64,000 bases of DNA from Lingula anatina (taxonomy: Eukaryota > Animalia > Brachiopoda). The notes under the pieces are model-generated. The model was not told the DNA's origin and searched no databases. It saw only the letters and a program-made list of their open reading frames with translations. The translations under genes were made by a program, and so were the position numbers. The DNA lies in assembly GCA_051362555.1 (NCBI GenBank), contig CM120641.1:44832401-44896400 (forward strand). Direction: 5' to 3'. Positions 1 through 64,000 of the stretch are shown one piece after another. Numbering within the stretch: the first letter of the stretch is position 1; the number at the start of each line of letters is the position of its first letter.

Positions 1-1447
1 TTACAATACTGAAATGGTTTTAGAAGAAAACAGATTAAGGAGTGGGTATTGTCTGCGGCAAGAGTTTAAAACAAAACTGATAATCCTTTTGCTACTGCGC
101 GGATTGCAAAACATTTCCAGATCGTAGTAGTACGGTATTGACCCATTAGAGCCTGCGTCATCAAAACAAACGGCAGCCATACTGGAGGGAGACCGGAATC
201 GTCTGCTGCGCATGAACAAGCCATGTCTGTAGTTCAGTTTTCGTTTTCTGTATTTATTTTCATATATAACCGAGCAAAATGATGAATTACTGCAGGGTAT
301 TTGATCGAGAGAAGGTAACTTACTTTACAAGCGTTCTCAGACTGCCTGCAGTGGTAAAAATCCATGTTGAAGGAACTAAAACCATAAACGGAGGAGAGAC
401 GGCGAGGTGGCTTTGAATCAAGACTCTTCGGAAAAGTAAAGGATAAAACTAATTTATTTTATAGCAAAGAATGAAGAGCCAACTGTGCAGATTTACCATA
501 AAAGAAAAAACAGTAGAACACCAAAGACCTAGGTGTGTACGTTTGGGGCGCACGTGTATATTTAAAGTAGTGCCCAAAAAGTGTGGATGGAGAGTGTGTT
601 AATTTGTTAAAACCTGTGGAAATACCCAGGCAGTGTTTCGACTTTTATAATGAAGACTCACCTATTGCCTTGGGTGTAATTTGTTATCAGTTACGGTGCT
701 CTCTAGATTTTATCGGCTGTCACCTACCTCTTTTATACCTGGTTAGCATTATTCCCAATTAGTGTCAAGGCTATATTTGTACTGTACACAGCTGAGCTGG
801 GCCAATTAAATCAATTACCTGTATGAAGAGTATTTGGAAGTTAGTGGCTTAATTTTCGATTTGGTGTAGTGATAAGAGTAATTTTATTTTGCAAGTAAAT
901 TCTACCTCAGGTGTAATTGACATATAACTTTAATAACCTCATGAAATAATTTTGCACTTTCTTCTCTAAAAAAGTTAAATTCTGCTCCTTTTAACTGTAA
1001 TGTTGTAAGTTATAATATGAATAAAAAACACTATTGTTATCTTTCTATTAATTTAGATTTACATGTAGGAAATTGATCAGGCATTTCCCACCAAGCCACA
1101 CTGATTGGGTGCAAGTAAATTATTAAAAAAAAAAACAAAAAAAAACGGAAGCTTTTGATGACAGGTACAAAAGGCAGCTAGATGACACACAAGGTAGAAG
1201 CAGCAAAAAATATTCCTAGATCTCTGTGACCAGCTGAGGAGACAGGATCTGAACATCAGGAGAGTGAAATCCAGTGCATGACAGGAGTTATTTAATTGAA
1301 GTGACACTCAGAACTCAGCATTTCATGTTCACTTTTATTCATACAAAATGTGCACTTTTCCTATATGTTTAAGCAAATGGTTGCAGAAATCAATTCATGA
1401 ACTGAATTATTATTTTACATTGGACATCATAAATACATGATTGTGAA

Positions 1448-2450
1448 AAATGCCTTGCTTCTGTGAATGACTGAATAATAATAAAATCCTAACAATGTTG
1501 CTTATATGAATGGTTGCATTCATGGTGAATATTAAACTCTCTCAAACAACAGTCTCGTTACATGTACATTCTAATGAACCAAAATGAAGTACAAGAATGC
1601 TGAAATAATTTAAAAAGTTGATGATGGTATAGAGCAAATGTTCTGCATACTTTACTTCTGTACTGTATAAACAATAGCATCTGAAAATCCCCAATATAGT
1701 TAGGCTTTACATTTAAAAAAAGAGAACAACAAATACCTGATATTGCAGTTTAAAAGTAAATTTAAAATACATGAATTTTGTTCACTGAATACCTAGCAAA
1801 ATATTCTCAATGCAAATGGTATATAAAATTTTATAAAATCAGTTTGATACAATACTTTTTATGACAGTAGATGTATTTTGAAAACTTATTTACAACACAA
1901 CTCACCAGCTTTATTTTGATACAAAGGACACGTCTTTTTCATCATTGACATAGTTTCTATTGCTCCATTGATATCAAGTGTATAGTCCCATGGCAAATTC
2001 CCATTCTCTAAGTCCCACTTAAACTGAGGTTTGAGGATATTTGTAGTGCCTAACAAATGCTTCTGTGAATGACTGAACTAATAATAAAATGCTAACAATG
2101 CTGCTTATATGAATGAACAACAGTCTTGTTACATGTACTTTCTAATGAACCAATATGAAGTACAAGAATGCTGAAATAATTTCTGACAGCTTCACGATGT
2201 AAAGATAAGTCATAACTAACAGCAATATTTCATGTCATAAGACAATCATACATTCTTCCTTGAATCCACAAGGGTTTATCCTAATGATCAGCTCAAATTT
2301 TTTATATCTATCCTTTAAGAAAACAGTTGCTTCTATTTATGGTTAAACTTATGATTACACATTAAACTCTCTCAAACTATAACTGTTATTACCCAATGAA
2401 CAAGAAAAATGAAGTACAAGATAACTGAACTATCTTCTGACAACACGATG
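1448..2450. repeat. Three dispersed direct copies of a 100-170 bp unit (about 1448-1611, 2055-2200, 2360-2450)
   Basis: Shared tgcttctgtgaatgactgaa, tgaagtacaaga and ttaaactctctcaaac segments. Confidence 0.8.
1906..2049 (-). other. Candidate 144-nt exon of an unidentified divergent transcript
   Basis: Acceptor tttgttag, donor gtgagt; phase 1-1 open frame TTNILKPQFKWDLENGNLPWDYTLDINGAIETMSMMKKTCPLYQNKA. No recognisable homology and no complete gene model. Confidence 0.35.
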
Positions 2451-2639
2451 TTGGGTAAGTAGCATTTAGTAGGATTTCACGTTTTTAGACTGTCTGGAGT
2501 TCATATCGGTCGATCCCGCTGATCAGCTGAAGCCTCAGCTTGTATATATCCTTTTCCCTTTGGTGTCCTTGATCGTGATATGAAGTTTACTTTATTTTAT
2601 TTGGTTTACCTATATTTACGCTACTATTCCCCGTCGTTC

Positions 2640-3312
2640 ATTCCCTCCAGCATGGCCGCGGGACTAGTGTTACGGAGCAAATATGACGTCACTGTAATCG
2701 GTTAATACTGCAATGCAGCAAGGCAGTCGTGTCAACATTCCAAGGTTCTGCACTGATTACCATTTTCAAGTTAGGCATATTTTATCCACTGAATTTGTCT
2801 TGTGCTTTATCTACCTATGAATTAAAGTTAATATATTTTCAAGTCTGTGATATCCCGTGAAATAGTGAAGTTTATACGCCTAACCATATAAGGCAAGTTC
2901 TTGCTAAGGCAGTCCGCAGTCACGTGGTAAAGAAGGCATGTCTGACGATTTACATCATGTAAGTGCGCACATAAATGTAGATCGTCTTGCCTAAATACAC
3001 AATGCAATTTGCTGTGCTTTTAAAATAAATAATGCATTGTATCTGAGTCTTCATACTGCACTTTGAACTTCTAACACCCCAGAATAATACGACTTCGACT
3101 CAAGTTATATGTAATTTTCAAAAGTGATGTAAACGTTACGCAGCAAATGTATTTTTGTCCAATCATAGCATTTTATTTGCTGTTCGAAAGTCCCAGCGGA
3201 TAAATAGCCGGTCGAAAGAAGTGCCTGCCACCCTTGTAAGCCTTCTCTCGGATAAGGAAGTTAAACTCTGATAGTCAGTCTCAAGTCGGAGGTATCACAA
3301 ATTGTCAAAATG
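2640..3312 (+). promoter_or_regulatory. CpG-enriched promoter and 5' exon of the cofilin locus, possibly bidirectional
   Basis: CRE palindrome TGACGTCA 2684-2691, E-box CACGTG 2921-2926, CCAAT 3159-3163, TATA-like GATAAATA 3199-3206, then aaaATG|gtaggt at 3310. Confidence 0.65.
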
Positions 3313-6300
3313 GTAGGTGTTTTTACTGCTTGTTTATACTTTGAAGCAATAAATTACTATGGGTTAAGGTATATATGTGTGACATTTTAAATTTGTACGT
3401 AAAATTGCCGAAATTATCGAATGAAAAAGGAAGGGGGTGTCCGCTAACGTGACGAATGCTTAATGTTAGATCTAGAAGGTCTAGAAGTTAACGGAATGAG
3501 TCACCGTCTCAATATTAAGAATTCGAAGGGTATAAGACGCGTAGTTTAATCTGATCGACACTAATGAAAATGCAACATTTCATTCATTTGAGCGGACACC
3601 GTTCTAGCTTCAGTACATGCGTGTGACCCAGTATTTTGACGGGTAACGGCCCTTATTTCTACGGGATTGACCTAATTTGGTCTTGCGCATTGGCATTGCT
3701 TAGCCAGAATGATAGGTGGTATCTCAAAGTCACCCGGAGAATTTTGTTATTTCGATATATCTTTATAGCTTGTGTTTTTATTTTGTGTGTTAGTGCAAGC
3801 GGCATGATTGTGACCCATCCCCTTAACACAACTTCTCTAATGAATTGAGGCATTGAATTTTTTTATCAGTGTGTGCCATGGATTAGTTTACATGAGTAAT
3901 ACTGACATTTACAACTATTTTAGAAAAAAAACAACAAAAACATCAACAACAATGTGGATTTTAAAGGGTGAAATACACCTATGTAATAATTGTTAGTGAT
4001 GTGTGCCCTTTCAAGAGGATTCTATTGGGCGGGGGGAGGGCAGTTCACAGGAAATAAAATCGTTAATTCACAAATCACAGTAAATAAGAAATTATTCATA
4101 TTTCATTGAAAGTATACAGGTATTACGAGTTAAAAATCACAAACCAGCGAGTTTAATAATTTTGTTTCATGTAGGATGGAAAATGATGAAGCTGCAATCA
4201 CGAGTTACAGGAATTGGGTTCTTTATGGATCATGCTAAATAATATGTGCATTTCACACTTCTTGGGGAAGAAAAAGTGGCTTTCACAGATAAGAAAATGC
4301 CCAATGGGACCCTCCTTAAATCGCTTCCCTATTTCTCATTTGAAGGATAACATGCAATGGAGGGGGTCAGAGCTTCTTTTTAAACAGTAAATAAAAATTG
4401 AAAAAGAACTACAATGAACAAGCATTGTATTATATAGTTTATTGATAATTTTGTAATATTACTCATATTTTATATATTTTACAATTTGATTATATGACAT
4501 GTCTTGGGAAGGCAATATGATGGTCCTGTTGTTGTACAGTTAGGAGTATGGGAATAATTGTCATGCCCCTCCCCTGTGAATCATTTTCATTAATATAACA
4601 TACTACTTGCAGTATGAATAACTGCAAAGGCTCTCAGAGTTATGTTTTACAGTTGTTTAAATTATTTAACATTTATTTCCTTGTGGGTTTTGTATAAAAT
4701 CTATATTTGTAACATGCAACAACATTTGTTACTGCTGACTAAATGTCATACCTATAATTAAAATTTCAGTATGTCAGATTGAATCAGACGTATTTGTGGC
4801 AAATTGAGTAATTGTGGCCCATAAGTCAGATACTCACAGGTTATGCATAGATCCTGGAATAAATAACATAACACATGGGAAGAATATACACCTGAGCTAG
4901 CTAGAAAATGTGAAAGGTTATATGGATTCCCCTGTTTGGAACTTGCAAGTGCTATTACCTGACAGTTTTTGAGTTGAATGTAGCTGTGAGGTAAATTGTC
5001 TTGATATGAAAATGTATGGACTACTTTTCTTTTTATGCTGTTTATGATTGAATGAAAAGGAATTATATTAGAAAAATTGAAAACCTGGTAAAATTGTTTC
5101 TGTTTTCATTATTAAATATGGGACACTTTTGGTATATAATTTGTATATATAGATATGTCCAATGTTAATGCGCAGGGAGAAAAAAAAATATAGAAACAAG
5201 TACAAAATAAAAATTAAATGTTAGGCAAAAGACTCTACAATATCCAGAAAAACTCAAACAAGTGTACATTGAAGGGTGTGGGTTAATAGATCCATATTTA
5301 GTCGTAAATATGTCAGACTCCACTACACGATGATATAAATACAGGCCTGTTTCTTTGGCTACCAGACTGATGCATTTCATAAATGGGTGAACTCCCTACG
5401 GATCTTTGTATTGGAGAAATTCTGTGATGAGTTTGCATGATTTGCATGTAGTTCATGTGATCTGCGTGCGTTTTTCACTGCATGTTAAGCCAGCCAGCCA
5501 GTCAGCTTGAAGGATGAGGAAGACCGAAGTGCATGTGCAGCCTGTTGGTGGGAAGATGATGCCTGTAACGAAAAGGTCAGGTTCTGAGTTTTTTGTCTTG
5601 CTTAAAACTATTATTATAGTGTTTAAGTTTGCTGATTAGTCTTTTTTTTTTTTTTTTGGGGGGGGGGGGGGGGTCAAACTGCTGATATTGGTCGTTGTTG
5701 TTATAATTACCAATTAGTGCAGTTCTTCCCCAACCCAACTCTAATTTGTCTATTTATGTCTGTTGATTAACAAAAAAAAAAATAATAATAATAAGCAGAT
5801 TTGTTGAAAAAACATAAGGCATTTTCCAGAGCAGAAATATGTCAAGATTTGCTCTTTGGCAAATGCTTTATCTGTACCTTGCATCTGCTATTTGCAAACT
5901 GTTCCACATAGTTCAGTTGTTCATAGAGAGTTGAATACTAACCAGTTTTCCCTGTACACAACTTTTGTGGTAATCACATCCCCTTTTACACCAAAGTTTT
6001 CAACATACTGACCACTGTTTGTGCACAAGCAATGTCTGCAAATATTTTTTCTGAAAAGAAAAAAAAAATAATCAGTTGTAAAATTGATGCCTTTAGAAAC
6101 AGTTGGCAGTGTTCATTGTGCAAATGCCTTTTGTTTTTCCCCATGATTGATTTAGTATTGTTATTTGTTTGGTTCCCTTTGATGGAGCAATGTAGCAATT
6201 AATCGACTTATTTTTGTGCTGACAAATAATAGGCACTGTTTGTTTGCATGCCCTTTGGACTTCTGAATTATAACTTTCTAACAGAATTTGTTCTGATTTA

Positions 6301-7517
6301 CGAGGGATATTATGTGTACATTTACATTTTTGTCTTTCCAGTCGTCTGGTGTGGCGTGTAAGCCAGAAGTCTTCACGATATTTGAAAATGATTTCAAATT
6401 GGGTCATCTTCACAGATACATCATCTTTAGTATCCAACAGAATGACAAATGTATTGATATAGAATCCTATGGAGACAAAGGTTTGTAGTGCTAATATTGT
6501 CACCCTTTTGTAACTTGATGGTTTATTTATAATTTTCTAGTATTTAAAGTTTTCTTTTTTGTTATCATTACTTTGTAAATAATTATTAATTGTACCTTAC
6601 AATATAAGAATCTGCATACATATACATCCAAATTTGGAGAAAGAATATAGGATATTCCCGCAAGTAGAACCAAATGTGGAGATTACACACTAAAATATAA
6701 CAGCTTGGAATGAAATGCTATTGGCCATCAATTCTATTAGAAGACTAAGTTGGCATTCTGCAAAAATAGATACATTTCCTTTTTTCTTTTTCGTTTTTAT
6801 TTTCTTGTTTATTATTATTATTATTATTATTCCAGATGCAACATATGATCAATTTTTAGAGAAGCTTCTCAAAGCAGAAGAAGACAAGCAGTGTCGGTAT
6901 GCAGTGTATGACTACATATTCAAACTAGATGATGGCTCACAAAGAAATAAAATTGTTTTCATTACATGGTAGGTTTTTAAAAATTGTTTTAGGGGGTTTG
7001 TATGGAGTAGGTTTCTTGGGCCATTGATAGATTTTTAAACGTTAACTGAATTAACCAGTGAAATGACTTTATCCGGCCTATAAGGTATTTTTATACATGA
7101 ACTGATTTAACCATTGAGTTGACTTAATTCATCCTGTAAGATGAATAATGAACAAACATTTTTTCCACTCTGCTGAAGCAGTTTGAATGTGTACATTCAA
7201 CTTCTTGAAAATATAAATTTTGAATAGGGTTGGTAATCCATTTTCAAAAGGTTTAACAGCATTTGAAAAAAGGCGATGCTGGTATTGTGGTTACCTGTTC
7301 TCCTACTTTGAGACTCGGTATGTAAATGATTCTTTTTTCATCTTTTTTCAGGATCCCAAATGGAGCTAGTATTAAACAAAAAATGTTGTACGCCAGCAGT
7401 AAAAGAGAAATCCGAGGGAAACTGACAGGCATAGCCAAAGATCTTCAGGCAACAGATCGGGATGAAATTGGCGAAGATTGTATTTTAGAAAAATGCAAAG
7501 AAAACATGAGATTCTGA
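3310..7517 (+). CDS. ADF/cofilin isoform A (146 aa). Exons 3310-3312 (ATG only), 6342-6480, 6836-6968, 7352-7517
   Basis: Spliced translation MSSGVACKPEVFTIFENDFKLGHLHRYIIFSIQQNDKCIDIESYGDKDATYDQFLEKLLKAEEDKQCRYAVYDYIFKLDDGSQRNKIVFITWIPNGASIKQKMLYASSKREIRGKLTGIAKDLQATDRDEIGEDCILEKCKENMRF. It shows the ADF-H motifs CRYAVYD, KIVFI-W-P, KMLYASSK and LQATD. All introns are GT-AG with consistent phases (441 nt). Exon 2 has no Met, so it needs ATG|gtaggt at 3310. Confidence 0.93.
4015..4314. mobile_element. Degenerate MITE-like element in cofilin intron 1
   Basis: Inverted termini gaggattctattgggc / gcccaatgggaccctc (13 of 16 match); internal (t/a)tcaca repeats. Confidence 0.5.
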
Positions 7518-9082
7518 TGCCCAGTCTCATCAGTATTTGCTTTTAAGAAGTTTGAACTAAATGACTTGAACAAGTTTTTCTATCTATATTGTCCTGCCAA
7601 ATCATATGTGACTTGTAGGACATTGCTTCATAAAGCAAATTTATCAGGGCAGTTTCTCTGAAAAAAAAAGCATATAGAACAGATGCTCAACCATGTTATT
7701 TTCACATGTCAGATCTACTACTTTGCCAATGAAATAGAAACTGATATTAAGAAGGGTACAAATGTCTTCAGAGAAAGTTCTGAAGTTGTTTTAAAGCTTC
7801 CTTATAACAACAGCAGCTGGTAATGTATGTAACATAATATGACTTACTGTATTTGTACTTGTTAAAAAGTGTGACTGACCTTAATTTTATAAGACTATAG
7901 AAAACTTGTGAGGGTAATTTATGTACTGATAATGTTAAAAATGTGGGAAGTTGGGAAGAAGGGGGGTTAACTAAAAAGAACCCGAAAAGTAAACTAATTA
8001 TAGAGTTGCTTTTCATGCCGGTATTACTTAATATGCTACATCTTCATGATACCAATATGCTTGATCCCATTCAGGTGATGAATTTTAAAGTAACAGGCTT
8101 TTGTGTAGAATTTAATAATTGATGGTTAGAAAATGTTTTCATTGCATTTGGTAATGTTCCTTAATGTCCACTATGTGGCCTTGAATTCATGTTGACTTTT
8201 GTATTTGAAACTTGTCTATTTTATCAAAAGAAATTAATGTTTTCACTTGTACCCATTTTGCTTATTGTTGATAAGATGTCTTGTTCATACTATATTTAAA
8301 ATAGTCATAATGTCATTCATATTCTGACACTATTTGAGTTAGCTTGCAGCTGTGCCTTTCAAAATGTCTTGGGCAACATTAATATTTTGGGAAACTCAGA
8401 TATGTTCAGTTTGATGTTAAGCTCAAAATTGTTTTTGACTTATTTTGATGTCATTTTACATGCTTTCTTAGGCATGAAAATAGCAGAGTATGGTCAGTAT
8501 ACCACCTGCACTAAATGCTCCAGTTGTAATGATTCTCAAGTAAAAAAAACTCGCAACTTGCCCAATTCAGGAAAAAATATTTAACCTTCATAAGAGAAAA
8601 AGAGATGTCAGATAAATTTGTGCCCATCAGGAATCTGATTTTTACATATATTGTTACCAAACAAGCTTCTGGCAAAGAAAGTTTTTTTTTTCTAATTTAG
8701 GCAATTAATTAAGTTCAGGAAAAAATTAAGATAACCCCAGTTTTGACTTTTTTATGTCTAATTATATTAAAAGATGACTAGACGGGTTGATCCTTGAAGA
8801 AAATGAACAGATGTCTGCAGCCCTTTGGGACATTCACTTTACAGTGATATTCCTTGTGGGTTACCACACCTTTACAGAAACAAATTCTGTAGCACACAGA
8901 TCTTTTAATAGTATTGCACGATGTCCAAGGGAAGCTCTGTTTCTTAATGTGGGCAGTGCTGCAAGGTCACACATAGTAAGGTGTACATATTGGTATTTCT
9001 AATAGACACGAAAGGCTTTACAGGGGGAGGGGGTATAGGTCTTTTTTTCTTCTTTGTGACATTATATTCAGATTTGCATTGG

Positions 9083-9119
9083 AATAAATGCATTTGATAA
9101 AACAAAGGTGTTTTGTGTT
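9083..9119 (+). terminator. Poly(A) signal for cofilin isoform A
   Basis: AATAAA 9083-9088 followed about 20 nt later by a GT-rich element (ggtgttttgtgtt). Confidence 0.6.
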
Positions 9120-9249
9120 CAAGATTAATCGAATGATACGTAAATCAAAATTTCCAGGGTAGTTGTGTGAGAGCTTGGTTTTCTGAGTGTGTGAGGGAAG
9201 AGCTTGAGGGGGAGAATTTTGCTCTTAGTTATTTATTTTTTGTTTCCAG

Positions 9250-12200
9250 TCTTCCATGTCGGGTATAAAGATACTGCCAAATGTACTAGAGCAGTATGAA
9301 AAGTTGCAGAAAAAGCATGAATTAAAGTACATAATCTTCAAAATTGGTACCCCAGAAGGAGGAAAAGATGATGTTATTTATGTGGATTGTGCAGAGCCAA
9401 GTAAGTGTGCAATCCAGTATGACGTACTCTGGTATTTCTAAAAGACAATTTCGTTAATTTTACTCTGTGCAATTTTATTTCGCTTAGCCAAATTGCAACT
9501 TTTCCCCCTCTTTTTTCTCCACAATGGTTGAAATTGGACTAAAACAGGTCAAACCAACCCTATTTTATTTAGCCAATTTTAGACTGGGTTCCCATACTTG
9601 GGTCGATCCATCTGGATCAACCAAACTCCCTGGTGGTTCACACTAAATTGCTATCAGCTCAAGAGGCATAAATGTCTGTCACGCCTTCTGAATCAGCTAG
9701 GGGTAAAGATAAATACCCCCTAACAGTTTAACTAGGCATGACAGACGTTTAAGCCGGTTAGTTTGATAGCAATTTAGTGAGACTCCCCAGGGAGACGGAT
9801 CGATCCAAATATCTGTGGGAATGGTCCCTTAGTCAGTTTTAGCATTTGGCTAAATTGGCAAGTGTTAGCGCTTTCCTCGTAACTATTATTTGCATGTATT
9901 TGAAAACAATGGCCCTGTAAGTAACTAACCTCATATTTGTTTTCAGATTTGCTTTGTTTAGGTAAAAAAGCAAAATTGGTGTGGTTGGTTAAATTTTACC
10001 TTAGTTTTGGTACATTTTGTGATGTTGTGTAATCCTGTGTGAAATCCAATTTTTTGTCAATGCATAGGGTTGTGGCATATAAAGTATAAGGGTATGGAAG
10101 ATTTTAGTGTTCAATGAACTGTTGAAAAAAATTTAAAGAATGTTAGAACTCTTTCGTCATCCATCTGTTCTAGCTGTCACCAAACCTATTTCTTTTAACT
10201 TTTAAACGTTTAATGCCTGTATATAGGCTTTCTTCAATATCTAGTTTTTTTAACCAACTTTTTTCCATTAACTTCTTTTTTGCCCAGGTTATCATTAGTT
10301 TGATTTTTAAAAAGTATGTATTTTCACCCATTGAAAAGTGCTGTTTTCAAATACAATCAATGAGGACAAAATATATATGTCATGTCAACATTTAATATAT
10401 ATTATGTATATATGTTTTTTTTTCATTTCAGGTGCAGATAAGTCACAAGGTAAAACGTGATTTTTTTGTTTTTGTTTTTGTGATAAAGCAATTGTTATGA
10501 CAACAAATGTAATAAAATGTGTTAAGGTTCCTAAAAGATCTTACCTTATTAGTGGCTTAATGTTTTGAGAAAATGGAAATATTTTAAAACTTATATAACT
10601 TATAATGTGCCAAAAACTTTTAGACTACTAGCCCGAACCAAAAAACACTAGCCCAATTTAAATAATTCATTTAAAAAGTTTAAGCAGATGTTGTAAAGAG
10701 TTGTGGTACCATACTGTACATTTGTATAAACCTTATTATAGAAGTAGAGCAAGTGAATAACAGTCAATCAGGTTAATTTCCAGTTGAGGAGGTGGTAAAA
10801 TTAATTAAAAATATATTTAATTCTTTTAATATGGAAAAAAATTTTTTTTTAATTTGTAATACCGAGTATCGTTACCCTTACTTTTCATATTTTTAGAATA
10901 CCTTTTTTTTTTTCATTTTTTATATGCAATCAAATTTTTTTTTATAATTCCTATTCTTTTTATTGACAAAGGTTCTTTTTTGTCAATTTATTTCCAATTA
11001 CATCGGTATATAATGCCACTTCTAATTTAAAATACATAGGTGTTGTAAGGGTAATTAAACAAACATCTTACAATTTTTTTGGTTACAATTCTTTTGGTTA
11101 TATATTTGTAAAAACAACTTTTCAATTCATTACCAGGACAAAGTGTGGAGGGGTAGCCATGACATAAACCGAACTATCCCACATTGTCAAGAATAGGTCA
11201 TAGGGTATTTATGAAACTGCCAGGGTCTTGTTGTTTTTAAAAGGCAATAAGCAAAGGAAAATGTATTTACTCATGGATATTAAAATTATAAATAAAAATA
11301 TAAACAAAAAAGGAAATGGAATACTCCACCCCTCAGTCTGCTAAGTGGTCCTAACCCAAATGTTCTATGAGATAAAGCATACATTAAACTTGCTCCGGAG
11401 ACAGTGTTGTTTTGACAAAACCTGTTGCTAGTACCAAGGAATTCCGGTCTGATCCAGTTTCTTGATTGACAGCAATTTGTAGTCATGACAACAAACTGGT
11501 CAAATAAAAAGATGCCGACACGCTGATCAGACAGACTGCTGCTATAAATAACTACAGTGAAGTTATTTATAGCAACTAATCAATATTCAGTAGTTAGAGC
11601 TAGGTGTGAGTTTTTTCAACTGAGACCCATATCATACTATTTAGAAACGTCAAATTAGATGCAGGGACAAAAAAGACTGGCAACTTGTATTTTTGAAATC
11701 TTACTGAGTGTTTAAATAGGTTCAAAATTACAACTAGCCCGTTTGGGCTAGTGCTTTATAAAATTTCAACTTTTTTACTAGCCCGGTGCCACTTTAGGTG
11801 GGCAATTGCCTCGGGCTAGTGCTTAACGTCGCAGACTGAATAATACTTATAACATAGTGTATAATGTAATAATACTTATTTATATTACTTGTTTTGTTTC
11901 ATTCCAGAGGAGCATTACGACGACTTTTTAAAAAAGTTACAAGAAAAACCAGGGGAGGGAAGATATGCTGTCTTTGACTTCGATTGTGGTGACAATGCAG
12001 TAAAAATAGTTTTCATTGCATGGTAAGCAGACTATATATATTTATTGTGATCTATGTGGTGACTGTCAATGTTCAAAACATCTGGTTATGTTGTCAAACT
12101 TACAGGACCGATGAACCGAAGTAAGATATAGGCTGTATTATACATGGCACAGAGCTGTTTTACACTCCCTACCCCCTTTAAGCATTATGTAATATTGTAT

Positions 12201-12940
12201 CAAAACTGACAGTGGGTGTACCCCCTTGTTTGACCCAATGATCTATAAAACAAAATGTACAGCAAATAAATGCTAATTTTGGGCTCTGGTAAAGAAAATT
12301 AGTGTATCCATTTACTTAAAAATATTAAATTGTAAGTTTGTGTTTAGTAAATAAATGCTGCTTTTGGGCTCTGTGTATGGTGTGAAATCACAAGTGGGAT
12401 TACGTGAAACTTGGGTAGGTCTGAAAACGCTCCATGCCATCCATTGGCAGAGTCTCTGAAGCTGGTGTACCCCATTGACCAAATACCTTATTTTGTACAT
12501 CATTATTTTCTACTTTGTCTGTTCATTTCACAGCTTTGCTGCCTTGTTGTGATTTAAGTATTCTTGGTAGAAAGACAGAATTTTTATCTTTGTACTTTTA
12601 TAGGATTTTCACCCATTGTTTATACTAGTTACAAGAACCAAGTTTCAAGTTTCACGTGGCTGTTGTTGCTTTCTTATCAATTTATGATTTAGTACTGCAA
12701 AGTAATTTTGATAAATGTTTTTACTTTTATTATTTTTTCTACAAATATTTCAATTGGTTTGTAATTTTTTCTAGGGTTCCAGATGGTATCAAAGTTAAAC
12801 AGAAGATGTTATATGCATCTAGCAAAGAAGCAATAAAGGCTAAACTTGACGGAATCAAGGTTTATATTCAAGCAAGTGATTCCTCTGAGATTACAGAAGA
12901 AGCTGTTAGGGCCAAGTGCTTAGAGAAGTCATATCGTTGA
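9250..12940 (+). CDS. ADF/cofilin isoform B exon set (150 aa with the shared ATG at 3310-3312). Exons 9250-9400, 10432-10449, 11908-12022, 12775-12940
   Basis: Translation (M)SSMSGIKILPNVLEQYEKLQKKHELKYIIFKIGTPEGGKDDVIYVDCAEPSADKSQEEHYDDFLKKLQEKPGEGRYAVFDFDCGDNAVKIVFIAWVPDGIKVKQKMLYASSKEAIKAKLDGIKVYIQASDSSEITEEAVRAKCLEKSYR. Phase-0 acceptor tgtttccag at 9241-9249. Intron positions and phases match set A. Confidence 0.92.
9582..9828. mobile_element. Palindromic MITE (PIF/Harbinger-like), copy 1
   Basis: Nearly full-length fold-back (cactaaattgctatca / tgatagcaatttagtg; ctccctgg / ccagggag; ttccca / tgggaa). Homologous to 63096-63308. Confidence 0.75.
10620..11838. mobile_element. Degenerate non-autonomous DNA-transposon-like insertion in a cofilin B intron
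   Basis: Clustered subterminal ACTAGCCC/GGGCTAGT motifs at 10626-10653 and 11733-11820; perfect 14-bp hairpin 11540-11553/11561-11574; left terminus unclear. Confidence 0.45.
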
Positions 12941-13353
12941 ACTGTTCTTTTAAAGTGGCTGTGATCCAGGCACAGTGGGGAAACGTGCCCAGTACCTGGT
13001 GCAACGAACAATGAGACAGACCATCTTGAACAAAACAATCATGCCCAATAATACTTCAACTTGAGAAGCAACTGATATGTTTCTTCTTTCAAGCTGTTTA
13101 TGTTTTCAAATGTAAGAATAGAAATTTTTATCCAAGACGTTTATCTTCACCACGTACTGGTTGTCAACCACTAGCTACTGATCTTACGAGATCACATACA
13201 TTAAATGCTTAGTTGGACTTGGAAATCATTCATTGCAGCCCAAACTTTTTAATTGCATCCTCTTTGTTTTTGTGTTGAGTTTGTGATATCTAGATACATA
13301 CACATAATTTAAGCTATGACCTTTGGTGAAATTCCTCTTTTTCAAATTCCAGA

Positions 13354-13545
13354 AATAAATGTTTAGAAAGTGTTGGCAACCGATGCCATCTTGCACAATT
13401 ATCTTTCAATGAATCAATGAATTGCTAAATTCTATATTTAACTGGACAATTTGGTTCTTTGCTTCAAGGTACACTGCAAACATTAGGGAGTTGAGTGTGA
13501 GCATAACTGTAAAGAAATGCAATAAACTTGTGGTATTTGTCTTTC
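13354..13545 (+). terminator. Candidate poly(A) signals for cofilin isoform B
   Basis: AATAAA at 13354-13359 and 13521-13526; the second is followed by GT/T-rich sequence. Confidence 0.5.
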
Positions 13546-15882
13546 AATTTGTTAACAAATGTGGTCTCTAAATGAAAGAATATTTCAAGGGAGGGAGTGA
13601 ATTCCCAAACTGGAAGCACATTCGAGTAGGTAGGCGAGTAATAACCAATTTCTCTTTTTTGTATCTGAATATGAAAAGTGCACTAAAAATGTCCACAGAG
13701 TAAAATCTTTTTTTTTTCTCAAGTGTGCCCAAAATGTGTATAGCCCAGGTGCTGAGCTATTGAATGTCCTTATTTTTGTGTAGATTATTTCACAATTCCC
13801 TTACTTAAAAAATGTGAAAAGCAGGTGACCAATACGTCACTACAAATAGTATATATGCTGTTATCTCAGTGTTTTTAACTTTAAGAAAATAAGGCAGCCC
13901 CTCTGTTTTATGGACCTTGCACTGTGATTGGAGCAAAATGTAAATTTATGTTAAAGGTATCTCACACACACACACACACACACAAATAATGATAATAAAT
14001 TAAATTTGTCAACAAATAGTTCTCTGGCATCATGCAGAGATTCATTCTAACGCATTTGTATTGGCTTGACATCGTCATAAATATTGAAAAGCCTAACCCT
14101 CTGTATGACGACCCTTTCCTGTCTAGGCTTGTTGATAATTTTCCTCCACCTCTATGTACCAGCAAAGCCATTTTGGAAAATGTGACATAGACTACCTGTG
14201 TAGTACATGTATATTCATGACTGAGTTTAGACTAAAACAAGTCTTTACGATGGAGTAACTCTGGCGTAACTGTGATGGCATTAATTATGTCCTGTCGGTG
14301 CAACTGCTACCTGAAGTACAGAGCAGTGAATTGAAACCAAGCAGAATTGTGTCAAAAATTAGTCATTTTATTACCAAATTTTTTTTTTCAATAAGCAAAA
14401 AACAGTCCCAATGACATAAAACTACCAAGACCAGTCATCTTGGGTTGCCTCACACTTTAACAGGGCCACTTGTTAAGTGAAGACAATTCCAAGATAAAAG
14501 TCTGTACAATTAATTTTTCGTTGGGTGGAGCAAATTTGGAAGACATTGCTATAATACTAATTATATGAGCAGAACAACAAAGATAAAATGTACAGAATGT
14601 GCAGCATCAAACAACCCTGTCTTTGTGAGTTCTATATTTAAATGAGAGGAGAAAACTGCCAAAAAAGAAAGAGGCAAACATTATTGGAGCACCAATGGCC
14701 GAGCACAAACAATTCAACCACTGTTAAAATGACCATTCAGTTATGTACAAAGTATTGCAACCCCCTGGAATAGCTGGACTTTCCAGAACAGCTTGGTAGA
14801 GATTCGTATCATGTCTACAGAAAGTTAATTAGAAAAAAGAAATGAAATGTCTACTTCTCTTTACAAACTGCAAACTATAAAAAAAGAACTTGTGACAATA
14901 ATTAGCTATAGTTTTTCTGTCATTACATGAAACCCTACATCATTGTATACTGGTTATAAATACAATGCGTAAAATGTGTATCACAAGTCTACATCATTCT
15001 CTCACAGTGCGCTTTATATAAAATAAATACTTGTAAAAGATCACTGCAAATGTCTATAAGAAACTTGTGACGGGCAACAGGAACTAAAGCAAAACATCTC
15101 CAGTTCATAACCTAAACTTGAAAATAAGTTTTTTAAAATCTACTCTTAGGGTGATATTTAATTATTCAGTTAATAAAGGGAAAGTTTTCACAATCTCAGG
15201 TCTAGTAATATGCTAGGGAGTCATATGCATATTACATGCATCTGATAACAAAAAAAAAAAAAAAATGTATGTGAGTTAACTTCACTTTTCCCTCTGCTTT
15301 TCGTAATTCAAATTAAATAAATGTTCCAATAGTAATTTTCATCACTTTAAAATTAGCTTGGATCATCATCCCCGTCACTAGAAGAAGGAAATGAGCATTG
15401 TCCAGCACCTACACAATTCTAGAAATCCAAGTAGAAATGGTAGACTGGTTTCAGTCTGAACAAAGTCAATAACAAGGCTATACACATCAATCAAAATGTT
15501 GCTTCTATACACCATTGCACTTCATTAAATTGCAGGGATCATCACTTTTCTAGACAGCTCATGTAATGCTAAAATGTTAATCGATACATGATAATTGACA
15601 TTGAACTGTTTAATGTGCTAAAGTCTTGCTCTTTTTTTTTCGTTTTTTAATCCCTCTTGGGTCCAAGTTCACGCCTGCATGTGTTGATATCCTTGAATTT
15701 CTGTGATGACTGTAAAAACAAAATTTTTAGTTGCCCCAATCACATGTCAAGTGCTTGTGACAATGTGAAAGATGCATATTACAAATCAAAATCCATCAAT
15801 ATGAGGAAACTTGTTTCATCCTCAAGACTGATATGCCCATATGTCTAAAAACTTATCAATCTCAATAAATTTTTGTTTTTCA

Positions 15883-18800
15883 TCAGCTTCCTTGGGGTTC
15901 ATCCTCGTACTGTTTCCTGAAGCAGTCACCAACAGGGAAGAAGTCCCAACATCTCTGGTTATACAGCTCCCACACATAGGACTCCTATAATAATAATAAT
16001 AATAATTATAACTATTTTGAAAGCCATTTCTTATATATAACAACAAAACCATGTTATAGCCTAACTGTATTCTTTTCTACAAGCCATTGTAATTTCATTT
16101 CTCTCTCTCTCTCTCACTTTGTTTAAAGCAATAATAACTCTTTGTTTCGGCCAAAAAAGGGATTTTCCTGGAGTAAACAACAATTTTCCCATACTTACCA
16201 ATGGTTAATGAATCCATTTTTACATTCAAAATTAGTCCCTGGTTTTTTTCTAAAAAGTTTGGTTTTTTGTTAAAATCTCTTAAGAGATTTTAACAGAGTA
16301 TAGACATCAATGGAGGTCACGTGGTCTAAAGACAAGCTCAGATATCAGAATAAAAGCTATAACTGCTGTTTTTGTGGTAAAACAGAATATATTATATTTC
16401 TATGAGTTATTCACAAGGTTTTTATTGTGAAATATAGATCTCATACGAAGAGTTATTATCCCTTTAATTAATCAGCTCACAGATTCGCTCTAGCCTTTTC
16501 AACTTAAAACTGTGTGTATAAATATATTTATATATGTAAAGATTTCCATAAAAGACCCTATTCTGCCACTACAACCCCACCTGGCCAGTGTATTCTGTAT
16601 CAGGTTTATTGATCAAGTGCATCAGGAAGAACCTGTAAGGAGAAATCATGTCACTGTCATTTTAGATCAAGTCAAACCAAATTGTATTTAAATAATTTAA
16701 AAACACCAAGTATAAGAAGGAAATTGTATTGCCATGAAAGTTTTTTAACTGCAAAAAAACACCATGAAATATTAAAATGAGAAAAAGATACAATATGTTT
16801 GATAAATTGGTTAACTACATGTAACTTACAATTATCAAACACAAACTAAAGATAACTTATGATAAAAGTAAAAGACAAAGAATTTACTCACATATAGTTG
16901 GCAAAGTTATGCTCATTCATGACATGCTGTTCAAAACCATGGGGCACCTTGTCAAAGTATTCTTTACCAATCCCACATATGAAGCACTTGGACTGGAAGG
17001 AGAAGTTTAACTCATTTATGAATTATGCTTATATATTTTTTCAAGGGGTCACTTGTTGCACTTTAATAGTATTCAATTTTTCCCTTACCTTACTTTTTCA
17101 AATAGCCTGGCTGTCTGTAATGTATTTTTATGGTAATGTGAATTAGGCATCTATGTATCACAAAAATGTAATTTTCTGCATAATTTAACTCAAAATTAAA
17201 GGTATTTCTATTGCATTCCTCCTCACAGTTTGGCCTTGAGCATCCTACACATGCAATATACAGGGGGGGGGGGGGGGGGGGATGGAGGCCATCTTCTGGG
17301 TCTTCCGGAAGACTTTCAAGTTTACATTGACATGTATCATATGTCGGAAGATGGTCAAAAATGCAGGATGACTCAACTAAGATAACTTGAAAGACAATCA
17401 GAAAATATCTATGGATCTGCTCCTGATACAATCACCAGTGCTTACGTACCTCCATATCTTCCTTGACCTGTTCCAACTGGTCTCTCAACTCACCAAAGGC
17501 ATCAATGATCAAACCTGAAATTAGTGCAAGATCATGTTAATTATTTAACATTTTAAGAAAAAAATTTAACTTGTGTTGTGCTCAATAATAATACTTGCTT
17601 ATGAAAACTATCATTTTATTAAACAAACCAAATAGCTAACAAACTAAACTGACAAATTTTAGTTAAATGTTAGATATACTCCATTTTGACAAAAAAATAT
17701 ATTTCCATGATTTTACCAATGATTTATCATCGAGTAACTGCCGATTTTCTGATTTGGTAAAAACACCGAGCTATTGACTAAATGGTACTTTTTCTAATGT
17801 GGTATGCTCTGCACTGAACCTACCCTGCATGATAGCCAGCAGAATGACAATAACAAAGAAGAAGAAAGTGATGTCAAACAGGATACGGTACACTTCGTAT
17901 GGGTCGCCATCTGGGGCCTCGATCTCATCACCTGCAACAAGGACAGGATAGTTAATAATACCAGGAATACTGGACTCAGACATATAGGAGTGACTCCTGC
18001 ATATGTACCACCAGCAAACACCTTTTGGCAGTACTCTAAAGACATGATTTATGTCTTGAACATCTCAACAAATGTCAAAAGAATTTTTGTAAACAAAAAT
18101 CAAATGATATGTAATATTATCTGTACTTACCAATGCCACCCCCAGCACGGACCCCCACATACAAGTGGAAGATGAAACACTGAAAAAGATACAGATAATT
18201 ATGAAATATGCCAAGCTGTATTTTTTTTCATCACTGGCATAGAACAAAAATTTACCATTTCAGGTCTTTAACTTGAGTGCAGAAATTGTAAATAAGTATT
18301 TTCAGATGTCCCTAAAAAATTTAATACATTATTCTTTAATTTCACATGAAAATTTGATAAATTAATAATGAAGAAACAAAATGAGATTTAATCCTTCAGA
18401 AGATTTATGTTTTTCACACAAAAAATCTTTATTCAAGTAAAATGAAACTCATTTCACTGTACAGCAGGCAGTCTCAACCAAATCTAAACTTACCGTCAAC
18501 ATGTCCTGACACTTGTAATCCTTTTCTCCATCTTCTTCTTTCGCGTAGAATTGACGGAAGAAGTTGAAAGCTATCACAGTATACACATACACAACCACGA
18601 TAGTCAACATCACTGTGAGCACCAACTGGAAATAAATGTATCACTGTATGCTTGCTTCTGATTAATTAAATATTTAATGGTGCCATTTTCCATTATCCGG
18701 ATTTTAATTGCATTGCCAATTGGTTAAGCTCAAACTTCATTTGGGGTTGTATATTGGCAAAAATTCAATTGACTTGAACTGACCATGCTAGTATTCATCA

Positions 18801-21800
18801 ATCATGCTGTGTTTGAAGTACATGTATATGCTGATAAGACATTTTTCTTGTTACTTTATACTTTTCGAACAAAAGTAAAGGGCAAATAGCTAAGTTTCAG
18901 CAAATAAAGAGTAAACAGTGGCTCTGCATTAAAATATCCTAAAAAAATATTCAAACAGCTTGCAGTCAAGGTCCCTACCTGCTTTCCATTGTGAGTTACT
19001 GACTGCAGGATGGTGCTGAGGGCCTTAATGCCAATGGCTAAATCCAACAGATGGGCGGCAAAGAAGAAATAGTTAAAATTCCCAAGGACGGAGAACAGGC
19101 AGAAACACAGCAGATATAAGAAAGACTGGAAAATAATAAAATGGCCAAATGTTAGTGGATCTCTATCAGGGAAACATTTGTCATATCAAAGTTGGAAATA
19201 AATACCATAAATATGTTTGTACTACAAAATGTTATTCTGTAAACTAAATTGTATTTTAATAAATACCATAAATATGTTTGTACTACAAAATGTTATTCTG
19301 TAAACTAAATTGTATTTTTAACTTATAACATCACAGAATTAAAGCTGCACTATGACATATCTGTTAGTGGATAAATGGGCATTCTATATGCTTATACTTT
19401 ATTACCTTATTGTATGTGGCAAACACTGTGGTTTAAACATACACATAGTATTATTTTTAAGATCATATTAGATACCAGCAGAACAAATCTTACATTGTCA
19501 GTAAAAATGACCCCCCACTTCCAAATGTGATACTGCCAGTCAACACCTTGTAGAAAATGTGGCAGGAAGCGGGACTTGGGCTGCTCCTGGTGAGCATCTT
19601 TGCCAGGAATTGTGGAGCCTTTCTCCATCCCCAGCAGGTTGCTGATCTCGTCAAAGTCAAACTGTTCACAGTACTTATTGCGGACCTATGAAACATGAAA
19701 GTTGTACAAATAAGAATATTTTTTCTCATTACTTAAGTTATCTAAAAACATTTTGCCCACATTTTTTTACAATAGACAAAATTTTATCTAACTAAACTTC
19801 TTTACCAGTACAGGTAAAAAAAATTGTGCCAGCTATTCAGTTTCTCTCTCCCAATTCATCTTACAGTCAGAAACTTACAAATTAGCATTAATAACACAAT
19901 TTTTCATTCATGCAGAAATTTTTTTGTTAATAAAAAATTCAATTAAAAGTAAAAACCAATGGAGTCTTTTTCTCAACTAAAAACGAGCAAGGTACCTTCT
20001 TCTTCACGAACTTGTCCCAGTAGCTCTCTGGAAAGGAGGCTGTGCTTAACACCAGTTTATCCCAGTGGCTCTTGATGTCATCCTCACTGGGTTGTTCTGC
20101 TATCCACATGCCTTCAAATTCCAACTTGCGAGCAATCTCTTTTTCACGTTTGAAGATAACTAGTGGTACCTGCAAAATTACATTGGTCAGTACTATGTAT
20201 ACAAAATGATATGTACTTCTGCAAATTACCTTACTTTGTTATGTTCAATTATTGGAATACAAAAACTGATTCTCTCTGTTGACCGAAGAAGCTATCACAT
20301 TAATGCAATGGTAGTATGCATACAACAAGAGAAGAAAAAAATATTTCATATGTTTTTTTTACACTAAAAGCCATCAGGTTTGATCAACAATACCCATTTC
20401 ATTATTTAAATATAACCCTGCATGAGAATTTGATGGGTAAGAAAATGACAAGGGAATCCCTGATTTACTTCTTATATGAGCCAGTACTGGACACATTTAT
20501 ATAGTACAGAGTATGTCTAATGGCAATTCAACATCTGTGCACCAAGTATTACCTTTAAGCAGTAGTATGCAATAGCATCAGATATTACAGGGTACAACTA
20601 ATGGCAATTCTGTGACCAAGTATTACCTTTAAGCAGTAGTATGCAATAGCGATGGAGAAGGACACAATGGTATGGGCCAGGGCACACAACTGGACCACAG
20701 GCAACAAATAGTACAAAGTGCTGGCCATGGTGATCCACTCCTCAAACTCCTCCTCACTGGGTTCTTCTCCTCCCTCCTCTCCCTCTGTAGCATTCACAGC
20801 TGCCTCGGCCATATCATTACCAACATCCTCACCAGCAATAGGCACCTTCACCACCTAGTAAGAAAAATAACTTTTAATTTTTATCCTTTCAAAACTTTTG
20901 GGTATCAGATTTGAGTGATAAATGTTACATCTAGTTGATGCTTTGCTTTGTATGAATAAATTCATGTATTCCGCTGAAAGGATCCCATGAAACAGTAGCT
21001 TGTAGACCCAATGAGGAAAGAAAAATATCTGTCTGTTTCTAGAGCACTAAAAGATATATCAGGTTTTAGCAACTATTTTCTTTTAAGTCAACCAGAAGTC
21101 CCTGTAAAAAAGACACCTAGTCATAACAATCATAATGACAGAGATTTTAAGTCCAAGTATGGATTTATAAAGTATGCACATTTTCTCTCAACAACTTATA
21201 CCAGTGGGAAATTAACCTCCAGAATTTGACAGTCAAGAATAATGATTTAATGACTTCTAATTCACTACTCAGATTAGAAAATTTGGACACTTTCCAACCT
21301 ATTCAAAGCTCCAACCCCTTACTTGCCCAAGAAACTCATCACATAGGATTAAGGCAGCTGAAGTGTTTCAAGAGAATAACTGGTCAATTCCAAAATATTC
21401 ACTTTGGTATTATGATGAAATTAAGAACTTAAATGAAGCCCATGAAATAATTAGATAACAAAAAATAATCACCTGATAAAACAACAGCACAAAGTTGATG
21501 ATGAAGGCCAGCACCAGGGCAGCAAACTTGAAATTGTAGAAATTTCTTGCAAACCAACCCTGAAAGAAATAATGATCAAATAGTTAAAATCATGGCAGAA
21601 TACCTACGCACACAAATAACAGTAAATCATTGTATTAATAGCAGTGGAAAAGTAGACTATCAGGCATTTGAAATGAACATATTTCTTTTTATGCATTAAG
21701 CAATATGAAGGGTGAAATCTTTATAATGTGCATCAAAACCAACTGTTCTACTTACAAGAACAAAGTTGCCATATTCTGTTCCTTTGATCTCGTATGGCAG

Positions 21801-24800
21801 CTCATCGTCTTTTGCTTGCTTCCGTTTGTCAGTCACATCTTCACCACTGGCATGTTCACCACTGATATAATATAATATAATATAATATAATATAATATAA
21901 TATAATATAATATAATATAATATAATATAATATAATATAATATAATATAATATAATATAATATAATATAAAAATTACCATGCGATTATTCTACATTTTCC
22001 CTCAATCATTTGGAGACCCTACTGACACAACTTCCTTCAAATAAGTATATATTGATGTAGTTTAAAAGCATATCTGTATAAGAATATTATCTTGTATCAT
22101 ATTATAACTGTAACTGTACCCTGCTGGAGCATCATGTGGTGGTTTCTTCTGGTGGAAGGCATCATACTGGTCACCATGTGTGCCTCCATAAGCAGGTTCC
22201 CCAGCGCGGATCCCGTTCTGCTTGGGCTGCAGGTGGTCAGCCATCTCTCCCTCACTCATATCCAGACTGGACTCTGGGGTGGTCTGAGCCAGGTGCCGCT
22301 GGCTAGCGGACAGAGAATATCTACAATAGAGAATATGTGTGAGAGATACATAAGAGGCATTGGTCCTGCCTTTTCCTGTTCTTAAGGTGCTGCCTCAGTG
22401 AGATGGCTTTTTTTAAATAATAATTTTCAGCACCAGAAAGCACAAAATATATAAATAATTATAATATCTCAAAAATTTAAAAAACACATTCCGTTTTTTA
22501 AGATAAATATGATCTTACTTAGTTCAATAATCTTTCAATAGATTTCATAATCATAAAAAAATCTTAAAGATTTTTTAAACTCAGAGTTATTTTCCTTCAC
22601 AGAATATTTTTCAGTGCTAGATTGGAACAAAAATGTGCAAACTCCCTTACTCGACTCCAACATCTGTCTCTTCCCTGTGGATATCCAGCCCAAACACCCT
22701 GTACTGCTCAGGGTCTTCTCCCGCCATTTCTGCTTCTCTTCCCAGCTGTTTTCCTGGACCTGGTCTGGCCTTCTCTCCTTCCAGTGCCAGCGGGCTGGCG
22801 TAGGGCAGGGCCTTATGGGATACGTCCTTGGAGGGCAGATCGCCACCTTGGTCACCCATCATCATCGCTATCACCCACTTCCCTAGCATCCTAAAATCAA
22901 TTTGAATTACTGAATGTCTGATACAATAGTCATTACTTAATTAATGATTGGCATTCATATAGAAGCTTAATTGAAATCTCTAAAATGATTTAAATGTTAT
23001 CACTAAAATCGTAACATTTTGTACTTATTTATATAAATGTATCATTTCATTACTTCTGTTTTTCATGTAGGTCTATACATAAAATTTATTATACATGTAT
23101 CATTAACCACATGCACATGATGGTAAACCTAAATATAAAATTTGTTTATTTCTAAATAATTAAAACTATAAACAATAACTCACCACACAATGTGGAACAT
23201 GAGTGTCATTATTGCCAAGACAGCCTTGGCACCAAGCTTCATCAGGGCTAATAACATCTCTGAAAATGTCATCCCTTTCACTGTTTGATAACCATGTTTG
23301 ATATTAGCCCAAGAGAAGAAGGACAGGAAGAGTAAAATGCCATCCTTCAGCATTGAGAAGCCAGTTTTCACAGCATTTATAGCCCTGTAATTGACAGAAA
23401 AAAATAGTGTATATTTCAACTTGATATATTTTTTCTAAACGGGTACTATAGAATAGTAAGACTCTTCAATACTCCACTTTTTATTATTGTCATTTTTCTC
23501 ATGTAATTACCAGTAATATATAAATCTATACCTATAACTGATAATATTAATTTTTAAGAAATCTTAAAATGTCACTTTATAGCAAAACACGTGATAACTT
23601 TAAACAAATATTTTCATTAGGCAGACACCAAATCTAATATTGATTAAGTCAATTGTATTGGATCGGTGGTTAATGTTCCAGACTAGTATTACATGTAGTT
23701 TGATAAGTTAACATGCCACATCACTTACACAGCCCCCTGTTCCTCAGGCAACCCAGCTTCCTTCCTCAGTGCTGCCGCTGTTGCCATTTGCGCCATCTGT
23801 TCTTCTGCACTGATACTAGTGGCATGTTGCATCTGAGAGGTCAAATAATATTATGGGATATAAGACTTGCAGGTAAAAATACAGGATTGACAGCACAACA
23901 GAAATCAAAATACATATATTATATCAATAATAATTTTAATATGACACCTTTATGACACCTGATACTAAAACTTCCTAGATTATATATATATAGATCGATG
24001 CATGAGTTGGCAACCTTGATAACAATCACTTAAAATATGCTTCCAAGAAAAAGTGGAACTTTACAGGTTAATGGACAGAATGGGGCAAAACCAACATTTT
24101 AAACAGAATGCTTGTCAAATAAAAGCATCAAAAACCAATGTTGTAGCAATTCTACAGATGGCTTCAATAGAAAATCTGATTAGCTGTATATTCATTCTAA
24201 AATCTATCATATTGGATCCATGACAGCATATCTTGTTGCAAGTTTGATTACCTCAAAAATGGTGTCCTCACAAAAGTTAACAAAGGACTCTAGCTTCTCT
24301 TTGTCACCTCCCTCATTGACCACACTGTGCAGGAAAGAACGCTTGGATTCCTAGACAAATACAGTGTAATTATGTATATATATAAACATACAAAATTTTA
24401 CCTAATCCTACAGAAGAAAAAGAGTTAATTTCTGTTTAAATGATTAGCAAGTGATGTTTTTGAAGATCAAAATCCCAAAGAAAAAAACTTAAGCTCTTTA
24501 AATCAGTTAATAGACATGAAAAGGAAGCGGTTGTTTGCATTGAAGTCAAGGGAAAACAAAACGTTTTAATTTTTTAAAATAATTATAAAAATATTCTACC
24601 TTAATCTGTGGCTTCTCCCACTGGTCTATATGAGACTGTTTTATTTCAAAGTAGACTCTCTCAATTCTGCCACTGCTGCCCAGAATCTCAATCCTGCCCA
24701 GATACATGCCAAAGTAATCCAGAACTGGTTTGGCTCTCTCCATCAATCTGGCCAACCTGAGAAAATGTTCAAATAGTATATCTCAGTAATCACACAAAAT

Positions 24801-25117
24801 ACATATGAAAATAATTTTTGTTCTTCTTAAATAGTGCTAAAACTCATTTATATCTGGGTTGTTGGAAGCTCATGATACAGTTATATGTAAAAATAAGTTT
24901 TTCCCTGCATGGTTTAAGGGCACATGATTTAAATCACCATCAAGTTGTAAGTGTGAAAAAGACACCAATTTAGTCCAGGTATCATCACTCTGATAGATTC
25001 TGATGGTTATTTTCTATTTCTACACTTAATTTTTTTTACTTCAAATAGAACAGCATCAAAAAGATGTTAACTTCATGTGTATATCTACCCTGGCCATGAA
25101 TCAATCCCTTAACCACC

Positions 25118-25188
<71 letters not shown>

Positions 25189-28100
25189 CCCACAAATATA
25201 TATATGATTGTACTGACAAAGTCTTGCTAATGGGGCAAACATCCATTATGTCAGCCACCTTACAGTATAAAAATCTAGGAAATGGCATCAACCACAAAGT
25301 CATATAAAGTCTTAATTATGACAATTCAAGGATAAAGAACCTTTATACAAGCTGAACTGATACAGTCAAATGTATGATAAATAAGCTCACCTTGGCTCAC
25401 TTGGCATGTGCTCTGAAAGGTTGGTCAACAGGACAGCTACATTGAAGCCGATGTCTTTGGCTGGATTGTGGAAACGGTCAGTGAACTCCATGAAATCCAC
25501 TTTGCCGTCCTGATTGGTGTCCACACACATCATGATGTAGTCTATCTCCTCGCTAGAATTTGTGGGAAATAAATAAATTAGGAAAAAACTAGTAGACTGT
25601 GGAGATGCAGTGCTGACAATCAAATCAAAAATTGCATGTATTCATTCTGATTGTTATTGCATTTTAATTTAATTAATTTTTTAATTTGTGTATGAAGCTG
25701 TACCTATCTGTAATTTGTGACTGTCTAAATAAGGAAACCCACTTTAAAAACAATTTTAATTAATGTTAAAACATATAGCCATATCTGAAGAAAAAAATTA
25801 TCTATACAGGCTCCATTAGATTTTATTATGGTATAGTGCTTCAAGTAAGTTGTAAAAATGACTGTAGATCGCTTAACTGCATGTAAATAAATAAAATAAT
25901 GGGTATATAAAAAGTATGATAGATATATATATATACCACTGGCAACAGACAGAACAAAAATATCACGAAAGGTTACAACAATTTTTCTAAACAAAGAACA
26001 TGAAAGCAACTACAAGAGCATTGATTACAGACTAAGAAACTGTTTTAATTGTTATGCAAGTGTGAGAACATTGTTTAGTGGCTTTGTTGCATGTAAGAGC
26101 TTTTAGCTGCAGAATTAGGTTTATATGTTGTTGAGCAGCTGTAATATACCTTAGTGCATGTACGGTTCCCCCTTCTTATTGATTCTTACACCAAAAACTT
26201 TGTAACAGCTTTCCTCTAATTAATTTGCAATTAAAGGACACATATACCTGGCACCAAATGTATATGACGTCAGACAACATGAGGTACAGTCAACACAAAA
26301 TAAACAGCACTTTAAAAACATTACAAGTGCAGACAGATTTTAGTGCACTACCCGTACAATGAACAACATCCTGAGGACATCATCTACTGGACAAAACAAC
26401 CATAATCTGTTGACAATTAACAGAGGAGGTATTCTTTGTGAACATGTAAAAACTAAATCACACAAAATAAATCGGAGGATCAGAGATGCCATGGACACAT
26501 CTCACTTTGTATGTACTACCAGCTGGATTAGTTTTAAAGTAGGGAAAAAGACACCAGTGTCAGTCATTCAAGGTAAACCATTGTGAAATACTGTGAGACC
26601 CATTGGAAGAAGACAATGAAAATAAAAATGTAATATATTAAAGAACAAAAAAAAAAACTCTGAGAGCACGTAAATCATGTAACTGCAGAGTGCCTCCAGC
26701 TTAGCAAGCTGGTGGTACACTTCAAACAAAAATAAATAAATATATAAATAAATAAATCACCAAGCAAAAAACTGTCTTCCAAAAGAAAAAATAAGGGCAA
26801 CTTGAAAAAAATACACAATAACTTTTTGAATAATTAACACTTGCAATTTGCCTTAATCTTCATGACTAGAATTATAATCAAGATAGTGAAGAAAAATATT
26901 CCATGGAGAGAGAGGGCACTATCACAGTTAATAAAGACAGGCCACACACATCTTTACCTAGGTAATCAACATGGACATATTAACAGCATTTTTAAAGGGG
27001 GTAGAGGGGCTCTACAATTACATGATCAGGTTTGTCAATTCAATCCCCAGTGATATCAAGTCCTGAAAATTAAAAAAATCCAAAAACTGTGGGTTTTTGG
27101 ATGGGGAGGGGGGAAGTGTCAGGGCACCACATGTATCTAATAACCAACGACTAATGCAACTATGTGATCCAAGGGAACAGTGGGACTGCAAACCAACAAT
27201 ATTCAGGCTTTCAAACAACTAGTTTCCAATTGGCTACAGTAGCACTACTGAGGGAGCACAACCAATCTGATACAGGGTATGGTACACCATGCAACAGCTA
27301 GCTTACGAAGAGTAGATTTTATGTGCCTCCATTGCATGGCGAAGCTCTTTGGGTGACACAACTCCATCTTTATTTGTATCAAACTCCTGTGAAGATATGG
27401 ACGATAAGAACAGATACAGTACTTAAGGCATCAGGTAGTTATAGCTACAGGGTACTACTGTAGCAGGTCAATAGCTGTGAAAGCTAGCACATTTCAAGCC
27501 CTTTGACTATGGACACGTAAGACCCATAGAAAAGCAGCGCTGATATATACCAGTAGATGGCAGCAGTAGCATTGGATGATTTCACTCTCATGCTCCGTCT
27601 GCAGCTCTTTACTCTGTAGCAAGGATCAGTTTCAGAATAAAAACTTGAGACACAAAATTGGTCTCGACTTTAAGACCACCACTTTTACTCAATATTGATC
27701 CAAAATAAATGAGTTGTAGTGACATCCATTTAGCTTAAATATTATGCCTGATACATAAAAGGAAAGAAAAAGAATTTTTTATACCAAAGGCAACTTATTT
27801 CAGTGAACTGCTAAATCAACGTAAACAATAATTTAGAAAAAAAAAAAATTGGTCAGTGGTCTTAAAGATAAGACTAACTTTAGATGTCCAGCAGTGATTG
27901 CAGAGAAGACAGATTTATTATGAAAATCTTTCACTTCAGTCTCAGAATGGTGCAATTATTGCATGTTACAAAATCACAGCTTTTAAATAAAAAAGATTAA
28001 AAATTAAAACAAATTTTGCTAAAAAAATGTGGAGAGGAAAAAAGATAGATCTAATAGATAAACCAAACAACACCTCAAACTGCATTTCCATCTCAAACTG

Positions 28101-31100
28101 CAATGAAAGAATTTCATGGGTTGAAATTGCCCTGAACCCTACCATCAACCCGTGCCTACTGCAAGACAAACCTTTTATACATCTTTTGATCCAGCATAGC
28201 TCGACGGAATTCTTTGCAAGATATCCATCCATCTTTGTTTGTATCAAATTCCTAGTAAGATGCAAGATTATTTATTTCATGTGTGAATGTTACAAAGAAG
28301 TGATTAGATGTGCGAGGATTGCAGTTAGTAGAAGCTCGGGGAACTGTTCAAGCTAATACCAGAATTACAATTTAAGAAAATAATAATAATAAAACTATAA
28401 ATTTTGAAACATTTTCAATTTTGACTGGAAGAAACAGTCAAGATTTACCAATTAATTATATTTTGGTGTTTTCTACAATATGTAAATGGGCCTTTTTTAT
28501 TTTTGATGATGATAGTATATACATATACAGTTCCTTTCAGCTTGAACATGCCCTTACGTATCATTCACTGCCAAGATAAGGCCAAGATAATTGAAGAGCT
28601 GAAACAAAATATGCAAAGAAGACCACTTCAAAGCAGTATATACCTGAAAGCAGAGTAGATAAGATAAATATGAAATATCTCAATTTTCTCAAGTATGCAT
28701 TCATGCAATAACAGCCTGAAGAATGACCACTTCAAACATATCAGTACAGACTATGCAAAGTCAAGCAGAGCTCTCAAAACAAACTGATCAAGATACCAAA
28801 CATGCCTAAATAAGAAAGCATAAAGTATTTATAAAATAGTAACAGGAAAAATATATAATACTCTTCAAGGTACTGGTACAAGTTACACACCGTTTGTACA
28901 TTTTCTGTGACACCATATTGTCACGAAATTCTCTTGGTGACAAAACTCCATCACCATTTTTGTCTGCTGCCTGAAATATGCCAATCACAAATAACACACA
29001 GGAACAGAGTTAGTAGAAAATAGTGCTTCATCAATGAAAAAACCTTTTGTGCTCATTATAGGTTTCATACAACAGTTTCATTCAGAACCCACACGTGAAA
29101 ATCCCGAAATCCAAACAAAGAACAGGGTGTTTCTAATGTGCAACCTATATGCTTGCTCTTTAAAAACTCATAGCACAAATGCCACAAGTATTGTGAATTA
29201 CAACAAATAAATAAATAATTACAAAATTTGATTTAAAATATTTACAATGAATTGATAGAAAAATTGAAATTTGTAGTGAACATTCAAAGCTGACATCTTT
29301 CTTTTGGTATAATATATAAAAGTATTTTCTAGCACTTTAAAGACCAGTGAGTCATTAAATAATACAGATGTGTAGATCCATATATACATATAATATGTAA
29401 TGCATTTAATGAAAATATATGTCAAATTTCTTATAGCCATTCTGAAAACTGAGGAAAAATATGGGAAAGACTGGGATACATTCATAACATGGGGTATGTT
29501 GCAAGAAATTTTAAAATTTATAACTTCAATTAAAACCAATTGAAAAAATGGAATACTGAAGCTGTTAACCACAATGTAACAATGGTCACTTAAAGAAAAA
29601 TAATTTCTGAAAACAAAATGGAATAACTTTTCACATGCATCAACACTCATTTCAAAAATTAACTTTAAGTTATTATGATATTGCTGTGAAACACACTGTA
29701 AAAGTGTATTTCGTTAAAAAACCACTAAATTATATGGATATATTTTTCAAATAAATACAAACAGCTGATAAAAAATATTCCAGTTATTTACACCTTGTAC
29801 AAACATTAAAAAAATCTAGATTTCAATAAAACTTAAATAATCAAATAAAAAAGAACTGCATTTTTCTTACCAAGAAAGCCTCTGAAGTTGTCATATCCTT
29901 CATTTTTAAGAATATATCAAAAAACTTGAGGATCATCTAAAAAAAGAACATGATACAATAAGAACATGCATTTGTCTTAAATCAAAAGTATACAATAGAA
30001 AATTCCCATGGCATTTGAAAAATAAGATACTTGACACAAGTTGCTTAGACATTGTTCTTCCTATAAAATTGCTGATGTAACAATTTAGGTGGATATCTCA
30101 ATTACAGTAAGGTTACAGCCTAAGCCCGTAGCTTGATTCACTCCATCATAAAATTTCTTTTGGTCAAATTGCTTGAATGATTTGCTTTATTTAAGCCAAA
30201 TCAAAGGCAATTATTTCATCATTGATAATTTACCTTGCCTCCCCACCTCAAAAGCAAAACAAAACAAAAAAAAATTGGTGAAATATCACACAGTCTCTAG
30301 CAAAAAAAAGTACATGCACTTGGCCTAAATTTATCACCCTAAAGAAACCCCATTATAGTGTGCGTAACTGCTGAAGTTCCCATCATTCACCTCAACGTTG
30401 GCAGACGACTCCACTAAAGTGTCCACCATCTGTTTTCCAATGGGTCCATTCATGACATTCCCTGGTGAGAGAAAGTACACATTTATTTCTCCTCCATCTA
30501 TCAATTCAAATCTCCAATATATCAATGAATGACAAACAGTGTTAAAGATGATTTGCTACACTCTTTTTCTAAATAAAGTCACTTTTATTCATTAATCTAT
30601 AATGATTTTTAATTGAAATATTGCCAAGAAAAAAACAAATCATTAGACTACAGGTGAAAAAAACCATCTCATGACCTCAAATAGACAATAATTAAATAAC
30701 AATACTTGAAATTGAAAAGAATGGACCAAAGTACCTTCCAACATGGATAGCAACATAATCATCATATCTTTTTGTAGTTTCATAAATTCTCTGAGGAGTT
30801 CAAGTTGTTCTGGATCCTGAAGAAAATAAAGTGAAATTTTAGCTCTGAAAAACCATTAAAAATCAACATACCTACTCAAAACTACAATTTCCACATTTAT
30901 TCCAAATTTTGGTTTTATTTTTTACAAAGTTATTACTACTAAGTATAAAACCAAACAGGTGGGGGTTTTTTAATTACAGCCAGAAATGACTTTTAAAAAA
31001 ATTATCACCAATATTTGCTCCTTAGACTGTATAAATGTATAATTACATGTTAATTTCTTATAGAAAACCTAATGTGTCCTTTCTTCCTAATTTCCAACTG

Positions 31101-31229
31101 TTTATGAAGATCAAATGTTACCTTGGACAACTTATCCTGCATGTGAGCAAAGATATAGAGGAATCCTCCAACTGCATCCCACAATCTACTGTGTGCCAAG
31201 GCCAGCTGATTCTGTGAGCAGGGACCCTG

Positions 31230-31272
<43 letters not shown>

Positions 31273-31423
31273 TAATAATAATAATAATTCATTTATTTAT
31301 TTTTAGCCAAAAATCCATAAACATATTCTGCAGACATTTTTTTTATAATTTTTATTTAGCGATAATGTAAACTGTGTACAAAACAGAGATAATTCAATAA
31401 ACACTATTTTAGTTGTACTTATA

Positions 31424-31454
<31 letters not shown>

Positions 31455-34400
31455 ACACAAACACACATTCCTATTATATTACACAAATAGGTTTCACTGG
31501 TCATAGCTAGGCAATTTTCTTTGTGTATTTTAATACAATTTTGGTTGAAAAGCAAACACTGACACAATAATAGTTATACATCTTGATTTGAGTCTTCAAC
31601 TACTTTTGATAACACAGACTTAAGTTCTAGCTTGAGAGTTAATTCAGAATTTTCTCTAGCACTTCTGAGTATGAAAAATTTAGTATGAAGCATATTTAAG
31701 TTTTTAACACTATTCTTACTACCAAAAATAAATTAAAAAGGCACGTATTAAAAATTAAAATACAAACAAACTATTAAAATACAAACTAAAGGATTATTTT
31801 AAACTGAAAAGTAATAGTATCAAAAGTAAAGAGAAGTAATAATAATAATAATAATAAAGTATCTATAGAAGCAGATTTATAAATAAGAAGCTTCAAGGTC
31901 TGCCCCACTCACCTGTATATACTCAGTGAGTGTCCTGAACACTTGCTTGGCCACCTTGATGGCGCGGACAAAGTTGTCCTTGCCGGCTGGATCAATGACA
32001 TCTTTACCCGAGTAGTGCCAGTAGAAGTCCATAATTGATTCCTGTAGAATATGCAGTACACACTTACCAACCTCAGATAAATTTTTGGAAATTTATAACA
32101 ATGTTAACAATGTTTAATTAGATCTTGTTAGAAAAGTAGTACCTGAATTTGTTAGAGGCAGACCTTATTTGTTTCCTGAATCAATTAAAATCTTTAAGAA
32201 AATGACAATTTTTCTGGTTCTAGCATATTTTTATACACAATTCTTACCTGGTTCCAGCATTTTTTTAATAAGCTACATGTATGACCTAACAGCAAACACA
32301 TCAATATATGCATTAAAAGGAACGCTTTAGCTTATGCAGACTTTCAGTGTTACATATACCCTGTCACAACAAACAATGACATCAAAATATGATATTCCTG
32401 TATAAAATTATTGATCTGTTACCATGCAAATTCCCTTATAATATTATCCAGGTGTGCTAAATAATATTCAAAGCTTTGTCCAGATATTCTGTAATACCTG
32501 TAATCTAAGTAGATAATCCACAGTGCAGATGATGATGTTGACTGTTGTATTGTTCCCAGCCTGTGTTCTCAGGTAATTCTGGAACTCTGCAATCAGAAAT
32601 TCAAACTGTGTACCTTTCACAAAGTTACCAAATAGAGGCTAATATCTGCACAATAATACCTGAGCTAGTGCAATGATTTTAGCCAAATTTGAAACAAGTC
32701 AGTGAATAAATTGGGGAAAAACTGTGACATTTTTCAGTTTTCTCTGGCCAAATTAAAGAAGGCTGAGCATTTGGCTAAATTTACTATGCTAGAATGAGGG
32801 TAGAATATATTTGCACAGATACATGACTCATTTTCCCATTTGACTGAAGAGAAAAGACCTATTTGTGCCATTTATTAACCATGTTCAAAACGTTGATTTT
32901 GTATTGAATTATAAACTAGTTTTTTCACTTAAGAAGTAATAACTCTTAGTTATAAGGGCATGTTTAACAAAAGATTGATCTCAGAACAAAGAAGACACAT
33001 TTTTTTCTAAAAAGTTTCATGAAACTGGTCCCAGTGTGGTACAGCTTGTGTACATCTTTCTAACCTACCAAGGTTGTGCCCTTCACACAGTAACTGCAAG
33101 AAACGGAATAGTTTACACGTCTGCTCAGCATCATGGAGATTCTTGACACCTGCTGCCCCCTCACTGCCAACACCCAGGCTCTCAGCCTTATTGTTCCTCT
33201 CAAATGCATCCAGGTCCAATACACTGCAGAAAGAAAAGATCATTTATTATCTCTGAGCCACTTTTACACCCCCCTCCCCCCCAAAAAAAGAAGAAAAAAT
33301 ATTTGTTTAAATAATATGTTAAAAACCATAAATTATATATAAATTATATATAAATTATTATAAATCATATATAAAAAAGTTCCTTACCTACATCTCTGCA
33401 TCATTCCAGCAATAGAGGTGAAGAATCCAACATCTTTCTTTTCTCTCAGATGTGTCAGCATACGCTATGTATAGATATAAAAACCAACTGAAAGTTTATG
33501 CTGCAGCTGGTGTTGGGGATAGTAACAAAATACTGCTCCAAAGAATTGATGACATTTTAAAATTTTGTCCAGATGTTTGAAACACCCATGCATTTTGGGA
33601 TAAAAATAAAAACCTTGGAAGATTATTTAAAGAAAAACTTACTTTATAAAATATGTACACTAGGAAAAACCTGTAAAAATAATCTGACAATCATGAAAAT
33701 ACACACATATTACAACCAGAATGCTGAGAGCTGACTTACCGACTGAATTTCTTCATTACCTCCACGGAGCAAGGAGATGCCTAGATCAATAGTGTTTATT
33801 ACCATATCTGTCCAAGCACCTGGAAGACAAAAGCAACAGATTTAAATTGATCACTTAAAATTCTTCAAGACTTTTTTATCTATGATAACAAAATTATACT
33901 GCTGTATGTGTTCTTTTATTATATTACTGTATTGTGTGTTCTATGCAAAATCTATGTTATATAATTGCACAATTTAGTACAAATCTATAGGTCACGTAGT
34001 GCACAAAATTGTACAAAAACAAAATTTTGTGTCCAAAACTTAAGTAAGTCTTAAGTCTTTTTTTGACAGTAGACCCTGTCTATTCCATACCTCTACTAGC
34101 ACTGATGTAAAGAAGCATCATCTCTGCGGCTGCACGGTCAGCAAGGCGTGACTGTTCAAACAAAAGCTGCTGTTTTTCCATCTCTTGCTCCTATAATAAT
34201 AAAGAAAATTTAATAACAAAATCAAATCATAACCAAAAAAGACCCTGCTTAAGTCAATATGTGACCTTAATGTTCACAAAATTATGTGTCATATAAAAAA
34301 CACCTGAAAGAAGCAGGGATACTAACACTACCCAATAACACATATTCTGCACATTTTTCAACATCCATCCCCATTTTTAATGCATTATACTGTGGTTTTA

Positions 34401-35477
34401 TAAAACATAATTGAGAAACAGATTGATGCAATTTGAGCTCTGTTGTCTTGGCAACTGAAGAAAGGAGTTTCCAGTCTTAAAAATCAATGCAATGCCATCA
34501 AACCTGACACAGAAGCGTCTACAGTCTTTAAAAACTTCAGTTACCTGGAAGGAGGCTCCTGGGTCTTCTTCATTCTCATCATCATCATCTTCATCTTCAC
34601 CGCTGCAACTCTGGAACAGACAAAACTTCAACTTAGGATTGTCAGCTCTACACAGAAATATGTATTCTTTTATTATATATCTATATCATGTGTTCTATGC
34701 ATTTTGTGCAACTATGCAATTTATGAGTTATTTGTGCTGATGTAAAGAAGGTGTACGTAACATGTACTTCATCATCATATTACTGTATCATATTTATTTT
34801 ATGCAGTTTATTACTTTTAACTAATTTTCATTTCAGATTGTTTTTCTTTCGTTAATAGAAATGTTTTATAACCAATTTACATATCTTGAGTACTTAATTA
34901 TTGACAAACAAGTACATATTATCACACAAAATATGGTTGACATACAGTGGTAATAATTAGTCACAGAAAGTGCAGCAAACTTAGATTTCTAGAACTTAAT
35001 ACAATATTCCATCTTAAAAAAAGGAAAAAGTTTCAGTTTCTTTTATCAACACTTTACTGTGCTCAATAATTAGAAATTTCACCTTGCTCATGATTTGTGC
35101 AAAGGACATGTAGAGGAAGTTTTCCTGAAGTGTATCCTGCTCCGTGGTGGCAGTACGACTCAAGGCAGTCACCAACTGTGTTAGGGCATCTGGTTTTTCT
35201 TCTTCCTCTTCTTCCTTTTTCTCTATATCTTCTTCTTCTGAATGCTAGAACACCAAGGCAAATTAAACTGAGCAAACTCCTGCAGGAAGTCAGAATGAAA
35301 CTTGAAAATGTTAAAAAATTAAATTAAATTCCACTTAGTGTGCAACTAAAGGTCTGGAAAAAAGGTGGAAAAAATGTCACATAAGTGTATACTGAATTTA
35401 CACGTTTCATTTTAGCACAGTGTAGTTGCTAAAAGTAAAATGGCATCAGAAAACTTTTTTTTTCTCACTACAAGGAT

Positions 35478-35553
<76 letters not shown>

Positions 35554-38500
35554 ACTCCTGTTTAGTTTATATGAATATATTCTAACTACTTACTGTGAGG
35601 TCCTCTATAAGCCTGACTTGACCAATATCTTCCATTATCAGCCACTGTTCTTTGTATGCCTTCATGAACAGGTTGATCACACGATGTCTGGGGGAATGAA
35701 TTTATGCATCATTTTTAACATTTGAGGTACAAGTTTGTTGGAACATTTCAACATCTACAATATCAAATGAGGCTTCACAGAATGAATCAATAAACCAAGT
35801 CTCAATAAAATTTAGTACAGTTCAACCATGTTATGTTTAATAAATTTATTTATATCATTTTTACCACTATCATTTTGTTAAAAAGAATTTTAAACCTGCT
35901 CTGTTATTCATTCTAAACATACAATATTTCATGATAATTTCTAAAAGTTTACCTTGGCAGGTTATGAAGTGGCACCATTCTAAAGCATGCCATGACTGCT
36001 CTCTTCCTCTGGGTAGAGATCACCTTACGCCAGGCACCCTTATGGGATGGTGGCGGGTGTTCAACCTGAGGAAATGACAAGACATAGTGGGGTGAAACTG
36101 GGTCATCTTTATAACTGTGTTCAATTTTATCATACTGAGATCAAGTTTTACATTTTTTTTGGTAGGTTGAGGAAATTTGTAAGATTTAACAAATAATATT
36201 CTTACAAAATGACAGAAGTATGAATCAAGAGGAAAAAAATGCATAAAGAACAAAGGAGAATACAATAAAATAAATCAAAACACTTATCCTGATCACCGTA
36301 AATTTGACAATAGTGATACTAATGAAACAGCATAAATAAACTTGTGTAATCATTGTTACCAGGTGCAAGCCATGAAGAACTCTTGCCATTGACATCACCC
36401 TCTCCACAGCATGGTCCAGTGTCATCTCCACCACTCCTGCAAACTTGGTGCGGCCAATCTTCTTGTATAGAACTTTCTGCCATTTGTTGTCATTCTCTTC
36501 ATTCTGTATTTAAATCAATAAGGATATTGAAATCAGTTTGCAAAAGATACACAAAATGTTAGCAAAAATGAAGTCTTAGTTTTAAATTTTAAACAAATAT
36601 CTGGTTATTGTTCTCCAGAATTTTGTATTTTATTCTAGTAGAATGCAATGGTATTTCATTCAGATGCTCTACATTTCTTTTAATCCAAAGAAAAAAATCT
36701 TATCTTTACCTCATCTTCCAGCATCAGACTGGACTTGAGAAACTCCTCAATGTCTCCCTCCGGTTCCTTCTAAGACATCAAAAATTTAGCAAAAAGGAAA
36801 AAAAGAGAGAAAGGCATCAGTGAACGCCATGCACATGCAGATGGGTCAGCAATCACCACCATCACAGCAGTCAGGTCAAATCTACTCCAATCTAATCAAA
36901 TGTTCATCAAATTTTCAATTTTAGGGAACACCCCAAAACCATTGCAGAAAACAGTTGTATATATAAGCACTGTGTCATGATCCACAGTTTGAGAACTATA
37001 TGGTTATTAATAAATGAATACCATATGGACATTGCCTATAAAAGATGCACAACTTGCATCCTGTTAAAAATGACATATACATATGACATCACAAAACCTA
37101 AAGCCTATGATCAATAGCTGCTTCACTGTATCATGAATGCTATATGGTAAATACATGTGTAATGTACATATCCATTGTTATACTATCAAAGCATGGCTGT
37201 AGCATACTTGCCCGACATTAGTCTTGCTTATATAGCTGACTTGATTCATCAACAATATCATACCTATACTGCACATTTACATATCCCTTTATTCATGCTA
37301 ACTACATATTTCCTTTTCTTTTCATCAATAATAAACTAATGATTATTAAGTGCCTATTATGTTTCATTGCTACATAAATTGTACATGACTTTAATTAATA
37401 CTCAGACAATGTACAATTTTGCCAAGTTTGATCAAACTGCTTTAAAAAGCTAAAAAAAAGTCTATTACAAATAAAACTTAAATTTTCCATTAAGTTATGT
37501 TGACTTAACAACATTTATTTCTAAAGTAAAATATAATCTAAAAATACAATCCAGTTTTTATTCAACTGAAACTTCTAATAAAAAAAGCATACAATAACTG
37601 ATGAAATGCTGCAAAATCATCTCAGCATTGACTACTATAAAATGTCTACCAATATGTTCACAATGCATTTGGCATAAACCAATGATGCAAAATACTCTTT
37701 ACATTGAATTCTTGCAAAAAAACTACCAACAAAATCTCAACAAAGAAAGCAAACAAACAGACACAAAACTCTCCATCAAAAGGCTGAGCTAGTATCTAAT
37801 GCTTAAAATCCTACAAGCAAGACAAAAAACAAGGAAAATATCTACACGTACATACATTCATTGAAACCGAAAAGATGCCATATCATTACATACCAGATTG
37901 GGGGAGGGGGCTCATAATACCACGTTATCACACCAACAAGTCAGTCAGTTGAAAACAAGGAGTCAAAGGATTTTGAAACATGTCACAGGGCACACAAGCC
38001 AAAAAATCGAATAAAAAAACAGATCAGAATAGTATAAAAATTTCAACGAATTCAACAAGAGGTGTAGGTCCATTGTTTTGTGTCACTCTCTGGACATGAA
38101 GAATTTACTTTTCATTCAGTGCCAAAACACAATAAAATCAAAATGTGATTCATCATTGAAGTTCAAAACATTGGAATTTTGGGAAACGAGCAGTTGAGAA
38201 GTTGTGTGGTAAGTCAGTGGAAACGGGCATTATGCACGACTTAGTGATCTCCGTCTTTTTGCCATATTTTTAAAGTATAGTGCTGTGGCAGCAGAGATCA
38301 CTGTATTGATAGGACTGACTTCACACTTACTTTAGCTGTATGCAGCGATAACATTATAAATGTCAAGTTTGATTATTTTTTTAGATATTTATTTTCTTGA
38401 AATAATTTTAACTGAAGCTTTAGCTAGAGTATGATTAGATGAAATGACCTAGTTTCAAAATGCACATAGAATGTTCAGACAAAATATCTTAATTTAACCA

Positions 38501-41500
38501 GAATATATTAGGCATGAGCAAAAAAGGTTGTATGGTTTGTATCATTCACCCTTAAATTTGTCTTTTGATTTCAAAGAAAACAATTTTTAAATAAAAATCG
38601 ACATCTTTCATGTTATTGCTACTGTCATGCCACCTATAGTCAAGTGTGAAGTACAGATGAGGGTGGTGTGGGGGACCCCTACACGTGCCTTGTCTGGTGA
38701 ACTTTCCACATCCACGGACCACTGGAAGGCAAAATAAAGTTCTGATGTTCAGTCAAATACCCAGATTGAAAAAGAAGAAAATAACACACCATCTCAGCGA
38801 AATGACATGTATACTGAATGAACCGTCTTTCTATCAGGGAGTTAAGTGTCCTCGTCAAATTTCTTTTTCAAATATCTGTCTTCATCATTTGGTGCCCCAT
38901 GTGTATAACTTGACCAACTAAACTTCCCTTTCATTTTTTCTTGTTTTAGAATAATCTTTATAAAAAAAACAAAAGAGAAGTTTGACTTCAAGGAGCAATA
39001 CTTAGGACGGCATTTCTTCACTGATTATATGCTTCATACCTGTAATTTGTACAGTCATATAATGTTCTCAACAAAAATAAAAATTGAAAAGGTGTGCAAT
39101 TTTCAAGAAAAAAGCCTAGACTGCAATAAGCCATTCCTCATAGAGCAAAGGCATCAATTCACAGCTAACCAAAGTTTGCAACTGAACATATAACATCTAA
39201 GTAGGATAAATGCCTATTAAAGACCATGCACAAATTTGTTTCTTAATATTTCTATTTGGTGCACTGTCATAAATATGTATAAAAAGACCGTTTCTTATTA
39301 ACAACATTTGAAATTAATATAAATTTTCATGAAAATTGTCATTTCAGATATATTTTTGACTGAAAATCATAATTTAATAAAAAATTGGTTTGGCTCTTTT
39401 TTTCTTTTGTTTTATTTGCCATTTCCTCATTAAATAAATGGGCTCTCCATTGTAATACAAGGCCTACTGTACTGTACTGTTCTTAAGTCATTAATATAAC
39501 ATATGTTTAATAAAAATGTGAAAAACATGGGATTTTCTTATGTAACATTTCCAAAGAGGGAGAAAAATGTTTTATCCAGCAGAGGTATTATAAAAACATG
39601 ATCACAACTTTAGTTGGATAACCACATTAATTAAATTACAGCAACACATTTTAGTAAACAGATAAATAGACTATATAGTAAATAGACCATATATGTGTTT
39701 GTTATCAATAAAAGGATAAGGCTGAGGTAAAAGTGTTAGAAGAAAATAGAAATTAATGATGTTTCAAATATAAACATGAATTGAATTTAGTTACAACAAA
39801 TTAGTTTTAAAGGGACTTTTCACTGAAAAATATATCAAGGAAAACATGTTAATGAATTGTTTTTGAACTGACATTGTAAATCAGTTTGAGGAAGAGCAAG
39901 CAAAATTAGCTGAAAAAAAACATACCAGAGAGCTATTCGCCATTTTTCCAAAGAATAATAGCATAGACTGTACAAAAACACCACAATGACATACTTTTTT
40001 TCTTTTCTTTCATACACATATATTTATATTTTTGTCATATTCATTGCATATCCTATCATTGTGTGAGCAATAAATCCACAATAACACCACATATAAACAC
40101 ACACTTAGTATTTTACCTGTATCAGCTTATCCTTTGCCTGTTGAACCAGCTCTTGCTCCCTGCCTCCAAACAGGTTCAACCCTATAGGTAGAAGCCTCTT
40201 CAAACAGGCCACATTCAAGCTGGTGTAGCTGTCCATCTTTGGCTTGTGCTTCTTCCTGCCAGACTTGGGAACTGTGCTCTCTTGGTCCTGACTCTGGTTG
40301 CCACTGTCTGCTCGCACCACCTGGAGGGATTTTCCTTGCTGACTGGGCATGATTAATGCCATGTTGTCGATCTCGTTCTGGGTGACAAAGTTGTGCTCTT
40401 CTCTCTTGAAAAACTGTTCATTAAAAAAATATTATATAAAACATCCATTAAAATTCTTTCTTAAGTTTTAATTAAAATTAATGAAATTTCAGAAAGAACA
40501 AAATACTTTCAGACTTCAGTAAATTTCAGTCTAGTAGTACAGTAAAACGTACTAATAAGTTTACATTAAAATATATTAGCCAGCAATAAAAAATAGTTTC
40601 TCATGCATTAGTTTTACTTACGGGTGACTTGGTCCAGTAGGTGAAGATTTCAGCAATACATGTGTACAGCTTCTCTGCACCCACTGTGGGGTTTCTAAGC
40701 CAGTGAGACCTGTGCTGGTCCACATACTTGATCAACAGAGGGAAGAAGGCATAGATATCTCGTACCAGGATGTGCATTGCCTGAAATTATAAGAAAAATG
40801 TATATTTGTGATAAAATGTAAATAGTCACTAAAATGATCATTGTCATCAGCATTATTATTATTATTGTTATTACTATTATGGTGTGTAAAATGTAGACAA
40901 TATTAATATCATGGTGAATTTTGTATGTAAAGGCCTAAAAAGCACGGGGGCTTGTATTTAGAGGCTTTTATACTCACAACTTCTGCTTTTTAATCTTATC
41001 ATTATCATTGTTTATATCTGGCATTTAAAGGTTGAAATAATTTAAGTGAACTTGTGTGCTTTGGTCAAGACAACAATAAAATGGACTACTATTCATTATT
41101 CATTGCATTATATTCTGAATATAAAAGTAATAAATCTTTTAAAAATTTAAAATTTCCTGTGAATACATACATCATGTAGCTGTTCTTCAATCTCAGAGTC
41201 TATGTCCTGCTGGTTCCTCTTGATGGCATTGTACTGTTCCTCCAGGAGCTCCACCTTGTGACGGTTATCTGTGATTTTCTCTGCCAGGGGGAGCATGTGC
41301 TCCTCCAGCATCTCCAGGGTGGAGTTAGCAATAATTGGTTGGGTACGTGCTGCAAAAAATGCAATATACAATGGGCCTTTATGTGAATGCATTAAAAGTT
41401 TTATATGTCTGATGGGGTGAAAATAAGAAAACAATATCTTTGTTAATTGGCGCACTAACTGGTATGTTCAAAAGGTCAAAATTCTTTCAGTTTTAAAATT

Positions 41501-44500
41501 CATGTCTCATTCCTCAAGAAAATTCATACATGATACCTAATAACATGATTTTTTTTTCTATTTACCACAAACATTACCTGAGTCTCATGTATATCTGTAA
41601 ACTCACTTTCAATATCAGCATGCAAGCATACCTCTGGCATTTCCCATAACCAGTGACAAAAAGCAAAGTACCTTGCGTTACTGGTTACTGCAAAAGGCAT
41701 GCTGACAGTGGAAGTTTACAAAATTCTCCGAAACTCAGGCTGATACAACCTAACACCAAGTCAGTTTTCTTACTTGCAATCCTGTTCATCCAGGGGGCGT
41801 TAGGTGTCCCCACATTGTTCTTAATCAGCTTCAGCACATTTCCCAGTACCGCATTCATCAGCTGTGCCGTTACCGTGGTAACATGGTTGCTGGAAGAGGT
41901 GTCAAACTGCAAACTGTTTCTTCTGTCAGAGCCATAGTCCTGACTATAATGTTATGACAATTAAAGTAAGCTGTTTCTTGTTTTGAAGTGCTATATTATC
42001 TTTATTTTTCATGCTACAAAAAGTTTCTAGCACCTGCATTTTTGCCACAGAAACTACAGCACAATTAGTTTCCTATCTGTTAATAATTAAAACCATCTTA
42101 TCTTTAGAGGGATGTATAAAAATATAATCTATTTCTCTGACTGAGTTTAACTCTTAACTGACAATAATGAGTTCTAAGAAATTGCCAATGTCAAATATGA
42201 TTTTAAATATTTAAAGCAGCAAATCACTGTCAAAAAAAATAGTTTTGGTCAGAATTATATTCATCTCTACTTCTACCTCTACCAAGGTACAACAAGTGTA
42301 TTTACCCTTCAGTCAAGTTGACATTATCTGGCCCCTGGGACCACCAGAAAGGCAAGTAGCTGAGAGAGAAATAGGATGAGAAATTTAGAAACTGAGAATA
42401 AAATGAAGAAACGTGATAATCAGTAATTTTTACGGCATAAGTACGTAGTGATGTGCCCTATTAATGTGAAGAAAAACATTTGTTTGTCAATCAGAATGTT
42501 TAATATTCAGTGATCAAATTAATTTACAACACGAGTAGACAGGAGACACAAACACATGTATTTACCATATACCCACAGGTAAGAATCTGGATTATTTTTA
42601 AATATTCAGTTATAAAATTGTGCTTTAAAGCACCTTTACTGCACAGATGGACACTTGTCATGATGTGCAAAGAGCTTATATATTAATGGAGAGGTGTTTG
42701 GTTTCTTAAAAGAAACAAATAGGAACAAACATGAAGAGTTGGCTAGCCTGGGCCCCGTATCTCAAAAGCATCATGTATTGCAAATAGGGATATCACATAG
42801 AGGCTACAATGTATTACATGTATATGGGGCGAGTATGAGTTATGGAATCGAGACGCTTGCGCACAGTCGCAATGTGCAATGCTTTCGAGATATGGGGCCC
42901 TGGTTATCTGGGGTGCATCATAGTGATCATTTTGTGGTTTATGTGAAGTTTAAGTAAAAGAGTACCTGCACAGCATGGGCAGAGTGACCTCAATGACGTG
43001 AGGAGCCTCTTGATATTTGCCGCCGGACTCTGCCAGTTCTTCTATCTCAGCAACAATCTTGTCCAGAGTCGGAAGGTTGTCTGCTAGCTGCTTCATGACA
43101 TCTGAGGGAGGAAAAAGAAGGCACACTTTATTTGTAAAACTCTACTGTACATTCCATTTCATTTGATGTTTATTACACATTGCCTTCATTGCAATAAAGA
43201 GCAAAAACAATGTTTATTACAGCTAACACAATAAAGAATACTAGTCAGTCAAAATATTATGGTACATGCAATTAATTTTTTCATACATGTATGTAGTGAA
43301 AAATGTGCTTGCTTGAGTAATTTTGTGCACCTTTTATCCTTTTAAATAAAAAAATGAATCTTTCTAGAAAGTCTCCTGCTGTTACCTTGTGCCTCCAGGG
43401 AGTGTTCAGCTATCCTCTCCTCCGTGATTCCATACAACATGGAGTGTTTATTGTACCTGTTCAGCTGGGGTTCCAGGAACGCCACTGGGAATGTGCTGGC
43501 AAAGGAGGCGATACACTCACCCAGGAGAGGACGATGCCTAGTGGCATATATAGCAAGAGGTTTATTATTTCTCTACCATTTATCAACTACAGATTTCATC
43601 ACAGAGAGCGAGAGAGAGAGGATTGTTTATAAAGATTATTAGATGTCAGCATCAATCCAGAAAGTTTTTTTTTTCAAAGCTGCACACAAAATTACAATGT
43701 GTTCAGAAAGGTGCTAAAAACTTCCCAGTTAAAACTTTTAAAGCTCAAGAAAGTAGACTTTGATTGCAACTTCAAAAAATCCACTTCACAAAGTATTTTC
43801 TTTTAAATTCTGTAGAGTGCAATGCAATTTTATATATTTCATCTATTTATCACCACTATTTCTACTAGATATTATATTCTTTCAGCTCCAGCAGAGGAAA
43901 TTTTAGCCAAATGCTAACCATCTGTCAAAAGTAGAAAATAAAAAGTTGATTTCCTTTGACTACAAAATAAAAGAGAAATCTATGGAAGTGTGTTTAAATG
44001 ATAACTCACTTCATAAGAAGGAAACACAGCCATGATGTCAAAAAATTTGAATGTTTTAGCTCTGGTGTTTTTAAAAGGGAAACAATAAAATAATTCACTC
44101 CCCAAAAAACAAGTTGTCCTTTATCCAATATATGTATTGCAATAATTTAAGAACGGCAAAAACAAATTATCTTAATGTTTAGATTCTTCAATTAAGACAA
44201 AATAAATTGTAATTATAATTGTAATTGCAATGCCATATAAAACTGGACAAATAATGCACAAACACAACCAAGATTTTTCAATCAGTCACAAATACAAAGG
44301 TGTATGGTGCTGTATGCCTTGCAGTTCTTTTGAACAACATTACTGTGAATGCTGTGGTAAAAAGCAGAGGGTAGGGGGGGGGGGTGAACATGAAGCAGGT
44401 GATAGAGTACTATTCTATATTACTGATACAAACAAAACTGTTATAGAACTTCCCAATTCTTTTAACAGCAAATTTGAAACAATAAATCCATTTGTAAAAA

Positions 44501-47500
44501 AAAATTAATGAAGATTCAAATGACACAGTTAACATTTCATTGTTTGTCACCACTTTCTTAAAAAACTGGTCACAAAAAAATCACCACAACTTATTAACTA
44601 GTTAGAAAACTACTGACCAAAACAAAAATTCATTACTGTTTGGAAGTCTTCATTTTCATGATAAAAAGGTTACAAAAAAAATCTCCCAAATATCCAAAAG
44701 GTAGTGATGACAATTGCCAAAACTTGGCCATGCATCCCGTCTGATTAACATTTCAGACATGCAAAATCTTCTGTATAAACTGTAACAATTTGTTCCTGTG
44801 TTCACTGCAGAAGAACAAACCTACAGCATACAAAATGATGCTCAAATCTGTTTTTTTTTAATGATTATTATTAATGCAGGCAAATATTTTCAACTTTCCT
44901 ATGCATAACACATGCCACTGATACCTGTTCATTTCTTCCAGCAAATAGATCCTGTAGGAACATTTCATATTATTTGATAAATTCAAAATTTCATTTGAAT
45001 TAAACATATTTTCAGTCTAAATCAATTGAAATAATATCCAAAAATAAAGACACACCTTCTACTTCTTAGCCAATAAAACATATAGCAAAAATCTCAATAC
45101 ATAATGAAAAGAATAATTCTTGATAAAAAATATTCATTAACTGAAACAGAAAGAATGCCATGAATATAAAACAGACAACACCAATGATCAATTTTTGTAT
45201 AAATTATATAAAAGAATTCTTCTTACCTTTCCACACATGCTGCTGTGCTAGTGCCCAAAGTGTACAAGGCATTGAGGATTTTATAACTGGCAAGCTGCAT
45301 CTCTCCAACTTCAACAATAAAGAAAATCAAAATCATTAATCTTGTAGATATGATACTTTTTCATTTCTCAAACATCCAATACACATGTATTCTCAGTTAA
45401 CTATTTATGTTGATATTTCTTTATAACCTATATGAATATTTGTCTTCATAATATATTTTAGATCTACATAGAATGACACAATGTTCATGAATAAATATGA
45501 TCTATGCCAAGCTGTTGGGAGAGCCTAAAATGGTGAGAGAGGGCTCAAACTTCAACCAAATCCTTTCCAAAAGATCTCCATGGTTGAGATAATTTATCAT
45601 ATCAGAAATATCAGTGTATTTCACAGTCACTCACCCAGCAAGTCTGCTCCATAATTATTAGAACCAAGATGATCAAACATAGAGGACAGCACTGGCAGCA
45701 GCACCATGTGGACATAGTTGAGACTGGTGGCGCCCCTGGAGATGGTTCCTTTCACATGGCTAAATCGCCCACTCTTTATATTGTGGACTACTTGGTACAG
45801 GTCGTCTGCTGCATTGTTGAAAAATGGCAGGAGGGAAGAGCGGACTATCTCTGGGCTGTTCTTCACCACAGATCTAGGTAATGTTTATAGTTTGAAAAAT
45901 GTTTACATTCAATAATGAAGATCAATCTTTAAAAAATTTGGTATCAGAATTTAATTCTGATGTGGGTATAAGAAGACACTTATCTCAAATGCCTCTTTAG
46001 TATGTATTGAAATACCAATACTTTCAATCTAGAATATTGCCTTAAATCCTTAATATCTCTTTTTTAAAGCAATTAACCCCTTAAATCTGTTATGTAACCC
46101 ATAAAAAGAATTTGCAAGGAGTTGTTACATTTTGTTCCACAGCTCAATATGTAATCTAAGTTGGTATTTCAACTCAAACTTTATTTAACATCACAATTTC
46201 AAAATTGGCTGGTCAACATTGAATCACTGTTAAATACTTCTTAACCAACTTCAAATTTTAACTAAGATACAGTAGTTGATCAACTTTGTGTGCCTGCTTG
46301 GTAAAAACTTTTTAAAACTGTCACACATGTAGAACAAAGCTACCTAAGATACAGGACTGAAACTGGCCACTAACCTTGCATCAATAGCGTGAACCAAAAC
46401 CTGCAGACACCTGACTGCTATGTCAACATCATGCCCAAATGCTGTGATCTTCTGCCTCAGAAGGAAGGCAAGCTTGCAAAACAGACTTTGTGAAAAAAAA
46501 AAGAAAGTAACCACACATGTTAATAAGGATATTTCCTTTAAATATATTTTGTTAGTAATATAAAATACAGAAGACAGTTTTTGAAACCCCACAAAATTAA
46601 TTTATATCTGGCTGATCATTATAAAACCATGGTCATGGTATAGTTTATAGTAATGTTATCAACCATTCAGATAACTATTTCGATTGCCTTGCCCCACATC
46701 TTTATGAAAAGGAATTATATAGAAATGGTCACCAGAGGTCAAAGGTCAACCACTCACCTTGCTGTCATTTCTTTCTCCTTGACAGAGGCCATGCCAACAC
46801 TGGCCTGTGGCATCCCTGGGGCTGCTATGAAGTACACTTTGTGGGCACGGAAATACTTCTCCACCAATGGGAGGACCACCTGAAGGAATTTCAAAAATAA
46901 ATTTTGAACCACATGGTTTTGATTCATTGTGCCAAATATGTCTTGCCTTGGCAAAATCCTAAAATACAATTCTTCTCTGGGTAGAGCTTCTCTTTGGATG
47001 ACTAATAAAATTGACACATAAAAACATTTCAATATTTTCAATGATCCATATTTTGATCAATATAACAAAAAATTAAATCTTTAATTAGACTGATTTTTTT
47101 CTCAACTAACATTGTTGGCCATGTGCATGACAGCTGTATGTTTTACCTTGGCTTCAAAAGTGCTCTTTGAAGGAAAAAGACAAGCTCAAACTTAGAAACA
47201 ATAAATCAAAGCTTTCTCAAGAGGGTTAATTACCTTTCCAAAGAATTTAACATCTTCAGTTGCCATGGTGTAACTTTCTCTCCTACTATAACGGCTACTT
47301 GGTTTCAGGGTATTCAGGTTCACAGCAGCCTTATCCACATATTCCAGTAGCTTCTCAAGCAGGGAGTAAGCAAATCTTTTTTCTGTTGCCGAGACGCCCA
47401 CTCCACTGTCTGCCTCCGAGTCCTTACTTTGTCTGGAATTAGACACAGTCCTGGGGCCCGCTACGCTCATTTTCCTATTGTCAGCCATGTCGTTGCTACT

Positions 47501-50500
47501 GAGTACCAAGTTTGTACCCGATGGGTAAAAGGGGAGAAGGAAAGTGATTGGGGACAGGAAAGGAAAGAGAGAGGAAGAAAGAAAGAAAAAAGTGTGTTAG
47601 CCATTGAAACCTATTCCCCAACGACAAAAATCAATTGTAAGGAGAACATAAGAAAACCTTTGTACACCTAGCCTATATAAATTAACAAAAACTTTCAAGA
47701 TATGTGCCTTTTTATGTTATTTCTAAAATGGGATAAAAAAATAATAAGCATCTTTCATTTTCTGTGGCACTTACATCTAAAGATAGTTAAGTCATATGCA
47801 TTTCTAAAATCTGTAACAAATCAAAACAGGAATGCTAGATTACTAACATTACTCAAGTTTACTGAAATCATGGATAGCCTTTATTTTCTAGTTCTGGGCA
47901 TGCTGATTCAATTTTTTGTTAGCTTTGAATAAAACTACATTATGTTAAAACAAGCACAAGATGCAGACCAAATGCACTATTTTAAATCAGTCAATCCATG
48001 CAAAGTTAACCAAAATCTATACCATCTTTATACAGTAAAATTCATTTGATTTTTCTTATATTTAAAAATATGTTCACAAAAACATATAAGCGCTCATCAA
48101 ACATTTTCAAAATGGATTCATTTCATTCCAAATCTTTCAAAGCACATGAATGCAGGCAGTATCATGATAATTTTAGGTGTCCACTCTAAATCCAACTATT
48201 ATCATATCACAACTCCTGCCAAAAATATAAAAGGCAAACATGAATTTGAAAGCATAACAACCCTTTACTTCCTTCACTTCAAGACAGCAGGAAGCAAGGA
48301 AGATGAAGAGAAAGATGAGAAAGAAGAAATCGGGTCACACTCAAAAATAATGGTACAGGTAGCACAAAGCTGTGACAATAGCCCTCGAGGTGGTTTCAAA
48401 AAGGACTAATAAACAAAAATGTATCTTTTAAAAGCCTTAACTTTTCAGTCTTATTTCACTCAATAGAAATAAAAAGTCAATGAAATATTATGCCTGTTTG
48501 CCATATACAAAAAAGTCCCATGGTTATCTTATTTGTGTGTACTACTACATGTATAACTTGAGTCTGAATCAAAAAGACCAAATGTTTCAGACTTAAAAGT
48601 ATTCACATACATACATATTCCAAATTGTTCCCCTAATGTGAGATGCATATTAAGTTTTACTCAATATGCATTTATAAATTCGACACTGAAACCTATTTAG
48701 ACACTAATATAAATGAATGAGCACACACCACACATAAACTCACCAACACCATGCAAAATGGTAAAATATATGTTTAGTGTACATATGTAAGTGGAAAATT
48801 CTCATACATACAACTGCAGAAAAAAAGAGTTTTTAGTGAGTTAGTTCTGCATGTTTGTAATGCTTCCGAAATTGAGCATTAATTAACTTCAGAAAATGTT
48901 GTTTATAAAAAGGTTCAATTGTGTATATCCCATCTGATCATCTTATTAATGGTAGATTGCTTAAATCCCTTTCAATAACTTAATGTTTATTTTATCAACT
49001 GCACCATCTTTGGGCTAATATAAGCTAGATAAAATATGTCCTCTGATCAAAATGACAAAATCAAAGATTCTATTACATTAAGCAAATTTTGAAGTATATC
49101 CTAAAAATAACCACGTAATTTGGTAAAATTTGGCCAAAATTTGGTTTTGGTAAAATTTGGTAACTATTCACATAATACCATTACTCTCTCGCTCAAGATG
49201 CTAGAAATCATGCATATCGCCAATATAAATGAACAATGATGCCATATACAATAAGTTAATCAAATGCCCATAAATTTAAACATGATCACAATTATGACTT
49301 AAATAATCGTGGCAAACATCAGGCGATAAGATGTTAAGGGATCTTGGATATTAACGAAAAAGTCCAAAACTAATGCAGCTAATGAAATTTCCTATTAACT
49401 TAAAGAAAAGGTCTAGCAAGCCAAACAATTTTTCAAAGTTTGTAGTCACAGTGTAACACGAGTGACGTAATATCAGCGTTTTGAGGCTAAAATTGTCTTT
49501 TTTTTAATCAAGAATTTCTCTTAAACAAAAAGCCCTATTAATACGATTGAAATAGCTATCTAAAGGTTAGCACAAACTCCATTAAACTCTGTCAGGATTT
49601 TCTCTTTTTATTTTTACTTTTGATTTTATTTTGATAAAACGTGAATTTTACGAAATATATATGGACCTTCCAATTTCAGTATTAATAACTTCAAAAATAA
49701 AAGGTCAATCCAAAAACCAAGACTCAGACGACTAGATATTATACTGAAACAGAGACACATCAAATTTCATGTCAATCTGACAGTTACAGAATGAGATATG
49801 GGGATTGAAGTTTAGACTATGTTATCAATCTTCAAAGCTGAGAAATCGCTCCTAAACCATTTTGCTCAGGTAATTGGGCTATTTAAGCAAAATAATTGCA
49901 CCTCCACCTTACCTGTTATCATCTTGTTGATCGGGAAGGTCTATACACCATTACGTGTTAAAATTGGGTTGTTTGTTTCTATCTAGATGCCAGAAAATCT
50001 TACTTTTGTACGCAAACTTATTCGTACCACGAAAGTCGCTCTTCCCTGGGAAATGATTGACAGCTGAGTAGGTCTGCCTACTCTCGTTTCACTGACGTAA
50101 TTAATCATAATTGTGCCTGACGCAGTAGGAGTCTGTGCACTGTCTAGGAAGTGTCTAAGGAAGCGCTTACAAACAAAAAGAGGATTACTTGGTGTGCCAG
50201 CAGAGGACAATGCCACCCGTCGTGCGTGGGCGCCGCTCTACACACCAAGACGCGAAAATTGAGAAAGTAAAGCAAGATTTACTCCGAGAAATGGCCGAAT
50301 GTGGGTACGTATATGCCATGATGCCACAGAGTGCCAAGACCGTAATATGCGAATTTGAAAATGTTTTGGGTGGCAATATTACTTTAAAACTTGCTTGCTA
50401 TTACAATCTTTATTGTGCATAAAATGATTGCCTAACGATTTTTTTCTGACAACCCTAGACGTTGTACGAATACTCAGCAGTTCAAGTGTGATCTCGAGTC

Positions 50501-53500
50501 TTTACCGCGGGGTTTCTCCATCCACCAGAAGCACTCTCTTTCAAAATTCTCTTGCTTTCCTCGCTCATCCGTTTTCTCACGACTTTCTTTCTTCCCATGA
50601 CTGTGTATATAACTGTGGTCTGCTTAGCTGACGTAAGACTTATGAGCTGCCAGGGCACGCGTAACAGCTTAAGAAGTAAGACAACCATTCTTGCTCCGCC
50701 CCCATAGTAACGGTGCTTGACAACGGAGGCGGAGCCTAAAGCCTGCCACCCGTACCAGTCAGGACAGGTAGAAAAACTCGTCCAAATGTATATTTTTAGT
50801 CCGTGTTTCACAAATATAACTTAATTGAGTATTAGATACAAAATTGATTATTTCAAACGTATAAAAAACTAAAAATCGAGTTTTAGACGTATTTTTAATA
50901 TCCTAGACCCCTTAAAATGCCCATGTTTTAAATTAAATGCACTTCATTAAAAATTTATTTGAAAATTCCATGTTTAGAGCACTCCAATTCAAGTTATGAT
51001 AACACACACGCACGCACATGCACATACACACATGCAGGTGTTCCTAACCTCTGCAGTCTATAGCCCTGCATCTGTAGAAACTTGAGCAGCTCCTGGGCTC
51101 TCTCTCTGTGGGGCCTCTTCTCTTTGTCTGTCAGGATGTCAAAGGGAACAACTTGCTGGTGAATACCGCCACCTGGAGGGAAATATGGTTCAAAACTGAT
51201 GAAATTGTAATATTATTTAATTAATCATGAGAGAATTATTAGGTATTTGATCAGCAAAGGTATGTAATCAAAATGTAAAATGATAATGTACTGAATATAT
51301 ATCCTGGATTTTAGAGTAAATATACAATAAAATAAAGAATTCAATTTTAAATGATCAAATGTTAATGAAATCTCAAGTTGTTTTAAATATGACATCTTTT
51401 AAGAAGCTTTAAAACATGCTTGAGTTATAATGAGAGTTTGACTTTCCAAATGAGTGCACTTTTTGGTAAGCCAGAATGTATAAACTTTTAATAACGAGTA
51501 AAAATGGCTCCACACCAATAGCATCTAATTCATCTTTCTTCTTTCTTGCCCAGACATCATGTGAGTTGGATGCCAGCCTCTCCGCCATATTTTGCATCTC
51601 TCTGGTCAAGGTCAAATTACGTAGGTCAACAGGACGAGGGTTGTAATTCTGGGAGTCCTACAATAAAATATCAGATGCTTTTAAGAAATATAAAAGATTT
51701 AATAGTTTTTTCCTACCGTAAAATATCACTCACATATTTATAATCTGTATCAAATAAAACCATGGCAATACCATCTTTTATAAGGTTATTCAATTTCCAA
51801 GGCATTCATTAAATTCCGACCATTAACTAAACTAAATAAACTCAGGGCTTTACTAAATATATCTAATCTAATATTCACACTGATGTACATCTTTCACCTT
51901 TAATGTTAAATAAACATAATTTAGTTGCCTACTGACCACAGAGACCCGGGATCCTCTCCTCTTGAGGCTGCCACCAGAAGTCAGGCGGTTCTGATCTACA
52001 TCCAACGTCCAGCCCCATGCCAACATGGCGCGCATGCTCTCACGCACTGGCTCCAGACATCTGACAGAATCCTAAGATTTGAGAAAGAATTACTTAATAG
52101 ATACTGTCAACTAGAAATATTGAAGATTCATGTTAAATTTCAAAAGCAAGTTTATAAAATACAAAGAAATCCAGCTGAAAGCATATTAATTGAATGATAT
52201 ATAGGAGTCAAAATTGGAAATATTTTTCAGTCTAGAAGGAATTAATCAGCAAAGTTAAACTGGCATCTAAAGAGCATGTGGTAAAGGGGATACTTTGCAG
52301 ACTAAAATACCTCAACTTGAAACACTGAATGTTGAGCAGGTAGAATTTAAAGATGACAAAAATAAGCACAACAGATTAGGGGAAAAAGAACATTATTTTC
52401 ACTTTGTTCTAAAAATACAAATGTTTTTTAAATTTTGCAAATAAGAGGAGAGAGAGAATTAGTTATTTGATTTTAAGACCAATGATTTCAGATAAATGTC
52501 TCAGTGTAAAGGAGCTAGTATACATATTCATTTCTACAACAGTAGATGGAGAAAACAAAAGAACCAGTCGATGAGCTCACCACTAAGGTGCATGTAACAT
52601 ATCCACTTGTCCTTCTCAAACAGCTACCAGTATAAATATATCACATGCACCTCACTAACTCTTATTGCACCTATTCTATCTTATAACCATGTACAGTATT
52701 ACCTTGTTGTTCAACATAGAGAATGGTTTGAGATTTGGATGTATTTTGTTATCCTCATCATAGGCTGGCCCATACACCCAACTTTGATCAAACTGCACAG
52801 CCAGGCAGGCAGGGAGGAAGGAAGGAAGAGAAGACCACAGAGTTTAAGTTCAAAGTAGACAAAAACTTGAAGCAAAAAGCAAGAGGTACAGGAGTAACTA
52901 AGTATTTCTGATGGAATATTTGTCTTCTTGAAAGGTATAAGCTAGGTGACTGAAATATATGAATCAATGATGTGATCTACACTATATATTAAATTATTCA
53001 ATGAAATAAACATACTGTGTATAAATATCTAAATAAAATGTAAATGTGGTTAATCTTTACAAAATAAAACTGTAAGTTCTCCAGCAAATTCTTCTGGTAA
53101 TACAGATTATAGTAAAAGCAGACAATGTAACACACCTTCTTTACGGCCCATGAGTCATGGTAGTGCTCAGCAAACTTCCTGGCCACAGACTCCAGAGGAG
53201 ATGAAAGTGATATTCTAGAGAAAACAAAACATCAAATAAACCAATCAGCGTACAATGACCTTTATGCTTAGATATGAAGGTTTTTATATACCTGCTTACA
53301 ATATACAACCTCAACTTATCAACCAATTATCATTACCAATTCTGCCTAAACCCTGATAGCAGACTGAATATAACACTGACTTTTGAATAAATTTTCAAAT
53401 TGTTCAAACTTCTTTGGGTCTCTCATAGTGAAAGGCAGTTCCTCCAAAACCTTTGGAGCATATATCAAATGCCAAATTCTCACAGTCACCTTGTAGTTTC

Positions 53501-56500
53501 TACTGGTTGGGGGTTGTACATCCCATCTGTATCCAATGATGCATCCTTAAGCCACGGCTCATCTTGATTGGACAGGGAGTAGTCAGGTGACAGGGCACAG
53601 CCAATGGCTGACAGGCATGGAAGAGCTTTTGAAAACAATTCTGGATCATATGCCTGAAATTAATGTGATAAGACAATGAGAAAAAGAAAGAAAAAAACTT
53701 TGATAAGTTTGGAGAAAACTGTTACTCGTTTGGTTAGATTGGCATAATTCAATTTTTTTTGCAGTCCCTTGATTTTCTGAATTTCTAGTTATTTATGTGA
53801 TGAATTATATGCTAGCTTATGTATAAATTTAATACTTTTTATTTTCAACATAAAGATACTTGATTCTCAAGTGCAACTTATATTTTTCTTAATTTTATAT
53901 ATTTTATTTATAGATACAATACATTATTTTCCTTTTTTCCTTTTACTCATTATCTGTATGATACAGAGAGATATCATTTGTGCTTTATCAGTTCTATTAA
54001 CAGGTAAAATATAAGTGATAAAACCATTACTACTACCATTACGTCATCTTACCCGCTGTGCCAATGAATCAAAGATCAAAGTAAACAGCATCATGGTGAG
54101 TTTCTTTTCCTCCTCTGTTGCTGCACCCCAGCTGCCCCAGCCGCCAGTGCCATAGTAACGACCACAGCGCTCATAGTGGTGGGTCAAAACCTTATGATCA
54201 GAAAATTACAAATGAGTATTAATAATAGTACCCATATGATTTTAGGAAAATATGTCCATTCAATACTGAAAATATTACCAACATAATAACTGCAAATATT
54301 TTGCTTGATTTTTATCATTTCAAAGATCTTGAATTCCTACTAATAATTATGTGTCTGAAACATAAAATATTGTTCAGTCTACATACCCTCAATGGTACCA
54401 CTGTGTTTTCATTTAATCCTGGCAAGTCAATAGTCAGCTTTCTCAAAAGTTTGGTCATCATGGGTGGTCTCAAGTGACTGGAATTTTAAATTATGTATAT
54501 GCTTATAAAGCCAATTAAATCTCTGAGCTGCATGCCTAAGAAGCAATCATTTTATATAATTTTTCCTTGTCGCTCAGTGCATGTAAACAGGAGAACATGG
54601 AGCAGTGTATTTAAAAATCAAGAGCAACATTCAAGTTCTATCTTCACTACTTTCACCTTATATGTAAGATTTAAAGAAATCACACATGACAAACTCCACC
54701 ACTAATTTACCCAGTCAAAGACACCAAGAACTCTGTGACAAGGTCTTTCTGGTTCTTGGTGAGAGATCGACACTTGGACAGCCTGTATGTTGTGTGCAGT
54801 GTGGAGTCCAGTAAGGAAGACACGTGGTCAGCATCATCAAAGAAGTGGGCGTAGGCAGTCAGCAGTGGTAGGACAGAGTTACATAGATATCTGTTCAACG
54901 CCAAAGCCATATCACTGTCAGAAGCAGCAGCCTGGCAAAGAAAAAAGATAAAAAATAAAAAAATAAAAACAATATGACCAAAAAGTCTCTTTGTGTATTT
55001 TGATGAAACTGGCACCAGTTTGCTTCATCAAGCAAAACCCTTTGATTCTTGTCTTTCTGTCTAAAAATTTCAAATCCAGAGCACTAGAATAAATTTATAT
55101 TACATTTGACAGGGGAAATGTGTTTTGCATTTACATGGCAATAAATATTATAGTAGCATCTAACAATACATTATGGATAATAATCTTTGTTTTACAGGTG
55201 TTCAATATGAAGGTAGAAATGGCACACTTATCTGCCTATTCACAGCACTAGAACTAACTTGCTGCACTTTTGTTCTCACAGTCTCATATTTAAAATCTGA
55301 TATAAAATTTTAAAACCATCCATACCGTGTCCAGTGTTGTAGCAGCTCTGAGATCAGGCAAGAAGCCATCCTCCAGGAGTCTGAAGAAGGTGGACTGGTC
55401 TGGTATGCCATAGACTCTCTCTAAGAACTGTACCACTGCAGACTTGTGCTGGGGGAGCAACCCTGGGGGAAGACTGCCCTCGCTCTGCTTAGCCTCACCA
55501 TCTACAGAGAAATTAGATGAAAAATTTCTATATGCTCCCTCTGCTGCCCAATGTGTTTTGCTAAACTTCCCAAGTATTATGAAAAATAATCCCAACTCAA
55601 AGTGCCCACAAACATATATTGTTGCATCACCATTCTATTCTTCTATGTTTATCAGATAGACACACAATAAACACATCCCCATAATATGATGATTTTGAAA
55701 CATTCTTTAAAATTTGTTTTCAAATAAATCCGACATAATGAATACTAACCATCAGACTGACTTGTAATAGGCAGAATAAACTTCAAGCCCAGAACACCTT
55801 CCAGGTCCTCAACTGACACCAAGCTTCTCAAGATGGCGCGTGCTCTCAGTGAATCACTGCGACCAGATTTAATAATCTCTGCATCTGGAGCACAGCGCCC
55901 CAGGAGGTCAACCAAGGCGGAGTAGAAATCCAAGATGGCTCCTCCCATGTCTATATAATCCTCGTCATCTTCAGGTGGCAGAGTTGAGAAGTCATATTTA
56001 CTGAAAAATTTGTAAAAAAGATTTTTACTATAAATAAATATCAATAATTTCTCTAGTTTTGCTTGCTTTATTAAATAAACTTTTTTCTTTATCTATATAT
56101 CAGAGAGTCCAATATCTACTCATAAAAAATAGCTCCTTCAAAAAGTCTGAAACACTGTTGGTATGCTTAGGCATGACAGAGGCAACTGAGGTTTTAAAAA
56201 CTGAAGCAACATATTAGATGTATTGGGTGGATAAAAAATGTCCTGACCCAAAAATTTCAACACCTCTAATATTCTATTCACTATCTCTGTTTTAATTAGG
56301 CCTCCCTGAATTTAACTCCATGTCATGGTTTTGATCCATAAGTTTTATAACTTTATATTTACACCACAGTTCTCAATAAACAAATAATAAAGTGAAAATG
56401 CAATTATAATGTCTAGCCATTTGTAAAGCGTCACCTACAGTCTCAAAAAATATGACCAATCTTTCCTTGATTGTCACTGAACATAGATCTGCAGAAATTC

Positions 56501-59500
56501 ATTGATTTTGAGTAAAATGGAAAACTGAAGAATAAGACATTCTTTATCCACCCATCTTTGGGTATTTCTGAGAGTACATCTAGGTTTAGGAAGTTTCATT
56601 TACAGCTTGAATAAGTCTACAATAATGAAGTATGGATGTAAAAAGATGTAACCTGTTCATTATAAAGATTACGTAATTCTGGGTCTTTATGAACTTCAAA
56701 TAACAAGCAAAATGTGGTTTTGAAATAGTGGTCAAAGGACAGGTTAGAGATTTGATAATTTTCTATTTTTCTTTTGGATTTTTAGGCAACAGCCAATAAG
56801 GAACTTAGATTTTTAACTACAATGGTTGGCAGACTAAAAGAGTCTTCTAACAATTTAAAAAAACATATATTCATTCAAACCTAGCAAAAAGGTTATTAGG
56901 GATAAGTAAAAAAACACCCTTAGCAGTAAAGCCACACCCACTACATAAAGTTTGAATGTGAATTAATAAAGCTGTGATTTTTTAAAACTTTTACTAAGAT
57001 AGTCTCTTGTGAAGTGTAAATGTATGTTCAGTAAACAAACCAAGACAGTTCAATCAATGTATTTAACAAAAGATTCCTGTTTTCATTAGTTAAACATTTA
57101 ATAAAAATCTAAAAAAATACATGAAGAAAATGATGAAATCATAATATATTATGAGGTTTTTTCACCATTTTCGTAGATTTAAAATAGAAACAGATGTAAG
57201 TGTGATTCCTTCCCCTGTGAGATTAAAATTACACCATTTTAAAAAACATTTTTATAAAGCAAAACTGTTATTTCACACAAACAATATGGATAAATACAGC
57301 TGATTAATAGCCCCACTCTCCATATTAGGGATACAGACTTGTATTAAAAAGAGCCAACAAATTATAAACATTAATCTTCATACCCAACACCAACAAACAT
57401 TCTATTACAGAGCACTATAGCATCAAAATGCCAACGCTACTGTTCTGGCTTCATTACACTACTTACACTCCATCATGGGTTAGAAATATATGCCTGTTTT
57501 TCTCCTCACTGCAAAGAAATATGTCATGTTTTGTTTTCAGTTACAGTGCACAACACAACATAGCCTATCATTCAACTACTGTACACAGATAATGCCACCA
57601 GTTTCAATCCAAAGTCTTACTATCACTACACTTCTTCTATAAGAAGAGTTTCTATTTAGTCCATGTGTATGTTAAAGAACTTCAATGTAAATAGCTGAAT
57701 TTGATTTTCATACTTACCTGCACGTGACAATCAGTACAATTTTAATCACATTTTGGCAACAATGAATCAAATAGGTAGAAATACCCAAAAACTTTGGAGA
57801 AACTGGTACCAATAATCTGTAGAAAACTACATCAAAACAGTGCATTTAGTTGGGAGGGAACACTGCCTATCAAGCACTACGTAATTTCTAGGAATAATTC
57901 TTGTAAATATAAATTCAATCAACATTCAGACATTAACACAACAAATCACAATTTAACAAATATGGGCTTTTAAAGATAAATACACAAAAATGTTCTATAG
58001 GCATGACTAAAACAATACAATGCATTACATTTGGGAAATTTAAACAATGAACATAACAGTGCTTTCTTGATACCAATAAATAGGTTGAAATCTCTATTAA
58101 AATTATAGTTAATGGATTTAAGAGATAAGAAATAGAAAAAAGAGTAAAAAATAGCAAATTATCACCTTCTTGTTCTTAAAATGTTCATACGTATGCTTTT
58201 GAGAGGAAAAACAGAAATGTAATTAATTTTTTTCTGTTCTTAATGATCATGGCTTACAAAGAAAGGAAATAATTTTTCTTTAACAGGGAAAAAATGGAAA
58301 CAATGTTTGAAAATATCTGAAAAAGTTATAAATCATATTTTAATTAAGTTCAGAAAGACAGGCCTGTCACTTGATTATGGCTTCACCAATTTCCACTGAC
58401 ATATTTCATCATCATACTTTGGTTTATTAAATCATATCCTTTAATGAAATGGATCATGAAAGCACTCAACAATCACAACAATTAACAATGAACTTTATGG
58501 ACCAATGTACTATTACAAAAACAGCAGACATTTTCCCAATTTTCGCACCACATAAATTAGATTAGAAGCAAACTGTTATGAGACAAAGTCCATTTCTGAT
58601 CCATCAGGCCATTCAACTACAGTACTGGGAATGGTTTCACAATGGAACTCAAGACCTGAAGTCTATCTCAACTTCAAAGCCAACAATTTCATTCTACTTC
58701 TTCAGTGCAAGATAAATTTTTAATAGTCTGCTAAAATTAGGTAAATACTGGTCTAAAAATATAAACCATTTTTTACTTGTGAATTCAAATAGACTACTAC
58801 TGATCAATTTACCCTAATAGGAGACAACTTTTATTCTTAAAGCTAAGACCAATTTTTTGTCTTTTTGAGAAACCAGTCCCTGTGCAGCACTTTATAAGCA
58901 AATCAGTCACATCTTATCACAGTCTTTTTCAAAAAAAAAAAAAAAAAAAAAATCATCCCCATACCTCTGTCTCAAGAATTCTGTGTCATTGTCATCATTA
59001 ATGGCTGCCAGAAAACCTGAAGACATGCTGTCCCTAGAGGCAGCGATCTGTTCCGACATTCTGATTCCATCTTTCATTGCCTTCAGTAGACCTCCGCCTT
59101 CACCTCTCAGTGCAGGCCCCAGGCATTCTGGACGTCTGATCAGCAGACGTACAACAAGGTTGGAATTCTCTTCCACACTTTCACCTGAAATGTAATAACA
59201 TTAATTTTTCAATATTACATATTTGATGATGTTTACTAATGTACTTATATTGAGTAAACCCCCCACACACACACACACACACACACACCTACACAAATAA
59301 ATATGTACATTATAAATCAATAATATAAAATATAGACATATACACATAAATTCAAACAATTTCCTTACCATTCACCCACACACAGAAGCGCAGGAAGTCC
59401 AGAAACCTCTCTCCTTCCACAGGGTCCCAGCCAATGTCTGGGTATCCCTTGACCAGCAGCTCTGAGTTGGACTGGACCCCGGCTCTGGACAGGTAAACGG

Positions 59501-59608
59501 CCACCTTCTCCAGGTGGGACTCTCTGAGGGCCAGGGCCAGCTCATTGTTGTCCATCATGGAGGAGTAAGCCACGTCCAGAGGACAGGAGCCTCGGAGAGA
59601 TGGATGAG
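15883..59608 (-). CDS. RyR: Ryanodine receptor (Ca2+ release channel), 3' portion; the gene continues beyond the right edge of the window
   Basis: In-frame GT-AG exons, 5' to 3': 59369-59608, 58965-59184, 55750-56000, 55326-55501, 54711-54931, 54387-54477, 54053-54190, 53490-53653, 53136-53214, 52703-52792, 51937-52071, 51516-51657, 51049-51172, 47234-47498, 46758-46879, 46375-46485, 45635-45873, 45227-45308, 44925-44951, 43386-43537, 42966-43101, 42306-42359, 41774-41889, 41171-41349, 40622-40780, 40117-40413, 36710-36769, 36360-36503, 35953-36065, 35594-35687, 35083-35244, 34545-34610, 34091-34190, 33740-33819, 33388-33464, 33069-33223, 32498-32586, 31913-32041, 31122-31226, 30735-30816, 30391-30461, 29871-29936, [one of three 80-nt exons], 25391-25552, 24600-24756, 24252-24350, 23729-23832, 23184-23384, 22651-22890, 22120-22320, 21756-21861, 21473-21559, 20627-20854, 19996-20169, 19494-19685, 18979-19125, 18494-18625, 18131-18179, 17824-17931, 17450-17514, 16892-16992, 16581-16632, 15883-15984. 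Hallmarks: pore [13 protein letters not shown]-associated [12 protein letters not shown], CaM-binding [18 protein letters not shown], Zn finger KCFICG, C-terminus [23 protein letters not shown]. Confidence 0.98.
16222..16469. repeat. Interspersed repeat, inverted relative to the copy at 63574-63820
   Basis: About 250 bp of recognisable reverse-complement similarity, e.g. gacaagctcagatatcagaataa / ttattctgatatctgagcttgtc. Confidence 0.85.
19200..19318. repeat. Near-perfect 61-bp tandem duplication in an intron
   Basis: aaataccataaatatgtttgtactacaaaatgttattctgtaaactaaattgtatttt occurs twice. Confidence 0.9.
21865..21970. repeat. (TATAA)n pentanucleotide microsatellite
   Basis: Directly visible; abuts the RyR acceptor at 21862-21863. 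Confidence 0.97.
25121..25186. repeat. (AT)n microsatellite
   Basis: Directly visible. Confidence 0.97.
27307..27386 (-). CDS. RyR: RyR EF-hand-1 mutually exclusive exon c ([27 protein letters not shown])
   Basis: 80 nt, acceptor cttcacag, donor gtaagc, phase 0-2. Confidence 0.9.
28172..28251 (-). CDS. RyR: RyR EF-hand-1 mutually exclusive exon b ([27 protein letters not shown])
   Basis: 80 nt, acceptor cttactag, donor gtttgt, phase 0-2; TACTAAC at 28324-28330. Confidence 0.9.
28891..28970 (-). CDS. RyR: RyR EF-hand-1 mutually exclusive exon a ([27 protein letters not shown])
   Basis: 80 nt, acceptor atttcag, donor gtgtgt, phase 0-2; TACTAAC branch motif at 29009-29015. Confidence 0.88.
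31230..31288. repeat. (AAT)n microsatellite
   Basis: Directly visible; abuts the RyR acceptor at 31227-31228. Confidence 0.95.
32643..32822. mobile_element. Degenerate MITE-like element with an inverted ttagccaaat/atttggctaa core
   Basis: Inverted motifs; related pieces at about 9461-9895 (interrupted by MITE copy 1) and about 43900. Confidence 0.4.
35479..35552. repeat. (GT)n microsatellite
   Basis: Directly visible. Confidence 0.97.
38683..38721 (-). CDS. RyR: Candidate 39-nt RyR cassette exon ([13 protein letters not shown])
   Basis: Acceptor ttttgccttccag, donor gtaggg; phase 0-0 matches the flanks; open frame. Confidence 0.55.
42751..42899. mobile_element. 149-bp MITE, Harbinger-like with CTG target duplication
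   Basis: TIR GGCCCCGTATCTCAAAAGCAT / ATGCTTTCGAGATATGGGGCC; CTG on both flanks. Confidence 0.75.
49338..50911. mobile_element. Non-autonomous DNA transposon, Kolobok-like (1574 bp), in an RyR intron
   Basis: TTAA on both flanks (49334-49337, 50912-50915). Imperfect TIRs of about 35 bp: GGGATCTTGGATATTAA.. versus reverse-complemented GGGGTCTAGGATATTAA... Purine-purine termini plus a TTAA TSD fit Kolobok rather than piggyBac. The interior is CpG-rich. Confidence 0.75.
57467..57508 (-). CDS. RyR: Candidate 42-nt RyR cassette exon ([15 protein letters not shown])
   Basis: Acceptor tttctttgcag, donor gtaagt; phase 2-2 matches the flanking exons; no stop codon. Confidence 0.65.
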
Positions 59609-60650
59609 CTGAAAAGTTTGATAAATATATCTGAATACTGAAAAATACAAGGCAGCAAAGCTGTCAAATGTACCGACAAAAAGAAAATAATGATGCACAA
59701 AATACATTTCTGTCAAAACTTCAACTGATCAAGCCAAATTACAAGATAAGACTTTTGAATCAATCCTGATAGTTTCAAAGCAAAATATTATATGGTTTTC
59801 ATTTTATTTCAATAAGGCTGGATAAAATATGCTGAAAAAAGCATAAAAAAACAAACAAACAAAAAAAACAGCATATCTAATCAGACCATTTTCGAACTTG
59901 ACCTGTATTTTATGAATATTCATCAATTCTGTTACTTTGAAGCCAAACAGTATAATCTTGTGATGAATTCAACTAATAAAGAAGGGATATTCCCCCATCT
60001 TGATGTGTTACCACATGCAAGCAATTACTGACCTGAGTTTTCACTTTTTTAAAAGTAATTATAAGTTCAAAATATTCAGCTCAGCAATGGCATGGTGGCA
60101 AATGGTTAAAGGAAAAAATAGAAGATAAAAAAAGAAATAGTAAAGACATCCCCAAAAGGCAACATTTTGATTCACTAAATTTTCAATGCTTTTGATACAA
60201 ATGACTAATTCTAAATTTGTGATAGTCCCTCTTCCTAAGCTCTTGTAAGGGAAAAATTTATTTTTGCAATAACAGTTCATTTAACTGCAACCTGTTGAGA
60301 AGCTATACTGTCATCAGTTCAATAATTATTTTCTGACCCTTATAGATAAGATTACCCCATTTATTTAACAACCCTATCAGTCTGGGTGATGTTTGTTCTG
60401 ATGAAGTTTAACTCAGGTGACAGGTATAGGGCTTCAAAATGACAAAGGTTTTTTAAAATACTATTTCTCATATAAACTGAGATTTGAAAAGTGAGTTACT
60501 ACATTTCATCTTTTGCAAAACCTAGCTTGTATGAGAACCGTGTGCCACAAAGAAACAATGGCGGCTCCACAGTTCCATATACAGTGCAACAGATAAAGGT
60601 GCTATAATAACACCATCAAAGTTAGGACATTGGCAGATACAGCAGGGACT

Positions 60651-62390
60651 ATGGCTGAGAGAGATGATGGTACAGTAGACCTTCACAACTGCCCAAAATG
60701 TAGACAATATATGACTGCACCAAGACTTCTGAGCTGTTGGCATCTTTTGTGTGAGAACTGTCTTGCTGATGCCATAGAGGGGAAGAAGCGTGGAGAAATC
60801 TTCCAGTGCTTTATGTGCAGTAGAAATGTCCCTGTGCCTTGGGAGTGCATGGCTGAATTTACAGTGCCTTTGTTCCTACAGTGTGAACCCATACCCTCCA
60901 CCACAGATGTCACATGTTATCACCATTATGAAGAGAAGGTGACCATGTACTGTAAGAAGTGTGACACAGCAATATGTCACTTGTGTGCCGTGACAGAGGA
61001 CTGTCACAAAGACCACCCCTGTGTCAGCCTCAGGATATCGTTTGCTGAATTGGACAGTAAAAAGAGACAACTTGGTAAACAAGTCTATAAACTGAGAGTA
61101 GAAATCAATGAGAAAAAAGATACCATTACCGAGCTTGACTGCCAGGAGAAAGAACTTACAGCAGAAGAGGAAGAGGCAGAAAGACAAATTGAGACTCGTT
61201 CCCAGCAGCTTATTGATGCTATAAACAGACAGAAAGAAGAAATGAAAAGTCAACTTTGTGCCAAAGTTAATGTTGAACAGCGCTTTCGTGCAAAGAGACG
61301 CCGTGATGTGATCAATTCAATAAATAGATTGGAAATGATAACAGAAATGGCTGTTCACTTGATGCAAAATGCAACACCCAAAGAATTGATGCTGCAGCAG
61401 AAGTCTCTCTCTTCTACTATGGCTAAACATGAAGCAGAGACAAAGAATATCATTTTCAAGAAAGATAAAGTTGTATATGTCTCTCGCAGTGATGCAAAGG
61501 CCAAGGACATTATTGGGAAAATATCTGGGGGAACAACTTTTCAAAGTGTAACTGGACTGAAACTAGTAGCAGAGTTTAGTACCAAGGATGGAGTAGATGA
61601 GTACACACCAGACGTAGAGGATCTGGCAGTTGACAATGCCATGAATATAGTTGTACCAGATAGGAGCAACAATAACTTGAAACTATTTGACAGCAGTGGT
61701 AGATTGGTGTCAATGTGGTCAGGTGCTGGTAGACATAAGTTAAGGTGTCCTACAGGTGTGTGCTGTACCAGTGGTGGAAATATAGCAATATGTAGCCCAG
61801 GCAATAAGAAAATATTGTTCTTAGATTCCCAGCAGAAGCTGAAGATAACTAGAATCATCAGAGATTTTAGCTGTGCAGGTGCTGTCTTTTCAAACGACCA
61901 TCTTGTGTGTACAGCAGGTGATGATAATTCAGCTTGTGTGGTGATATTTAATGCACGTGATGGTAGTGTAGTGAGAGAGATAAGGAAAGGCAAAGCTGGC
62001 AATGTGCTTTTTAGCTGGCCTCATGGGATAGCCTTGACCAGACAGGGTAATCTGGTTGTGACAGATATTGGAAAGCAGTGTGTCTATGTTCTGACCATAG
62101 AAGGGGAAGTATTACACAGGTATGGTAGGCAAGGGTCAGCTTCAGAGGGGGATGACTGTTTAGGTTCCCCATGGGGGGTGTGTGTTGACCAGTTTGGTCA
62201 CATACTGGTCACTGACAAGTTCAATGACCGTATCCACATGCTGTCCCCAAGGGCTGAGTTTATATGTCATGTGGTCACTAGAGGGAATGGTCTAGTAAGA
62301 CCCCTGGGTATTGTTTTAGACCAGGAGGGTCATCTTATTGTGTCTGAGGATGGGACTGGGAAAATTAAAGTTTTTGATTACCTAATTTAA
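60651..62390 (+). CDS. Intronless TRIM-NHL-type E3 ligase (RING, B-box2, coiled coil, NHL/beta-propeller), 579 aa, nested antisense in an RyR intron
   Basis: RING CPKC..CWHLLCENC..CFMC; B-box CYHH..YCKKCDTAICHLCAV..HKDH; long coiled coil; NHL-like repeats (PTGVC, WPHGIAL, SPWGVCVDQFGHILVTDKFNDRIH, RPLGIVLDQEGHLIVSE). First ATG at 60651, after an in-frame TAA at 60594. Confidence 0.93.
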   Translation: MAERDDGTVDLHNCPKCRQYMTAPRLLSCWHLLCENCLADAIEGKKRGEIFQCFMCSRNVPVPWECMAEFTVPLFLQCEPIPSTTDVTCYHHYEEKVTMYCKKCDTAICHLCAVTEDCHKDHPCVSLRISFAELDSKKRQLGKQVYKLRVEINEKKDTITELDCQEKELTAEEEEAERQIETRSQQLIDAINRQKEEMKSQLCAKVNVEQRFRAKRRRDVINSINRLEMITEMAVHLMQNATPKELMLQQKSLSSTMAKHEAETKNIIFKKDKVVYVSRSDAKAKDIIGKISGGTTFQSVTGLKLVAEFSTKDGVDEYTPDVEDLAVDNAMNIVVPDRSNNNLKLFDSSGRLVSMWSGAGRHKLRCPTGVCCTSGGNIAICSPGNKKILFLDSQQKLKITRIIRDFSCAGAVFSNDHLVCTAGDDNSACVVIFNARDGSVVREIRKGKAGNVLFSWPHGIALTRQGNLVVTDIGKQCVYVLTIEGEVLHRYGRQGSASEGDDCLGSPWGVCVDQFGHILVTDKFNDRIHMLSPRAEFICHVVTRGNGLVRPLGIVLDQEGHLIVSEDGTGKIKVFDYLI

Positions 62391-62514
62391 GACCAGTTAT
62401 GAATATATATTAGATTCTCTTTGCATCAAGTGGTACAGTTTTCTGTATGGTGCCAATCTATCTGGTCCTTAAGTGTAATAATGATACAGAGTAGTGGGAG
62501 GTTAACTCCCTTTC

Positions 62515-62558
<44 letters not shown>
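62515..62558. repeat. (AAT)n microsatellite downstream of the TRIM stop codon
   Basis: Directly visible. Confidence 0.95.
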
Positions 62559-62559
<1 letters not shown>

Positions 62560-63095
62560 TAATATGTACATGCACGTTTTGAAATCAGATGTGAGGCCTT
62601 GGCTGTATTCAGAATACAGAGAGCATAAAGTGTATAGATATCCACTAACCATACTCAATCATTCATTTATTGATGCTTTCATCTACAATACAGCTTCTGA
62701 AGCTTCTTTTGTGTATAGTTAGGGCCTCTGTGTATATTAAACTTTTGACTGCAAAATTGATTATAAAATCAAATGTAATATGTTTATTGCACATATAACC
62801 CTCAATTTGTACACAAATTATACTTCATGCAGATTGTTTTCTTTTTTTTTTTTTTTTTTTTTTTTGTTGTTAGATGATTTGTTTAGTCTTTAATACACAG
62901 CAAATAATTGTTTTTCTTTATAAATTTATTGGTTGTATTTTTGGCTAATGTATATGATGTCTGGAGAGTAAATTCCTGTCAGAGATCCATCACAATAATA
63001 ATTAGAAAAAAAATTTTCATATATTGTTGTTTTTTCAAAGTATAATTGAACAACAATTAACTTTACTTGAACAAGTTTTATCTATCAATGTCTAT

Positions 63096-63308
63096 GACTG
63101 CATTCCCACAGGTTTAGATCGATTAAAAGGGTTGACCTAACTCCCTGGGGGTTCTTGCTAAATTGCTGTCAGCGGAGCGTGCACTATAGTTAATTACCCC
63201 CTTACAGCTTTTAGTAGGTGGGCAGACATTTAAGCCTGATTAGCTGACACCAATCTAGTGAGACTCCCCAGGGGGATAGATCAATCTAAAATCTATGGGA
63301 ATGCAGTC
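63096..63308. mobile_element. Palindromic MITE, copy 2
   Basis: TIR GACTGCATTCCCA / TGGGAATGCAGTC flanked by TAT on both sides. Shares tagtgagactccccaggg with copy 1. Confidence 0.75.
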
Positions 63309-63573
63309 TATGTGACGATTGCTCAGTTATGTCAAGAGAGACTGACACCTGATACCACAGTGATATAAATATCAATATTGTAGCACTAACTCTTGGATTA
63401 ACATTATCATTAAATCTGATGAAATTGGAGATGCCATGTTTGCCTTCACTAAGCACAGCCATGATATGTCTAACAGACCCCCCTCCCTCCCAGCAAAGGG
63501 TGTCAAACATGAGATCTGCCACATATGTGTACTATTGCAGAGTATCAGATTTAATAGACCAAGGAATCTGGAA

Positions 63574-63820
63574 AATTAAAGGGATAATATCTCTTTGTAT
63601 GAGATCTATATTTCACAATAATAACATTAAAAACAACTCATAGAAATATAATATAGTCAGTTTTACCACAAAAACGGCAGTAATAGCTATTATTCTGATA
63701 TCTGAGCTTGTCATCGGACCATGTGACCTCCATAGATGGCTATACTCTGTAATAATCTCTTAAGAGATTATAACCAAAAATAAACTTTTTAGAAAAAAAA
63801 TAGGGACTAACTTTGAATGT
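63574..63820. repeat. Interspersed repeat, inverted copy of 16222-16469
   Basis: tatgagatctatatttcacaata is the reverse complement of tattgtgaaatatagatctcata; similarity extends across the block. Confidence 0.85.
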
Positions 63821-64000
63821 GGTGAAAGTGGGGTGAAAGTGTATGACGACAATGACGGCGACAACAGACGCAGGTGACAGCTGAACGTACAGACCACTTG
63901 TGTCTGTACCTAATGATCAAGGAATAACTGTGCACAAACAGACAATTATTAATTAAGATGTGTGTATACACATGAGTGTGTATGGGACAGCCATATATAT

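Follow-up and report, generated by a model that had tools for sequence, protein, structure and literature searches.

The closest described system is the unc-60 gene of Caenorhabditis elegans, in which the first exon supplies the initiation codon only and is followed by two tandem exon series, each of which encodes a complete ADF/cofilin and has a separate 3' end (available sections of PMC3469465 and PMC3875643). The downstream series is reached by skipping the entire upstream set together with its poly(A) site, and the two products, UNC-60A and UNC-60B, are 38% identical (PMC3875643). According to the same sections, intron 1A is repressed by RNA-binding proteins at its 3' end (PMC3469465, PMC3875643), where CUAAC repeats lie beside a UGUGUG stretch directly ahead of the 2A acceptor (the ASD-2 and SUP-12 sites). 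The gene serves as a model of how the processing of an entire transcript is switched. Its structure was termed 'unique' in a review (sections of PMC3875643). Plant ADF genes likewise have an ATG-only first exon (as given in sections of PMC11374638). Searches of open-access full text and bioRxiv returned no report of the layout outside nematode unc-60 and, among the matches listed, no paper linking Lingula with cofilin or actophorin; the accessible sections of PMC11853071 and PMC4696841 held nothing on gene structure.

In the brachiopod Lingula anatina, two full ADF/cofilin exon sets, A (6342-7517) and B (9250-12940), lie in tandem on the + strand downstream of a shared exon 1 (3242..3312). This exon ends in GTCAAAATG, directly followed by the donor gtaggt, and the ATG at 3310-3312 is its sole contribution to the coding sequence and the only codon shared by the two products. 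Set A consists of exons A2 (6342..6480), A3 (6836..6968) and A4 (coding part 7352..7517, stop TGA at 7515-7517), and set B of exons B2 (9250..9400), B3 (10432..10449), B4 (11908..12022) and B5 (coding part 12775..12940, ending in TGA, with a 3'UTR reaching past 13140), all on the + strand. Intron 1A (3313..6341, 3029 nt) is excised for isoform A, while the complete set A is contained in the 5937-nt intron at 3313-9249; GT..AG borders were found on all introns of both sets. The introns have phases 0,1,2 in set A and 0,1,1,2 in set B, and their positions therefore match between the sets. No Met occurs in the A exons before residue 103, and the in-frame ATG at 6312 lies in the intron immediately upstream of A2, where the depth in RNA-seq run X4 was below 1, compared with 153 in the exon bin. 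The initial annotation had proposed this arrangement, with its ATG-only exon, two paralogous sets with phase-0 acceptors and matching introns, and a set A lacking a Met of its own, and the sequence bore it out on each of these points, with both read joints leaving from 3312. The 18-nt microexon B3, whose sequence appears in joint reads between 9402 and 11906, had not been singled out there. Within the window, that is, the whole 64-kb stretch of DNA analysed, no third cofilin exon set was detected by tblastn and no Rfam family was found.

Raw RNA-seq reads from four runs (X1, X4, X7 and X8) of three studies contained both of the exon 1 joints that had been sought as a check on this structure. 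The joint from 3312 to 6342 (exon 1 to A) was covered by 0, 263, 18 and 35 reads in X1, X4, X7 and X8, respectively, and the joint from 3312 to 9250 (exon 1 to B) by 116, 186, 775 and 610 reads. In X7 and X8, the latter reads were placed as 3313 to 9251, which we interpreted as the same joint with a T9250G allele. In the stranded runs, X1 and X4, the RNA was assigned to the + strand. Since exon 1 is joined to either set, we consider it highly probable that one promoter gives rise to two complete ADF/cofilins through splicing of exon 1 to A or B, a choice that likely depends on regulated repression of the A acceptor. Isoform A accounted for 0%, 59%, 2% and 5% of the exon 1 joints in X1, X4, X7 and X8. 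The A:B ratio thus ranged from 0:116 to 263:186 across samples, indicating a regulated switch.

Spliced to the ATG, set A encodes a protein of 146 aa and set B one of 150 aa, and the two share 39% identity (blastp 8e-29), in agreement with the strong divergence that had been claimed for them. Against the Pfam family Cofilin_ADF (PF00241; gathering score, 22.4 bits), exons A3 (42.3 bits, 7.1e-11), A4 (47.5 bits, 1.8e-12) and B5 (54.9 bits, 9e-15) scored above the cut-off, exons B4 (19.9 bits) and A2 (12.4 bits, E 0.13) scored below it, and exon B2 alone gave no match. A3 and A4 together cover profile positions 40-125, and the whole protein from exon 1 and set B matched positions 2-125 of 125 with 106.5 bits. 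The best PDB relatives were actophorin and yeast, insect and human cofilins. A was closer to ordinary cofilins (up to 132 bits) than B (up to 104 bits). Among the best-supported differences listed within the B coding sequence, all five were synonymous third positions. A and B are both likely to be functional actin depolymerising/severing factors that differ in properties and tissue distribution. The product of exon 1 and set B is 100% identical to the Lingula anatina RefSeq protein XP_013404016.1 ('actophorin', 150 aa), which places the unc-60-like layout in an animal other than a nematode.

The layout probably goes back to a tandem duplication of exons 2-4 downstream of an ancient ATG-only first exon, independent of nematodes. 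The alternative that survives best, which we nevertheless regard as unlikely, is that the layout is homologous to unc-60 or represents an old spiralian gene, the duplication predating brachiopods and other phyla having kept or lost it. Phylogenetic trees were built from 64 and then 36 hand-chosen proteins of the 303 fetched, with fragments and most fungal hits left out and without nematode, insect or vertebrate sequences. In the free trees, A and B were not sisters; A was placed near nemertean, flatworm and mollusc cofilins, and B with Saccostrea (oyster) P0057 and the Mya arenaria (clam) 'actophorin-like isoform X2' P0022. These placements with different spiralian cofilins hint at an older duplication and thus weaken a recent independent origin. 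The distance between A and B (39% identity; 46.8 bits between the last exons) is similar to the distance at which each stands from the actophorin of an amoeba (44.4 and 49.8 bits); the two nematode products are about equally far apart, at 38% (PMC3875643). However, these placements were weakly supported (45-89), with values of 86/40 and 81/53 in the free tree that put A near flatworm and other spiralian cofilins and B with the oyster and clam proteins. Forcing A and B into one group raised the log-likelihood by 8.36, and this tree was not rejected (p-AU 0.737), which leaves both origins allowed by the initial annotation, convergent and ancient, compatible with the trees. Neither did the PDB bit scores, the sole comparison used, pair A with one nematode isoform and B with the other: exon A4 scored 23.2 against UNC-60A and 15.0 against UNC-60B, exon B5 scored 27.8 and 25.9, and whole B scored 53.7 and 57.2, respectively. 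Drosophila has one ordinary cofilin gene, which also counts against an old origin. It is improbable that a one-promoter, two-cofilin gene is an old spiralian or protostome design sharing its ancestry with unc-60, in which A would be the ordinary lophotrochozoan cofilin, B the 'actophorin-like' paralogue as in oysters and clams, and the switch would extend across several phyla; a duplication independent of nematodes is preferred.

The more conventional of the two cofilins, isoform A, appears to have no entry in the protein sets that were searched. No Lingula A protein was present among the best 120 of 1369 hits to a profile that included the A exons; a query with exon A4 for longer proteins gave 11 candidates, none of them significant, which is weak evidence; and the collections searched contained neither a model of isoform A nor any remark that exon 1 also serves a second complete cofilin. 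This absence, together with the fact that A was absent or minor in three of the four runs, is what could be expected if A were splicing noise or a decaying exon set and B the sole working cofilin of the locus, a reading that we consider very improbable. The A frame is intact over 146 aa, with two exons above the Pfam gathering cut-off, and A is nearer than B to ordinary cofilins. In X4, A was the major isoform (263 vs 186 exon 1 joints; depth, 150-220). Among the best-supported differences, none was listed in the 438 coding bases of A, compared with 13 in its 3'UTR (7846-8529).

The joint from 6968 to 7352 (A3 to A4) was supported by 4, 334, 26 and 31 reads in X1, X4, X7 and X8, respectively. 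Masking of the repeat at 6771-6840 kept the joint from 6480 to 6836 (A2 to A3) out of the read listing; this joint is predicted from its GT..AG borders, the reading frame and a junction-spanning KDATYD motif common to the homologue P0004. The A 3'UTR (7518..9105, + strand) likely ends about 15-20 nt past the AATAAA at 9083-9088, the only canonical signal in 7518-9249. The depth over this 3'UTR in X4 was 215-222 up to 8371 and then 64-98 up to 9105, whereas X1, which expressed B only, showed 0-2.8. The signal lies 161 nt before the start of exon B2, in accordance with the gap of about 160 nt given in the initial annotation. Two TGTGTG hexamers (9164..9193, + strand; at 9164 and 9188) fall inside this gap. 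With two copies in 200 nt near the B acceptor compared with 0.94 per kb across the window, the pair may act as a GU-rich downstream element or as a binding site for a regulator.

Molecule begin/end clusters were found at about 3240-3260 in all four runs, and the joint reads covered 73-75 nt of exon 1, giving a 5'UTR of about 50-68 nt without an upstream ATG. A TATA-like ATAAATA (3200..3206, + strand) precedes the start cluster, which spans 3242-3260, by some 36-60 nt, and this position suggests that it is likely the core promoter. The B2 to B3 to B4 joints were covered by 306-310 reads in X1, 148-149 in X4 and 65-66 in X7, and loose ends in X7 and X8 (527 and 425 reads, respectively) also carried the B3 microexon; no joint skipping B3 was among the joints listed. 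The joint from 12022 to 12775 (B4 to B5) had 79, 126, 713 and 582 reads in X1, X4, X7 and X8. The counts of exon 1 to B reads were thus similar to those of the downstream B joints in three runs and lay between the two in X1, indicating that exon 1, rather than a separate promoter, is likely where most B mRNAs begin. The depth over the B 3'UTR dropped after about 13140 in X7 and X8 and continued to 13500 in X1 and X4. B transcripts starting from an exon of their own, with no reads joining 3312 to 9250, had been named as the outcome that would speak against a shared start codon; instead, such reads occurred in every run, with one start cluster.

The idea that B forms a gene apart, with a promoter or first exon of its own and translation from the in-frame ATG at codon 4 of B (9256), the joint from exon 1 being rare read-through, could draw on the presence of that ATG, on the RefSeq 'actophorin-like' model XP_013393067.1 (147 aa, MSGIKI...), which equals the B protein from this internal Met, and on the start and loose-end tables, which give the best-supported rows only and would allow a minor start in 9106-9249, but it is the least credible of the alternatives, given that the exon 1 to B reads match the internal B joints in number, that no start cluster near 9100-9250 was among the rows listed, that the 37 X1 reads with a loose end before 9249 (agreement 1) carried exon 1 sequence there, that the X1 depth was 2.8 directly upstream of B2 vs 157 in the B2 bin, and that only 161 nt separate the AATAAA from the B acceptor. 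In the same run, the depth was below 1 over the A exons compared with 157-197 over the B exon bins.

For the shared-promoter gene, production of B would require that the exon 1 donor stay unused over 5.9 kb, and a single intron would then carry away all three exons of A along with the poly(A) signal at 9083. Likely, the acceptor of A is blocked, together with the poly(A) site of A, until transcription reaches the B acceptor. The nematode element of CUAAC repeats and UGUGUG was absent from the last 200 nt of Lingula intron 1A, which contain one CTAAC (6278, position -64), no GTGTG and no TGTGTG. The unc-60 mechanism is therefore not transferable motif for motif, and the regulators or their sites likely differ from those of unc-60.

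These results show a second, RNA-supported case of the unc-60-type layout in a distant phylum, and thus that the design recurs. If the two cases are convergent, whole-protein switches evolve readily through tandem duplication owing to the old ATG-only first exon of ADF/cofilin genes; if the layout comes from a common ancestor, either many lineages no longer have it or its presence has escaped notice. The locus also raises the questions of whether regulators other than ASD-2 and SUP-12 can keep a donor waiting for about 6 kb past a functional poly(A) site, and whether cofilin has been divided into two tissue forms more than once among animals.

Compared with unc-60, the Lingula gene has the same first exon carrying only the initiation codon, the same tandem pair of series, each encoding a complete ADF/cofilin and probably ending in a 3' end of its own, nearly the same identity between products, and probably the same access to the downstream set by skipping the entire upstream set and its poly(A) site. 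It differs in having three downstream exons in A and four in B, compared with four and four in the worm, in its introns, which are kilobases long, unlike those of unc-60, and in its phylum. The cholinergic gene locus (unc-17/VAChT and cha-1/ChAT), named as similar in structure to unc-60 in the available sections of PMC3875643, also uses one promoter and one common first exon, with splicing selecting between two complete proteins. However, its shared exon is untranslated, its two products are not related to each other, and the first intron of one gene contains the other gene, whereas the shared exon in Lingula bears the start codon and the products are tandem paralogues. Lingula A and B share their family with vertebrate cofilin-1, cofilin-2 and ADF/destrin, as seen in the PDB matches, and muscle and non-muscle isoforms of the latter differ in actin dynamics (abstract of PMC1781344). 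The vertebrate proteins are made from separate genes with separate promoters, whereas Lingula A and B come from one transcription unit.

The cofilin locus lies on the + strand in AT-rich surroundings (GC 0.30-0.39, zero N in the region). Its shared first exon (E1) ends in ...GTCAAAATG before the donor gtaggt, with the ATG at 3310-3312. As read from the sequence of the same strand, set A comprises exons A2 (6342-6480), A3 (6836-6968) and A4 (7352-7517), and set B comprises B2 (9250-9400), the 18-nt microexon B3 (10432-10449), B4 (11908-12022) and B5 (12775-12940). Every intron in both sets is GT..AG, with phases 0,1,2 in set A and 0,1,1,2 in set B. Joined to the ATG, set A encodes 146 amino acids (MSSGVAC...) and set B encodes 150 (MSSMSGIKI...), the two proteins being 39% identical (8e-29). 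From the A stop to the B acceptor, the sequence has a single canonical poly(A) signal, AATAAA at 9083, and no third cofilin exon set was found within the window. The two exon sets behind an ATG-only exon, proposed in the initial annotation, are borne out by the frames, the GT..AG introns and both E1 joints in reads. An in-frame intronic ATG also lies at 6312, 30 nt 5' of A2 without an intervening stop; its use is unsupported by read depth.

Exon by exon, A3 (42.3 bits), A4 (47.5 bits) and B5 (54.9 bits) scored above the Pfam Cofilin_ADF gathering score of 22.4 bits, B4 (19.9 bits) and A2 (12.4 bits) scored below it, and B2 had no Cofilin_ADF match. The whole B protein scored 106.5 bits, its match spanning positions 2-125 of the 125 in the profile.

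Raw RNA reads of four runs (X1, X4, X7 and X8), from three studies with the same species label, were mapped to 2500-13500, and the stranded runs X1 and X4 assigned the RNA to the + strand. The junction 3312->6342 (E1->A) was read in three of the four runs (X4, 263 reads with 57 start places; X7, 18; X8, 35; X1, 0), and 3312->9250 (E1->B) in all four (X1, 116 with 40 starts; X4, 186 with 63 starts; X7, 775; X8, 610), as the initial annotation had anticipated. Additionally, A3->A4 was covered by 4, 334, 26 and 31 reads and B4->B5 by 79, 126, 713 and 582 reads in X1, X4, X7 and X8, respectively. Because the E1->B counts are similar in size to those of internal B joints, most B mRNAs likely contain E1. 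In X1, the read parts continuing 5' of 9249 are E1 sequence (37 reads, agreement 1). Molecule starts and ends were concentrated at 3240-3260 in all four runs, and no start cluster near 9100-9250 was among the rows listed for them. The microexon was found inside B2->B4 reads (306 in X1, 148 in X4 and 65 in X7) and also in unaligned read ends (527 reads in X7 and 425 in X8), with no skipping joint among those listed for the four runs. The A2->A3 joint was not among the listed joints because a repeat at 6771-6840 was masked there; this predicted joint is supported by the reading frame and by a junction-spanning KDATYD motif common to the homologue P0004.

The A share among E1 joints was 0% in X1, 59% in X4, 2% in X7 and 5% in X8, and X1 depth was <1 over the A exons versus 157-197 in B exon bins; therefore, the A/B choice is strongly sample-dependent.

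Two other transcribed features were observed. At 2500-2866, X1 and X4 reads antisense to the cofilin gene (depth 7-10) suggest a neighbouring minus-strand transcript with its end or start about 400 nt 5' of where cofilin transcription begins. In the intron after B2, 9610-9810 holds an inverted repeat (94-nt arms, 73% complementary), and many reads stop matching at 9831 and 9872 and continue into unlike sequence (depth 3-15, both strands). The inverted repeat resembles a hairpin-forming repeat element with expression from other copies.

In X4, the A 3' part had a depth of 215-222 as far as 8371 and of 64-98 from there to 9105, and we infer the A cleavage site from read depth only. At 8547-8611 in the A 3'UTR, a 63-nt piece is swapped for 17 other letters in X4 (125 reads), an indel polymorphism that also depresses mapped depth at that place. 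Depth over the B 3'UTR (12941-13500) suggests more than one 3' end: it drops from ~200-270 to ~8-12 past ~13140 in X7 and X8, which are oligo-dT runs, and is still 90-197 to 13500 and further in X1 and X4.

For X7 and X8, the listed position of the E1->B joint is 3313->9251. Judging from the letters, this would be the same joint carrying allele T9250G (Ser2 to Ala); the substitution is at the first base of B2, giving a protein start of MAS... versus MSS.... Most X7 and X8 reads are 95-99% like the window, and these two runs therefore represent a diverged population that carries the same species label. In the listed rows, beyond which lie 176 further rows, all five differences that hit B codons are synonymous third-position changes, and A has 0 differences in 438 coding bases versus 13 in its 3'UTR (7846-8529). 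Selection on both the A and B products is only suggested.

A search of 1.84 billion representatives with a profile built from the two last exons gave 1457 matches. The top match, P0001, is B from residue 4 on, and its cluster contains two named Lingula anatina proteins: XP_013393067.1 ('actophorin-like', 147 aa) and XP_013404016.1 ('actophorin', 150 aa), the latter identical letter for letter to E1+B. The source animal is therefore L. anatina or a very close relative, and the E1->B gene model is already public. No Lingula protein for isoform A was among the best 120 of 1369 matches to a profile with the three A exons as rows, from which only its other rows came back (226-230 bits), nor was one found in the homologous-protein search with exon A4. 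RefSeq has two Lingula B models (P0001 and P0151), one starting at the E1 Met and the other at the internal Met. They lie on separate scaffolds of 511,720 and 14,044 bases, which probably represent two alleles in an older assembly.

Against ordinary cofilins, A was 45-50% identical and scored at most 132 bits, and B scored at most 104 bits; the nearest matches of B beyond itself were fungal cofilins (42% identical), with no close relative. A and B were not sisters in either a quick tree (64 rows) or a careful one (36 rows). A fell near nemertean, flatworm and mollusc cofilins, and B, on a long branch (1.81), with Saccostrea P0057 and a Mya arenaria protein (support weak, 45-89). A tree constrained to A+B had a log-likelihood higher by 8.36 (p-AU 0.737). 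The Mya protein, P0022 (XP_052767666.1), is named 'actophorin-like isoform X2', and this name with its place near B suggests that the clam gene also has alternative isoforms. In addition, the 'twinstar-like' P0002 (RWS19916.1, 113 aa) of the mite Leptotrombidium deliense has two tandem copies of the cofilin last-exon part, a hint that another phylum may also have cofilin exons in tandem.

Vertebrate ADF/cofilin genes likewise have an ATG-only first exon. Plant ADF genes also have one, according to a passage of PMC11374638. This exon is old and would readily allow a tandem duplication behind it, and an origin of the A/B layout independent of nematodes is therefore favoured rather than proven.

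The one-gene, two-cofilin layout in Lingula is well supported at the RNA level. Full-text searches of open-access papers and bioRxiv found such a layout for nematodes only, and in these searches the two Lingula genome papers gave zero mentions of cofilin or actophorin. Pairing of A with UNC-60A and B with UNC-60B was not seen in PDB bit scores. In Caenorhabditis elegans unc-60, a common first exon is followed by two exon series and intron 1A is retained in muscle; ASD-2 and SUP-12 bind CUAAC repeats and a UGUGUG stretch just 5' of the 2A acceptor, whereby exon 1 is held until exon 2B is transcribed (passages of PMC3469465, PMC1781344 and PMC3875643). Unlike unc-60, the Lingula gene lacks these motifs at the A acceptor, the last 200 nt of intron 1A having one CTAAC (6278) and zero GTGTG. 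Two TGTGTG occur in the 161-nt gap from AATAAA to the B acceptor (about 0.2 expected); this pair may serve the A poly(A) site as its GU-rich downstream element, or a regulator may bind there. For the Lingula B product, the donor at 3312 would wait 5.9 kb, by the same logic as in unc-60, and the A poly(A) site would be left unused.

What the first reader, a model, noticed from the sequence alone, without database searches (positions are those of the whole stretch)
27307..28970. Three tandem, mutually exclusive exons swap the first EF-hand of the ryanodine receptor
Seen: between constitutive exons 29871-29936 (..MTTSEAFL, phase 0) and 25391-25552 (EF-hand 2, phase 2) lie three paralogous exons of exactly 80 nt: 28891-28970, 28172-28251 and 27307-27386. 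Each has intact splice sites and an open frame. Since 80 mod 3 = 2, including 0, 2 or 3 of them frameshifts the channel before the pore, so exactly one must be used. All three keep a canonical 12-residue loop ([36 protein letters not shown]) but differ in the exit helix, and b carries a Cys in the loop. Established: the RyR EF-hand pair packs against the S2-S3 loop of the neighbouring subunit and is implicated in Ca2+-dependent regulation; invertebrates usually have one RyR gene where vertebrates have three. Inference: one gene builds three Ca2+-tuned channel types by exon shuffling, a splicing analogue of RyR1/2/3 specialisation. I do not know of a described EF-hand MXE triplet in RyR.
Basis: partly seen in the sequence, partly recalled or inferred. 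Interest (0 to 1): 0.9.

Follow-up and report, generated by a model that had tools for sequence, protein, structure and literature searches.

The report
Three swappable ryanodine-receptor calcium-sensor exons
The ryanodine-receptor calcium-channel gene of the lamp shell Lingula carries three copies of the exon for its first EF-hand (a predicted calcium-binding motif); RNA reads show them spliced in one at a time in proportions that differ between samples, gene models of molluscs and a ribbon worm swap the same segment, and the swap likely tunes how calcium or magnesium shuts the channel off.

Summary
Confirmed and expressed. The window holds a ryanodine receptor (RyR) gene matching Lingula anatina XP_013392084.1 near 100%; that model uses only exon b. 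Three 80-nt paralogous exons lie where stated, and only single inclusion keeps frame. In 8 of 9 listed RNA runs, upstream junction reads were a 17, b 242, c 42 (downstream 16/280/39). No double-inclusion or skipping joint was listed, and ratios differ between runs (permutation p=5e-5). All 3 SNPs seen in a and c are synonymous. The same 26-residue segment is swapped between isoform models in 13 of 19 mollusc, nemertean, annelid and brachiopod species with two or more sequences; Ruditapes has three forms. Arthropods swap the adjacent exon instead. The exon equals rabbit RyR1 4079-4105 (EF1 loop, exit helix, K4101), and EF1 is reported to set RyR1/RyR2 differences in Ca2+ inactivation. The side-chain ligand positions are identical in a, b and c, so tuning likely acts through packing and coupling, not a binding on/off switch; function is untested. 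Six literature searches found no description. The scan found a two-copy version earlier in an octopus-like genome. Verdict: new variant of a known kind.

The parts
29871..29936 (-). Upstream flanking RyR exon (66 nt), helix entering EF1; holds the E4075-equivalent Glu
   Evidence: joined to a, b or c in reads
28891..28970 (-). Alternative exon a (80 nt): EF1 loop + exit helix; most divergent copy; gives Arg at the junction codon; absent from the RefSeq model
   Evidence: 17 upstream and 16 downstream junction reads in 5 of 8 runs; 2 SNPs, both synonymous
28172..28251 (-). Alternative exon b (80 nt): the dominant form, used by RefSeq model XP_013392084.1; Cys at loop position 10
   Evidence: 242 upstream and 280 downstream junction reads in 8 of 8 runs; identical to P0125
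27307..27386 (-). Alternative exon c (80 nt): least basic exit helix; absent from the RefSeq model
   Evidence: 42 upstream reads (5 of 8 runs) and 39 downstream reads (4 of 8 runs); 1 SNP, synonymous; passes the Pfam PF00036 cut-off alone
25391..25552 (-). Downstream flanking exon (162 nt): EF2 and following conserved segment; its first base completes the junction codon (RyR1 4105)
29009..29015 (-). TACTAAC branch-point-like motif about 44 nt upstream of exon a (role inferred)
28324..28330 (-). TACTAAC branch-point-like motif about 78 nt upstream of exon b (role inferred)
19490..19685 (-). Exon (approximate ends) for the S2-S3 loop surface that faces the EF-hand of the neighbouring subunit in RyR1; D4730 is Glu, G4733 is Asp, R4736 is Glu here
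   Evidence: contact residues from PMC10832476
15886..59663 (-). RyR coding exons in the window (about residues 680-3518 of P0125, from before the RyR repeats to the C-terminus; approximate ends)
   Evidence: tblastn

Best explanation
A Lingula RyR gene splices in exactly one of three tandem-duplicated exons that encode the loop and exit helix of EF-hand 1, in proportions that differ between RNA samples, and the swap likely sets how strongly high Ca2+ or Mg2+ (and possibly calmodulin) shuts the channel. Shown: three intact paralogous exons, single inclusion in reads, sample-dependent ratios, only synonymous SNPs seen in the minor exons, and the same swap in mollusc and nemertean gene models. 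Inferred: (1) exclusivity comes from splice-site competition, with nonsense-mediated decay removing any 0-, 2- or 3-exon product. (2) Since the ligand residues are the same, the forms would differ mainly in EF1/EF2 packing (Ala-Ala vs Glu-Phe before the loop) and in the charge next to the K4101-equivalent Lys (a K-M-Y-K-R, b K-M-Y-K-S, c K-I-Y-S-S; net charge of the segment +2, +1, -1). That surface would face an acidic S2-S3 loop, changing how metal binding is coupled to closure. (3) Co-expression would give mixed tetramers.
For: Frame logic. Junction reads a/b/c 17/242/42 upstream and 16/280/39 downstream, no a-b, b-c, a-c or skip joint listed in 8 runs. Ratios per run: X1-X3 b only (52 of 52 reads), X4 3/96/25, X6 5/4/3; permutation p=5e-5. 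SNPs: 3 of 3 in a and c synonymous, where 0.32 of transitions would be; 22 of 23 in flanking exons. Swap with identical flanks in 13 of 19 species with two or more covering sequences. It is the only same-length substitution among the compared isoforms of Lineus, Mercenaria and Octopus, and one of two in Pomacea. Ungapped mapping to rabbit RyR1 4079-4105. K4101 mutants weaken Ca2+/Mg2+ inhibition of RyR1 (PMC10832476, abstract and passages). EF1 controls isoform-specific inactivation more than EF2, and the EF-hands shape isoform-specific calmodulin regulation (PMC5715910, passages). Modelling places the RyR1/RyR2 difference in coupling rather than affinity (PMC12119028, passages). Arthropods swap the adjacent exon in 3 of 5 groups checked.
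Against: No functional or binding data. K4101 itself is the same in a, b and c, and its partner position is a constitutive Glu. The R4736 partner of E4075/Q4078/D4079 is not Arg in any of the invertebrate sequences printed, so the RyR1 interface transfers only in part. EF-hand deletion in RyR2 affected luminal, not cytosolic, Ca2+ regulation, and motif mutagenesis had little effect in myotubes (both seen only as cited in PMC5715910). No metal is resolved in the EF-hands of RyR1 maps (bioRxiv 2024.02.16.580716, passages). Exon a is 5.6% and c 14% of upstream reads. The runs are coded, so tissue, stage and population cannot be told apart; reads include overlapping mates, so p-values are optimistic. 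Joints under 3 reads are not listed, and decay could hide double inclusion. Three SNPs are few (about p=0.03).
Confidence: 0.55

Rival explanations
1. Direct affinity tuning: the invertebrate EF pair is a true Ca2+ sensor and the three loops differ in Ca2+ or Mg2+ affinity.
For: All three EF1 loops and EF2 follow the canonical D-x-N-x-D-G-x-[ILV]-S-x-x-E or similar pattern, unlike the degenerate RyR1 and RyR2 loops quoted in PMC12119028. The variants differ at loop positions 2, 4, 7, 8, 10 and 11 and at the residue before the loop, which can shift affinity (general EF-hand knowledge, recalled). Lobster and mammalian EF pairs bind two Ca2+ at millimolar affinity (as cited in PMC5715910).
Against: Side-chain ligand positions are identical in a, b and c. 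For mammalian isoforms, modelling found that affinity does not explain the isoform difference.
Confidence: 0.2
2. The swap tunes a different input: calmodulin, luminal Ca2+ sensing, redox (Cys in b) or a protein partner, leaving cytosolic Ca2+/Mg2+ inhibition unchanged.
For: EF-hands are tied to isoform-specific calmodulin regulation and to luminal Ca2+ regulation (as cited in PMC5715910). The EF-like 37a/37b switch of CaV2 acts as a transduction element rather than a binding site (PMC7235277, passages). The Cys of b recurs in a chiton model, and venerid clams have a loop Cys in their minor forms.
Against: No direct evidence here. Most mollusc variants lack any Cys, so redox cannot be the general reason.
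Confidence: 0.17
3. Redundant duplicates: a and c are functionally equal to b and kept only because any included copy must stay in frame.
For: b dominates (242 of 301 upstream reads) and 3 of 8 runs show only b. Exon a has a long branch in the trees. Littorina shows one form in 11 models.
Against: Synonymous sites are saturated between a-b and b-c (pS 0.78), so the copies are old yet intact. Use shifts between samples. An Arg-ending variant class is kept in bivalves, gastropods and cephalopods, and the data lean against a gastropod-only duplication (p-AU 0.047).
Confidence: 0.08

Closest known systems
CaV2.1/2.2/2.3 mutually exclusive exons 37a/37b (EFa/EFb) (PMC7235277, passages)
   Same: Tandem-duplicated exons, length not a multiple of 3, replacing the loop and F helix of an EF-hand motif in a Ca2+ channel; regulated use.
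   Different: Voltage-gated plasma-membrane channel with a non-binding EF-like motif and two exons; here an ER release channel, canonical loops and three exons.
Alpha-actinin ACTN1 exons 19a/19b (PMC4435478, passages)
   Same: Alternative exons in the first EF-hand.
   Different: One actinin form loses Ca2+ binding and a brain form includes both exons; here all three keep the ligand residues and double inclusion breaks the frame.
Insect RyR exons a/b in SPRY2 (PMC3989282, PMC8301844, passages)
   Same: Mutually exclusive exons diversify a single invertebrate RyR gene.
   Different: N-terminal SPRY2 domain near residues 1135-1165, about 3000 residues from the EF-hands.
Vertebrate RYR3 tandem-duplicated exon event (PMC8373072 supplement rows; PMC9741552 passages and supplement row)
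   Same: Homologous exon substitution in an RyR gene.
   Different: Lies about 430 residues upstream of EF1 in bird RyR3 isoforms; EF1 did not vary within species in 30 vertebrate RyR3 sequences.
C. elegans unc-68 tissue-specific isoforms (PMC7644089, passages)
   Same: One invertebrate RyR gene makes tissue-specific forms, proposed as an analogue of RyR1/2/3.
   Different: Uses alternative promoters and cassette exons in the unstructured DR2 region, not duplicated exons in a folded regulatory domain.

Membership tests
Tandem-duplicated mutually exclusive exons | Adjacent homologous exons of equal length and phase with canonical splice sites | tested here: met
   80 nt each, AG/GT, 46-50 of 80 nt and 12-16 of 26 aa identical
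Tandem-duplicated mutually exclusive exons | Each exon joined to both flanking exons in transcripts | tested here: met
Tandem-duplicated mutually exclusive exons | No joint inclusion and no skipping | tested here: met
   None listed beside 301 upstream and 335 downstream junction reads in 8 runs; listing needs 3 reads, and decay may hide such products
Tandem-duplicated mutually exclusive exons | Tissue- or stage-specific regulation | tested here: inconclusive
   Ratios differ between runs, but the samples are coded
Ryanodine receptor | Collinear match to RyR, with EF-hand pair, S2-S3 loop, pore and C-terminus | tested here: met
   PDB matches to RyR1/2/3; near-identity to Lingula XP_013392084.1 over most exons
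Canonical Ca2+-binding EF-hand | Oxygen ligands at loop positions 1, 3, 5, 9, 12 and Gly at 6 | tested here: met
   D, N, D, G, S, E in a, b and c; Pfam EF-hand matches for all three, only c above the curated cut-off as a bare exon that lacks the entering helix
Canonical Ca2+-binding EF-hand | Measured metal binding | not testable with these tools
   needs calorimetry or NMR
Actinin-type on/off EF-hand switch | One variant loses the Ca2+ ligands | tested here: not met
   ligand positions identical in all three
RyR1-type EF-hand/S2-S3 inhibition interface | K4101-D4730 pair | tested here: met
   Lys in all three exons, Glu at 4730
RyR1-type EF-hand/S2-S3 inhibition interface | E4075/Q4078/D4079-R4736 pair | tested here: not met
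   4736 is Glu in Lingula and not Arg in the other invertebrates printed
RyR1-type EF-hand/S2-S3 inhibition interface | Inhibition by high Ca2+/Mg2+ that depends on EF1 | not testable with these tools
   needs ryanodine binding or single-channel recording

The most novel reading that the evidence does not exclude
One duplication of the RyR EF1 exon, older than the split of brachiopods and molluscs, gave these animals a splice-encoded dial on the channel's low-affinity Ca2+/Mg2+ shut-off. It would do by splicing what RyR1 and RyR2 do by gene duplication, with an Arg-ending first exon as a conserved class, third copies added in Lingula and venerid clams, and arthropods converging on the same site through the adjacent exon.
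Probability: 0.3. Interest if true: 0.8.

Novelty: new variant of a known kind. Interest (0 to 1): 0.62.

Why it matters
What the RyR EF-hands do is still argued: an inhibitory Ca2+/Mg2+ site, a coupling element to the S2-S3 loop, or a calmodulin or luminal-Ca2+ relay. Here evolution supplies natural minimal pairs: about 5,200-residue channels that differ only in the 27 residues of EF1, with canonical loops, kept across bivalves, snails, cephalopods, a nemertean and a brachiopod. They make that question directly testable. They also offer a way for animals that typically have one RyR gene to fit Ca2+ release to different muscles or neurons. Exons a and c are missing from the Lingula reference model found here.

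Tried and rejected
No whole genome is held, so RyR gene number in Lingula and genomic exon order in relatives were not tested, apart from the Plakobranchus model that fuses two copies with the Arg-ending one first. The run search listed no indexed RNA holder; raw-read runs were laid instead, 8 of 9, reading 6-26% of each. Cross-phylum orthology is unresolved. 27-column trees have little power and exon a has a long branch. Neither 'a + mollusc Arg-type' (p-AU 0.42) nor 'a+b+c together' (p-AU 0.27) is rejected (24 of the 55 segments). Exon a scores higher against the Arg-type in 8 of 10 species pairs without the junction residue, but the pairs are not independent. A recalled human RYR1 disease variant at the junction position found 0 papers and was dropped. 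Exclusivity by steric clash is unlikely: the introns are 639 and 785 nt and the branch-like motifs are over 550 nt from the upstream donor. All introns are GT-AG, so spliceosome incompatibility is out. TGCATG, ACTAAY and YGCY motifs are not enriched over the other introns (p 0.28-0.54); TACTAAC 2 vs 1 gives p=0.04 among seven motifs tried. No convincing docker/selector pairing stood out among AT-rich inverted repeats (25 of 60 shown, no shuffle control). Pairwise dN/dS is uninformative because dS is saturated for two of three pairs. Four primary papers (Gomez and Yamaguchi 2014, Gomez 2016, Xu 2017, Guo 2016) are not held and were seen only as cited in other papers. No structure or complex was predicted: the fold is known and would not separate the rivals.
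Full report
Observation. The three exons are at the stated places on the minus strand, each 80 nt with AG/GT ends and an open frame. Of the eight combinations of zero to three exons, only the three single inclusions read through the downstream exon. Among 85 open 80-nt splice-bounded candidates on that strand, they score 93, 88 and 60 against a profile of EF1 segments from other species; the other 82 reach at most -2.1. No fourth copy exists in the cluster. They share 46-50 of 80 bases and 12-16 of 26 residues, with synonymous sites saturated in two of three pairs, so the duplications are old.

Gene and organism. The downstream exon matches RyR1/2/3 structures. The b-form is identical to Lingula anatina XP_013392084.1 (P0125), whose residues from about 680 to 3518 map exon by exon onto the window at close to 100%. 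Both Lingula sequences in that cluster use only b. No genome is held, so RyR gene number was not tested.

Expression. Nine raw-read RNA runs with the same species label were listed and eight were laid, reading 6-26% of each. Upstream joints a/b/c were X1 0/17/0, X2 0/16/0, X3 0/19/0, X4 3/96/25, X5 4/64/8, X6 5/4/3, X7 1/14/2, X8 4/12/4, in total 17/242/42. Downstream joints totalled 16/280/39. No a-b, b-c, a-c or skipping joint was listed; joints under three reads are not listed, and nonsense-mediated decay could hide such products. Ratios differ between runs (permutation p=5e-5, the floor of 20,000 shuffles; overlapping mates make this optimistic). The samples are coded, so tissue, stage or population may each explain the difference. 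The three SNPs seen in a and c are all synonymous, as are 22 of 23 in the flanking exons; b showed none.

Relatives. Up to 15 members were listed for each of 30 protein clusters. The same 26-residue segment is replaced, with identical flanks, in 13 of 19 mollusc, nemertean, annelid and brachiopod species with two or more covering sequences: Lineus, Mercenaria, Ruditapes (three forms), Mytilus galloprovincialis, Ostrea, Magallana gigas, Biomphalaria glabrata, Pomacea, Bradybaena, two Haliotis, Gigantopelta and Octopus bimaculoides, plus one unnamed cephalopod-like cluster. One form only was seen in Lingula itself, Magallana angulata, Littorina, Mya, Capitella and Elysia crispata; Lingula shows that annotation can miss real copies. 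These are automatic gene models, not reads that I examined. In Lineus, Mercenaria and Octopus it is the only same-length substitution among the compared isoforms, and in Pomacea one of two. No within-species EF1 swap appeared in flatworms, rotifers, Trichinella, echinoderms, a hemichordate, five arthropod groups or 30 vertebrate RyR3 sequences; three of the five arthropod groups swap the adjacent upstream segment. Each of the 12 mollusc species with a swap has exactly one variant ending in Arg at the junction codon, as Lingula a does; Lineus has none listed. Of 182 distinct segments, 14 end in Arg, 13 of them from molluscs or the cephalopod-like cluster. Trees on 27 columns do not settle whether a is orthologous to that class (p-AU 0.42) or Lingula duplicated on its own (p-AU 0.27); a gastropod-only origin is weakly rejected (p-AU 0.047).

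What the exon encodes. The region aligns without net gaps to rabbit RyR1, placing the exon at 4079-4104 and the junction codon at 4105: the EF1 loop (4081-4092), the exit helix and K4101. In RyR1, K4101 pairs with D4730 and E4075/Q4078/D4079 with R4736 of the neighbouring S2-S3 loop, and K4101 mutants weaken Ca2+/Mg2+ inhibition (PMC10832476, abstract and passages). High Mg2+ or Ca2+ swings the EF-hand towards that loop, though no metal is resolved (bioRxiv 2024.02.16.580716, passages). A review reports that EF1 controls isoform-specific Ca2+ inactivation more than EF2, that the EF-hands shape calmodulin regulation, and also that the RyR2 EF-hand domain is not needed for cytosolic activation and that motif mutagenesis changed little in myotubes (PMC5715910, passages; the primary papers were not available). 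Modelling puts the RyR1/RyR2 difference in coupling, not affinity (PMC12119028, passages). Here loop positions 1, 3, 5, 9 and 12 are the same in a, b and c and K4101 is kept in all three. They differ before the loop, at non-ligand positions and in charge (+2, +1, -1). The facing S2-S3 segment keeps an acidic 4730 but has Asp at 4733 and Glu at 4736, so the second RyR1 bridge cannot form.

Mechanism. Shown: mutually exclusive use of three old exons with sample-dependent ratios (confidence about 0.95 that the cluster is real and used). Inferred: competition between splice sites backed by decay of frameshifted products; steric clash and spliceosome incompatibility do not fit, and no motif enrichment or RNA pairing was convincing. 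Inferred, 0.55: the variants change how metal binding at EF1 is coupled to channel closure. Rivals are direct affinity tuning (0.2), tuning of calmodulin, luminal or redox input (0.17) and redundancy (0.08).

Known relatives and novelty. The kind is known: CaV2 exons 37a/37b and actinin 19a/19b swap EF-hand parts, and tandem exon substitutions recur in ion channels, RyR included (PMC9741552, passages and one supplement row). The reported RyR cases lie elsewhere: SPRY2 in insects, DR2 in unc-68, and an RYR3 exon about 430 residues upstream of EF1. Six searches aimed at an EF1 swap in RyR (listings seen, passages read for the papers named) found none, and a 2026 scallop RyR paper does not mention exons (PMC13362341, passages). 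Subscription journals, splicing databases and most supplements were not searched. Mollusc isoforms already sit in RefSeq as unlabelled models. This scan noted a two-copy version in an octopus-like genome and the arthropod neighbour exon before; I checked both patterns in protein clusters only. New here are the triplet in a brachiopod, direct junction reads for all three exons with shifting ratios, and a second triplet in Ruditapes. Verdict: real, new variant of a known kind, interest 0.62.

Noticed in passing
window 60657-62387 (+): Single open frame of 577 aa with RING, B-box and NHL matches (TRIM-NHL-like; only NHL above its Pfam cut-off). It lies antisense, probably inside an RyR intron, since residues 1-658 of P0125 have no match in the window.
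   Followed up: partly
P0305/P0584, P0286/P0601, P0148/P0637 (arthropod RyR isoforms): Macrobrachium, Folsomia and Tachypleus swap the segment just before EF1, the equivalent of window exon 29871-29936, while EF1 itself stays fixed. This looks like convergence on the same site.
   Followed up: partly
P0348, P0349, P0351 (Ruditapes philippinarum): Three EF1 variants, one a residue longer; two carry Cys at loop position 7.
   Followed up: partly
P0029 (Plakobranchus ocellatus model): The gene model fuses two EF1 exons in tandem, probably an annotation artefact that shows their order, Arg-ending copy first.
   Followed up: partly
window about 19650-19670 (-): The S2-S3 surface is strongly acidic; the G4733 position is Asp here and Asp or Glu in most invertebrates printed, whereas G4733E in RyR1 impairs inhibition.
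   Followed up: partly
window 25901 and 29835: Reads in X1, X2 and X3 link these AT-rich intron spots with 34 foreign letters and run on unlike the window on both sides; most likely another transcript matching by chance.
   Followed up: no
window 25822-26691: Low sense-strand intron coverage in X4 (depth up to 3.5) with no joint; probably unspliced RNA.
   Followed up: no
window 27288-27293 (-): TGCATG, a recalled RBFOX-type motif, 14 nt downstream of the exon c donor; the motif is not enriched overall.
   Followed up: partly
window 25391-25552, 29871-29936: Dense, almost wholly synonymous differences between reads and window, most in X7 and X8, suggesting diverged populations under one species label.
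   Followed up: no
window 57466-57510 (-): A 15-residue piece of the RefSeq model matches here in a long intron; whether it is a real small exon was not checked.
   Followed up: no
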